This document shows, one piece after another, positions 1 through 64,000 of a DNA stretch of 64,000 nt. Each line of letters starts with the position of its first letter. Position 1 is the stretch's first letter. Source of the stretch: Eledone cirrhosa (taxonomy: Eukaryota). The translations under genes were made by a program, and so were the position numbers. Under the pieces are notes generated by a model that was given only the letters and a program-made list of their open reading frames with translations, searched no databases and was not told the DNA's origin. Location: NCBI GenBank assembly GCA_964016885.1, contig OZ024747.1, positions 80,600,001-80,664,000 of the forward strand. The letters are read 5' to 3'.

Positions 1-599
1 GCCTGTATAGTTATACATATGTCTAGCCACACACCACTTACATACTAGCACACATAAATGCACACACATAAAAAAAACACATAAACACACACATGTATGC
101 ATGTTTGAATGTACACGGATACACACTGATACAAGAGCTCAAGAGGGTGCAACAAAAACATAGATACAGCTACATTTGTATACAGCATCGAACACACTGG
201 AAAAGAACATTGTGGAGTTAGATGCATTTGTAGTCAACATCAAAATTCAATTAGAGAATTAAAACTCTAGACTCCAAAATGGACGAAAACATCACACGTG
301 ACTGGTTTTTAAAATGTTTTCTTATTTATACTACTTTGCATTTTAATTTAGAAAGGTATCTCTCAGAAAAGAATTAGATCTAAAGATTCAAGACACACAC
401 ACACACACACACACAAACACGCACATACACACACACACTCACACACACACACACACACACTCACACACACACAGCCTAACCCTGTATATAGATGTTTACA
501 TATTTATAAATATATGTGTATATATACATGTGCACCACATATATATGTGTTACATTTATATATTAACATATATATATGTATATATGTTATATATATATG

Positions 600-671
<72 letters not shown>

Positions 672-730
672 CTTACATATGTTTATATATATGTGTATAT
701 AAATCGACACCATCGTTTAACGTGCATACG

Positions 731-805
<75 letters not shown>

Positions 806-1311
806 AAATATAGCTATATATAAAATATAATAAATAAATGTTACCTGGATAGATTCGTTATGGAGCTCTAACGATTAAACCTACCCCAGCCTGCGACCAT
901 ATATGGAAAAGACACATGGACTCATCTACAATATCGCAATGTTTGAGGAATAACAGACATATCTTGAAAAACAGAGTTTCTCTTCATTGCGAACCCATAG
1001 ACTATTCTCTACCTCTGCAAATTCTTTGAGGACAGAATGTCCAGCTGAGCAAATAGAAATGTTGACCCACACTAGGAGCCTATATGATTGTCATCACATC
1101 TCTCCATAGCTAGACATATTGGTAACAATTATTACTATCACACATTATGAGTGAACGAACCTTTAGTGCGGACATATTTTTGTCTACATACTGGTCGCCT
1201 TTATACACACTTGTTGTTTGTTTGTGTATATTTTCGCTGTTTCTTTACCTAAGGTTGCTATCATAGCGTTAACATCTGCATCTATACATCATCAGTGTTA
1301 TCATTATTATA

Positions 1312-1477
1312 GAGAGTCGGACGCTATGCTTTGGTGCATAGAGTTACGGCCCTTGCCATTCTGAGTACAAATCTCGCCGACGTTAACTTTGCCTTTCATC
1401 CTTACGGGGTCGATGAAATAAAGTACCAGTAATGCACTGGGTATTTGCTGGCCTTGTGCCAAACGTAGAAACAATTA
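1312..1477 (+). mobile_element. tRNA-derived SINE (family S1), 5'-truncated
   Basis: B-box-like GAGTACAAATC, central GCCTTTCATCCTTACGGGGTCGATGAAATAAAGTACC and 3' GGCCTTGTGCC..AGAAACAATTATT; matches about 13 other copies in the window. Confidence 0.85.
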
Positions 1478-1773
1478 TTATTGTTATTGTTGTTGTTGGT
1501 GTTGATGTTGGTTTTGATATTGATGTTGTGGTTGTGGTTGTGGTTCTTATTCAGTGTGAACGATTAAACCCATTCAAGCAGATACATGTTCCTCTGCATC
1601 ATATACTCCACTTTCTACTCAATTTGCCTAATGATGGTTATCAAACATTCCCACAATTATATCTATGCATCAAAATCCCTATTAATCAGTATGAATGACC
1701 GAATCGTTTGATGCGAACATATGCTTGTGTACGTCTGTGTGTACTGGAATATCGAGTCTATGTGTATGTCAGC

Positions 1774-1804
<31 letters not shown>

Positions 1805-1880
1805 AATAAAAATAAATATATATATATAAATATATAAATATATAAATATATATTATTGTGCTACAATAAAACTCACCTCC

Positions 1881-2061
<181 letters not shown>

Positions 2062-2412
2062 TTTAAATGTGGCATAACCTGGTTGATATTCAAACCTCTG
2101 CTATTACTATTACAGAATGATTAGTATTACAATCCTGCTATTACTAATATTTTAAAGAGTATATAATTATTACTGACATGAAGGGTATAACTAATACAGC
2201 CCTACAATTACATATGATGTATCTGGAGCTACTATCAATAGCAGTGATTCTTTGAATGTAATTATAGCTAATGTTGGTGATTAGTAACTAAATATTTCTG
2301 AAACTCCTCCCATCACTATTATTAACACGGTTATTAAAACGTTTAACGTATTATTACTACTTCAAATTCTATTATCTATGAGAAAACGTATTTTGGTACA
2401 TTATTTGGTAAA

Positions 2413-2604
2413 AGGGCGGTGGATTGGCAGTATCGGTAGAGGGTCGGTCGCCATTCTTTCCAGCATAGTTACGTCCCTTTACGATCTGAGTTCAAATCCC
2501 GCCGAGGTTGACTTTGCCTTTCATCCTTACGGGGTCGATAAAATAAAGTACCAGTAATGCACTGGGTAATTGCTGGCCTTGTGCCTAAAGTAGAAACAAT
2601 TATT
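2413..2604 (+). mobile_element. tRNA-derived SINE S1, full length
   Basis: Head GGGCGGTGGATTGGCAGTATCGGTAGAG, B-box GAGTTCAAATCCC, conserved core, AATTATT tail. Confidence 0.9.
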
Positions 2605-3104
2605 TGGTAATTGTTAGGCCTTAAAGCACTATTTAACTTGCAACTGTGAATACAATCAACATTTAACCCAGAAATGTATCCGGTAGTTACCCAGAGGTGA
2701 AACTCCTCAATCTATCCTGACAACTGACACATCTAATTATATTATCGAATTTACTGACGAATGCTGTCAATAGGTCTCGCTCTACTTTATATATCAAATA
2801 TAAGAAAATATAATGAGGTTAAATTTAGATAAATTTATCTCTGTTTTGGCTAATAAAACCTAACAATAACGAATTCATCTAAAATTATAAAAAAATAAAT
2901 TAACATTAAACTAAGTATTTTGTGGGGAATATCTTCCTTGTGGTATATTCTAAGTCGTGAGTTCACAGGACAATCTGATATGGACTCTGAACTGTAAGCA
3001 ATGTGACTAACAATCAATACATCTTACTAATTTGGTTCCAGGCAGGCTTATAGCAGAAAAACGTAAAACATCTTTTATTGGTTATATTCAAAATATTGCA
3101 TGGT

Positions 3105-3256
3105 TCTCTCGAGATTGATACTTTATTTTGTTGATCCTTAAAAGATTAAAGGCAAATTCATCTCTGGCGTGATGTGAAATCAGAACACAGAGAAATGATA
3201 AAATACCACAAAACTATTTATCCTACGTTCTAATCACCCATGCAATTGGTCGCCTA
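3105..3256 (-). mobile_element. decayed SINE S1 copy
   Basis: TACTTTATTTTGTTGATCC..AAAGGCAAA..GAAATCAGAAC resembles the reverse complement of the S1 core. Confidence 0.55.
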
Positions 3257-3699
3257 ACCGTTGCCATATTGGACGTAGTTTGTAAAAACATGAAGAGAGA
3301 AATTATTTTGTTTGAAAATATGTATTCATTTATTCAGTATCTGAAGTCCATAAAACATTTGCTTTAGCGCCATTAAAGGGAAACGAAGAAAAAAATATTA
3401 ATATAATAGCAGATTTGTTTATTCACTCTTAAGTTTGGTAGTTTTCTTCGTTGTCTGTCACCTCTTCCAACTGACCCGCCCTCTACTGACAATGAAATCT
3501 ATCTTCATGTCATTTCAACTTCCGCTCATATTTCTCATTGAGAAACGTATATTTATTTGAAGTCGTTTACGTATGTCTTTCTCAGTGATTTAATCTTCAT
3601 TGAGAAATGGCATCATTTGAAAAATATCATTGTCGGAATTGTATTTCATTGCCCAAGTGAATTCTGTCAGCAGGAGAAAGAGAAAATGAGAGAGAGAGA

Positions 3700-3734
<35 letters not shown>

Positions 3735-3735
3735 T

Positions 3736-3776
<41 letters not shown>

Positions 3777-4009
3777 CAATTGAAATAAACTGACTGTGAG
3801 GGAAAACAACATAATATAACAACAAGCAAATACATTATGATGGATTCCATCCAATTCTAACTGCGGTCTGCATGTTTTTCTTTTTCTTTTCATTTTTTTT
3901 CTGATGGTGAGTACACTGCAGAAGTGATATAAATATTTGTAGCTATATAAAGAGATAGGCATTGAATATTTTTCAGCTGTCTATTGTTGTCTGAATTAAG
4001 AAGCACGAC

Positions 4010-4160
4010 GATGATGATGATGATGATGATGTTCATTGTGAAGATCATAAAAATATTTCCTAAAAATTATAATAGGAAGAAAATGTTGCTCTTACTGACG
4101 CTGCTGATGACAGCAATATTTAATGATGTTGATGATAATAATGATGATGATGATGATGAA

Positions 4161-4202
<42 letters not shown>

Positions 4203-4314
4203 TGTGATGATTATGATGATGATGGTGATGATGATGGTGATGATGATGATGATGAATATGATGATAATGATGATGATGATGATGATTATGATGATGATGA
4301 TGAAGATGATGATT

Positions 4315-4353
<39 letters not shown>

Positions 4354-4361
4354 GTGATGAA

Positions 4362-4392
<31 letters not shown>

Positions 4393-4700
4393 ATGATGAT
4401 GATGATGATGATAATAATATGAATAATAGTAGTTAATAACAATAATAATTATTATTATAATTATTAATGCTACTATTATTATTATTATGATGGTGATGTT
4501 GATGATGATGATGATGAAAATAATGTAAATAATAATAATTAATAACAATAATAATAATTATTATAATTATTAATGCTACTATTATTATGATGGTGATGGT
4601 GATGATGGCGATGATGATGATGGTGATGATGGCGATGATGATGATGGTGATGGCGATGATGATGATGGTGATGTTAGTGATGACGATAAAAATAATAATA
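4010..4700. repeat. imperfect (GAT)n/(AAT)n/(GGT)n trinucleotide tract with an internal duplication (4430-4495 vs 4535-4600)
   Basis: direct reading. Confidence 0.97.
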
Positions 4701-5551
4701 ATGTTAACCACAATATTAATGTCTCTCAAAACGGAAAGTGTTTAATCAATGCTGAATAATACAGAATAATTCCCGGTCACTTGATATATGTATAGATCAA
4801 GTACATTGTTGAATGCTAGATCTTTTTACTTTTAACAATACCTATTGTTATGTATATTGATAGGTCCAATTAAATAGTTTTCTTTACTATATTGTCAATA
4901 ACAACAGAATATTATCTTGTTGTTGATTGTGTATAAATCCGTGTTTGTTTGGGTTCCATTCTAAGTATCTCTTAGCAGTATAGATTTAACTCTTGAAGTG
5001 CATTGTTGAATGTCTGAGTGTCATTGTGTAGTATAAATTGTCTTATTTCGAATTTATCTATTCGTATTATCTACTCTTTAAGAAATAGACAGGCTAATTT
5101 TAAATTCTATGAACAAAAAAATTAATAAAAAAATCACAGAAAAATGCTTTAGTGCGTTTCATAAGTCTGCAATAAATTTAAAAGAACTTTCAATATAATT
5201 CAATTCCACTATATAAAATATGATAATATATGACAACCAGTCTATTACTAAACAGGCACCATTGAATATGCTATATATCTATTTCCCAGACATTGTCGTG
5301 TTTTTTTCCTATTTCTCTTATTGTTAACTATTACGACTGAATAATTGTCCCATCGGAAAAATCTATGAGAATCTGGTTTTTCATATGCTAATTCCTGTGT
5401 GAGTTTAGATAATCGGATATATTTGTGTTTATGATTACTTTCAGTGGGGTCCACTTAATTTAATGTTCTTTCTATTAGCTTTAAAGACATATTACCCCCT
5501 GTCTCTCTCTTTCTCTCCATCTCAACCTCTTTCTCTCTCTCTCTCTCTCTG

Positions 5552-5587
<36 letters not shown>

Positions 5588-5649
5588 GAGGTATTTTTAA
5601 ATGAAAAAAACCGAGATGTCCTACACGAGTGAAAGTATAATGGGGTTTT

Positions 5650-5791
5650 TCTAAACCCTCCATCTCAATGCTACTTTTGAAAAGCATAAGAACTGTCAAA
5701 CCGGAAACAAAGGAAACAAAGGAAACAAATAAATATTCTTAAAAAGATTCCAGTTGCATTTGGATTTTAGTTTTCAAATTTTTATTATTAC

Positions 5792-5792
<1 letters not shown>
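5650..5792 (+). mobile_element. (TA)n-embedded non-autonomous repeat, family A fragment
   Basis: AAACCCTCCATCT..TACTTTTGAAAAGCA..AACCG..TCCAGTTGCATTTT shared with 49050-49175 and 49705-49795, and more distantly with 7402-7600 and 56017-56410. Confidence 0.7.
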
Positions 5793-5870
<78 letters not shown>

Positions 5871-6685
5871 ATGAGAAGAATGAATACTGCGTGGTTGCAC
5901 ATGGGTTACATATGATAAAAATAGCCTTTCATCAGTGATTAACCAACCTTCATTGGTATTTCATCGCTTTCAGTGTATATAATACATGTGAAGGCGCATG
6001 GGTTAGTTAGTTGTTAGAGCATTGGGCTTGCAATCGTAACGTTTGTGACTTAAAGGACAATTTGACTGCAGGTCAGACTGCCATATAAAGGCTCTCTCGT
6101 GGTGCCCGGCAAAAAGCGTATAAGACAAGATACTGAAGTGTTAAAAGATTAGATGTAACTTGGTTCTTTTCTTTGAGACTAAATCCTTTCATACAAACGT
6201 GAGCAGTCATAATAATCATCAAAATACCACTATCTTACATCCTTCTTCACCCTCCCCTTTCTCTACTGCCTCTCAGCATGATTTTATTTCCGTCATTTCG
6301 GAGAATTACAAAAATTTATTTGTAATTTAGATATAAAAAAACGTTGTTAAACTACATTAACGATAGCATACACTGCCCACCTTCGCATAATGTACACTCC
6401 ATCACAGCACATTATCGTCATCTCCAATCATGCCTACACTCAATATCCACCTACACAACTACCAACAACACGTCCACCAGCAACACCTCACCACTACCAC
6501 CATCAGTACAACCACTACGACGACCACCTCAAATAACAAGTGTCATCATAACAAATATCTGCGGCAACAGTTCACTTTTATTTTATAAAACAGAATCACT
6601 TCACTAAATCTTTGAAGTTGTGTTTATAAAAGAAACCATAATTATTTGGAATATGCATGCTCTTTCCTCCTCTCCCTCTTTCTCT

Positions 6686-6741
<56 letters not shown>

Positions 6742-6857
6742 GCATCGTATTGTCTCTTTCTGTATATATATATATATCTTCATTGGACTTATACCATTAA
6801 GTTCACATGAAGATATGTCACTATCTTAACACCAAATATTATATTTTATCTGACGAA

Positions 6858-7051
6858 GGGCGGTGGATTGGCAGAAACGGTAGAGCATTGGCATAGGGTT
6901 ACATCCCTTTACGTTCTGAGTTCAAATCCCGCCGAGGTTAACTTTGCCTTTCATCCTTACGGGGTCGATAAAATAAAGTACCAGTAATGCACTGGAGTCG
7001 ATTTAACCGACTTTCCCTCAAATTGTTGGCCTTGTGCCTAAATCAGAAATC
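6858..7051 (+). mobile_element. tRNA-derived SINE S1, full length, with 20-bp target-site duplication
   Basis: TSD ATTATATTTTATCTGACGAA at 6838-6857 and 7052-7071; intact A/B-box-like head. Confidence 0.95.
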
Positions 7052-7126
7052 ATTATATTTTATCTGACGAAATCGTACTTAAATATTAGTACCCTTGAAA
7101 TATGTATAATAAAATAAATATGCCTT

Positions 7127-7147
<21 letters not shown>

Positions 7148-7170
<23 letters not shown>

Positions 7171-7593
7171 AAAGAATAGAGGTGTAACACACAAGTTATT
7201 ATATATTGGTAAACGGAATAGAAAATGCTGACAAATTGTTCACAGTTGAAAAATGGTTTAATTAGGAATAAAAGAGTATTAGTGATTGTATGGGTTAGTA
7301 TTCAGTTGTGGTTTTAAGTTTTTAAGTTTTTACCGGTTGCGCATTTCTAAATGCTTTTCAAAAATAATTTTGAGATAGAGTGTCCGTGTTGTTTGCTCTG
7401 ATCAGAGCAAACAACACGGACACTCTATCTCAAAATTATTTTTGAAAAGCATTTAGAAATGCGCAACCGGTAAAAACTTAAAAACTTAAAACCACAACTG
7501 AATACTAACCCATACAATCACTAATACTCTTTTATTCCTAATTAAACCATTTTTCAACTGTGAACAATTTGTCAGCATTTTCTATTCCGTTTA

Positions 7594-7602
<9 letters not shown>
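7148..7602. mobile_element. fold-back element (family A): perfect palindrome of about 400 bp with no spacer, plus a 50-bp one-sided extension, inside (TA)n
   Basis: 7201-7401 is the reverse complement of 7402-7602, centre GCTCTGA|TCAGAGC; a non-palindromic longer relative lies at 56017-56410. Confidence 0.9.
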
Positions 7603-7642
<40 letters not shown>

Positions 7643-8444
7643 AATTGATATCCAGGTTTCGTACTAGTTATTTACAATTTACTTTAAAAAGTTCATTTGG
7701 ATTACACGCAGAAGATTGTTTGTAAGACAACATTTCCAGCCAGAAGCCTAAATTATGAAAACAGTGTAATTATTGTATGGACAGATTAGCATATATAAAC
7801 GTTGAAGTACTCACAATTTCATCTATTGTAACAGTCAGAACTCTACTAGTTTAGCCGGAGTACAAAAATAAACATCTAAGATGGCTTACTACTATTAAGA
7901 TGCAGTAATAGATTAAGACCAGGATGAAAAGGAGGCACAAAGGAGAAGAGATAATAATTGAGGAGGTGACTGAATGTGTGACGAAAAAACGTTGAAACAC
8001 TTACGAATAACTAGTAATAAAGATACAATGAAAAAGAGAAAAGAATATGGTGTGTGTCAGTACATGTTTGCGTACGTATCCCTCTGAATCAATCACACAT
8101 TTCTATTTTTCCCCTCTATTCATACATCTCCCCTTGTAGTTCTATCTCTCAATATCTTTCTCCATATTCTTCTACTGTAAATATATATTTTTCATTTACT
8201 GAAAGCCCATCTATTACCCGCTCATTCTTTCCTTCTCTTTCCCACACTACTGAAATACCCCTTATTAACACATGTCATTTCTCCTATTTGTTTTTACTGA
8301 TTTTCCATGCATTTTTCTTCTAACTCTTCAATTGCATTTATTCAATATCCTTTTAATTTTCTGTATTCCCTTCCTTATATACTTGTAAATATATCCACAA
8401 ACATTATGTCGCACACGCACTCACAAACCATACATTATAATAAT

Positions 8445-8561
8445 AATAATTGTTTCTACATTTGGCACAAGGCCTTAATTTACCAGTGCATTACTGGTAC
8501 TTTATTTTATCGACCCCGTAAGGATGAAAGGCAAAGTGAACCTCGTCGGGATTTGAACTCA
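8445..8561 (-). mobile_element. SINE S1, 5'-truncated at the B-box
   Basis: reverse complement of the S1 core and tail. Confidence 0.9.
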
Positions 8562-8595
8562 ATAATTATTATAATATATATTTATGTATATATAT

Positions 8596-8668
<73 letters not shown>

Positions 8669-8736
8669 TATATATATATATATAAATATGTGTATATATA
8701 TATATATGTGTATATATATATATATATATATGTGTA

Positions 8737-8787
<51 letters not shown>

Positions 8788-9175
8788 GTGCGTGTATATA
8801 TATATATATGTGTATATACATGTGTATGTACATTTATGTATATAGATGTATATTTATATGTATGTATATCAATGTATATAGGAGCGTTTCCTTGCAAGTT
8901 TTGTGAAACACAGAAAATATTCGGTAGTAATTTTGATTAATGTGGAGAAAGAGCCGCAAGTTGTGTTCGATCAGGACTGACCTTTGATTAACTACACCAA
9001 TAACATATCGATACAAATACCGTGTCATTCTACATTCTATGGAGTCGTAATCGATATATTCCGCACGCCAATATGTGTTCATATTCATACGTATTTTGTT
9101 AAAATATATTTACTTCTTTGTACTAGAATAGTACGTTTCCGGTGACACAACTACAAGTGTCTCGTCTGAGTCTAG

Positions 9176-9380
9176 GCATCCAGAGTTGACATTGCACTCA
9201 GTGCTCCTGTGGGAGCCCCTACATGGTCACACTGGAAGAGGAAGACCAATGTTAACGTATGTTGATGCCCTAAGGACAGACAGTGGTCTGTTGGAGACGC
9301 AGGACATGGCAGCCATAATGAGGGACAGAGACCGCTGGAGAGAACTCGTCCATGGATCTCGGGAATTTTACCCGCTCTAG
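9176..9380 (+). mobile_element. 3' end fragment of RTE-clade LINE
   Basis: RHPEL..VLLWEP.HG...RGRP..TYVD.L..D.G......A.MRDRDRWR is a typical RTE ORF C-terminus; second copy at 26197-26316. Confidence 0.8.
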
Positions 9381-9429
9381 AAAAAAAATATATATATATA
9401 TATTTATATATATATATATATATATATAT

Positions 9430-9608
9430 GAATAAAGTTAGTCCTTCTTCAGTGATCTTCCAACCATCATTGGTATTTCATCGCTTTAAAGAGTCAGGAC
9501 CCTGACGGCTGGGGCCCTGACTCTTTTCCTGTTATCCATTCTACTACCCTAAGTATCGAGTACTCTGGTGAGTTATGGTCCATCTAATATCTTACCACAC
9601 CTTCTTTG

Positions 9609-9610
<2 letters not shown>
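9430..9610. mobile_element. (TA)n-embedded repeat, family B (composite)
   Basis: CTACTACCCTAAGTATCGAGTACTCTGGTG..CTTACCACAC shared with 11871-12030, 15558-15710(rc) and 28273-28452(rc); 5' part shared with 5925-5972. Confidence 0.8.
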
Positions 9611-9681
<71 letters not shown>

Positions 9682-10113
9682 TATGTATTAATCTGTCTAC
9701 AGTTGACAAATTTATTCATCTTGTATTAAGTATATTTAAATATTAACACCTTGTAAATCTGATTATGAAGGTTTTGACCAATGCTTGTACAGCCAATACT
9801 AGCTTAACCGGAGAAACTCTGGTTTTAACACCAAACAAAAGGAATATTTACAAGATGAGATTCAAAGCTATAAATCTAATAGGCTATAAATCTTTCTGCT
9901 CTTCTTCGCATGGAAGCGTTATTTAATAACAGTGAGACGTGTGTCAAACGAATAATTTTATTTATAGACCGACTCTACACATGTTACGATTCTGATTCAA
10001 TCCCAATTGTACAGTTGCATGTTTACTTGTTAGTACGTCCTTCTACATATTCTTTTGTAGCTGAAATTCCCAACTTGTGCCCTCATTGGATTGTACATTA
10101 CATTATTTAATCA

Positions 10114-10305
10114 GACGGTGGATTGTCAGTATCGGTAGAGGGTCGGACACCATGCTTTGATGCATAGAGTTACGGCCCTTGCCATTATTAGTTCAAAACC
10201 CACCGAGGTTAACTTTGTCTTTCATCCTTACGGAGTCGATAAAATAAAGTACCAGTAATACACTGGGATAATTATTAGCCTTGTGCCAAAAGTTGAAAGA
10301 ATTAT
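10114..10305 (+). mobile_element. SINE S1 with probable TSD (ATTATTT[A/T]ATCAGAC)
   Basis: S1 head, core and tail. Confidence 0.88.
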
Positions 10306-10434
10306 TTTATCAGACCCCAAAGAATGGAACGAGAAACCAGCTACCAAATTGTAAAGTGACATGGCTAAATATCCTCAAACCTCTACGAACTTACATCAGT
10401 TGTCTGCTACTTACTCTGAATCAAATTGAGTTAA

Positions 10435-10652
10435 TCATTGTTTCAATCATAGGCACAAGGCAAAAATTTAGGAAAGTGAACAGTGAATTAAATGACCCTG
10501 CTACTTTACTGGTACTATATTTTATCGACTGCAGAAGGCTGAAAGGCAAATCTGACCTTGCGACATTTGAACTCAGAATGTAAAATAACCATAGCTAAAT
10601 ACTACAAAGCATTCTGCCCAACGAACTTACAATTCTGAAACTCCACCGCCCT
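10435..10652 (-). mobile_element. older SINE S1-related copy
   Basis: AGGCACAAGGC...ACTGGTACT..TTTATCGAC..GAAAGGCAAA..TTTGAACTCAGAA...CCACCGCCC. Confidence 0.8.
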
Positions 10653-11371
10653 AAAATATAGTAAAGTATTCTCAGCATTGTCGCAATTATTTCATCGGCT
10701 ACTTTAATAACTATTTTCGAAAGGATAAAAATAAAAAGGAAAGTATTCCACTGTTTAATTTGCATATATGCAAATATGCATTGTGTTTCCTGGTGTGCAA
10801 TGTACTTTTATCACTGTTGAAAAAATATAAAGTTACATTTATCTAAAAGTTTTGATCGCCAAGATAAAAAATTCTCAGACTTGAAAATCAAAATCTGAGC
10901 AAAAAAAATTAGCGAATTATATTATGAGTTATATAGAGAAAGTTGGCGTGGTCAGACGAAAGCAGGTAAAATAAATTAGTAACTGAATGTTATATGCTTA
11001 ATATTTTGTATTTGTATTGGAAAATTCATCTACGTTCTGTGTATATGTGTGATTGTGTAAGTGGGCGTGTTTTTGTATGTGTGTATGTGTATGATTGTGT
11101 AAGTGAATGCGTGGCAGTATATATGTATAGCTATGGTTATTCGTGGACTATAATGGTCTAACAATAATACAGGAAAGGAGAATAGAGAAGATGGGGAAGG
11201 AGATGAAAGAAGAAACCTAATGAGAACACGAATAATGACAAATAAGGTATTAGCAGTAGAAGCGAAAAAGGCAAACTAAAAATATAAAAGAACAGAGAGA
11301 GGGATAGAGAGGGGATATAGACAGAGGAGGCGCGAAAGAGAGAGAGAAAGAGAGATAGACAGAGGAGGCGC

Positions 11372-11440
<69 letters not shown>

Positions 11441-11799
11441 AAGAGTAAGAGTGGGAAGGAGTTTGGAGAGATAACAATAGTGAAGGACTACAAGAAATCA
11501 GTATGGAAATTATATAAGTCGTAAGGAGATCACAGATGAAGAAGAAAGAAATTGGTTAAGAGCTAATTCAATTCTAAAATGGAAATTATAACGTACGGAA
11601 ACTACACATCTTTTCCATTGATTGTAAATCCTTAATTGGGAAGAGTTAGTGCTTAAAATTCAAAACGGTATAGTTTAGTGGAGGAGTTAAATATTGTTGT
11701 CTTGAGGCATCTTATAGAAATTCTGAATGGTTAGAATGTATGTATGAATGTATGAATGTATGTATGTATATGTATGTATATGTATATGTATGTATATGT

Positions 11800-11870
<71 letters not shown>

Positions 11871-12030
11871 CAGGACCCCGACGGCAGAGCTGGAGCCGTT
11901 TTGACGGCTTTTTCTGGACTAAATTAATATTTTAGAAATAGCCTTTTCCTATTACCCACTCTACTACCCAAAGTATCGAGTACTCTGGTGTGTTAATGTC
12001 CACCTGGTTACTTACCACACTTCCCTCGTT
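11871..12030. mobile_element. (TA)n-embedded repeat, family B
   Basis: homologous to 9495-9610 and 28273-28452; carries a decayed 3' half-HHR on the minus strand (AAAACGGC..GCCGTC). Confidence 0.8.
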
Positions 12031-12057
12031 ATATATATATATATATACGTATATGTA

Positions 12058-12133
<76 letters not shown>

Positions 12134-12189
12134 GGTAGCTATACGTATGCAGATAAATACACGCACACAATACGTTATAGAGTTATCTG

Positions 12190-12500
12190 GGGCCACATAA
12201 TTTGTCTATAACATTTGAAAGAGTGGTAGTGCATAGCAGGCGAGGAGTGTAGGTAATGGTGAGCTGCACAAGAGGGGTTAAGAGAACCACAATGTAGCCC
12301 TGCATTCTTCTCTCCCCATTTGAATCATCTTCCTCAATTCTTGTGATAAGTACCGTTAACGCGGTGATAGCAAATCCATACCTTCTTGCCATAAATGTGG
12401 ACCTCTTAATTGCCTGCATAAGGAAAGATTTAATATCGTATCCTTATTCAGTAGAACCAAGCCACACACTGAATAATGGCGTCAATGATATCTCTAGAAA
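12190..12500 (-). mobile_element. possible heavily decayed non-LTR RT fragment
   Basis: minus-strand translation has a loose VWL.....Y......RYG.....QG....PL spacing; weak. Confidence 0.3.
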
Positions 12501-12541
12501 CAAACTAATATATATTATCAAAGATAACTGTTTCCATCGAC

Positions 12542-12741
12542 NNNNNNNNNNNNNNNNNNNNNNNNNNNNNNNNNNNNNNNNNNNNNNNNNNNNNNNNNNN
12601 NNNNNNNNNNNNNNNNNNNNNNNNNNNNNNNNNNNNNNNNNNNNNNNNNNNNNNNNNNNNNNNNNNNNNNNNNNNNNNNNNNNNNNNNNNNNNNNNNNNN
12701 NNNNNNNNNNNNNNNNNNNNNNNNNNNNNNNNNNNNNNNNN
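12542..12741. other. assembly gap (200 N)
   Basis: direct reading. Confidence 1.
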
Positions 12742-12752
12742 ATATAAAGAAA

Positions 12753-15744
<2,992 letters not shown>

Positions 15745-15771
15745 GTATGTGTATGTATATGTATATGTGTT

Positions 15772-15865
<94 letters not shown>

Positions 15866-15879
15866 ATGTATATACATAT

Positions 15880-16135
15880 TTCCACGAACCAAAGTATCGT
15901 CTTCCTGTCTTCCTCCGGTTGCAAGGTTTTTTACAATATTTACTTCTGCGTTCATAGATTGTTTTTTTAGTTTCAGAAGATCCCGTTAAGGGTGAAAGCA
16001 GCGATTCTTTGCTTAAACTTTAATCTGTTATTTTAATAAATATTTGCTCTACCGTTCTTATATATTTCATATATTTTTATCCTTATTGAGCCCTCTTTGG
16101 ATTTTAGTCTTCAAATTTATTATTATTACTATTAT
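15880..16135 (+). mobile_element. (TA)n-embedded HHR element, family D
   Basis: pieces recur at 24768-24890 (head-to-head fusion of two fragments) and 39576-39670 (rc). Confidence 0.8.
15969..16019 (+). ncRNA. type I hammerhead ribozyme with U4>A core change
   Basis: AGTTT-CAGAAGA-tCCC gttaa GGGt-GAAA-GCA gcgattctt TGC-TT-AAACT; stems I, II and III all pair. Confidence 0.75.
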
Positions 16136-16158
16136 TATATATATACATATGCATGTGC

Positions 16159-16229
<71 letters not shown>

Positions 16230-16236
<7 letters not shown>

Positions 16237-19200
16237 GATCGAGTATCGAAAAATCGGCGCACGAGTTAACGAAAAACGAAATTCGATATGAGCGGCAGAG
16301 GGCTCAATAATTCAGATGAATCAGAGCTATAACTATCGTTAAAATACCGTCACATATAGAACAAGTCTACAATCAACCATACGATTTAAAATCGATAAAG
16401 GAAGATTCGGGCCAAACAGATAAAAAATATCAATAAAACAATACGTCAATAATTTAAATGAATGTAAAATCATACCCGGACCCACTAGAAAGGTGTTAAA
16501 TCTAGCTTCATGGGTTTCTGTAAATCCTTAGACAGTACTCTATCAGCTCACATATAAATATAAAAGCCTACTAGAATAAGTGGAACGGAGTTTACGTTGT
16601 CAACGAGTTTTATCCTGGCGGCAAAGGAGTCAACTAGCGGTGAAAAACGCACATGGCATTAGACAAGGGAGATGACCCCTATATCCGCGAAAATAATTCG
16701 AGTGAATGTGGAAATACACATATCGAATTAGAGTGCTCAATAGACATGTTAAAATAAAACAAAAGCTATTCATCACTCAATAGAATCGACAAAATATGAG
16801 CAATAAAATTAACTGGTGGATAGCTATGTCCAGAGCTAAATATATTAGAAAGATCGAGTATCGAAAAATCGGCGCACGAGTTAACGAAAAACGAAATTCG
16901 ATATGAGCGGCAGAGGGCTCAATAATTCAGATGAATCAGAGCTATAACTATCGTTAAAATACCGTCACATATAGAACAAGTCTACAATCAACCATACGAT
17001 TTAAAATCGATAAAGGAAGATTCGGGCCAAACAGATAAAAAATATCAATAAAACAATACGTCAATAATTTAAATGAATGTAAAATCATACCCGGACCCAC
17101 TAGAAAGGTGTTAAATCTAGCTTCATGGGTTTCTGTAAATCCTTAGACAGTACTCTATCAGCTCACATATAAATATAAAAGCCTACTAGAATAAGTGGAA
17201 CGGAGTTTACGTTGTCAACGAGTTTTATCCTGGCGGCAAAGGAGTCAACTAGCGGGTGAAAAACGCACATGGCATTAGACAAGGGAGATGACCCCTATAT
17301 CCGCGAAAATAATTCGAGTGAATGTGGAAATACACATATCGAATTAGAGTGCTCAATAGACATGTTAAAATAAAACAAAAGCTATTCATCACTCAATAGA
17401 ATCGACAAAATATGAGCAATAAAATTAACTGGTGGATAGCTATGTCCAGAGCTAAATATATTAGAAAGATCGAGTATCGAAAAATCGGCGCACGAGTTAA
17501 CGAAAAACGAAATTCGATATGAGCGGCAGAGGGCTCAATAATTCAGATGAATCAGAGCTATAACTATCGTTAAAATACCGTCACATATAGAACAAGTCTA
17601 CAATCAACCATACGATTTAAAATCGATAAAGGAAGATTCGGGCCAAACAGATAAAAAATATCAATAAAACAATACGTCAATAATTTAAATGAATGTAAAA
17701 TCATACCCGGACCCACTAGAAAGGTGTTAAATCTAGCTTCATGGGTTTCTGTAAATCCTTAGACAGTACTCTATCAGCTCACATATAAATATAAAAGCCT
17801 ACTAGAATAAGTGGAACGGAGTTTACGTTGTCAACGAGTTTTATCCTGGCGGCAAAGGAGTCAACTAGCGGTGAAAAACGCACATGGCATTAGACAAGGG
17901 AGATGACCCCTATATCCGCGAAAATAATTCGAGTGAATGTGGAAATACACATATCGAATTAGAGTGCTCAATAGACATGTTAAAATAAAACAAAAGCTAT
18001 TCATCACTCAATAGAATCGACAAAATATGAGCAATAAAATTAACTGGTGGATAGCTATGTCCAGAGCTAAATATATTAGAAAGATCGAGTATCGAAAAAT
18101 CGGCGCACGAGTTAACGAAAAACGAAATTCGATATGAGCGGCAGAGGGCTCAATAATTCAGATGAATCAGAGCTATAACTATCGTTAAAATACCGTCACA
18201 TATAGAACAAGTCTACAATCAACCATACGATTTAAAATCGATAAAGGAAGATTCGGGCCAAACAGATAAAAAATATCAATAAAACAATACGTCAATAATT
18301 TAAATGAATGTAAAATCATACCCGGACCCACTAGAAAGGTGTTAAATCTAGCTTCATGGGTTTCTGTAAATCCTTAGACAGTACTCTATCAGCTCACATA
18401 TAAATATAAAAGCCTACTAGAATAAGTGGAACGGAGTTTACGTTGTCAACGAGTTTTATCCTGGCGGCAAAGGAGTCAACTAGCGGTGAAAAACGCACAT
18501 GGCATTAGACAAGGGAGATGACCCCTATATCCGCGAAAATAATTCGAGTGAATGTGGAAATACACATATCGAATTAGAGTGCTCAATAGACATGTTAAAA
18601 TAAAACAAAAGCTATTCATCACTCAATAGAATCGACAAAATATGAGCAATAAAATTAACTGGTGGATAGCTATGTCCAGAGCTAAATATATTAGAAAGAT
18701 CGAGTATCGAAAAATCGGCGCACGAGTTAACGAAAAACGAAATTCGATATGAGCGGCAGAGGGCTCAATAATTCAGATGAATCAGAGCTATAACTATCGT
18801 TAAAATACCGTCACATATAGAACAAGTCTACAATCAACCATACGATTTAAAATCGATAAAGGAAGATTCGGGCCAAACAGATAAAAAATATCAATAAAAC
18901 AATACGTCAATAATTTAAATGAATGTAAAATCATACCCGGACCCACTAGAAAGGTGTTAAATCTAGCTTCATGGGTTTCTATAAATCCTTAGACAGTACT
19001 CTATCAGCTCACATATAAATATAAAAGCCTACTAGAATAAGTGGAACGGAGTTTACGTTGTCAACGAGTTTTATCCTGGCGGCAAAGGAGTCAACTAGCG
19101 GTGAAAAACGCACATGGCATTAGACAAGGGAGATGACCCCTATATCCGCGAAAATAATTCGAGTGAATGTGGAAATACACATATCGAATTAGAGTGCTCA

Positions 19201-21552
19201 ATAGACATGTTAAAATAAAACAAAAGCTATTCATCACTCAATAGAATCGACAAAATATGAGCAATAAAATTAACTGGTGGATAGCTATGTCCAGAGCTAA
19301 ATATATTAGAAAGATCGAGTATCGAAAAATCGGCGCACGAGTTAACGAAAAACGAAATTCGATATGAGCGGCAGAGGGCTCAATAATTCAGATGAATCAG
19401 AGCTATAACTATCGTTAAAATACCGTCACATATAGAACAAGTCTACAATCAACCATACGATTTAAAATCGATAAAGGAAGATTCGGGCCAAACAGATAAA
19501 AAATATCAATAAAACAATACGTCAATAATTTAAATGAATGTAAAATCATACCCGGACCCACTAGAAAGGTGTTAAATCTAGCTTCATGGGTTTCTGTAAA
19601 TCCTTAGACAGTACTCTATCAGCTCACATATAAATATAAAAGCCTACTAGAATAAGTGGAACGGAGTTTACGTTGTCAACGAGTTTTATCCTGGCGGCAA
19701 AGGAGTCAACTAGCGGTGAAAAACGCACATGGCATTAGACAAGGGAGATGACCCCTATATCCGCGAAAATAATTCGAGTGAATGTGGAAATACACATATC
19801 GAATTAGAGTGCTCAATAGACATGTTAAAATAAAACAAAAGCTATTCATCACTCAATAGAATCGACAAAATATGAGCAATAAAATTAACTGGTGGATAGC
19901 TATGTCCAGAGCTAAATATATTAGAAAGATCGAGTATCGAAAAATCGGCGCACGAGTTAACGAAAAACGAAATTCGATATGAGCGGCAGAGGGCTCAATA
20001 ATTCAGATGAATCAGAGCTATAACTATCGTTAAAATACCGTCACATATAGAACAAGTCTACAATCAACCATACGATTTAAAATCGATAAAGGAAGATTCG
20101 GGCCAAACAGATAAAAAATATCAATAAAACAATACGTCAATAATTTAAATGAATGTAAAATCATACCCGGACCCACTAGAAAGGTGTTAAATCTAGCTTC
20201 ATGGGTTTCTGTAAATCCTTAGACAGTACTCTATCAGCTCACATATAAATATAAAAGCCTACTAGAATAAGTGGAACGGAGTTTACGTTGTCAACGATTT
20301 TTATCCTGGCGGCAAAGGAGTCAACTAGCGGTGAAAAACGCACATGGCATTAGACAAGGGAGATGACCCCTATATCCGCGAAAATAATTCGAGTGAATGT
20401 GGAAATACACATATCGAATTAGAGTGCTCAATAGACATGTTAAAATAAAACAAAAGCTATTCATCACTCAATAGAATCGACAAAATATGAGCAATAAAAT
20501 TAACTGGTGGATAGCTATGTCCAGAGCTAAATATATTAGAAAGATCGAGTATCGAAAAATCGGCGCACGAGTTAACGAAAAACGAAATTCGATATGAGCG
20601 GCAGAGGGCTCAATAATTCAGATGAATCAGAGCTATAACTATCGTTAAAATACCGTCACATATAGAACAAGTCTACAATCAACCATACGATTTAAAATCG
20701 ATAAAGGAAGATTCGGGCCAAACAGATAAAAAATATCAATAAAACAATACGTCAATAATTTAAATGAATGTAAAATCATACCCGGACCCACTAGAAAGGT
20801 GTTAAATCTAGCTTCATGGGTTTCTGTAAATCCTTAGACAGTACTCTATCAGCTCACATATAAATATAAAAGCCTACTAGAATAAGTGGAACGGAGTTTA
20901 CGTTGTCAACGAGTTTTATCCTGGCGGCAAAGGAGTCAACTAGCGGTGAAAAACGCACATGGCATTAGACAAGGGAGATGACCCCTATATCCGCGAAAAT
21001 AATTCGAGTGAATGTGGAAATACACATATCGAATTAGAGTGCTCAATAGACATGTTAAAATAAAACAAAAGCTATTCATCACTCAATAGAATCGACAAAA
21101 TATGAGCAATAAAATTAACTGGTGGATAGCTATGTCCAGAGCTAAATATATTAGAAAGATCGAGTATCGAAAAATCGGCGCACGAGTTAACGAAAAACGA
21201 AATTCGATATGAGCGGCAGAGGGCTCAATAATTCAGATGAATCAGAGCTATAACTATCGTTAAAATACCGTCACATATAGAACAAGTCTACAATCAACCA
21301 TACGATTTAAAATCGATAAAGGAAGATTCGGGCCAAACAGATAAAAAATATCAATAAAACAATACGTCAATAATTTAAATGAATGTAAAATCATACCCGG
21401 ACCCACTAGAAAGGTGTTAAATCTAGCTTCATGGGTTTCTGTAAATCCTTAGACAGTACTCTATCAGCTCACATATAAATATAAAAGCCTACTAGAATAA
21501 GTGGAACGGAGTTTACGTTGTCAACGAGTTTTATCCTGGCGGCAAAGGAGTC

Positions 21553-21556
<4 letters not shown>
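16230..21556. repeat. tandem array of a 615-bp non-coding unit (8 full copies + 405 bp) between (TA)n tracts
   Basis: TAGAAAGATC unit starts at 16231, 16846, 17462, 18077, 18692, 19307, 19922, 20537, 21152; I saw only three inter-unit variants (near 17253, 18981, 20298). Confidence 0.98.
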
Positions 21557-21611
<55 letters not shown>

Positions 21612-21924
21612 CACAACATCACTTATCAGGGTTATTGTGGTATTGTTTACAAAAGAAGTCTTGATGTATCTATATGAAACCTTCATCAATATTCAGGTCG
21701 TATTTTCTGATATCTTCCATTATGTAGCTGTTTCTCAGACTGCCAAACTGTCTAATTTTCTCGAGGAATTTGGCAATATAAAACCTCGACTACTTTATAA
21801 TGTCGGAGCCTTTTTAATTTAATAATTTCATCAATGTTAGATTCGGTGGCTTGGCAACACTTCGTAAAATATTTTATTAGCTGCGTCTCGTCGTTTAACT
21901 AAATGTTTACCGATATTAATTGAT

Positions 21925-22485
21925 TGGTAGATAGCTAAGTATGTAGGTAGATGGTTATATAGGTACGGAAGTAGGGAGATAGGTGAATGTGTAAGGGTGC
22001 AGAAAGGTATAGGCAGACAGGTAGGTAGGTAAGTAGGTAGATACACTGATATATTGTTAGATATATAGACAAAACGATCGACAGATGGACATACGGCCAG
22101 AGTTGCGGACACAAATTAGCTGACAGACAGATAGATAGATACATAGTTAGACATGAGACTTGTAGCTCCGTATATAACTGATTCCATAGACAAATTGATA
22201 GGTAGTTAGGTAAAGAGAGAGTTCGAAACATGGATAAGCAAGTGAGTAGAAAGATAAATGGCGATATAAAGATCAGCATGCACATAGGTATATAGGAACG
22301 TATGCAGGGAGATATACAGATCGATAGATATAGATAGATAATAGATATATATCAATAGATAGATAGATAAAGATAAATAGATAGATAGATATGATATATA
22401 TATATATATATAGATAGATAGATAGATAGATAAATAAATATAAATAGATAAATATAGATAGATAGGTTGATAGATAGATAGATAT
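21925..22485. repeat. degenerate (GATA)n/(TAGG)n tract that continues at 23457-23725 after the LINE
   Basis: direct reading. Confidence 0.9.
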
Positions 22486-23456
22486 CTTTCTTTATTTGCC
22501 ACAGGGGCGTACAAAAATGGGACATTACAAGACGTGACGGCGGGGGTTTTACATAAAATCTTTAACAATGATAAATAACAATAAACTATATAAAAATAAA
22601 ACAATTGAAATCCCCATTAGGTAGGGGGGGAGGTAACGCTACTGCGGGGTTGTTTTACGCCCCGTGGATAGAACAACCCTCAGCACCAGGAACACGTTTT
22701 GTAGGTGTTCACGTCTGCCCTCTGTTTATCTTCCTCAACCTACAGGTTTATATACAGAGAAGGCCCATTCACTCGGCCCATTTTTGCTACATTCACCCAC
22801 CTTTCAGCGAATTTATTGGGGTGTAGCACCTCTCTCTCCACTCTCACCTTCCTTCTGAAGTGGTACTTAAAGAAGGGGATGAGTTGTTGTCCTGAGAGAG
22901 AGGTGCTTGCCCTCAGTCCTTTTAACCTCGTCCACCATATTACCTCTTTCGCCATAGTCACCAGACAGAGGAAGACCGCTTCTCCTTCATTCTTAAATGA
23001 AGGCGGCGGGGTGATCCTCACGATGGACTCGGCTGACAACTGGATGCGTCCCACACGTGACAGTAGCTGTTCGACATAATTCCACAGGTCGGTCACCCCT
23101 GGGCACTGAACAATTGCGTGCAGAACGGTTTCGATGTCCTGCTCGCATCTTGGACAGGTCCTTATGGCAGGATCTCTGCCAGGGCGTCCGTTCCTGTAGA
23201 TTTTGTCTCGAACTGGTAGAGCTCCTCGGTAGCACTGCCAGGCCAGATACCTCTGGAAGTTATCCATAGGCCCTGGACGGAAAGTCCTCCCGAACAGACT
23301 CGTCAGTTCGTCCTCTTCGATGCCTAGTGTTTCCCCGAGAACGTCGTCGCACTTATCCTCCACTAATCCCCTATAGAATGTCGAAGTGGAGTCGCCGCTG
23401 ATTGCCGTTTCTGCTTGGTAGAGGGGCGTGAGCGTCTGAAGACACTCTAGGTGCAT
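22486..23456 (-). mobile_element. 5'-truncated L1/Tx1-type LINE (ORF2 C-terminal zinc finger + 3'UTR) inserted in (GATA)n
   Basis: open frame 22740-23456 with AW.CYRGALPVRD, CPRC...ETVLHAIVQCP....LW, and IWWTR; 3' end CCCCTGTGGCAAATAAAGAAA abuts (TATC)n. Confidence 0.9.
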
Positions 23457-24701
23457 ATAGATAGATGGATAGATAGATAAATAAATAGATGTCCGTTATA
23501 TAGACAGATAATTAGCTATATACATAGATAGATGTAGATAGATAGATATACAGAGCTATAGATGAATAGGTAGATAGATAGATAAGTAGTTAGATATACA
23601 GAGATATAAATAGATAAGTAGATAGATAAATATAGATAGGTAGGTAGATAGATAGATGGATAGATAGATGGATAGATAGATAGATGTCAGTTATATAGAC
23701 ATATATTTAGCTACATACATAGATAGTTTCTAGTTTCTTTTACATCACACACGACTACATTAACCCAAGACATCATCAATCATAAGATAGGCTTATATCA
23801 AATTTATCGTAGTAGATATTAGTCCGTATACGATATTTCCTGACCCTTGTAACACTCGTATGTAGTAATATTAATATTTTAACATCTGTCTACATACGCA
23901 CAACAACGTTGCATGCGCAATCCCAATGACTTGAATTATAGCTCCAACCAATGATATCTAAATTATAATAAAGACTTTACACGTTGTTAAATTAAGAGCG
24001 TAACAGCCGAACTATAATGACATTTACTTTACAAAATGGCTCGAAACAAAATTAACATTGCTTGTAATATATAATAAATACACATGAGTAACAGTAATAT
24101 AATACGCAAAATGGAATCTATATAACCCCAAGAAGCCACAGGTTTCAGAATATTAGAGACAACATCTTCATGAACACATCCATTACATAAAGATTTTCCA
24201 TTCCATTAACACAGCTTGCTCATTGAGGTTTACGTCACATTATCAAGACCAAATGTAACAATTACTTTACAAAAATCTAACAAATATATAGGAGAGAGTA
24301 TACTGAACAACACGGTTGCGTAATAGAGAGGAAGGTTTCGTATAATATGAGATAAATAAATAACGACTTGCTGAAGGGTTTACGAAATATTAGTCCTAAC
24401 ACCCAGATAACCATAGACGAAGGGAAACTAGACAAGGAAGACTGCACATTGCAGCAACAACATCCTCATTAGTATATCACAATAGAATGATCCTATTTAG
24501 CCTTCCTTGTAACATTAAAGAAGATGTATACTTGCACCAAAAGACATAATGGCGGTATTGAGACAGCTACGTTCCGTGTCAAGTTAACAAGATATGAGAC
24601 TTGACTCGAAGTACTAATGTTGAGAGGGAAACAATTGGAAAGAGGCGTTTCTTTTGACTTATTTCCATATCCATGGACACTCTATTTGCCTCAATTATTT
24701 G

Positions 24702-24767
<66 letters not shown>

Positions 24768-24771
<4 letters not shown>

Positions 24772-24890
24772 AATAAAAGATTAAAGTTTAAGCAAAGAAT
24801 CGCTGCTTTCACCCTTAAGGGGATCTTCTTTATTTATCCTTATCGAGCCCTCTTTGGATTTTAGTCTTCACATTTACTATTATTACAATA
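24768..24890. mobile_element. family D head-to-head fragment pair with a truncated HHR on the minus strand
   Basis: 24768-24829 matches rc of 15976-16035; 24832-24890 matches 16074-16130. Confidence 0.8.
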
Positions 24891-25557
24891 TATATATATA
24901 TATATTCTTTTGCAATGCCTTTGAAGAACTGAAAAGCCTTACAGTTTCATAGTTTATCATTGGATTCTATCACGTTAATTCGAAAATAAAAAGAGATAAG
25001 AAACTAAAGAGAATTTTACGCTGAATGCAGTTAGATAAAGACTAAATGATTACAAAATAGAATCTGAATTTTGGATTACGGTAAAGCGATAGGTAATCAC
25101 ATAAATAAATTATATTAAAAAACGGGCAAACGTAGCCAAACTCCTATATAATTCTCTGTCTTACAATGTCCGTTAGATCATGAGTATGTTCCTAGAAATT
25201 GATACGAAAAATATTGTACATAACTAGCAATAATGTGTCTAGACGAACTAAAATTATACAGTCAATTCGGCCATTTTGGTTATACTAATAATATCGTAGG
25301 AAAACTAGCTTATCTTTGAAAGCTAATGAGATTACAATCAGACTAATATCATTTCTGGTAAATGTCCAAAATTCTGTCTTCCTATTTCACGTAGTAATAC
25401 ATTCAGCTGGTGAATATGTTGTACTGATAAATAACAACCAGCTTGTCAAACTTGTCTGTTATACTGAAACTGGATATGGCGATTATTATATTGCAAAGTC
25501 ACACACAGATACCTACCCTTACTAATATATATATATATATATACGAATTGTGTATAT

Positions 25558-25605
<48 letters not shown>

Positions 25606-25609
25606 TATG

Positions 25610-25965
25610 AAGAGAGAAGAAACATTAGATATAATTAGTAATAAGATGTATCATACCTAAACTGCTTCTAAATTCCTCGACTACGTAGTTTCGTGGCATA
25701 ATCAAAAACAATACATCACAGAGATATATAATTTTTGTGAGGTCTGCCGACTTATAAAGAGGATACCTCATTAAGGATTTCAAAAACACGTCTGTAAGAT
25801 GCGAGATAGAATCCCAAAAGGCGGAGGGGGAGTCAATCACGTGATACAGCGGTCAAGAAACAGAGCTAAGCCTCTTATAACCCTGAAAAAAATACCACGG
25901 AGGCGGAGGGGGTATTTATATAGAGGCAGTAGAAGAGGTGGTTAAGGAGGCAAGAAGTATGAGTA
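25610..25965 (-). mobile_element. (TA)n-adjacent repeat, family E, with a decayed HHR-like motif
   Basis: homologous to 50234-50560 (GGCGGAGGG, CACGTGATACA.CGGTCAAGAAA); minus strand GAAA-CTACGTAG-TC. Confidence 0.65.
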
Positions 25966-26101
25966 ATGGTAGCTTTCCTGCAGTCACTACACTTCATGGG
26001 TTACTCGACCAAAGGGAGTTATAAACAATATATAGAGAAACACACAGATACATGCAGACACACACATATACATGAATATGTATATATATATATATATGTG
26101 T

Positions 26102-26178
<77 letters not shown>

Positions 26179-26196
26179 TGTGTGTGTGTGTGTGCG

Positions 26197-26316
26197 TGTG
26201 TTGATGCCCTAAGGACAGACACTGGTCTCTTGAAGACGCAGGACATGGCAGCGATGATGAGGGATAGAGACCGCTGGAGAGAACTCATCTATGGATCTCG
26301 GGAATTTTACCCGCCC
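26197..26316 (+). mobile_element. RTE-clade LINE 3' fragment
   Basis: closely matches 9259-9377. Confidence 0.85.
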
Positions 26317-26452
26317 TATATATATTTATATATATACATACATATATATATATAAACAAAATGTATGTATACATATATATAAACAAAATTTCTATATATA
26401 TATATATATATAGGGATTTTGTTTATATATATATAATGTATATATATATATA

Positions 26453-26512
26453 CAGGGTGTCTCCAAAAAATGTATACACACTTCAACAGATGCAATTACA
26501 TCCATACCTGTA
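26453..26512. mobile_element. Tc1/mariner-type MITE end remnant
   Basis: TA|CAGGGTGTCTCCAAAAAATGTATACAC resembles the TIR of the 38223-38311 MITE. Confidence 0.55.
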
Positions 26513-27613
26513 CTTACATACACAAGCCCGTACCAATATACATACGTATATACATACACACACACATACACACATAAACACATAAATACATACATATTTT
26601 CTGACGATTTAGCGTTACGTTTTGTAACCGTACTGGTTAGTAACGTAAAATTGCAGGTAAACAACAAATATGATAATACTGTGATCTGTGGCAACATAGA
26701 TTTAATTCTTCCTTCAACCTATTCAGCTTTATTTACATGGAAACTGCCCCGAAGCATTCATGAACGTCACAACTAATCACAAACTACAAAAATAAAAACA
26801 AAACATATGGAAAGAAACCAACTCCGAATGACAGAAATTAGCAGTAAGAAAGGAAAGCAATTAAAATACATAGGAACAGAAAATGATTAAAAGAATTAGT
26901 CATGACGACTTATTATTCTTTAAATTATATATAAGAATATATAAAGGGGCCAAAAAAAACCAGAACAAACTGTAAAAGAGAAACGTCAAATGATGTGTGC
27001 ACCTTGTCTTGAAGTAAAGTAATATGTTGGAAAACATGAAAATTGTAGTTAATTGAAATAAACTTTGATCAGACGAGGTATAATTATTTTCTTGAACCTA
27101 CAGTAAATTGATTGTAAATATAAATTATATACGAAGATCGTTGGCTCCAGGCAAACTGGTTTTCAGTTTGTGTAATTTTTTTGTTATTTATCATTTACTT
27201 CCTTTTTATAACTTATCTTCGTAAATTCTTGTTTTATAGAAATTATTATCTGGTTTATCACCTGTGTTTTCTAATGTACTAGAGGCATACGGAAATGAAG
27301 TGATTTGAGACAGATATATTAAAGAGTAAACGGGCAAAATGTGATGAGAATTATAATAAAAACTGCATAATCAAAAGAGAGAGATAGAGAGATAGCCTAC
27401 TGAATATGCACGTGTGATTTTCTTTTCATTTTCCCCGTTCCTTCCTTTCATCACTCTTTACTTTCTATTTATCTTCTGTTTCTAACTCTATCTTCTGGTG
27501 AATGACTAGTATCTGAAACTTTAGGACTCTCTTCTTGCAATTTCAAATGATAAACTAATATATTTTTTCCGTGTAGTGTATCATCTGTTAGGCATTTTTA
27601 TTATTACTTTTAA

Positions 27614-27729
<116 letters not shown>

Positions 27730-27773
27730 TATATATGAGAGAAGAGAAAGAGAGAGAGAGAGGGAGAGAGAGA

Positions 27774-27856
<83 letters not shown>

Positions 27857-28022
27857 TGTCACTAATTAAGAATGTGTCCATTATTCAAAAATATGTAAAT
27901 TAGTTTGCTGATTCTATTTCAAGGATTCTCAGACGTAAGGTAATGTATTTCTTACTTTCTATCAAAACGGTAGAATCTTAACCACAGATGAGAGAATAAT
28001 TATAATAACATTAATAATAATA

Positions 28023-28068
<46 letters not shown>

Positions 28069-28255
28069 GTTATTCCGGGTTGAATCGGAGGTAACCACAG
28101 TAAGTAAGGTACTCAATACATAGCAGAGTATAACAGTTTTAATATAGATGAGATTCTACAGGACTAGAACTGTTTCATTCATTAGAAATCATCAGGATTC
28201 CTGATGATTTCTAATGAATGAAACAGTTCTAGTCCTGTAGAATCTCATCTATATA
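28069..28255. mobile_element. HHR fold-back element; outer element of the nested cluster
   Basis: perfect palindrome 28142-28255 centred on 28198; 28069-28098 is the exact rc of 31055-31084. Confidence 0.88.
28196..28244 (+). ncRNA. type I hammerhead ribozyme, canonical core
   Basis: GATTC-CTGATGA-tTTC taat GAAt-GAAA-CAG ttctagtc CTG-TA-GAATC; predicted GUA cleavage after 28239. Confidence 0.9.
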
Positions 28256-28272
28256 TATATATATATATATAT

Positions 28273-28449
28273 AACAAAGGAATTGTGGTAGGGAATCAGA
28301 TGGACAATAACGCACCAGAGTACTCAATACTTAGGGTAGTAGAGTGGGAAATAGCAAAAAAGTATGACCCCGACGGCAGAGCTCAAGGCGTTTCGACGGC
28401 TATTAGCTGTCGAAACGGCTTGAGCTCTGCCGTCGAGGTCATACTTTTT

Positions 28450-28452
<3 letters not shown>
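28273..28452. mobile_element. family B fold-back with two head-to-head 3' half-HHRs
   Basis: IR 28357-28402 / 28404-28449; GAAAC-GGC ttgagctct GCC-GTC. Confidence 0.85.
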
Positions 28453-28489
<37 letters not shown>

Positions 28490-28531
28490 TTCAAAATATT
28501 AACAAAATAGATATTCTTGTGATCAAGTATA

Positions 28532-28597
28532 TTTTATTATACATATTTCAGAGGTACTGAGTTAACTTCAACAGTACGTCCTCATCAGATAAAATAA
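28532..28597 (-). ncRNA. minimal type I hammerhead ribozyme (mirror copy)
   Basis: reverse complement of 28968-29035. Confidence 0.88.
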
Positions 28598-28967
28598 GAT
28601 GATGCATGACATACCCTGACATAGTAGATGGTTAAGATTCAGTAATGGTAGTGAGTAATATATGACAAAACTCAATATTTATATACCTTAATATTGAGAA
28701 CATGAGAAAAATATATAATACATACAATAGAGAGGGTGCGTGTGAGACAGCTTAAAAAATATTTGGCATCAATATAACTTCAATGAGTTATATTGATGCC
28801 AAATATTTTTTAAGCTGTCTCACACGCACCCTCTCTATTGTATATTTTATATACTTTTCTCATGTTCTCAATATTAAGGTATATAAATATTGAGTTTTGT
28901 CATATATTACTCACTACCATGACTGAATCTTAACTATCCACTATATCAGGGTATGTCATGCATCATC

Positions 28968-29035
28968 TTATTTTATCTGATGAGGACGTACTGTTGAAGT
29001 TAACTCAGTACCTCTGAAATATGTATAATAAAAAA
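28968..29035 (+). ncRNA. minimal type I hammerhead ribozyme
   Basis: TTTTAT-CTGATGA-GGAcGTACTG..CAGTACcTCT-GAAA-T atgt A-TA-ATAAAA; predicted AUA cleavage after 29027. Confidence 0.88.
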
Positions 29036-29187
29036 TACTTGATCACAAGAATATCTATTTTGTTAATATTTTGAATTAATATTAATAACTCAGGAAAACC
29101 ATATCAGTTGAGTGCTTCCAATCTATTGTAAAACTCATTCTTTGATGTATTCATTGAACCTTGTTTAACTTTTAAATATATATATAT

Positions 29188-29290
29188 ATGAGTTGTGAAA
29201 AAAAAAATGAAAACGAAATTTCATTTCTTACTTAAATGTAAGTATGTATGTATACGTACATACATATATGTATACTGACGTACAGTAGCA

Positions 29291-29380
<90 letters not shown>

Positions 29381-29799
29381 CATACAGGTACACATACATA
29401 TATGTACGCATCAGTTTAGCGGACGCTTATTATAGCGCCCGCTTTGTTCATTTGTAAATAAACTGAACAGCCTGAATTTATGCCGCACGGTGTTAAGGCA
29501 ACCACGTCACCTTTTTGTTCAACACTGGCACAGGAACGATGTACTAGTTTCAAGCTTGTTAGCTATCATCAGCACCGTATACCCATCTGCCAGATAGTTG
29601 AACGTTCGAAAGTATATACTTTCCTTATGAAAATTAACGGCTGAGCCAGTGCCAGTGTTGAACAAAAAGGTGACGTGGTTGCCTTAACACCATGCGGCAT
29701 AAATTCAGGCTGTTCAGTTTATTTACAAACGAACAAAGCGGGCGCTATAATAAGCGTCCGCTAAACTGATGCGTACATATATGTATGTGTACCTGTATG

Positions 29800-29889
<90 letters not shown>

Positions 29890-30143
29890 TGCTACTGTAC
29901 TTCTGTATACATATATGTATGTACGTATACATACATACTTACATTTAAGTAAGTGCCGTACTAAGAGTAAGAAATGAAATTTCGTTTTCATTTTTTTTTT
30001 TACAACTCATCGTTTTCGGTGCGCCTGACCGATTTAACTCACTCGATATGCAAATTAGGCTGCTCAGCCGTTAATTTTCATAAGGAAAGTATATACTTTC
30101 GAACGTTCAACTATCTGGCAGATGGGTATACGGTGCTGATGAT
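29188..30143. mobile_element. complex double fold-back element (family F)
   Basis: IR1 29188-29531 / 29649-30010, including an internal (TA)n in both arms; IR2 29565-29646 / 30062-30143. Confidence 0.9.
29536..29578 (-). ncRNA. minimal type I hammerhead ribozyme, canonical core
   Basis: ACGGTG-CTGATGA-tAGCT aaca AGCTt-GAAA-CTAG-TA-CATCGT; palindromic stem III ACTAGT. Confidence 0.92.
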
Positions 30144-30192
30144 AAGCTGACAGAGCTCTGTTTCGTACTTTTTGGTACATATCAAAGCTCAC
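30142..30192 (-). ncRNA. hammerhead ribozyme, core variant (TTGATAT)
   Basis: GTGAGCT-TTGATAT-GTAC caaaaa GTAC-GAAA-CAG agct CTG-TC-AGCTTAT. Confidence 0.75.
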
Positions 30193-30327
30193 TACTCCTC
30201 CCGTTTGCTGAAAATAATGTGTGTTGGATTCTTATAGAATTCCAGTAATAATCAGGAACTGATTATACAGAGTGGTCGCCGGTTCAGCAGAAATTGAAAA
30301 TTAGGATTGGTACTCTGAAATAGCGAT

Positions 30328-30673
30328 ATATATATGAATGTATATACAGTGTATTTTGCAATACACTGTATGCTTAATTAAAAGCTTTTTGAAGACCTTA
30401 CGTTATTGTTTTAAAGTAGTGACAATGTCACTTACTTAAGTTTTCAGCAAACAGGAGGAGATAAGCTGACAGAGCTCTGTTTCGGCAAACTGGAGGAGTA
30501 GTGATCTTTGATCAGTACCAAAAAGTACGAAACAGAGCTCTGTCAGCTTATCCCCACCCGTTTGCTGAAAATGTAAGTCAGTGACATTGTCACTACTTTA
30601 AATCAATAGCGTATGGTCTTCAAAATGCTTTTAATTAAGCATACAGTGTATTGCAAAATACACTATATATACA

Positions 30674-30683
<10 letters not shown>
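30328..30683. mobile_element. fold-back element family G
   Basis: IR 30328-30484 / 30528-30683 with diverged arms. Confidence 0.85.
30501..30551 (+). ncRNA. hammerhead ribozyme, core variant (TTGATCA)
   Basis: GTGATCT-TTGATCA-GTAC caaaaa GTAC-GAAA-CAG agct CTG-TC-AGCTTAT. Confidence 0.72.
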
Positions 30684-30722
<39 letters not shown>

Positions 30723-30731
30723 ACATATATA

Positions 30732-30886
30732 TGTAGGAGGTGAGTTTTATTGTAGTACAATAAAGCAATGCAGATATCGGATATGAAGCACTCTACAGTT
30801 TGTAGGACTGGAGTATACATAATATATAAGAACAAAAGATGGTTAAAAGAGTTCCATGTATTTTATTATGCGCATTTCATTCTTAT
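30732..30886 (-). mobile_element. (TA)n-embedded element truncated inside its HHR
   Basis: minus strand starts ..GAAA-TGCGCA-TA-ATAAAA; its 3' end CTACAATAAAACTCACCTCCTACA recurs at 1861-1884. Confidence 0.65.
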
Positions 30887-30894
30887 ATATTATG

Positions 30895-31050
<156 letters not shown>

Positions 31051-32504
31051 TATAGTGGTTACCTCCGATTCAACCCGGAATAACTTACATATATATATAT
31101 ATATATATATATGATACTTAATTGAAATTTGATTTTCATCAGTCAGTTGTCTTACATATGATATAAACCCTGTGTGCATAATATATTAATTATTCAATTT
31201 CGTTCCAAAGTTAAGATTATTATTTGTTTATATCGTTACATCCATAGACAGAAATACACACAGACACATATGTGTGTGTGTATTTGTGGTGCGTGCGTGC
31301 GTGGGAGATCGTGCTCTCTTGCGTGTCTACAAATTTCCTGTTAAACAGTTCATTTATAATATAAACGTGAAACTTATTGATAATGATATAAACAATTCAA
31401 AATATAAATTCTATTCATTCGATTATAGATCTCCCTTTACTACAGCTATTTATATTATCTGAATTTGATTATGACCACCACACTGTATTCTTTTAGAGAG
31501 AAGTAAAATTGTTATGATATCAGATACATTTGACCAGGAATGACATTCACCGCGTAGTCGTAGCCTTCATTGTGTGGTAATAGCAATCACGTTTTGTATT
31601 TCTCTCATAATGAGGAGATCTAACAATGCTTGCCAGTTGTTTAAATATTGTGGACTATTTCTAGAATTTGTTTTGTTGAGACAGGCACCAGGATGGTAAC
31701 TACTTTTCTAATATTAATCGAATCGGTATTTAAATACTTCTATGATTATATAATTTCGCGTATGAATTTGTTGACTATTCCGTATTGGATGAAATAAGTA
31801 TGATTATGTTTCATTGGAGAATGATAGAAATATGATATTTTATTATATTATATCATATCAAAATAGCACAAATATATTATATCAAAGTAACACAGTATGT
31901 AGAGCGATAAATATCATAAAAATTCCTATATGGAAGGGAAAACCCGAATGATTGTGGAACGACCTTACAGTGTTTTCTAATCACTTTCCCCAGTTTTAAT
32001 TTTGTTCTTCACAACTAAAACATATGTCAAAAGAAATGTATAATCAACGAGGATGAGACAGGCATGGAGATTACTTACGTTAAACACTAAAGCCTTGTGC
32101 TGATGAGACTGGTAATATAATAGCCATCAGGACACAGTGAGAAATAAAAGAATTAAAATGATGTTGCGATAATAATTGACACTTAAGTCCTTTATCTGTT
32201 TTATTTCTACAAAAGAAAAACTATAGAGCGAACTAAAACGAAAAGAAAAAGATACGAAAGCAGACAACCTACTCTATTATTTTGTTACAGGGATATTTCC
32301 CCTATGGTGCTTTTATTAGCAACTTCATTTTAATCACTTTTTCAAGAGGCCTCGTGTGTTGTGTGTGAATCGAAATAGAAACCAAGCTTATTTTCAACAT
32401 TGAAGAAAAATAAATACATAGACGAATAAATATAAAATAGCAATAATAATGGAAACTAAGAAACTAAGCTTAATTTCCAAATTAAACAAAATAAATAAAT
32501 ACAC

Positions 32505-32561
<57 letters not shown>

Positions 32562-32597
32562 TTGATGATGATGATAATAATAATAATAATAATAATA

Positions 32598-32733
32598 TTC
32601 ATTGTTCTTTTTTTGTTACATCCTCTCTTTTTTTGTTTTTTTTTACACGCAGAAATGCCCATTTGTACCGTCCTGTATTGTCCTGTACTGTCCTTAATGT
32701 CTACTTTGTGTAATCCCTTATGGTTAATAAAGA

Positions 32734-32737
<4 letters not shown>
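32598..32737 (+). mobile_element. probable Tx1-like LINE 3'UTR stub in (AAT/ATT)n
   Basis: ends CCCTTATGGTTAATAAAGAAAG followed by (TAT)n, like the 22486 element terminus. Confidence 0.6.
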
Positions 32738-32789
<52 letters not shown>

Positions 32790-34707
32790 GTATTAGTATC
32801 ATTATTATTATTAAGAGAAACGCAACAAACAACCAATAATCAGAAAGTTATTTTTTCCTAAGTAGCTTGCTGCCTTACAATTTCGGCCATTTTTCTAATT
32901 AACCCCAATTACTGTCAGAAGAAAGGTGCATTTAAAAGGGTGAAACAAGTTATCCACGCGTTCAGTTCTTGCTTCTTTGTTGTTATTCATGATATTTTTT
33001 GTTCTTTTGTTATTGATTGTATTCGATACATGATTATATAATTTGCAATTTCAAAATTAGATATCGAACACACCACTCCCTTTGTTTCTTTTCAACTCTC
33101 TTTGCCATCCTTTTCATGCACTTTCTCTCTCAGTTTCCCTCTATCACTTTCAGTCTTTCATTTCTTTTTCGCATCCCACCCCTCCTGCAAATGTTACTAT
33201 ATTGAGAGTTTCGTTTCTTGTATTTTATTTTCTCCAGTTGTATTGAATGTCTTGAGAATTTAGATATTTTCTGATCTAATTCTCTAGTGTTAAACCTTGC
33301 CATACATCACCTCCACTGCATGTACTTATCCAACAATACGATTTCCGATTCTTAGTGTATCAGCGTCGAGTTTCATCTAATAAATAAATAAGATATACAA
33401 AATATACAGATTTATGAAATTGAAAATCTTCATATGATTATCAGACTTTCAACGAATCATTATTTTCTTATTTTCTCTTTGATTTCCCTTTTATTCCGCA
33501 GAATATCTGTTGAAATATTAATACACTCCATCTCCATATTTATAGATAATCGTTAGAATCATTATGAAGGATTAAAAAGAATTCTGACTTAATTCTGTAT
33601 TAGGCCTTGTTAATGGAGCTGCTTCAACATGAAAAAGGCCGCTATTAATTCTTTACAGTTTCAAATGAAAGTTCTTATATAACATGGATTTCTTTCGTAG
33701 GCGTAATGACGTTTTGTGTAGAATTATGCAATGACTGGCTTGCTTGAATCTAAAATAAAGCTAATATAAAGCTAATATATTTACTATACTTCATATATCT
33801 GGTACTCACTATATCACGTTTTCTTTGATAATTACAACGAATGGCCGCCTTGTGTATGATATGGAAGGTGCTGAAATGAATACCTTTAATATCTAAATTA
33901 ATGTCATAACAGATTCATAATTCAAATATTGTCAATGAATATAATAAAGGCTTTGTGTAGCATTCCATTGATAACATTCTTAATTAAATTGACATTACAG
34001 CCAGGTTAACTTGAAACATACGTTTTTCCAATGGATTTCGCCTCACAAGATTATGGATATTATATTGACCGTGGACCAATGGTCACCATGCTGTTACTGG
34101 GAGACTGAAACTCCATCAGAATCTAACAATGCACTCAGAGATTTTTCTGTCATTTGATTACAGTCAGTTTATGGAAGAGCATTGCTCTTTCAAAATTCTA
34201 TTGACAATATTCTAATTTAAGACTGAGTTGTGTTGGGCGCGATTTTATTCGTCTTTAACATGTGGTTGGCTATAAAAGTGTTGAACTTTAACGTGAAAAC
34301 GTATTGTTTAGAACAATTGTTGAGTACATTTCGTTGGCCTGATAGCTATTTTTGTGAGATCACCTAAAGTTCTTTATACACTTTTTGACAAACGTAAGGC
34401 TGATTTTAGAGCCATTGTCGATGTCTTATAAAATAAGTATACTACTTATCTAAGTATAAGGGTCTTGAAAGAATAAGCTCCCTGTGCAATTAAGAATATT
34501 TCTGTCACGAATGACATCCAATTAATATATCATTTTCTTGACATACATAATGAAAAATTCATTGTCAATGTTTTCTACTATACTTAATAACTTATATTGT
34601 ATTTTGTGTTCACATACATATTTGTTCCCTAACGTATGCGGCCTCCAGTAATGTATTAGCAAGCAAAATTATAATCTCCAATTTGGAAAATATCATTATT
34701 GTTCTGT

Positions 34708-34860
34708 AGGGTGGTGCACTGTCAGAATCGTTAGTATCAGCTAAAATACTTTATTATATTTCGTTACGGATGGTTAAAATCTAAGTTCAAACCCCGCCGA
34801 TGAATTCTTTATCTTCCATTCTTCCCGGGTCTATAAGATAAAGTACAACTATACATGTTG
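34708..34860 (+). mobile_element. decayed SINE S1
   Basis: AGTTCAAACCCCGCCGA..CTTCCATTCTTCCCGGGTCTATAAGATAAAGTAC. Confidence 0.65.
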
Positions 34861-35845
34861 GTGAATGTATATGGTGCCTGCATAATTTACTTTTCTGAAA
34901 TATATAATAGATATATAAGTCCATTTTTGTTTAAAACGTAAAATTATTTATCTGTTATTCATACATATTTTATTCTTTTACGTAAGTTAGTGTACAGCAT
35001 TGAGGAAATACACCCCCGTAACAATGCTCATTCTTGTCAGTCGACTCTATATATTCTACACACTTTCACACACGCTATTATGGTGAAGAAACCAATTATT
35101 ATTATTAACAGCATTTTGTGAATACAATATTGAATATTATTCATTTTTATTTTGTATCGAGTACAAAATAAAAAAAAAAACGAATAATAATAACAATAAT
35201 AATAACAATAATGCTAGTAGTAAATAATAATATAGTTTTTTATATTAACATGATCTAAATTCTCTGAAAGATGTCTAATTTGTATAGTCGTTCGCAAGAA
35301 CATTATCGATATTTACACAAGTGATCAATACGTTCCTCTTGATACCGCCTTTATTCACAATACGGTCGCCATTTCTATAGAATACAGCGATTTGATTTCT
35401 ATCAGAGTGTATTATAGTCTTATAGTCATATCTTTCTTGACATTTACATAATCCTGTATTTTTTGTAATCATGACTCTTTGGGTTAAAGAAATATACTGA
35501 AAAGCTGAAAGCAATTTCATGCCTTTCCCATGTGCTATTTTAACTGCAGAGGTAAGCTCTTATTGGGAGAATTTTAACCCAAGTCAAATATTTGATTCGT
35601 GGAAAATCTTGCCATATAAAACACTGAATTTGAGTGTCCTTCCTCAGATGCGTCAATGAACTTAAAGGAAAACATGTTTGTCATTGATTGTTGTGAGGTA
35701 ATCCAGTAATTTATATTACCAATAATTCGGAAATGAAAAGAAACATCTAGATTCGAAAATGTTTTATTAGTGACTACTGAATTTTGATTATTTACTCAAC
35801 AAAGATCAAACAGGAACTAGTGTCGATTCTATGTCATTGTAGATT

Positions 35846-36371
35846 AATAATTGTTTCTACTTTTGGCACCAGGCCAGCAATTATCCCAGTGCATTACTGG
35901 TACTTTATTTTATCGACCCCGTAAGGATGAAAGGCGAAGTTAACCTCGGCGGGATTTGAACTCAGATCATAAAGGGAGGTAACTCCATGCTTCAAAGCAT
36001 GACGCCCGACCCTCTACCGATACTGCCAATCCACTCTTGTAGATTAATAATTGATTCTACTTTAGGCACAAGGCCAGCAATTACCCAGTACATTACTGGT
36101 ACTTTATTTTATCGACCCCGTAAGGATGAAAGGCAAAGTTAACCTCGGCGGGATGGTTTCTGTTTAAGGCACAAGCCCAGCAATGTTTTAGGGGAGGGGA
36201 AAATCAATTAAATCGACCCCAGTGCATTACTGGTACTTTATTTTATCTACCCCGTAAGGATGAATGGCAAAGATAACCTCGGCAGGATTGAAATCAGAAC
36301 ACAAAGGGCCGTAACTCTATGCTGTAAAGCATGGTGTCCGATACCTTAACAATACTGCCAATCCACGGCCC
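35846..36371 (-). mobile_element. three adjacent SINE S1 copies (35846-36034, 36046-36153, 36155-36371)
   Basis: three S1 cores; TGTAGATTAATAAT at 35838, 36038 and 36374. Confidence 0.92.
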
Positions 36372-36743
36372 TCTGTAGATTAATAATCCCTACCGATATT
36401 TATACGATAAAATTCCAATGACGTGTGCAAGGGTTTCAAAGAGACGGACCGAGAGGTCCACCAGAGAAATTTGAAATATATAATAAAACACACCCTATCG
36501 TTATTTAATCGAAATGCCTCGAAATAAAAGACGTCCAAGATGGAGGCGAGTTGTTTTTGAAGTTGTAACATGATAGGAAACAAATAGACATGTCTGGCAG
36601 TTAACCGACTTTGCCATTTTTTAAAATAAACGTTCAGATCGATTCATAACTCATTCTACCGTAAGTGGTTTATATAACACATTGCCTCTGATATTAATTA
36701 GAGGTTCTTCTGTTATTGATAAAAACATTAGGTGAAATAGATT

Positions 36744-36799
<56 letters not shown>

Positions 36800-36801
<2 letters not shown>

Positions 36802-37010
36802 GAAGTATTTCCGTAGGGAAGGTAAAGGAAAAGAGAGTGCTCTATGTAGGCTACAGAGCTTTTTAGTTACGTAATAAATAACATAAGATAATTAATTCAT
36901 TTACCAGAATGAATAACATGTTATTCATTCTGACGACTGAAGACAGATATAAATATCTGTCTTCAAGAAACCACTGGTAAATGAATTAATTATCTTATGT
37001 TGTTTATTAC
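36800..37010. mobile_element. HHR fold-back element (family H) in (TA)n
   Basis: IR 36871-36907 / 36974-37010 plus a left extension. Confidence 0.85.
36923..36986 (+). ncRNA. type I hammerhead ribozyme, canonical core
   Basis: ATTCATT-CTGACGA-cTGAAGACAGATAT aa ATATCTGTCTTCAa-GAAA-CC act GG-TA-AATGAAT; predicted GUA cleavage after 36979. Confidence 0.93.
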
Positions 37011-37031
37011 ATATACATACATATATATATT

Positions 37032-37066
<35 letters not shown>

Positions 37067-37144
37067 ATTTATGTATTTATATATATTTATATATATATAT
37101 ATATATACTCATATATATATATATTTTGTTTTACACATACACAC

Positions 37145-37177
<33 letters not shown>

Positions 37178-37183
<6 letters not shown>

Positions 37184-37303
37184 GGGTCAAAAGTCCCGAT
37201 ACATATAAAAAATAAATATGCTTCATAAGAAACATTTTATTCAAAATAAATAAGTATGGAAACTTAATAATTCCCTATGTATTGCGACTTTTGGGCCACC
37301 CTG
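37178..37303. mobile_element. Tc1/mariner-type MITE
   Basis: imperfect TIRs (C/T)AGGGTGG..CAAAAGTC.C.ATACATA flanked by TA. Confidence 0.8.
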
Positions 37304-37324
37304 TATATATCTATACACACACAC

Positions 37325-37394
<70 letters not shown>

Positions 37395-38002
37395 CTGTCT
37401 GTATGCACATATATGTATGTGTATAAGTACATATTTATTTGCGCGTGTTTCTATGTCTGTTGATATCGATATATGCCTATATGTATGTGTGTGAATGAAT
37501 ATAGATATCTATGTTTATGGTTTTTTTTTAGTGGATTCATGTATAGATATATCCATCCGGGTGCCGGGGTGTATAGATAAATACACTAGTCTCTCGATGT
37601 TTGTATATGAATCGAAAAATTGTTATGTTCATAAAGGTTAAGAAGTATATAGGATTGTATGTACATACCCATGGAAATTCGTGTCTGTGGGTATGTATTG
37701 CTATATATGTGCCTATGTGAATGTGAGCTGCTTTTACATGTCTGAATTTATCGTCATGTACATATCTGACAGCATAAACAATGAGCGTCTCATCTTCAGC
37801 TGCCTTTCAGAATAGCTGGCTTCTTGTGCAGGAGACAGGACAGCTAATCCGACAATATACAACAATATAAAAATTGTATTGCAATAAACAGGAAAGCATG
37901 CAGAAGAGACAGGACGGAAAACATAAATGAATGAGAAACGTAGACATGGGATTTTGTATGAATAAGAAATACATGTGAATAAACAGCCAAATGATAACTA
38001 AA

Positions 38003-38148
<146 letters not shown>

Positions 38149-38180
38149 CCGTATATCAATGGATATACAAAATACACATT

Positions 38181-38222
<42 letters not shown>

Positions 38223-38224
<2 letters not shown>

Positions 38225-38311
38225 TGTCCCACAAATGTATACACAAATACTATGCATTCTAATAAATATTGCCTGTACAGGTAATCAGAGTGTACATACA
38301 TTTTTGGGACA
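38223..38311. mobile_element. Tc1/mariner-type MITE
   Basis: GTGTCCCACAAATGTAT.. / ..ATACATTTTTGGGACAC inverted termini. Confidence 0.7.
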
Positions 38312-38317
38312 CACACA

Positions 38318-38352
<35 letters not shown>

Positions 38353-38672
38353 GATCCAATATTCTGTTTTGTTACTGATACCCATTGATATAATTATGGT
38401 GTAAACAACAATGGAAACGATGATTGTTATCATGTATATCCCCTCAACCTTTTGATCTTCAGCGTCATAAATACTAGCATCACAATAATTACCACAATGA
38501 TAATCTAACAATTTCCCATAATATTATTTTCAAATGACAGTATTGGCCCATCAAAATTCCGCTTAAATATAAATATCAATGTTGAATAATAAAGAGTCAC
38601 AATTTGAAGAGTGAATAAAGCATTTTCCTCCAAAGCAATGCTGCAGCTATACAAGGAATATGTGATTTATGT

Positions 38673-38707
<35 letters not shown>

Positions 38708-38744
38708 CATATATCCAATATCTACCTATCTATCTATCTATCTG

Positions 38745-38890
38745 TATATCTGTCTCCCCCTATTGGGGAAAATCGACTAATTTTTTAAATTGCATTTGTG
38801 ATAATATTTTATATGTTTTTATTGTATGTAAACTTCCCCCTTTGTATTTGTCCCCTTCATTTGTGCCCCTGTGGCTAATAAAGAAACATA
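38745..38890 (+). mobile_element. Tx1-like LINE 3'UTR stub in (TATC)n
   Basis: ends GCCCCTGTGGCTAATAAAGAAAC.ATATC, matching the 22486 element terminus. Confidence 0.75.
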
Positions 38891-39214
38891 TCTGTGTATA
38901 TATATATATATATATGAAATATATATATATATACAATATCTATCTATCTATCTAGCTGTATATATATATATGAAATATATATATATATATGAATATGTAT
39001 GTGTATATATATATATGTGTTTGTGTTTGTGTATGTGTATATTTATACATGTGCGTATGTGTTTGTGTGTATCTATATATATATATGTGAATACATGTGT
39101 TTATATATATGTGTGTCTATATGTCTGTATATGTACACGTATGTATATATACGTATAAATACATGTTTTAAAAAATAGGTATATATATATCTTTGTCTGA
39201 AGACACGATATTAG

Positions 39215-39440
39215 GTTATTCGGCTCGCGATGCCTTGAGTTCTTGAGAAAGACACTCCAAACATCTGGCAAGGCTAAGTTGTACCTGTAATACGAAGGGC
39301 CAGACTTATCACATTCTTTGTCTCAGAGAAATACGTCAAGTTACGAGTGAATGCTCAGCCATGTGAACGTTAATGTCGCGTGCAGGCTATTCCATTGAAC
39401 GTATTAAATGGAAAACTCCTTGTCGTATCCGTGGGAGTGC
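39215..39440 (+). mobile_element. probable 3' part of a second SINE family
   Basis: TTGTACCTGTAAT.CGAAGGGCCAG..TCACATTCT..TGCTCAGCCA..ACGTTAAT..GCAGGCT.TTCC; recognised from memory only, single copy here. Confidence 0.45.
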
Positions 39441-39484
39441 ATATTTGTTTTGAAAATACATATAAGTATATGTATGTATATAAG

Positions 39485-39576
<92 letters not shown>

Positions 39577-39729
39577 GTAATAATAATAAATTTGAAGACT
39601 AAAATCCAAAGAGGGCTCGATAAGGATAAATATATATCAGATATATAAGAACCGTAGAGCAAATATTTATGTATATATATGCTTAAAAATGTATGTTATT
39701 TGAATGCTACGGCAATGTAAAATGAATAG

Positions 39730-40260
39730 TAGATTTTGGAAAACTTGAAGGTAACTAAGATGCTAGAGTGTCCTCCGTTATTTTATTTTCCTGTCTTGAT
39801 ACTTGGGGTCAAACATCCTTCGTCAGAAGACTATAATAAAAAAAAACTGGCTCGATGTTCGTGCTTTTATTGTTGTTCACAGCTGGCCATTTTTCTTCCT
39901 TTGCTTGTAAGCGGTGGTATATTTATAGCTGCTGGAAGTGTTGGGAGTTTGACTTCGCCTTTCTACTGACGTGTATAATGGTTTGTGTGCGTTCGTCTTC
40001 CTGTCAAATATTGTGTGCTTTTCCTTATGTTTTTTATGTCAAGTTCTTCGATCCAAATGTTTTGTCAAGGTGCAATTTATCGGATAATTTAAGTATTCTG
40101 GATCGAGTTGGGCTGTGTATGTATGCGTGTATATGCCAAATGCTGTGTATTTAGTTGTAATTGTCTGTTATAGTTGACTATTATGCATGTGGTACCTTTA
40201 GCTACAAAACAATATGTAATGTTCTGACAAAAATGTTTTAAAAACCCGTTAACACACAAA
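39730..40260 (-). mobile_element. possible decayed PLE 3' end with a decayed HHR at 39793-39831
   Basis: minus strand GTCTT-CTGACGA-aGG..CC-(CAAG)T ATC-AAGAC; upstream QNITYC...RQL...H resembles an eroded GIY-YIG. Confidence 0.45.
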
Positions 40261-40321
40261 GAACATAGTCCAGTGATGTGTACCACCTTTAGAGAGACCA
40301 AGAAAAAAAGAATTGTTTTTG

Positions 40322-40518
40322 ACATAGACACATGTCCAGTAATATTTGGGGGAGGAGAAGGTTGATTAAATCAGACCCACTACTTTACTGCTGCGTTATG
40401 TTTTCGATATCGGAAGGATAAGTTTCTGAGTTGATGTCGGCGGAATTTAGGGCCACAACTTAGAAGGGCGTAACTAGATACTACAGTATATTTAATCTGA
40501 CACACTGATTCTGCCATA
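40322..40518 (-). mobile_element. decayed SINE S1-related copy
   Basis: TTTGGGGGAGG..GATTAAATC..TACT..TTTTCGA..GGAAGGAT..GGCGGAATTT. Confidence 0.55.
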
Positions 40519-40813
40519 ATAGTTATAATGGACGCTATAATACTGGAATTTAGTAAACTTCACTAAAGTTTATCATTGATTCAATTACAATTTCAGCATT
40601 TTAATGTACAGCGTAAACCTTTTCAGACAACGTTGCTGGAAAATATTGCTCTGAGAAACCCTAACTTGATTAAATGTTAGAAAGAATATATTGATCGGCA
40701 GGGCATTTTCCTGTTTGGAGAAAGTTGTCAGATTGCTTGCTTTCAGAAATAAGCCGAGATTCTGCGATGTAATTGGGTGTGTACAAAAGAATATATGGTA
40801 CTGAGAGAAAATA

Positions 40814-41054
<241 letters not shown>

Positions 41055-41528
41055 ATGCACTGCGGCGAGGGATTGATTAGGAAATTGAGAAGTTATGAAT
41101 TCAATAAAAGTGAAGAATGCAGGAATCATAGTTAAGTTAAACATCTTAGTCCATTATGATGATCTACAGGAAGAAAAGGTGCAATTATTTCCCCTCAATA
41201 TTCCCTGCCTATTCACACTAGATATATGCTTAGGTTTTGAAAATATCACCGGTTAATATGGCGAAGATAGGTATCGTCTTGTCTTTGTGAGTGATGGTTA
41301 ATATCATCTCCATTCTGGTAGTTTCATACACTTCATATTTCGAGCACTCCGAAAGAAATTATCTAATTTAATTGAGGTTAATTGACGAAACGAAACATTA
41401 CCATTCCACGATAACTTTAAGAATGAATTGCCAGTACATTAATACTCCACTTCTCTAAACATTAGGTGGTATATTAATAGATTCGATAATGATTCTATTA
41501 CGTACATTATATCGACATTTTGAAGGCA

Positions 41529-41604
<76 letters not shown>

Positions 41605-41637
41605 ACACACCCACACCCACCCACACACACATACACA

Positions 41638-41685
<48 letters not shown>

Positions 41686-42194
41686 CACGCACACACATAC
41701 ACCCCCCACCCACACACACGCACACACACACACACACACACATACACACACACACACATACACATATATATCTATATATAGGAAGAGAGAGAGAGACGAG
41801 AGACAGGGGGAGAAAGAGATGGGATGAAGGTGAAAGATAGACAGACAGATACGAACCATTAAGCAAATTTGATTTTGTAAAATGTTTCTTTGTTTACATC
41901 TCGCAAAAAGATACTGCTTACAATATATATATCTTCTCATTAATACGTTAAAAGAGGAATATAGAAATTGTGATTAAAAGTAAAGAGTTATTTGCGTTAA
42001 AAGAATACATCATAGAATATAGAAAGAACCAAATTTAGATATAAATATATCTGAATTCTTTGATTGTTCGACTGGAAGCTTAACATCACAGGCTTTGATA
42101 TTTGGAAGGCCTTCGAACTGTTGGATAATTTGCGTCTTCCGGGCACCAAACCCTGGTCCAACTAGGTCAGATAAATATAAAACAACCTAACAGG

Positions 42195-42685
42195 AGAGGT
42201 GACGTACACTTGGGATTCGTATAGAGATATAAGGGCAGCAAAAAGCAGGCGATCGAACCCACACTTCTGCAGAACTTTCCACAGTAGGTCCCGAGGTCTA
42301 CAAATATTGGATAATGACCGAAAGTATACGATCTCGAATACAAGCGGCCGAAATGGGTTTCTTTCGAAGGGTCTTTGGGGTAACGTTATTCGATAGAGTG
42401 CATAGCTCGGATATTAGTCACGCCGCTACTTCTCTGAATTGAGAGATCACAGATCCGATACTATGGGAATATAGTTAAAATATCTCTGGAAAGAATTGCT
42501 TGACTAATTTTACATGCAAAATCAACCGGCGGAAGATACCCAGGGCAGACCTCGAGCAAGATGGTAGGATAACATCCATGACTTTAACTGGGGGATCCAA
42601 CCGCATCAGTTTAAGACGGTTGCTTCAGACAGGACCCACTGGAAGGAATTTTGATGACTCTGCCTCCACGACTCTCTCGGGAATA
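42195..42685. mobile_element. RTE-clade LINE remnant with a 5' inversion
   Basis: minus 42195-42296 PRDLLWKVLQKCGFDRLLFAALISLYE; plus 42305-42685 WIMTESIRSRIQAAEMG/FRRVFGVTLFDRV/IERSQIRYYG/GRPRARW. Confidence 0.8.
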
Positions 42686-44147
42686 ATTGGGCGACGAAGA
42701 GTTATATTGAAATATATAGATTATGGCTTTGACTATATATCCTATTGCTAGTAAATATTGAAATATTGGTAACTATAAGCCCACTGTTACTTTGCTTCTC
42801 GGCATTTGTTGCTGTTAATGACACTGATTGTGGTGAACAATGAGAATTACAAACAATTATATAGGACAAAAACTAAATTAATAGTAATTCATATATACGT
42901 ATATCAAAAGTGTATTTGAATCTGGTATTCAGATGACAAATTACAATATTAACACACAATCCATTAAAACGATGAAATGATTTGAATCTGAATAATTGTG
43001 TAGATAGACACATAATAGTGATAGAAAGACACATATACTCCAAGAAATAGCTTCCTATCTAATAGGGAACAAGCAAAGTAGTATTAAACATCGCTTAGAC
43101 GAAAACATTTAACATGAAGGTCAGGTAGTTTCAGATTTAGGAGTACAGCCAAGAATAAATTAACAGCAAATTGGAAGCAGATTTGAAAAGCATACGTTGT
43201 AAAAAAGCATACGTTCTAAATAATATTAAATATTTATTACGAAGTTAGGGAAAAAAGGAGCAAATGGAAATTCCAACAAAACATAACATGAAAGATATAT
43301 AGCAAGAAAGGTATTCTTATTTTAGTAAGATAACATTGCAATTGAAACGATAAAGCTTTTATATGAGCTGCAATGCACTAGATATGATAACTTATAAAGA
43401 GAAACACCACTCCTAACACAGACACACACGGAATTAGAGGATTTGAAACTGTTCTGGGTCCAGTGGGGGCAGAAGGTTGCATATATGTTAAGATATTCGT
43501 ACATGTAAATATTGGTCCAGCATCAATTAACCGTCAATATTGTTGTTTTGCATTAATAATTAATATTTATTAATCTAGTTTTAAAGAAATTCCTATTCAA
43601 TCTATTGATGTTAATCTTATTTAAACTTTTAAAATATTATTTTTAAAAAACGATAAAATTACAATAAGTTGTCTCCATCCATAAGTAAATAGAGAAGAGA
43701 GAAAGGGGAATTATATATGAGTTAATCTAATCTAATCTGGCCGAGATCACACTCGCAAATAAGAAGAACCAGGGCCGCCCCTAGGAGCATTGGATTTGGT
43801 GTACTTCATATTTGTTTCGGTTGCTGAATACAATCAGGGGTCGCTGCTTCTCCTGAAGGTCGATAGTTCTCTTCTAAATCGAGCTGGAACGCCTTTCCAT
43901 TGTCAATTTGCATTAATCATTTGCAAAGCCGCATTGTTCTCAGAACCACTACACCAGATAATTTAAAGATACTATAATATATATATGAGCATAACTTATA
44001 TTATAGTATCTTTACATTGTATATAAATGCAATCTCACGAAGACATGTATCTACACAAGTATTCGATTATATATTGAGTTCATTTCATACAAGAATATAT
44101 TTCTTAGATTAGAATAGGATCTCATTGAACTCATAAAGACAAATAAA

Positions 44148-44260
<113 letters not shown>

Positions 44261-44660
44261 ACCTATGTGTAAATACGTGGGTTGTGTATTAATATAGAAC
44301 CATATATACATATTGGCAACATGGCCCTCCCAAAGTATAACAACATATATACATACATATATACATACATACACACATATATATATATATATATAGGAAG
44401 ATAACGGAATATAATATCTAAATACAATTCACTTGAAAAAAATATACACAGACTTAAATAGAATAAACAAAGTATACTACTTCGCTCATCATTTCTCTGA
44501 TCTATTTCTTACTTTCCTCAATATTTTTTTATCTACTGCTATATCTGGCAAACGAAAACTCCTTCGGCAATGTTGCATATTGTGTCTTCATAGAGTCATA
44601 TAAAAATAGGTTCAGAGATGTTACTATATTTTTCTACATGATGTTAGGGTGCAAAATACT

Positions 44661-44740
<80 letters not shown>

Positions 44741-44918
44741 GGTATGTGTGTGAGTATATATGTGTGTACATGTGTATATGTATGCATGCATGTGTGTGAG
44801 TGTGTATAATCGTATTATACTCCAGTGCACCCATGCTGATTCTATGTCTCACAAAAAGCCCCCCAGAAAAAAAGGAATAAATGTATAATACATGCGCATA
44901 TGCATATATATGTTTGTG

Positions 44919-45006
<88 letters not shown>

Positions 45007-45027
45007 GTATATATATATATGTATATA

Positions 45028-45109
<82 letters not shown>

Positions 45110-45367
45110 CATATATATACACATATATATACATATATATATAACATACATAACCTTAGTATTTTCCTATCTATCTCAAAGGAAAAAAATAAACACAAAA
45201 CTAAATGAGTTAATAAATATATAAATACGTACAGTTAAAAAGATCATTGTATGTCTTTGTGAACAGGGAATACTGATTATAAAAACAATAATAATAACTT
45301 TGCTATCTTCTTGATAATAATAATAATAAAAAGAATATTATTATTAATATTATTATTGTTATTTGTT

Positions 45368-45930
45368 AGAGTTCAAATCCCGTCGAGGTTAGCTTTGCCT
45401 TTCATCGTGAAGGGGTCGATAAAGTAAAGTACCAGTCACGCACTGGGGTCGATTTAATCGACTTTCCACTGATCACAGTAACTTTGACACGTCCTCTCAC
45501 GTATAGTGGTGTCATTTCAGATTCTCGAGAGGGGAAATGACAACATAGTGTGCTTCCCTGTCACTAATACAAGTAATATTTTAAGACACTAACATAGACA
45601 CAAGGCCACGTTTATGGTGGGGAGTTAGTCGATTATATTAACCCTAGTACTTAACTGGTACTTTATCCTATCGACCCCGGAAGAATGAATGGCAAAGTTA
45701 GGCTCGCTGATATTTGAAATCCGAATGTAAAGAGACGTAACTTAACACGACAACCAATTGTTTCCGAGGTTCTAACGATTATGCCATCATACCAACTTCC
45801 CTATTTTAAAGCAAGGCCACAAATCTGTATGGGAAACAATGAATTATATCAACCCAAGTACTTGACTGGTACTATATTCTATTAAAGTAGAAGAATGAAA
45901 AGCCAAGATTACTAGGTAGAATTTGAAGTT
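45368..45930. mobile_element. three partial SINE S1-related copies (45368-45468 +; 45590-45800 -; 45805-45930 -)
   Basis: S1 core motifs. Confidence 0.75.
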
Positions 45931-46132
45931 TATATTCTATAATTATATCCCTCCGAGGTCACTTTTTCTTTTCATCGTTTCTGAATCTATGCAACAAAGT
46001 ATCAGTTAAGTAGCAGAGCTGGTTTAATCTACTTGTATCCCTCCCCAAATCGCTGGTATTGTGGTCGCTATTGTTTTTATTAAGATGGTAGATTTGCAGA
46101 AACTCTACTGTGAAGACTAAATGCGGTTTTAA

Positions 46133-46353
46133 CCCTTTAGCATTTAGATTACTCAATATTTACAATTGTATTTTCATGGTAAATGCTTTATTTTATATTA
46201 TTATATCACATAATATCGAATCTACAAAATTTTGATATTATGCATTTTGAGAACAATACCTTAAAATAAGTATGAGCTGCTGGTTATCGCTGGTTTGAAG
46301 AGAAAGATGTGAGAAAATTCTGGCCGGATATGGCCGGTTTAAATGCTAAAGGG
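46133..46353. mobile_element. piggyBac-type MITE inside an old SINE
   Basis: TTAA|CCCTTTAGCATTTA ... TAAATGCTAAAGGG|TTAA: 14-bp TIR with TTAA TSD. Confidence 0.88.
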
Positions 46354-47482
46354 TTAAATTACATCGTTTTGTGTTCAAATTCCATGTAGCTCTAATTTAC
46401 TTTTCAGAGATAAGTTGCTTCGATAAATATATACAGCATTTACGGATTTGCCCTTCTAACGTAAGACATCATCGCTAGTATCTTCATCACCGTCACCATC
46501 ATCATCATCACCGTCACCATCATCATCATCACCGTCACCATCATCATTACTTAACTCTTCGCCTAAATAATCGACGTTTCTGAATTGTTTTAAACATGAA
46601 CGAATTTAGTGATTACCTACTGACTGATATTTACTTCAATTTCAATACGTGATGGAGTAAGAGCGTTGCTCTTTCGTTTTGCGGCGAGATTAAAAACAGA
46701 ATTACTTAGATTTATAAATCTATTTTGGATTTTGATGAGAAGATTTAAACGATGACTGAATTTGCATCTCGTAGTTATCATTCACAGCAAGGCTATCGAA
46801 CTACGCGAAGAAATATTTGTTTTCTTTTCTTGCGTGAATGGGTGTGGTCCAATTTGAATATTGTCTAATTTTCGAAATAGATGGATGAATAAATTATGTC
46901 TAGAAAGTTATATAAATGGCATTAACGAATGATTGAATACAAGTGAATAATGAAAATTATATAGAATATATATTGCTGAGATCGTGCGTAGGTGAGCTAA
47001 CAACGATGTATCTCTTCGGTTATCTCTCTGAGAAGACAGTTTTTCACTCTTTTTTTTCTCTGATTATCTATCTCAATTTTCTTCCTTCCTATTTTCCTCT
47101 CTGATCTCTCCATTCGTTTTGTTTCGTCCCATCTCACTCCCCCTTAATCTCCCTCTTCCCTTTCCTTCTATATATTTATCTGTTCATGCTATGTACTTTA
47201 CAATGTTAATCTTCTACATCTCTATTAAATTGCCTGCTTCAATGTTTAAAATCCAGAACTTTCTTCGTTGCTATATTCTCATGGAAGAACATAAACGAAG
47301 TTTCAATCCTCTCCACATTTCGTTAGTCCTACACCGACTGATTTAAAATGTAACAACAAACCCATTAGAAGTCTGATTAAAGTCAGTCTTTAAATTAGAA
47401 GTAGCAGTCAAATCTCCACAAATCAGACCATATCGTTTTACGAAAGGAATAAACACATAGAATAATGTAGTTATGGATATAC

Positions 47483-48618
<1,136 letters not shown>

Positions 48619-48706
48619 TCTGTATCATGTATCATTTCTATTAAAATATTTTACATTATAATCAGAAAGCCTATTTGGTTATATATATATATATATATAT
48701 ATATAT

Positions 48707-48882
48707 GTAAGAATATTTTCGAAACACCGAGCGAGTTTGAAATTATAAATGTAAGCTATCGCCGTATTTTGACTAAAGAAATTAAAAGCAAATTATTTAG
48801 CCTGATGTTTAGCCACTATCAGGGTAAATTATTTTCTTTAATTTCTTTAGTCAAAATACGGCGATAGCTTACATTTATAATT
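48707..48882. mobile_element. small fold-back element in (TA)n
   Basis: perfect 46-bp IR 48741-48786 / 48837-48882 with an imperfectly palindromic loop. Confidence 0.85.
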
Positions 48883-48899
48883 ATATATATATATATAAT

Positions 48900-49175
48900 A
48901 AGAACTTTGTAACGCGAACTGGCGCGACATTTATTATACTTATTCGCCAACCAATCACATTACTTCTCTAAAAACCTGGCATTTCGAGTCACTTTTTTCC
49001 ATATAAAACAGAAGTAACATTCAAAGACCAACCAGATGTGAGAAAAACCACAAACCCTCCATCTAAATCCTACTTTTGAAAAGCAGAACTGCGAAACCGT
49101 TAAAGGAACCAAATAAATATATATTTAAAAAAAAAAAGACTCCAGTTGCATTTTCGATTTCATCTTTTTTCCTAA
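48900..49175 (+). mobile_element. family A fragment (another at 49705-49795)
   Basis: AGAACTTTGTAACGCGAACTGGCGC resembles rc of 56275-56300; shared 3' TCCAGTTGCATTTT. Confidence 0.7.
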
Positions 49176-49823
49176 TATATATATCTATATATATACATGT
49201 CGACAAATTAGTTATTAACAACAATGTTTGTATGCAGACAGCTGTCCTAAAAGAAACATTTCTCTCAGGAAAATAGTGAAATTAGTCTGTTTAGAATGCA
49301 TCGTATATTGTTGGTGTCAATGTTGTCATTGTTGTTTCTTATATGTCACAGGCATTATTGCAATCAAATTTATATTTTTCGTTTGATTGACGACTTCAAA
49401 TTGTCATTGTGTATTCCTTATTAGCAATTTGGTTATTTTACAAAAGATTAAAAAAAATAGGAAAGAGTGAGATAAGTAAAAGGCACCATATATCATATTG
49501 TACGAAGTCGAGATTACTTCTGTTCTTTGAAACGAGTTGTTCCGTAGAGTTTTACATGCCTTGTCTAAACGAATACATAATTAAATAAAAGAAAAGATAA
49601 ATTCTGCCTTTAATAGACTTTGCTTTTTATGAAGATCTATGTAGCTATGTTATTTTTTATTAGGTAGAGAAATACTTGCGATTTAGGAGATATAGAATAT
49701 GGTTGTATGAAAAGCATAAGAACTGTGTAACCGGTAAAGTAAATAAATAAATATTCTAGAAGACTCCAGTTGCATTTTCAATTTCTTTTCTTTATATCTA
49801 TATATATATATATATATAATATA

Positions 49824-49894
<71 letters not shown>

Positions 49895-49895
49895 C

Positions 49896-50069
49896 AATAA
49901 TTGCTTCTACTTTTGGCATAAGGCCACCAATTACCCAGTACATTACTGGTGCTTTATTTTGTCGATCTCGTAAGGATGAAAGGCAAAGTTAACCTCGGCG
50001 GGATTTGAACTCAGATCGTAAAGGGAAGTAACTATGCTGGAAAACATGTCTGACCCTCTACCGATTCTG
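49896..50069 (-). mobile_element. SINE S1
   Basis: rc of S1 head, core and tail. Confidence 0.9.
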
Positions 50070-50233
50070 CGTACACAGATATATGTGCATACATACATAT
50101 ACATATATAAACATATATTTTTTCACAAGTATGTGAGATTGTGTGTTGTCGACCTTAACCAGTGTTGCTCTATGATTATGAGGGACAAGATAATCGAAAT
50201 AATTAAATTGACTCATTATCAGCGCTATGTAAC

Positions 50234-50806
50234 TTATAAAGTAAGAAGAAATACCAGACACAGATATATACCTATTTTTTCTTCAATGTCCCGACTGTAC
50301 AGTTTCGCTGGTCACTATGCAAAAATCTTATATCATAGAGATGTAACATTGTTGTGAGCTAAGCCAGCTTTTCAAGGGAACACCTCAGGGAAACAGCGCT
50401 AACTACACACGTCCGTAGCAAGCGAGAGAATCTCAAACAGGCGGAGGGAAATACTGTTACGTGATACACCGGTCAAGAAAGGGGACTAAATCCCTTGTAG
50501 CAGTGAAAAATATCTCAGAAGGCGGAGGGGGATATTGATATGATACAGAGGCTACAGAGGAGTGACCGATGTATCACGTGATAGTATTTCCCTCCGCCTT
50601 TTTGAGATTCTCTCGCATGCTACGGACGTGTTTAGTTAGCGCTGTTTCCCTGAGGTGTTCCCTTGAAAAGCTGGCTTACCTCACAACAATGTTACTTCTT
50701 TTTATGATATAAGATTTTTGCATAGAGACCAGCGACACTGTACAGTCGGGACATTGCAGAAAAAATAGGTATATATCTGTGTCTGCTATTTCTTCTTACT
50801 TTATAA
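50234..50806. mobile_element. fold-back element family E (240-bp diverged arms, 87-bp spacer)
   Basis: 50234-50475 matches rc of 50563-50806; GAAA-CTGTACAG-TC half-HHR in the arms. Confidence 0.9.
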
Positions 50807-51007
50807 TATATATATATATATATACATACACATACATTCATATATCGTGTGTGTGTGTGTGTCTCTCTCTCTCTCTCTATATATATATGTATATATAGTC
50901 TCTCTCTCCCTCTCTATATATATATATATATATAGTGTGCGTGTGTCTGTATATATATATATGTGTGTGTGTGAGTGTGTGATCACATAATGTCCATGGA
51001 CTCGCTT

Positions 51008-51088
<81 letters not shown>

Positions 51089-51572
51089 CGACTTACACAT
51101 CTGTGTATATGCATATATTATATACATATCACTATACGAAATCGAAATACAAAGAGACAAGGTAAAGTAAAGACCATTTTAAGGTGAAACGTGAAAACAA
51201 TATTCATGTCTATGAACACTCTAAATTTGGAATGTATATATATATACGCATATATTTAGAAGTTCATTCCGCCAGCGATGATAACTGTCAGAAAAACAAT
51301 CAGACATTCAATACTCCAGGCACGCCAATGACTGAAAATATCACTCACTCACTGTTAAGTCTGTGTGGTAGTAATATTCAATAAACTCTATATTGGGAGT
51401 GTTAGGCCAGCCTCCCGTGACTTAGCTTCAGGTAAAGACGTAAAGAAGTGGGACAATTTCGTATCAAGATAATAATTCTAATTTTCCTGGTATGTTATGG
51501 TTCTATAGCTCAAGCTAAATTGGTGCAGTTGTGGATCCGATTAAATTTTATACATACATAAGTATGAGTATG

Positions 51573-52911
<1,339 letters not shown>

Positions 52912-52944
52912 ATCTATCTATCTATTATCTACATCTCCTCTTTC

Positions 52945-53037
<93 letters not shown>

Positions 53038-53471
53038 GCAGATGTACCTGGCGTTGCTCGGGAAATGAATGACAGCCTGTTTGTCCGTATAAAGAGAGCG
53101 AAAGGTTGAGCAAAGAATTGAAATGTAATTGTAAAAAAAAGTTTAACAAAATGGGTGTACAGTGACATGATTAAGTGAAATAAACGGCAACATAAAGACA
53201 ATTCATGGGGTAGCTTGAGTTAATTGACGTGAATGATTTCAAGTCCGGCCTTGCTCTAATAGGTATGAGTAAGGGGATAAAGATGGAATAGACGCACCGT
53301 ATGTCCTTCAGTAGACTAAACTCTATGCGTAAGATGGCGCATCCACGTTGACCATCCACTGGACATAGAAATATCATTCCTTGAAGCAAATCGGCCTAGT
53401 TCTTCAAAAGTTAAAAGGAGCCTAGTATTTGTACGCAGACAGACAGACAGACACACACACAGACCGACTTG

Positions 53472-53507
<36 letters not shown>

Positions 53508-53510
<3 letters not shown>

Positions 53511-53850
53511 TCATCACATTTATTTTACGTCGGCTTTTTCCTGCTCGCAAGGGTGGGACGGGTTCTATTCAGCACAGCATCTCCCCACTTGTCACGGTCC
53601 TTTGTCATCTCCTCCGTGGGCTTCAGCAATCTGAGGTCTGCTCTCACACCTCCACCCATGTTTTTCGTGGTCTTCCTCTACTGCGTCTTCCTTCAACTGG
53701 CATTTCTTGGCACTTCTTTACCCAGCGGTCAACCTCCATGGGCATCACATGTCAATACCATCGCAGTCTTCTCTCCCGCACACTAAAACTTATCCCTCTT
53801 AAACACAGTTTCTCTCTCATCATCCATGCTCAGTCGTTCACGTACATTGA
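53508..53850 (-). mobile_element. RTE-clade LINE 3' fragment
   Basis: minus strand RLRWY.HVMPMEVDRWVKKC....VEGRRSRGRPRKTW; (GAT)n-like tail. Confidence 0.85.
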
Positions 53851-54309
53851 CATTGATATATACATACATGTTTAGGAGGCTAGTCAAAGGGAATCGGTAG
53901 CATCGGCGGCCTCATACCCACGTAATTATGTAAGGTTTATATTGTTAGAAATACAAACCCATTACTCAATGCGCCCACATACGTTAATCAGCAGGACTAA
54001 CGGCTACGTGTGGGTGTATATTATGTATGTATGTATGTATGTATGTATGTATGTATGTATGTATGTATGTATGTATGTATGTATGTGTATATATATATAT
54101 ATATATATACGCAAGTGGAAGCTTAGTAAAATCGAAGCTTTGGCTGTGGCCAAGGAAAGTCGACCTACAATTAAGAATGAGTAGCAAAGCACTCAACAAG
54201 GGTAGGTCCTCAGAGTAATAACATTACGTTTAAAAGCTTGACAAATTGAAAATTGCGGCAGGCGAAACCCAACCATACAATACCAAAACAACGTAAGAAC
54301 TAATCATGT

Positions 54310-54375
<66 letters not shown>

Positions 54376-54378
<3 letters not shown>

Positions 54379-54655
54379 GATATTAACAAATGGAAACTAT
54401 ATTTATAAAACTATATTTATTTCATTATACATATTTCAAGGACACCAAGTTAAATTATAGTGTGCTTTCATCAGATAAAATATAATATAGATCAGTTTTA
54501 TAAAGTGTCCTTGAAATATGTATAATGAAATAAATATGGTTTTATAAATATAGTTTCCATTTGTTAATATCGTATTTTTACTCCAAATATTTGTTGAGTG
54601 CTTTATATCAGTTATAAAAATATTTGCTTGTTGTATCCCAACAATTTAAATATAA

Positions 54656-54660
<5 letters not shown>
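54376..54660. mobile_element. fold-back element related to family C
   Basis: IR 54376-54445 / 54505-54574 plus a right tail. Confidence 0.85.
54418..54482 (-). ncRNA. minimal type I hammerhead ribozyme, canonical core
   Basis: TATTTTAT-CTGATGA-AAGcACAC..GTGTcCTT-GAAA-T atgt A-TA-ATGAAATA. Confidence 0.88.
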
Positions 54661-54727
<67 letters not shown>

Positions 54728-54815
54728 TAAAAGGTAAACAGAAAAGTAACAACACAATCGGTACAGTATATGGAAGAAATATATTAATTTAACGCTTGAA
54801 GTAGCAGGAAGAGGG

Positions 54816-54851
54816 TCTTAGCGTTTCGGATGCTAGTCCTTCATCAGAAGA
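54816..54851 (-). ncRNA. minimal hammerhead, probably inactivated (GCU at the cleavage triplet)
   Basis: TCTT-CTGATGA-aGGA ctagca TCC-GAAAC-GCT-AAGA. Confidence 0.6.
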
Positions 54852-54951
54852 AAGAATGAGAAATTGGATAGATTGATGGGACGGGTGGGGTGGAATTGGA
54901 AATATATATATATATAATACTTAATTGTATATACGGGTTATATCGAATACT

Positions 54952-55165
54952 AATAATGGTTTCTTATATAGGCACAAGGCCAGCAATTTTGGGGGAGGGG
55001 AAAGGCGATTAAATCGACCCCCAGTGTGTGACTGATACTTCATTTTATCGACCCCGTAAGGATAAAAGGCAAATTTAACCTCGGCGGGATTTGAACTCAG
55101 ATCGTAAAGGGACGTAACTCTTTGCTGCATGGCGTCAGACCCTCTACCGATACTGCCAATCCACC
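54952..55165 (-). mobile_element. SINE S1, full length
   Basis: rc of S1 head, core and tail. Confidence 0.9.
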
Positions 55166-55876
55166 ATTCCTTTGCAAGCAAACGGCTTTACTAAGCTATG
55201 CTGTGTTTTGACGGTTATCGCGATTCGTTTTTTCAACAGTTCAACGTTTTAGAATCAAAAGCATTAACACTGTTCACTCAAAGATTCAACCTCCAACAGT
55301 CGCGGGTCATTTACTTTTTAAGTGATCTGGTGATCGTATTGTAATCAGTCTTCTCCCACCGATGTCAGTTTACTCCTAAACAAATGAGATGACTAGCCTT
55401 CCAGCATACGCTTATAATAAACTTTTGATCCAAACCCGATTTCATTAGTAAAATCTTCTTTAAAGTTGTTAAATTATGGTCTTTACATCTATTTCTAGTT
55501 AGAAATCGAAAAGCGAATACATGTGCTATTTATATTAAGCTAAACTGCTTCCAGGGAAATGTTGGCAGCTTCCGTGATGTCTGCGAACACCATTCATCAC
55601 GAACTCCATTTATGGATGTGAAGAGAAACGGTGACGAGTCATAGATGCCAACTGGCACAGCAGCTGTCCACCGTAATCTGTCTAAAATGGTAATGGGATA
55701 GTGTAAGGGTATTTGAGTTGACGCGATGTATCACCAAGATAAATACATTGCTACATTTAATTTTGTACTTTTACATAAGCAATGTCACGCACACACAAAC
55801 ACTCACGCAGCCGCCACACGCTCAGCGATGCACGCAAGGACACACACATACACAAATATATATATATACATATATA

Positions 55877-56001
55877 TAGGAAAAGAGTCGGGACTCCGAC
55901 GGCTGAACTCTGGCCATTTCGACAGCTAGATCCGAACTCAGTTCGGATCTAGCTGTCGACACGACCGGAGCTCAGCCGTCGAGTTCCTGACTCTTTCCCT
56001 A
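55877..56001. mobile_element. family B palindrome made of two head-to-head 3' half-HHRs
   Basis: centre GATCCGAACT c AGTTCGGATC; minus arm GAAATGGC cagagttca GCCGTC. Confidence 0.8.
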
Positions 56002-56016
56002 TATATATATATATAT

Positions 56017-56410
56017 ATTGGTAAACGGAATAGAAAATGCTGACAAATTGTTCGCAGTGAAAAATAGTTTAATTAGGAATAAGTGAGAATTAGTAATAGT
56101 ATTGGTTAGTATTCAGTTTTGGTTTTAAGTTTTACCGGTTGCGCATTTCTAATGTTTTTCAAAAATAATTTTGAGATAGAGCGTCCGTGATGTTTGCTCT
56201 AATCTGATTAGTTTTGGGAATTCTACCTGTTTTTATGTTAAAAAAGTGGCTCCAGCGGTATTAAAATAAGTTTTGCGCCAGTTCGTGTTGCAAAAATTCT
56301 TGTGGTCAAAACAATTTTGATTGGTCGGTAGAGGTCATGTGAATGTAAAGAATTGATTTTGCGCCAAATGTAGGTTTGTGTCGGCTGACTGAGAAATAAG
56401 TCTTTCACAA
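56017..56410 (-). mobile_element. family A, longest copy
   Basis: 56017-56200 closely matches 7204-7399 and then continues past the point where the 7.4-kb copy folds back. Confidence 0.85.
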
Positions 56411-56816
56411 CAAATATGTGTGTGTGTGTGTGTGTGTGTGTAGCAGAGTAATTCGTGGTAGAGGGATGGTCAGTAGGAATGTGTCTGTAAGTGTGTGGGG
56501 GGATATTTTAACATGTTAAAAGATATTTTTCAGCTCTTGTCTTATACGGAGAAGTGTGTATGTGTGTGTGTGTGTGTGTATGTCTCTTTGTATGTTAATG
56601 TACGCGTGTGTATGTGTGTGTGTATATATGTGTGTGTGTGTGTGAGAGAATGTGTGTGTGTGTGGGGGGGGGGGGGCAGTATTTTTTTCTGGTAAAAAAT
56701 GGTGTACATTATTCGATATTTTCAGTAAAATTGATTCTCTCAATAGAACATCAAAAACCTTAATAATAAAAGGTGTGAAATGATATATAGTATTGGCATA
56801 ATACCAAGGTGTGTGT

Positions 56817-57132
<316 letters not shown>

Positions 57133-59565
57133 AACTCGTAGGGACCCCGTTTATTCCGTTACTGGAACCAAGAAGCTCTTATATCCGACCAACCATTTTG
57201 TTCGGGGATGTAATGTGGTGTGGTGGATAATGTGTTGTTTGTGCCATTCATTGATCAACTGCTTCTACATCCAGAAATTAGATTACAATCGATATTTACG
57301 AAGTTTCCAGGCATTGGAAAATTCTACTCCACTTCCATCAATTATCATGTCTTTTATTAGAACTGCTATTTAAAACAGTTTCCAATGACATACTGACAAT
57401 CGAATATTGAGAACATCACAATTGAAAGAAACACATTAAAAAATGTAAGAATAATACAAAAGTAAAACAAAAAGAATGTAGATGAGAATGGAAGAAGAAA
57501 GGAATAAAACAAAATAGTACTTGAGATGAGCTATGAATAGATTGAAAATTTAAATAAAAATTAGAAGCAGAATTGGTTATTAATTTACCAAATTTCTAAT
57601 AAAGGTGGAAAACTGACGTTTTATTTTTTCTGTTATTATATTTTTCCTTCGATGTTTCCTTGTTTATAATTACATCCCAAATGTTCTTATCTTTTATTTT
57701 TTGTCCAAGCTAATAGCAATTTCGGTAGAAAGAAAAGAAGGGGAAAAATCTGGTTTTAACTAATCGTTTTAAAGTATGTGCTAGAGTAAAAAAAATTAAA
57801 GGAACAAAAATATAAAACCAGTGTTTCTAATAGAAATGTGTACGAGTAATTATTAATTTAAGAAAATAATAATAATGACAATTCGATTCGTTTATTGTGC
57901 CGACTGCTCTTTATTATTTCTTGTCAAGTAAAGTAAGAAACATAAATAGCAAGGTTTAAAAAAGGAGACGAACAAACGAATAAATCAATACATTATCAAA
58001 CAGAAAAAAACTATATTCCAATTAGAAAATAACAAGCAAAGTTTCAAATAAATAAATTAGCAGCAAACAATACAAAACATATATCATTTGCATCTTTCCT
58101 TGTCATGAGTTGTAAGTATCTTAAATGAACATTAGCTACAACATCAACAAAATGGCTGAAGATGTACAATAAATAAATACAAATTCCTAACTCATACATA
58201 AATATATACAATTCATTTCAAACCCCAACTTCTATCATATCTTTAAATCGGTTAAACTTTGTGAGTGATATTTAATAGAAACGGTGTGAAAACCCATTTC
58301 AGCGACATTCTATCATATCCTGAAATCGTTCAATGCTTTGTGAATTAAATTTGATAGAGAAGCTACAAGGGCTCGTCTGAAAGACCGTTTCTGTTCCTGT
58401 GTGATAGATGTAATCAAACACTCTGTTTAATAACACCACGTAGCTCTTTTGAAGATAATTTTCTCTTTTCCTCCCACATGATTCAGAAATCATAAAGAGG
58501 GTCATAAATGTTGCTCTTCCTTACCCGAGTAAGTCATTACTAAGACAAAATAATGTTACTAGGTTTTCATTCTCGTTGAGGAAAAAAATAGGTTTGGAAT
58601 GAGGACTAGAATAACAATGTTAATCAAACACACACACTCACACACACACTCACACACACACACACGCATATATACGTTATGCATAAATACATTCTTTTAT
58701 AACAATTTATTCATGCAATCGTCTCTTTAATTTTCTTATTTTGTATAATGTTTATCATAGTAGACGTTTATAAAACTCACCGATTTCTACAAATTGTAAC
58801 CAAACCTCTATTAATTGTGAAATACAGAACAATTAATATCTACAATTGTATATATTTATCAAATACTAAACCATGCATGTTCATCTATATGAATATTCAT
58901 GCTCATATATCCACTATACCTGCATATAGCGATTAATACACACAAATGTCTTTTTTTTACATCCTTATGTAACCTGGAGAACATTAATATATTTTGAACG
59001 ATATGTAGTGTTTTTCTTTAATCTTCTAATTTGATATTGGGATATTTCTGAAATATTTGCATCTACTCTTCATGCACTACTGTGTAAGTTCAAACGCAGA
59101 GCATTGTGACCATGCGTAACTATATATATTTGCATACATTTATGTACATTTCATTGCCTGTTTATGTGTGGCTAGGTAAACATACAAGCATGCATGTTCA
59201 CAGATATATCATTTTCGACGGAAGTATGTGAATATGCATGTGTACGCATGTGTGTATGTGTGTATAAATATACTCATACACACACATATATATAAGCGCT
59301 TGGTTGTATGTAGTGAACATCTAGGTGCACATGTACGCATGTGTATGTGTATGTGTGTGCTTATATGGGAATATATATGTGCTTATTTATGCATGTATGT
59401 ATATATGCATGTATGTATAGATGTATGTGTTTATGTATGAATACATGTATTTTTGCGTGTGTGTATTATTTACAGATATATAATTAAATGTATGTGTGGT
59501 TAGGTGTAACTGTATGCATATCTATAGATATTTGTAAATGTAGCTGTGTTTCACGTGTGTGTATG

Positions 59566-59627
<62 letters not shown>

Positions 59628-59648
59628 TATATAAAAATATATATATAT

Positions 59649-59693
<45 letters not shown>

Positions 59694-59746
59694 AATATAT
59701 ATATATACATATATATATATACACACAAATATATATATATGTATAC

Positions 59747-59856
<110 letters not shown>

Positions 59857-61149
59857 ATGTGTATGTGAGGGGATGTATATGCATGTATGCATCTACATAT
59901 GTATATATGATCTACAACTGACACGACCCGAATCTCTAGGTAGAAAGCTTTTAGCTAAAAACACTTGACAACAAACATTTTATATGTTATTTATATCATC
60001 AGAATATAAACTATTCTATCGCAATTTGTTTAACTATCTCTCTATCCACCAAATCCCAGTTTTTCACATGTATGTACATTCATTAATTCATAACAAAGAC
60101 TTTCCAGAGAATCCTTCATTGCATATTTGATACCAGTTTATAAGAAAATACATCAACATAAAAACTTCTTGAAAAAAAAAAAATAACGTTGGACGAAGTT
60201 CTGTAACATGTTGCATAACTCTGGCCTATATAACCTACTAGAATATCTAAACATGAACAAAATGATTACTGTGCAGATGGAGGAGAAAATGGGTGTGGAA
60301 TTCCAGAGTTCTCTAGGGAGTGGATGTTTTTTGAAAACATCAACCTGGAGAGTGATGCGGTTCACTAGGTTTTAAATTCCCAAGATATCAGCAAGCGTTA
60401 AAAACTGATAAGTAGAAAAATGCTGTGTTATTTTAGATAGAACATGTAGGTGGAGTTGTCTACGAGAATCGAACCGTGTATTTGTTGTATGTTGGACAAT
60501 TATGAATTAAACTTGTATACGTCTACTTGGACAAGCTACAATGTTTTGCCTTCATATATATGTCACGAACTTTGCTGATATTTTAGTAATTATTTAATTA
60601 CCAACGGTATATATATATGTGTGTTTAGTTTTGTGTATGTGTGTATATGTTGCCACGTCTACATCGCTAAACTAAAGGTGCTGTTTTTCATGTAGTGTAA
60701 TTTAGCAGTTCGACAAATACAGGTCGATAACATAATTATCAGGGGTTGATCACTGAAGTTGATACTATCGACTGAATGTTGCTTACCTATCCCTCTGAAA
60801 AACTACAGCAGAGGTATCATTGTAGAGGGTGATGATATCTAGTTACATAACTACCATCGATTAGTCTGCATATTGATTTTGCTCCATGAAACAAATATAA
60901 ACTAACTCAAGTTTTTTTTTATTCCTTCATGCACAGTTGAACATTATACCTACCTACCTATCTACATACATGATGGCTGCACCATATAACATTATTAATA
61001 ATTATCAGTTAATGCTATCGTGCAATGCCTGTGGGTGAAGATTTTTTTTAAAGTGAGGAAGAAGATTTGTTTTAAAGACTGTGCACTGAGCCAGTCTCAC
61101 ACACTGAGCGTCAGTAGCTATAACATACATACATGCACACATACATACA

Positions 61150-62532
61150 TAACGAAATCCGAGCAGTTGATGTTGGAACTCGAAAAATACTGAACAAGAC
61201 CGGAAACTTCCACATCAACAGTGACATAGACCGCCTTTACTTGAAACGTAAGCAGGGAGTCAGAGGCCTAACATCAGTCCAGACAACATTTGAATGTCGC
61301 ATCATATCTCTCCAACAACATCTACGAACCTCGAAGCGTAGGAGCCCGCTTCTCAAGCAAGTCTATCTGCATGAAACAGATAAGATCATGAGAGTTGGGA
61401 AGGAACTCCTTGAGAGATATTCCCTGTGCGATAATCAAAAACTCACACCCAGGGATGTCGCTCAGCAGTATCGCAGTGAATCCATGGATGAAAAACTGCA
61501 TGCCTATCAGCAAAAAATCATGCATGGATATGTTGCCAGGAAGCTCCAGAGTGTGAGTAATATAGATAAGGAAAGTAGTCTATCTTGGACCAACAACCAC
61601 TATATTTGCTCCCACTTTGAAGGATACGCTTTTGCAATCCAAGAACAGGAGATTAGCACGAAATACCTGATTCACAAAAGAGATAGGGATGCAGGCAAAA
61701 CACCTAGATGTGATATCAAGTTCAGACTCTGCAGAACTAACATCGAGGATATCACCCATGTCATCAGCAGCTGCCCAAAGATGTCATCGCGGTACTATTT
61801 ACCTATGAGGCATGATGTAGTGGCCAAAACACTGAACAATGCAGTTCGTAAAAAAGATAGCCCCGATAATAAACACATTAAAAGCTACAGCAATGTGGAA
61901 GATATAATATGAAAGAGTACTGGTGGAATGTTCCAGGAAAAACCCCAATAAAATGCAGGCATAACAGACCAGATATTATGATATGGGACAGGGAGAAGAA
62001 AACATGCACAGTAGTGGAAATTAGCTGCCCAGCAGATGCCAATATAATATCAAAGATTAGTGAAAAGGAGAATATTTATGCAGAACTGATGAGAAATCTG
62101 CAGATACTCCACCCTGATTACACCTTCAGATTTATGCCTGTGATTATTGGGGCACTGGGGTATGTTAGTAACTGCCTCAATACAAATCTTAAGAAGCTAG
62201 GCTTCACAGGAACAGAAAGAACGCAACTAGTTAGGAAATTACAAATATAATCCATTAATGGAACAGTAAAAATTTGTAAAACATTCCAAAAATGTTGCAT
62301 CTAATAACTGCATATACACATGTACAGATACAAAGCATATACACATGCACACATACAACTCAAAATATACACATCCACACATACAATAGCATCCATATCT
62401 ACACATGCATGCATACATACATATCTACCTAGTTGATGTTGTGTAAATTCCAATGAGAGAGTCTTGTGTCTATGTTAGAAACCGACTCTCTCTCTATTGG
62501 TAAAACTTTGTGAAATTATAAAACCAGAAGAA
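61150..62532 (+). mobile_element. 5'-truncated R4/Dong-type non-LTR retrotransposon (RLE endonuclease) in (CATA)n; one frameshift and a premature stop
   Basis: DIDRLYLKR..G.RGL, MHG, AIQEQ.I.T, (C>F)RLC...EDITHVISSC, RHDVVA, NRPDIMIWD..K...VVEISCP, EK..IY, PVIIGALG. Confidence 0.92.
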
Positions 62533-63342
62533 CACACATACATGAGGATTGCCGTGTCTTCACAGATGATTGCCATCTCTTATTGATTCTTCGTTATCAT
62601 CCCATCTGAAACCATTACGTCGTAGATGAGTTTGTAGGCCAGCTGTATATCTGCATGGTGTAAGACATAGGTGACAGAAGAGGGTTGTGCTTTCCACGGG
62701 ACCATGGGGTCACCCTGTGTCACACTATCTTCATGTACCACCATGTGTTTTTTACATACATACATAAATAAATGCCTAGCTAACTACTCTAATCTACTTA
62801 ATTGCCTACCTACCTACCCAACTATCTACTTAATTGCCTCTCTACCAACCCACCTATCTATTTACATGCCTACCTCTCTACCTACCCACCTAAAAACTTA
62901 CCAATCCACCTAAAAACTTAACCCACCGACCTAAAACGAATATTTTCTTTCACCTTTTATAAGATAAGTTTAGTATTGTATATATAAACCATTGTAGCCA
63001 ATGGAGAACTTATTAGTATTATGATTATTGTTACTACTACAACTAATATAAGAAAGATTAATTTCAATTCAGCCATTTTTACAAATCGAATGCATAATTC
63101 AAATCTTTCTAATGATGTCTTTCGTTGATGATAAATTAGCTATTTCTTCTCGTTCATTGCTTGAATAAAGCATGTTTATCTTTGCGGAATATCAAACGAT
63201 ATAAAAAATGTTACTAAAAATATTATTAACAACAATGATAAATACACAAGCAGTCACCAAACCCAAATAAGTAGCAATATTGATCAACTCGACTATGTTT
63301 GATGAACAAGACTTCCTCCAATTACGAAGATTCTATGAGCAT

Positions 63343-64000
63343 AGTGATGGTAGTGGTGGTGCTGGTGGTGGTAGTAGTGGCTGGATGGTAATGGTGGTGG
63401 TGGTGGTGGTGTTAATGGTGGTGATGGTGGTGATGGTGGTGACGACAACGATGTATGTGGTGGTGGTGGTGTTGATGGTGGTGATGGTGGTGCTGGTGGT
63501 GACGACAACGATGTATGTGGTGGTGGTGGTGGTGTTGATGGTGGTGATGGTGGTGATGGTGGTGACGACAACGATGTATGTGGTGGTGATGGTGTTGATG
63601 GTAGTGATGGTGGTGATGGTGGTGACGACAACGATGGCCGTGGTGGTGGTGGTGGTGGTGGTGATGGTGGTGGTGGTTTTGACGACAACGATGTATGTGG
63701 TGGTGGTGGTGTTGATGGTGGTGATGGTGCTGCTGGTGGTGACGACAACGATGTATGTGGTGGTGGTGGTCTTGATGGTGGTGATGGTGGTGATGGTGGT
63801 GACGACAACGATGTATGTGGTGGTGATGGTGGTGATGGTAGTGATGGTGGTGATGGTGGTGACGACAACGATGTATGTGGTGTTGGTGGTGTTGATGGTA
63901 GTGATGGTGGTGATGGTGGTGGTGGTGATGGTGGTGATGGTGGTGGTGGTGGTGATGGTGGTGGTGGTGGTGACGACAACGATGTATGTGGTGGTGGTGG
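63343..64000. repeat. (GGT/GAT)-based minisatellite with a unit of about 60 bp, running off the window end
   Basis: anchor GACGACAACGATGTATGT recurs at about 60-bp spacing; unit lengths vary in multiples of 3. Confidence 0.95.

Follow-up and report, generated by a model that had tools for sequence, protein, structure and literature searches.

Two arrays of a non-coding 615-bp unit

The window, a stretch of 64,000 nt of the Eledone cirrhosa contig OZ024747.1, contains two head-to-tail arrays of the same 615-bp unit (family F1), each flanked by (TA)n tracts, and pieces of two Penelope-like elements (PLEs) lie outside array 1. The features are the following:

15560..15707, plus strand: neighbouring terminus of a PLE-A-type element, partly inverted
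15880..16129, plus strand: neighbour outside array 1, truncated 3′ UTR end of the autonomous PLE-B
16204..16230, no strand: fixed-end (TA)n target of array 1
16231..21556, minus strand: array 1 of F1, 8.66 head-to-tail 615-bp units, with the fixed 3′ end at 16230/16231 and 5′-truncated at 21556
21556..21608, no strand: variable-end (TA)n tract of array 1
51569..51625, no strand: fixed-end (TA)n target of array 2
51626..52790 (end approximate), minus strand: array 2 with 1.9 units of a different F1 haplotype (7 differences)
52790..52909, no strand: variable-end (TA)n tract of array 2

The units of array 1 start at 16231, 16846, 17462, 18077, 18692, 19307, 19922, 20537 and 21152, the copy number being that of the assembly, and those of array 2 at 51626 and 52241. 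The unit has a GC content of 36% and is non-coding, with a longest stop-free frame of 62 codons in the doubled unit. The original prediction had described one non-coding unit arrayed at two (TA)n-flanked sites, nearly identical within an array and with about seven differences between arrays, and this description was accurate: five of the eight full units of array 1 match the reference unit exactly and the other three carry one difference each, while array 2 differs from the reference unit at seven positions, of which the six spanned by both of its units are common to both. Haplotypes related to that of array 2 are found at loci L054, L065, L079, L094 and L293. Judged by its sequence, array 2 is an insertion independent of array 1. 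The RNA sense of the F1 arrays is inferred to be the minus strand, on the basis of polarity and of the G-U pairs in the consensus fold. Target-site duplications are unreadable inside (TA)n.

The head-to-tail joint between units was found in contigs of three of four sequencing runs (three studies, one possibly the source sample), so the unit is not a mis-assembly. The contigs of one run also held one 144-nt match to the unit, at depth 2.2; that this run is RNA is a guess, and the match was not counted as evidence.

F1 is a young, dispersed element with one fixed end

Searching the whole genome for the (TA)n/unit-start junction gave 375 + 367 = 742 matches, far more than two loci and all at one base, against 0 for the reversed-pattern control; hence the fixed (TA)n end is not due to chance, and 742 is a lower bound on the number of F1 loci. 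In agreement with the proposed (TA)n targeting, all 20 arrays located by DNA similarity begin at unit position 1, after 4–30 AT repeats. The other end is variable: in 97 closed loci it falls at unit positions 13–615, with clusters at positions 101 and 236 (six loci each), where the unit is TA-like. The postulated independent insertions with one fixed and one variable end are thus borne out, and the expectation of (TA)n on both sides holds for the fixed end but not always for the variable one, which is flanked by (TA)n in 67 of the 97 closed loci, leaving 30 non-TA ends. An early idea that a single trinucleotide stands at all variable ends failed on the larger locus sample.

Among 92 pattern-selected loci, 58 hold at least one unit and 31 at least two, and the longest F1 arrays have at least 15 units. 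Two older sister families, F2 and F3, are 82% and roughly 60–65% alike to F1 and have the same anatomy; first-look candidates in the genome number 511 for F1, 2,755 for F2 and 4,830 for F3. F1 is a young, dispersed, non-coding mobile element present at at least 742 (TA)n sites.

Autonomous PLEs of the genome have the same target

The genome holds co-resident PLEs with intact reverse transcriptase (RT) and endonuclease and, as F1, a (TA)n target. PLE-A is represented by 126 scored copies 98–100% identical in protein, with open frames up to 784–859 aa, and PLE-B by 150 scored copies 96–100% identical, with frames of 713 aa. Each ends at (TA)n at two sites (44 + 37 ends for PLE-A and 35 + 25 for PLE-B, in 1.79 Mb of selected loci). 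Both have the DKT and RW (RWK-like) motifs, the CxCX5C linker, CxxC, CxH and a C-terminal endonuclease; these motifs, read by eye against the Hydra-clade marks in PMC8557442 (section 11), would assign both to the Hydra clade, and Pfam recognised neither of them. Neptune-type PLEs (GIY-YIG, 10,595 first-look candidates), considered as the obvious partner, gave just weak AT-rich matches to the unit and were rejected in this role. A PLE with an N-terminal endonuclease such as Naiad, the first lead taken from the literature, is another conceivable partner.

A candidate partner family of F1 is PLE-B, whose end region has exact 12–14-mers in common with F1 in the same order; at least two common 11-mers arose in 22 of 2000 shuffles, and two of the common k-mers are missing from F2 and older F1. 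In whole-region alignments, F2 against PLE-B (p = 0.003) was the sole significant one among five comparisons, the others including F1 against PLE-B (p = 0.17), F1 against PLE-A (p = 0.84) and F2 against PLE-A (p = 0.13).

Head-to-head fusions were observed at 5 of the 30 non-TA variable ends, joining F1 to itself (L040), to PLE-B (L031, L090), to PLE-A (L096) or to an RT-coding PLE (L088). Such fusions to truncated PLE-type copies are a PLE hallmark. No fusion joined internally in opposite sense was found at the non-TA ends, nor was there read-through in sense into a PLE ORF among 112 loci.

F1 thus shows the features of a non-autonomous PLE: it is non-coding and dispersed, has a fixed 3′ end with 5′ truncation, inserts as partial tandems (pLTR-type) or in several head-to-tail copies, and can carry an inverted 5′-truncated copy at its 5′ end. 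Dispersed, non-coding and tandemly arrayed, with a single fixed end flanked by (TA)n, the unit is in our judgement most likely a non-autonomous PLE copied by a Hydra-type PLE reverse transcriptase.

A predicted RT-start module is common to F1 and PLEs

Directly behind the fixed end we predict an RNA module, of which the copy in unit 3 and an upstream relic are located as follows:

17961..18075, minus strand: predicted RT-start module, unit positions 500–614, in which a UAU triplet lies immediately behind the fixed end and two helix arms, 18060–18067 and 17966–17975, enclose an inner hairpin
17527..17562, minus strand: relic of the module further upstream, at about unit positions 66–101, resembling the PLE-B upstream site

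The module, consisting of UAU, a short helix and a 5-nt tail, stands behind all four PLE-A and PLE-B ends and behind F1, F2 and F3, and in the L088 PLE it lies about 40 nt inside the end. The first pair of the helix is G-C, A-U or U-A depending on the family. Given 21 copies of F1, F2 and F3, RNAalifold recovered the helix without guidance and with two compensatory pairs, and 98.5% of the helix cells are paired, compared to 28–52% in slid controls; the compensatory changes are few, namely two events on the F3 branch. In the fetched loci the module pattern, which was built from the examples themselves, matched 2101 times, and 7 times in the reversed sequence. The probability of the helix in a lone sequence is low (0.08 for F1, 0.36 for F2), and the helix is missing from the single-sequence MFE of the PLE-A main site. 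The relic module was also predicted to serve as an insertion end, and this prediction failed, as the genome has 0 matches for (TA)n joined there.

We propose that the module is a predicted RNA start signal common to F1 and PLEs, and this PLE-common start module is the novel part of the finding. Mobilisation by PLE machinery, as suggested in the original prediction, gains support from the module behind the PLE ends and from the head-to-head fusions with PLEs.

Hammerhead and rolling-circle DNA alternatives

The Rfam scan of the unit gave no match at or near gathering level (two hits, E 8.3), and the canonical hammerhead core is absent from the RNA-sense strand of F1, F2 and F3. By definition, therefore, F1 is not a retrozyme, and the retrozyme reading of the original prediction does not stand in its strict sense; F1 does have the retrozyme trait of a non-coding low-GC tandem repeat, though 615 nt exceeds the usual 170–400 nt (PMC7229834). 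A stretch that resembles half a ribozyme is the following:

17700..17780, minus strand: half-hammerhead-like block, conserved across the three families F1, F2 and F3, that comprises GAAA, a 4-bp stem and a GUC triplet

That F1 is a true retrozyme, in which an atypical or degenerate hammerhead still self-cleaves and circularises, would be favoured by the near invariance of this block in the three families and by a core-like stretch upstream of it in F1 and F2, with one extra base. We regard it as rather unlikely, given that F3 does not retain the core-like stretch, both stem I and stem II are weak, the fold of the alignment has 6 pairs with 0 compensatory changes, nothing is found in Rfam, and the letters of the block double as splice signals, reading also as a 3′ splice site and, about 42 nt away, a 5′ one. 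Splicing as a route to a 615-nt circle was rejected by reasoning, since a circle formed at the splice-like sites, whether as a lariat or by back-splicing, would not have the length of the unit. Helitrons have a fixed 5′ end with a 5′ TC terminus, a 3′ end in which CTRR is conserved and a strong hairpin is subterminal, and termini in common with a RepHel element. That F1 is a non-autonomous Helitron or another HUH rolling-circle DNA element, the alternative named in the original prediction, is suggested by the F1 minus end, which fits CTRR with an A/T insertion point, by 3,704 first-look Helitron_like_N candidates in the genome, some with frames above 1,000 aa, and by the tandem arrays that rolling-circle DNA elements make (PMC12001565). 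This origin is nevertheless disfavoured and appears highly improbable: the CTRR-like end is lost in F2 and F3, the terminal hairpin is weak (−2.7 to −3.8 kcal/mol as DNA, the nearby one being −2.7 kcal/mol), and the fixed end of F1 would be the 3′ end, contrary to the fixed 5′ end of Helitrons. The 97 closed loci show no fixed TC end. Short terminal direct repeats of the Replitron type (PMC10288648) were not seen by eye, and a Helitron origin leaves the inverted fusions with PLE pieces and the PLE-common module unexplained.

Array haplotypes point to repeated copying of one monomer

Haplotypes were determined for 47 arrays of the at least 742 loci, and a variant is called private relative to those 47. 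In 7 of the 12 arrays with at least nine units, an array-private variant is present in every unit, spanning all 11–14 units of those long arrays, which makes it likely that insertion involved the repeated copying of a single monomer, in line with what had been proposed for the two arrays of the window. On these sequence patterns, repeated copying at insertion, via circular RNA or template realignment, is likely, and multi-kilobase homogeneous arrays can likely arise in one insertion step.

Two other histories of the arrays were weighed against this reading. In the first, F1 would again be a non-autonomous PLE, but each array would simply reproduce a multimeric read-through transcript of another long array, and no repeated monomer copying would be needed. 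In its favour, multi-copy RNAs are the presumed transcripts of PLE loci (PMC11167929), several haplotypes each occur in many arrays, the same two fixed variants being carried by 12, and haplotypes are known for only 47 arrays. Daughter arrays could then only shorten, however, and new variants would be mosaic, whereas seven of the 12 long arrays have a variant in all units that the other sampled arrays lack, and there are only three cases of a unit-level variant recurring between arrays, which makes this origin unlikely. More improbable still is insertion at about 1.x units with later growth by unequal crossover or slippage, in the style of an ordinary satellite. Partial tandems would supply the direct repeats that it needs, and variants common to only some units do occur in 5 of the 47 arrays (L263, L278, L280, L291, L294). 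Against it, unit-level variants are mostly singletons (52 in 261 units), and old F1 subfamilies (61 loci with <98.5% identity) have at most 3.3 units and F2 arrays 1.1–2.7, while young subfamilies reach at least 12 and the longest arrays belong to the youngest.

Proposed mechanism and comparison with known systems

For a non-autonomous PLE copied repeatedly at insertion, we envisage the following steps. The minus strand would be transcribed across a unit junction, and a PLE RT-endonuclease would bind the module and nick (TA)n. The nicked strand may then pair with the UAU immediately 5′ to the helix and prime reverse transcription internally, and the RT would copy one monomer repeatedly, either by going around a circular RNA or through realignment on an RNA with terminal redundancy, to give up to at least 15 units. 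The other end would be closed by (TA)n microhomology or by meeting cDNA primed from the other target strand; a second cDNA of this kind would leave head-to-head fusions. The more specific proposal, that a telomerase-sister RT adds whole 615-nt repeats processively onto nicked (TA)n, by realignment on one RNA or on a ribozyme-independent circle, with the start set by a small conserved module (the target-pairing UAU beside a helix) common to many PLE families and their non-coding parasites, is put forward tentatively and is less likely than not.

Among the closest known systems are the non-autonomous Chlamys PLEs (MRC1; PMC8557442, PMC9940879), which are likewise non-coding, multicopy head-to-tail, without canonical hammerhead and from a microsatellite-targeting parent clade; unlike F1, they belong to green algae and to an N-terminal-endonuclease clade. 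Their 3′ ends are generally similar to those of autonomous families, whereas F1 has only short motifs and a fold in common with PLE-A and PLE-B. Metazoan non-LTR retrozymes, for which PLE mobilisation via circular RNA has been proposed, are also dispersed, non-coding low-GC tandem monomers, from dimers to large multimers (PMC7229834; bioRxiv 10.64898/2026.07.22.740005), but have a type I hammerhead per unit and mostly 170–400 nt circles, while F1, known from DNA, has 615 nt and no canonical hammerhead. Helitron-derived arrays are head-to-tail as well and result from rolling-circle copying through a DNA intermediate with RepHel-dependent termini (PMC12001565); F1, F2 and F3 show no conservation of such terminal motifs.

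Hydra-clade PLEs (PMC8557442, section 11) insert at (TA)n as F1 does, and like it they are 5′-truncated and occur as partial tandems and with inverted 5′ copies; they differ from it in being autonomous. A canonical hammerhead is described as always present in this clade (PMC8557442), unlike what we found in the stretches scanned of one PLE-A copy and one PLE-B copy, which contain no canonical core; PLE-A has a degenerate hammerhead remnant. With F1 as an example, PLE-dependent tandem elements in an animal-type genome would need no canonical hammerhead, and hammerhead-keyed searches would therefore miss them.

For Poseidon PAc of Anolis, a single element with mapped start sites, in vitro work found internal RT initiation at two sites, with both strands extended and HHR cleavage not needed (PMC11167929). 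Its resemblances to the system proposed here are two internal RT start sites that account for the 'tail', AT-rich targets and the extension of both strands; its start lies at an AC-rich stem loop, not target-homologous, 111–118 nt inside the ORF, whereas that of F1 is proposed at a target-complementary UAU before a helix. If the proposal is true, the module would be a general positioning signal for internal initiation by PLEs and the cause of the two-ended 'tail', and satellite arrays could be born full-length by a repeat-adding PLE RT. Because the module stands behind the ends of two young autonomous and three non-coding families, the RNA substrate and the target are both defined, and candidate enzymes are at hand, for a direct test of the PLE start site.

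The 615-bp arrays in the window and across the genome

Re-reading of the coordinates bore out the original description of two arrays of a 615-bp unit (family F1), with an identical first base after (TA)n and stops at differing internal points that are again followed by (TA)n.

Arrays of the F1 unit in the window
16231-21556: array 1, 8.66 units of 615 bp
51626-52790: array 2, 1.9 units of 615 bp

The unit has 36% GC and contains no ORF, the longest stop-free frame being 62 codons. A single-base difference from the remaining units is found in each of three of the eight full units of array 1, and array 2 differs from array 1 at 7 positions. Directly left of array 1 lie fragments of two Penelope-like elements (PLEs), PLE-A and PLE-B; at 15560-16129, a PLE-A-type terminus and a piece of PLE-B 3' UTR adjoin the array, so that three (TA)n-targeting elements are stacked within 700 bp.

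The junction between (TA)n and unit position 1 was found 742 times in the 3.0-Gb assembly and not once in the control, and all 20 arrays chosen by DNA similarity alone begin at position 1 after (TA)n, confirming genome-wide the fixed start expected from the window. We analyzed 112 F1 loci: these 20, the two in the window, and a remainder taken from contig C1, out of the first 100 junctions listed there. L001-L030 and the duplicate L071 were omitted. The far end, readable in 97 loci (the other 15 hit a gap or the edge of the fetched stretch), falls at any unit position from 13 to 615. It is followed by TA-like sequence in 67 of the 97 and by other DNA in 30; the (TA)n flanking seen on both sides in the window holds genome-wide at the fixed end but not throughout at the far end. 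Among 92 pattern-selected loci, 34 have less than one unit, 27 one to two, 23 two to five and 8 at least five, some of these sizes being lower bounds. This anatomy recurs in two older non-coding sister families: F2 (~612 bp, 82% alike to F1) and F3 (~609 bp and, judged by eye, roughly 60-65% alike), which has a pair of fixed starts separated by 8 nt. The tandem arrangement is real, since the head-to-tail joint occurs in contigs of three sequencing runs (X2, X4, X5).

Formation of the arrays

Haplotypes were compared in 47 F1 arrays (261 units), a small part of the 742 loci. At least one variant fixed in every unit and private relative to the other sampled arrays is carried by 16 of the 47, and by 7 of the 12 arrays with at least nine units. 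Variants at the level of the unit are mostly singletons (52 in the 261 units), variants common to a subset of units occur in 5 of the 47 arrays, and it is the youngest subfamily that holds the long arrays, loci below 98.5% identity reaching at most 3.3 units. In the 47 arrays sampled, these sequences fit better with a single monomer copied many times over as the element inserts, as originally proposed, than with its rivals. Expansion after insertion fits less well with the singletons and the youth of the long arrays, and copying from long mother arrays fits less well with variants that are both private and fixed in 7 of the 12 longest arrays. The template for one-monomer copying would be a circle, or a linear RNA on which the enzyme realigns, the DNA being compatible with both. 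One array of 12 units (L280) carries a variant only in units 1, 5, 6, 7, 8 and 11, which single-monomer copying does not explain.

A rolling-circle, Helitron-type origin was judged against the general rules for Helitron ends and is disfavoured, because neither F2 nor F3 keeps the CTRR-like end of F1, and the hairpin near the F1 end is weak. This is despite the fact that Helitrons occur in this genome and are, according to PMC12001565, able to form arrays. The Replitron features described in PMC10288648 were not seen by eye. At C20:3.5-5.2 Mb and C27:13.0-15.5 Mb, Helitron_like_N matches recur every 100-200 kb on a single strand, a spacing suggestive of segmental duplications, or of tandem repeats on a very large scale, each with a Helitron.

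Autonomous PLEs and head-to-head ends

Through fragments adjoining F1 loci we found two young autonomous families, PLE-A (copies 98-100% identical in protein, frames of 784-859 aa) and PLE-B (96-100% identical, 713-aa frames), with 83,851 and 75,477 first-look candidates, respectively (L243, L313 and relatives). Pfam gave no named family for either; both show the motifs listed for the (TA)n-targeting Hydra clade in section 11 of PMC8557442. Copies of each family terminate in (TA)n at either of two positions ~85 nt apart, matching the PLE 'tail' pattern that PMC11167929 attributes to a pair of internal RT start sites. Whereas Hydra-clade PLEs are described as always bearing a canonical hammerhead (PMC8557442), these very young Hydra-type families had no canonical hammerhead core in the copies scanned. 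A 554-bp tandem unit at L212:947-1500 consists of the PLE-B 3' UTR end, the PLE-B 5' UTR and the ORF start; this deletion derivative may illustrate how F-type elements originate. Also present, at L131-L150, are Neptune-type PLEs whose open frames extend to 938-1096 aa.

Five of the 30 non-TA far ends of F1 are head-to-head joins to a 5'-truncated copy pointing away, the partner being F1 itself (L040), PLE-B (L031, L090), PLE-A (L096) or an RT-coding PLE (L088); internal joins in the opposite sense were absent among the 30, as compared with a small library of elements. Two far ends (L054, L045) merely abut natural ends of neighboring elements, six join repeats of undetermined polarity, other copies of which end at (TA)n, and the other 17 received no assignment. 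Copies inverted at the 5' end are characteristic of PLEs (PMC8557442), and in vitro PAc is able to extend either strand of its target (PMC11167929).

A shared, predicted start module

Where tandem copies reveal the RNA sequence downstream of an end, we read a common module, a predicted RT start signal: a UAU triplet, a spacer of 2-6 nt, and a 4-bp helix whose arms enclose a variable insert and whose second arm is followed by a 5-nt tail. It stands behind both ends of PLE-A, both ends of PLE-B and the fixed ends of F1, F2 and F3, and near the end of the third PLE (L088); its UAU could pair with nicked (TA)n. The first base pair of the helix varies among families, being G-C, A-U or U-A. In 21 copies of F1, F2 and F3, RNAalifold recovered the helix unaided with two compensatory pairs, and its G-U pairs favor the minus strand as RNA sense. 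Paired cells amount to 98.5%, against 28-52% in slid controls, and the covariation score, which is inflated by relatedness and includes only two change events, was reached by none of 500 shuffles. A pattern written from our own examples matched at 2101 places in the fetched loci, a selected set totalling 1.79 Mb, and at 7 in the reversed sequence. Of 38 further module contexts, several mark the ends of different (TA)n-terminated repeats; in one such repeat (L259, L298), a hammerhead core that looks canonical, together with its stems, stands immediately upstream of the module.

Given its position 3' of the start, the module implies a template that spanned the unit junction, and this would therefore have been a circular, terminally redundant or multimeric RNA. 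Three results speak against the shared module: the F1 helix alone has a probability of 0.08 in single-sequence folding, the sole link in whole-region alignment is that of F2 with PLE-B (p=0.003; F1, p=0.17), and a relic upstream module of F1 never serves as an insertion end. PLE-B, the closest partner family of F1 seen so far, therefore stays a candidate. Together, the predicted start module and the evidence for one-monomer copying bring a question of mechanism within reach of a direct test.

Ribozyme test and class of F1

Rfam gave no match for the unit, and no canonical hammerhead core occurs on the sense strand of any F family (F1, F2, F3). A block common to the three is reminiscent of a hammerhead's second half, but F3 has not kept the first, and the alignment fold of the block showed no covariation. 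The same letters form 3'- and 5'-splice-site-like signals ~42 nt apart (window 17700-17780, minus strand), kept in all three families; by analogy with Chlamys-3 and Penelope, they could mark, in a parent PLE, an intron across the pLTR boundary. By the definition in PMC7229834 and bioRxiv 10.64898/2026.07.22.740005, F1 is not a retrozyme, but it likely moves like one. Non-autonomous, multicopy PLEs without a hammerhead are already known from Chlamydomonas (MRC1; PMC8557442 and PMC9940879). We found no prior description of the F1 family or of the module in the literature searched, which had partial coverage and did not include Repbase or Dfam.

Other retroelement debris in the window
13779-14051 (+): broken Hydra-type endonuclease piece
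22743-23495 (-): LINE-type fragment, weak zf-RVT match below cut-off
39577-39630: second PLE-B end
61124-61909 (+): RTE-like ORF without Pfam match
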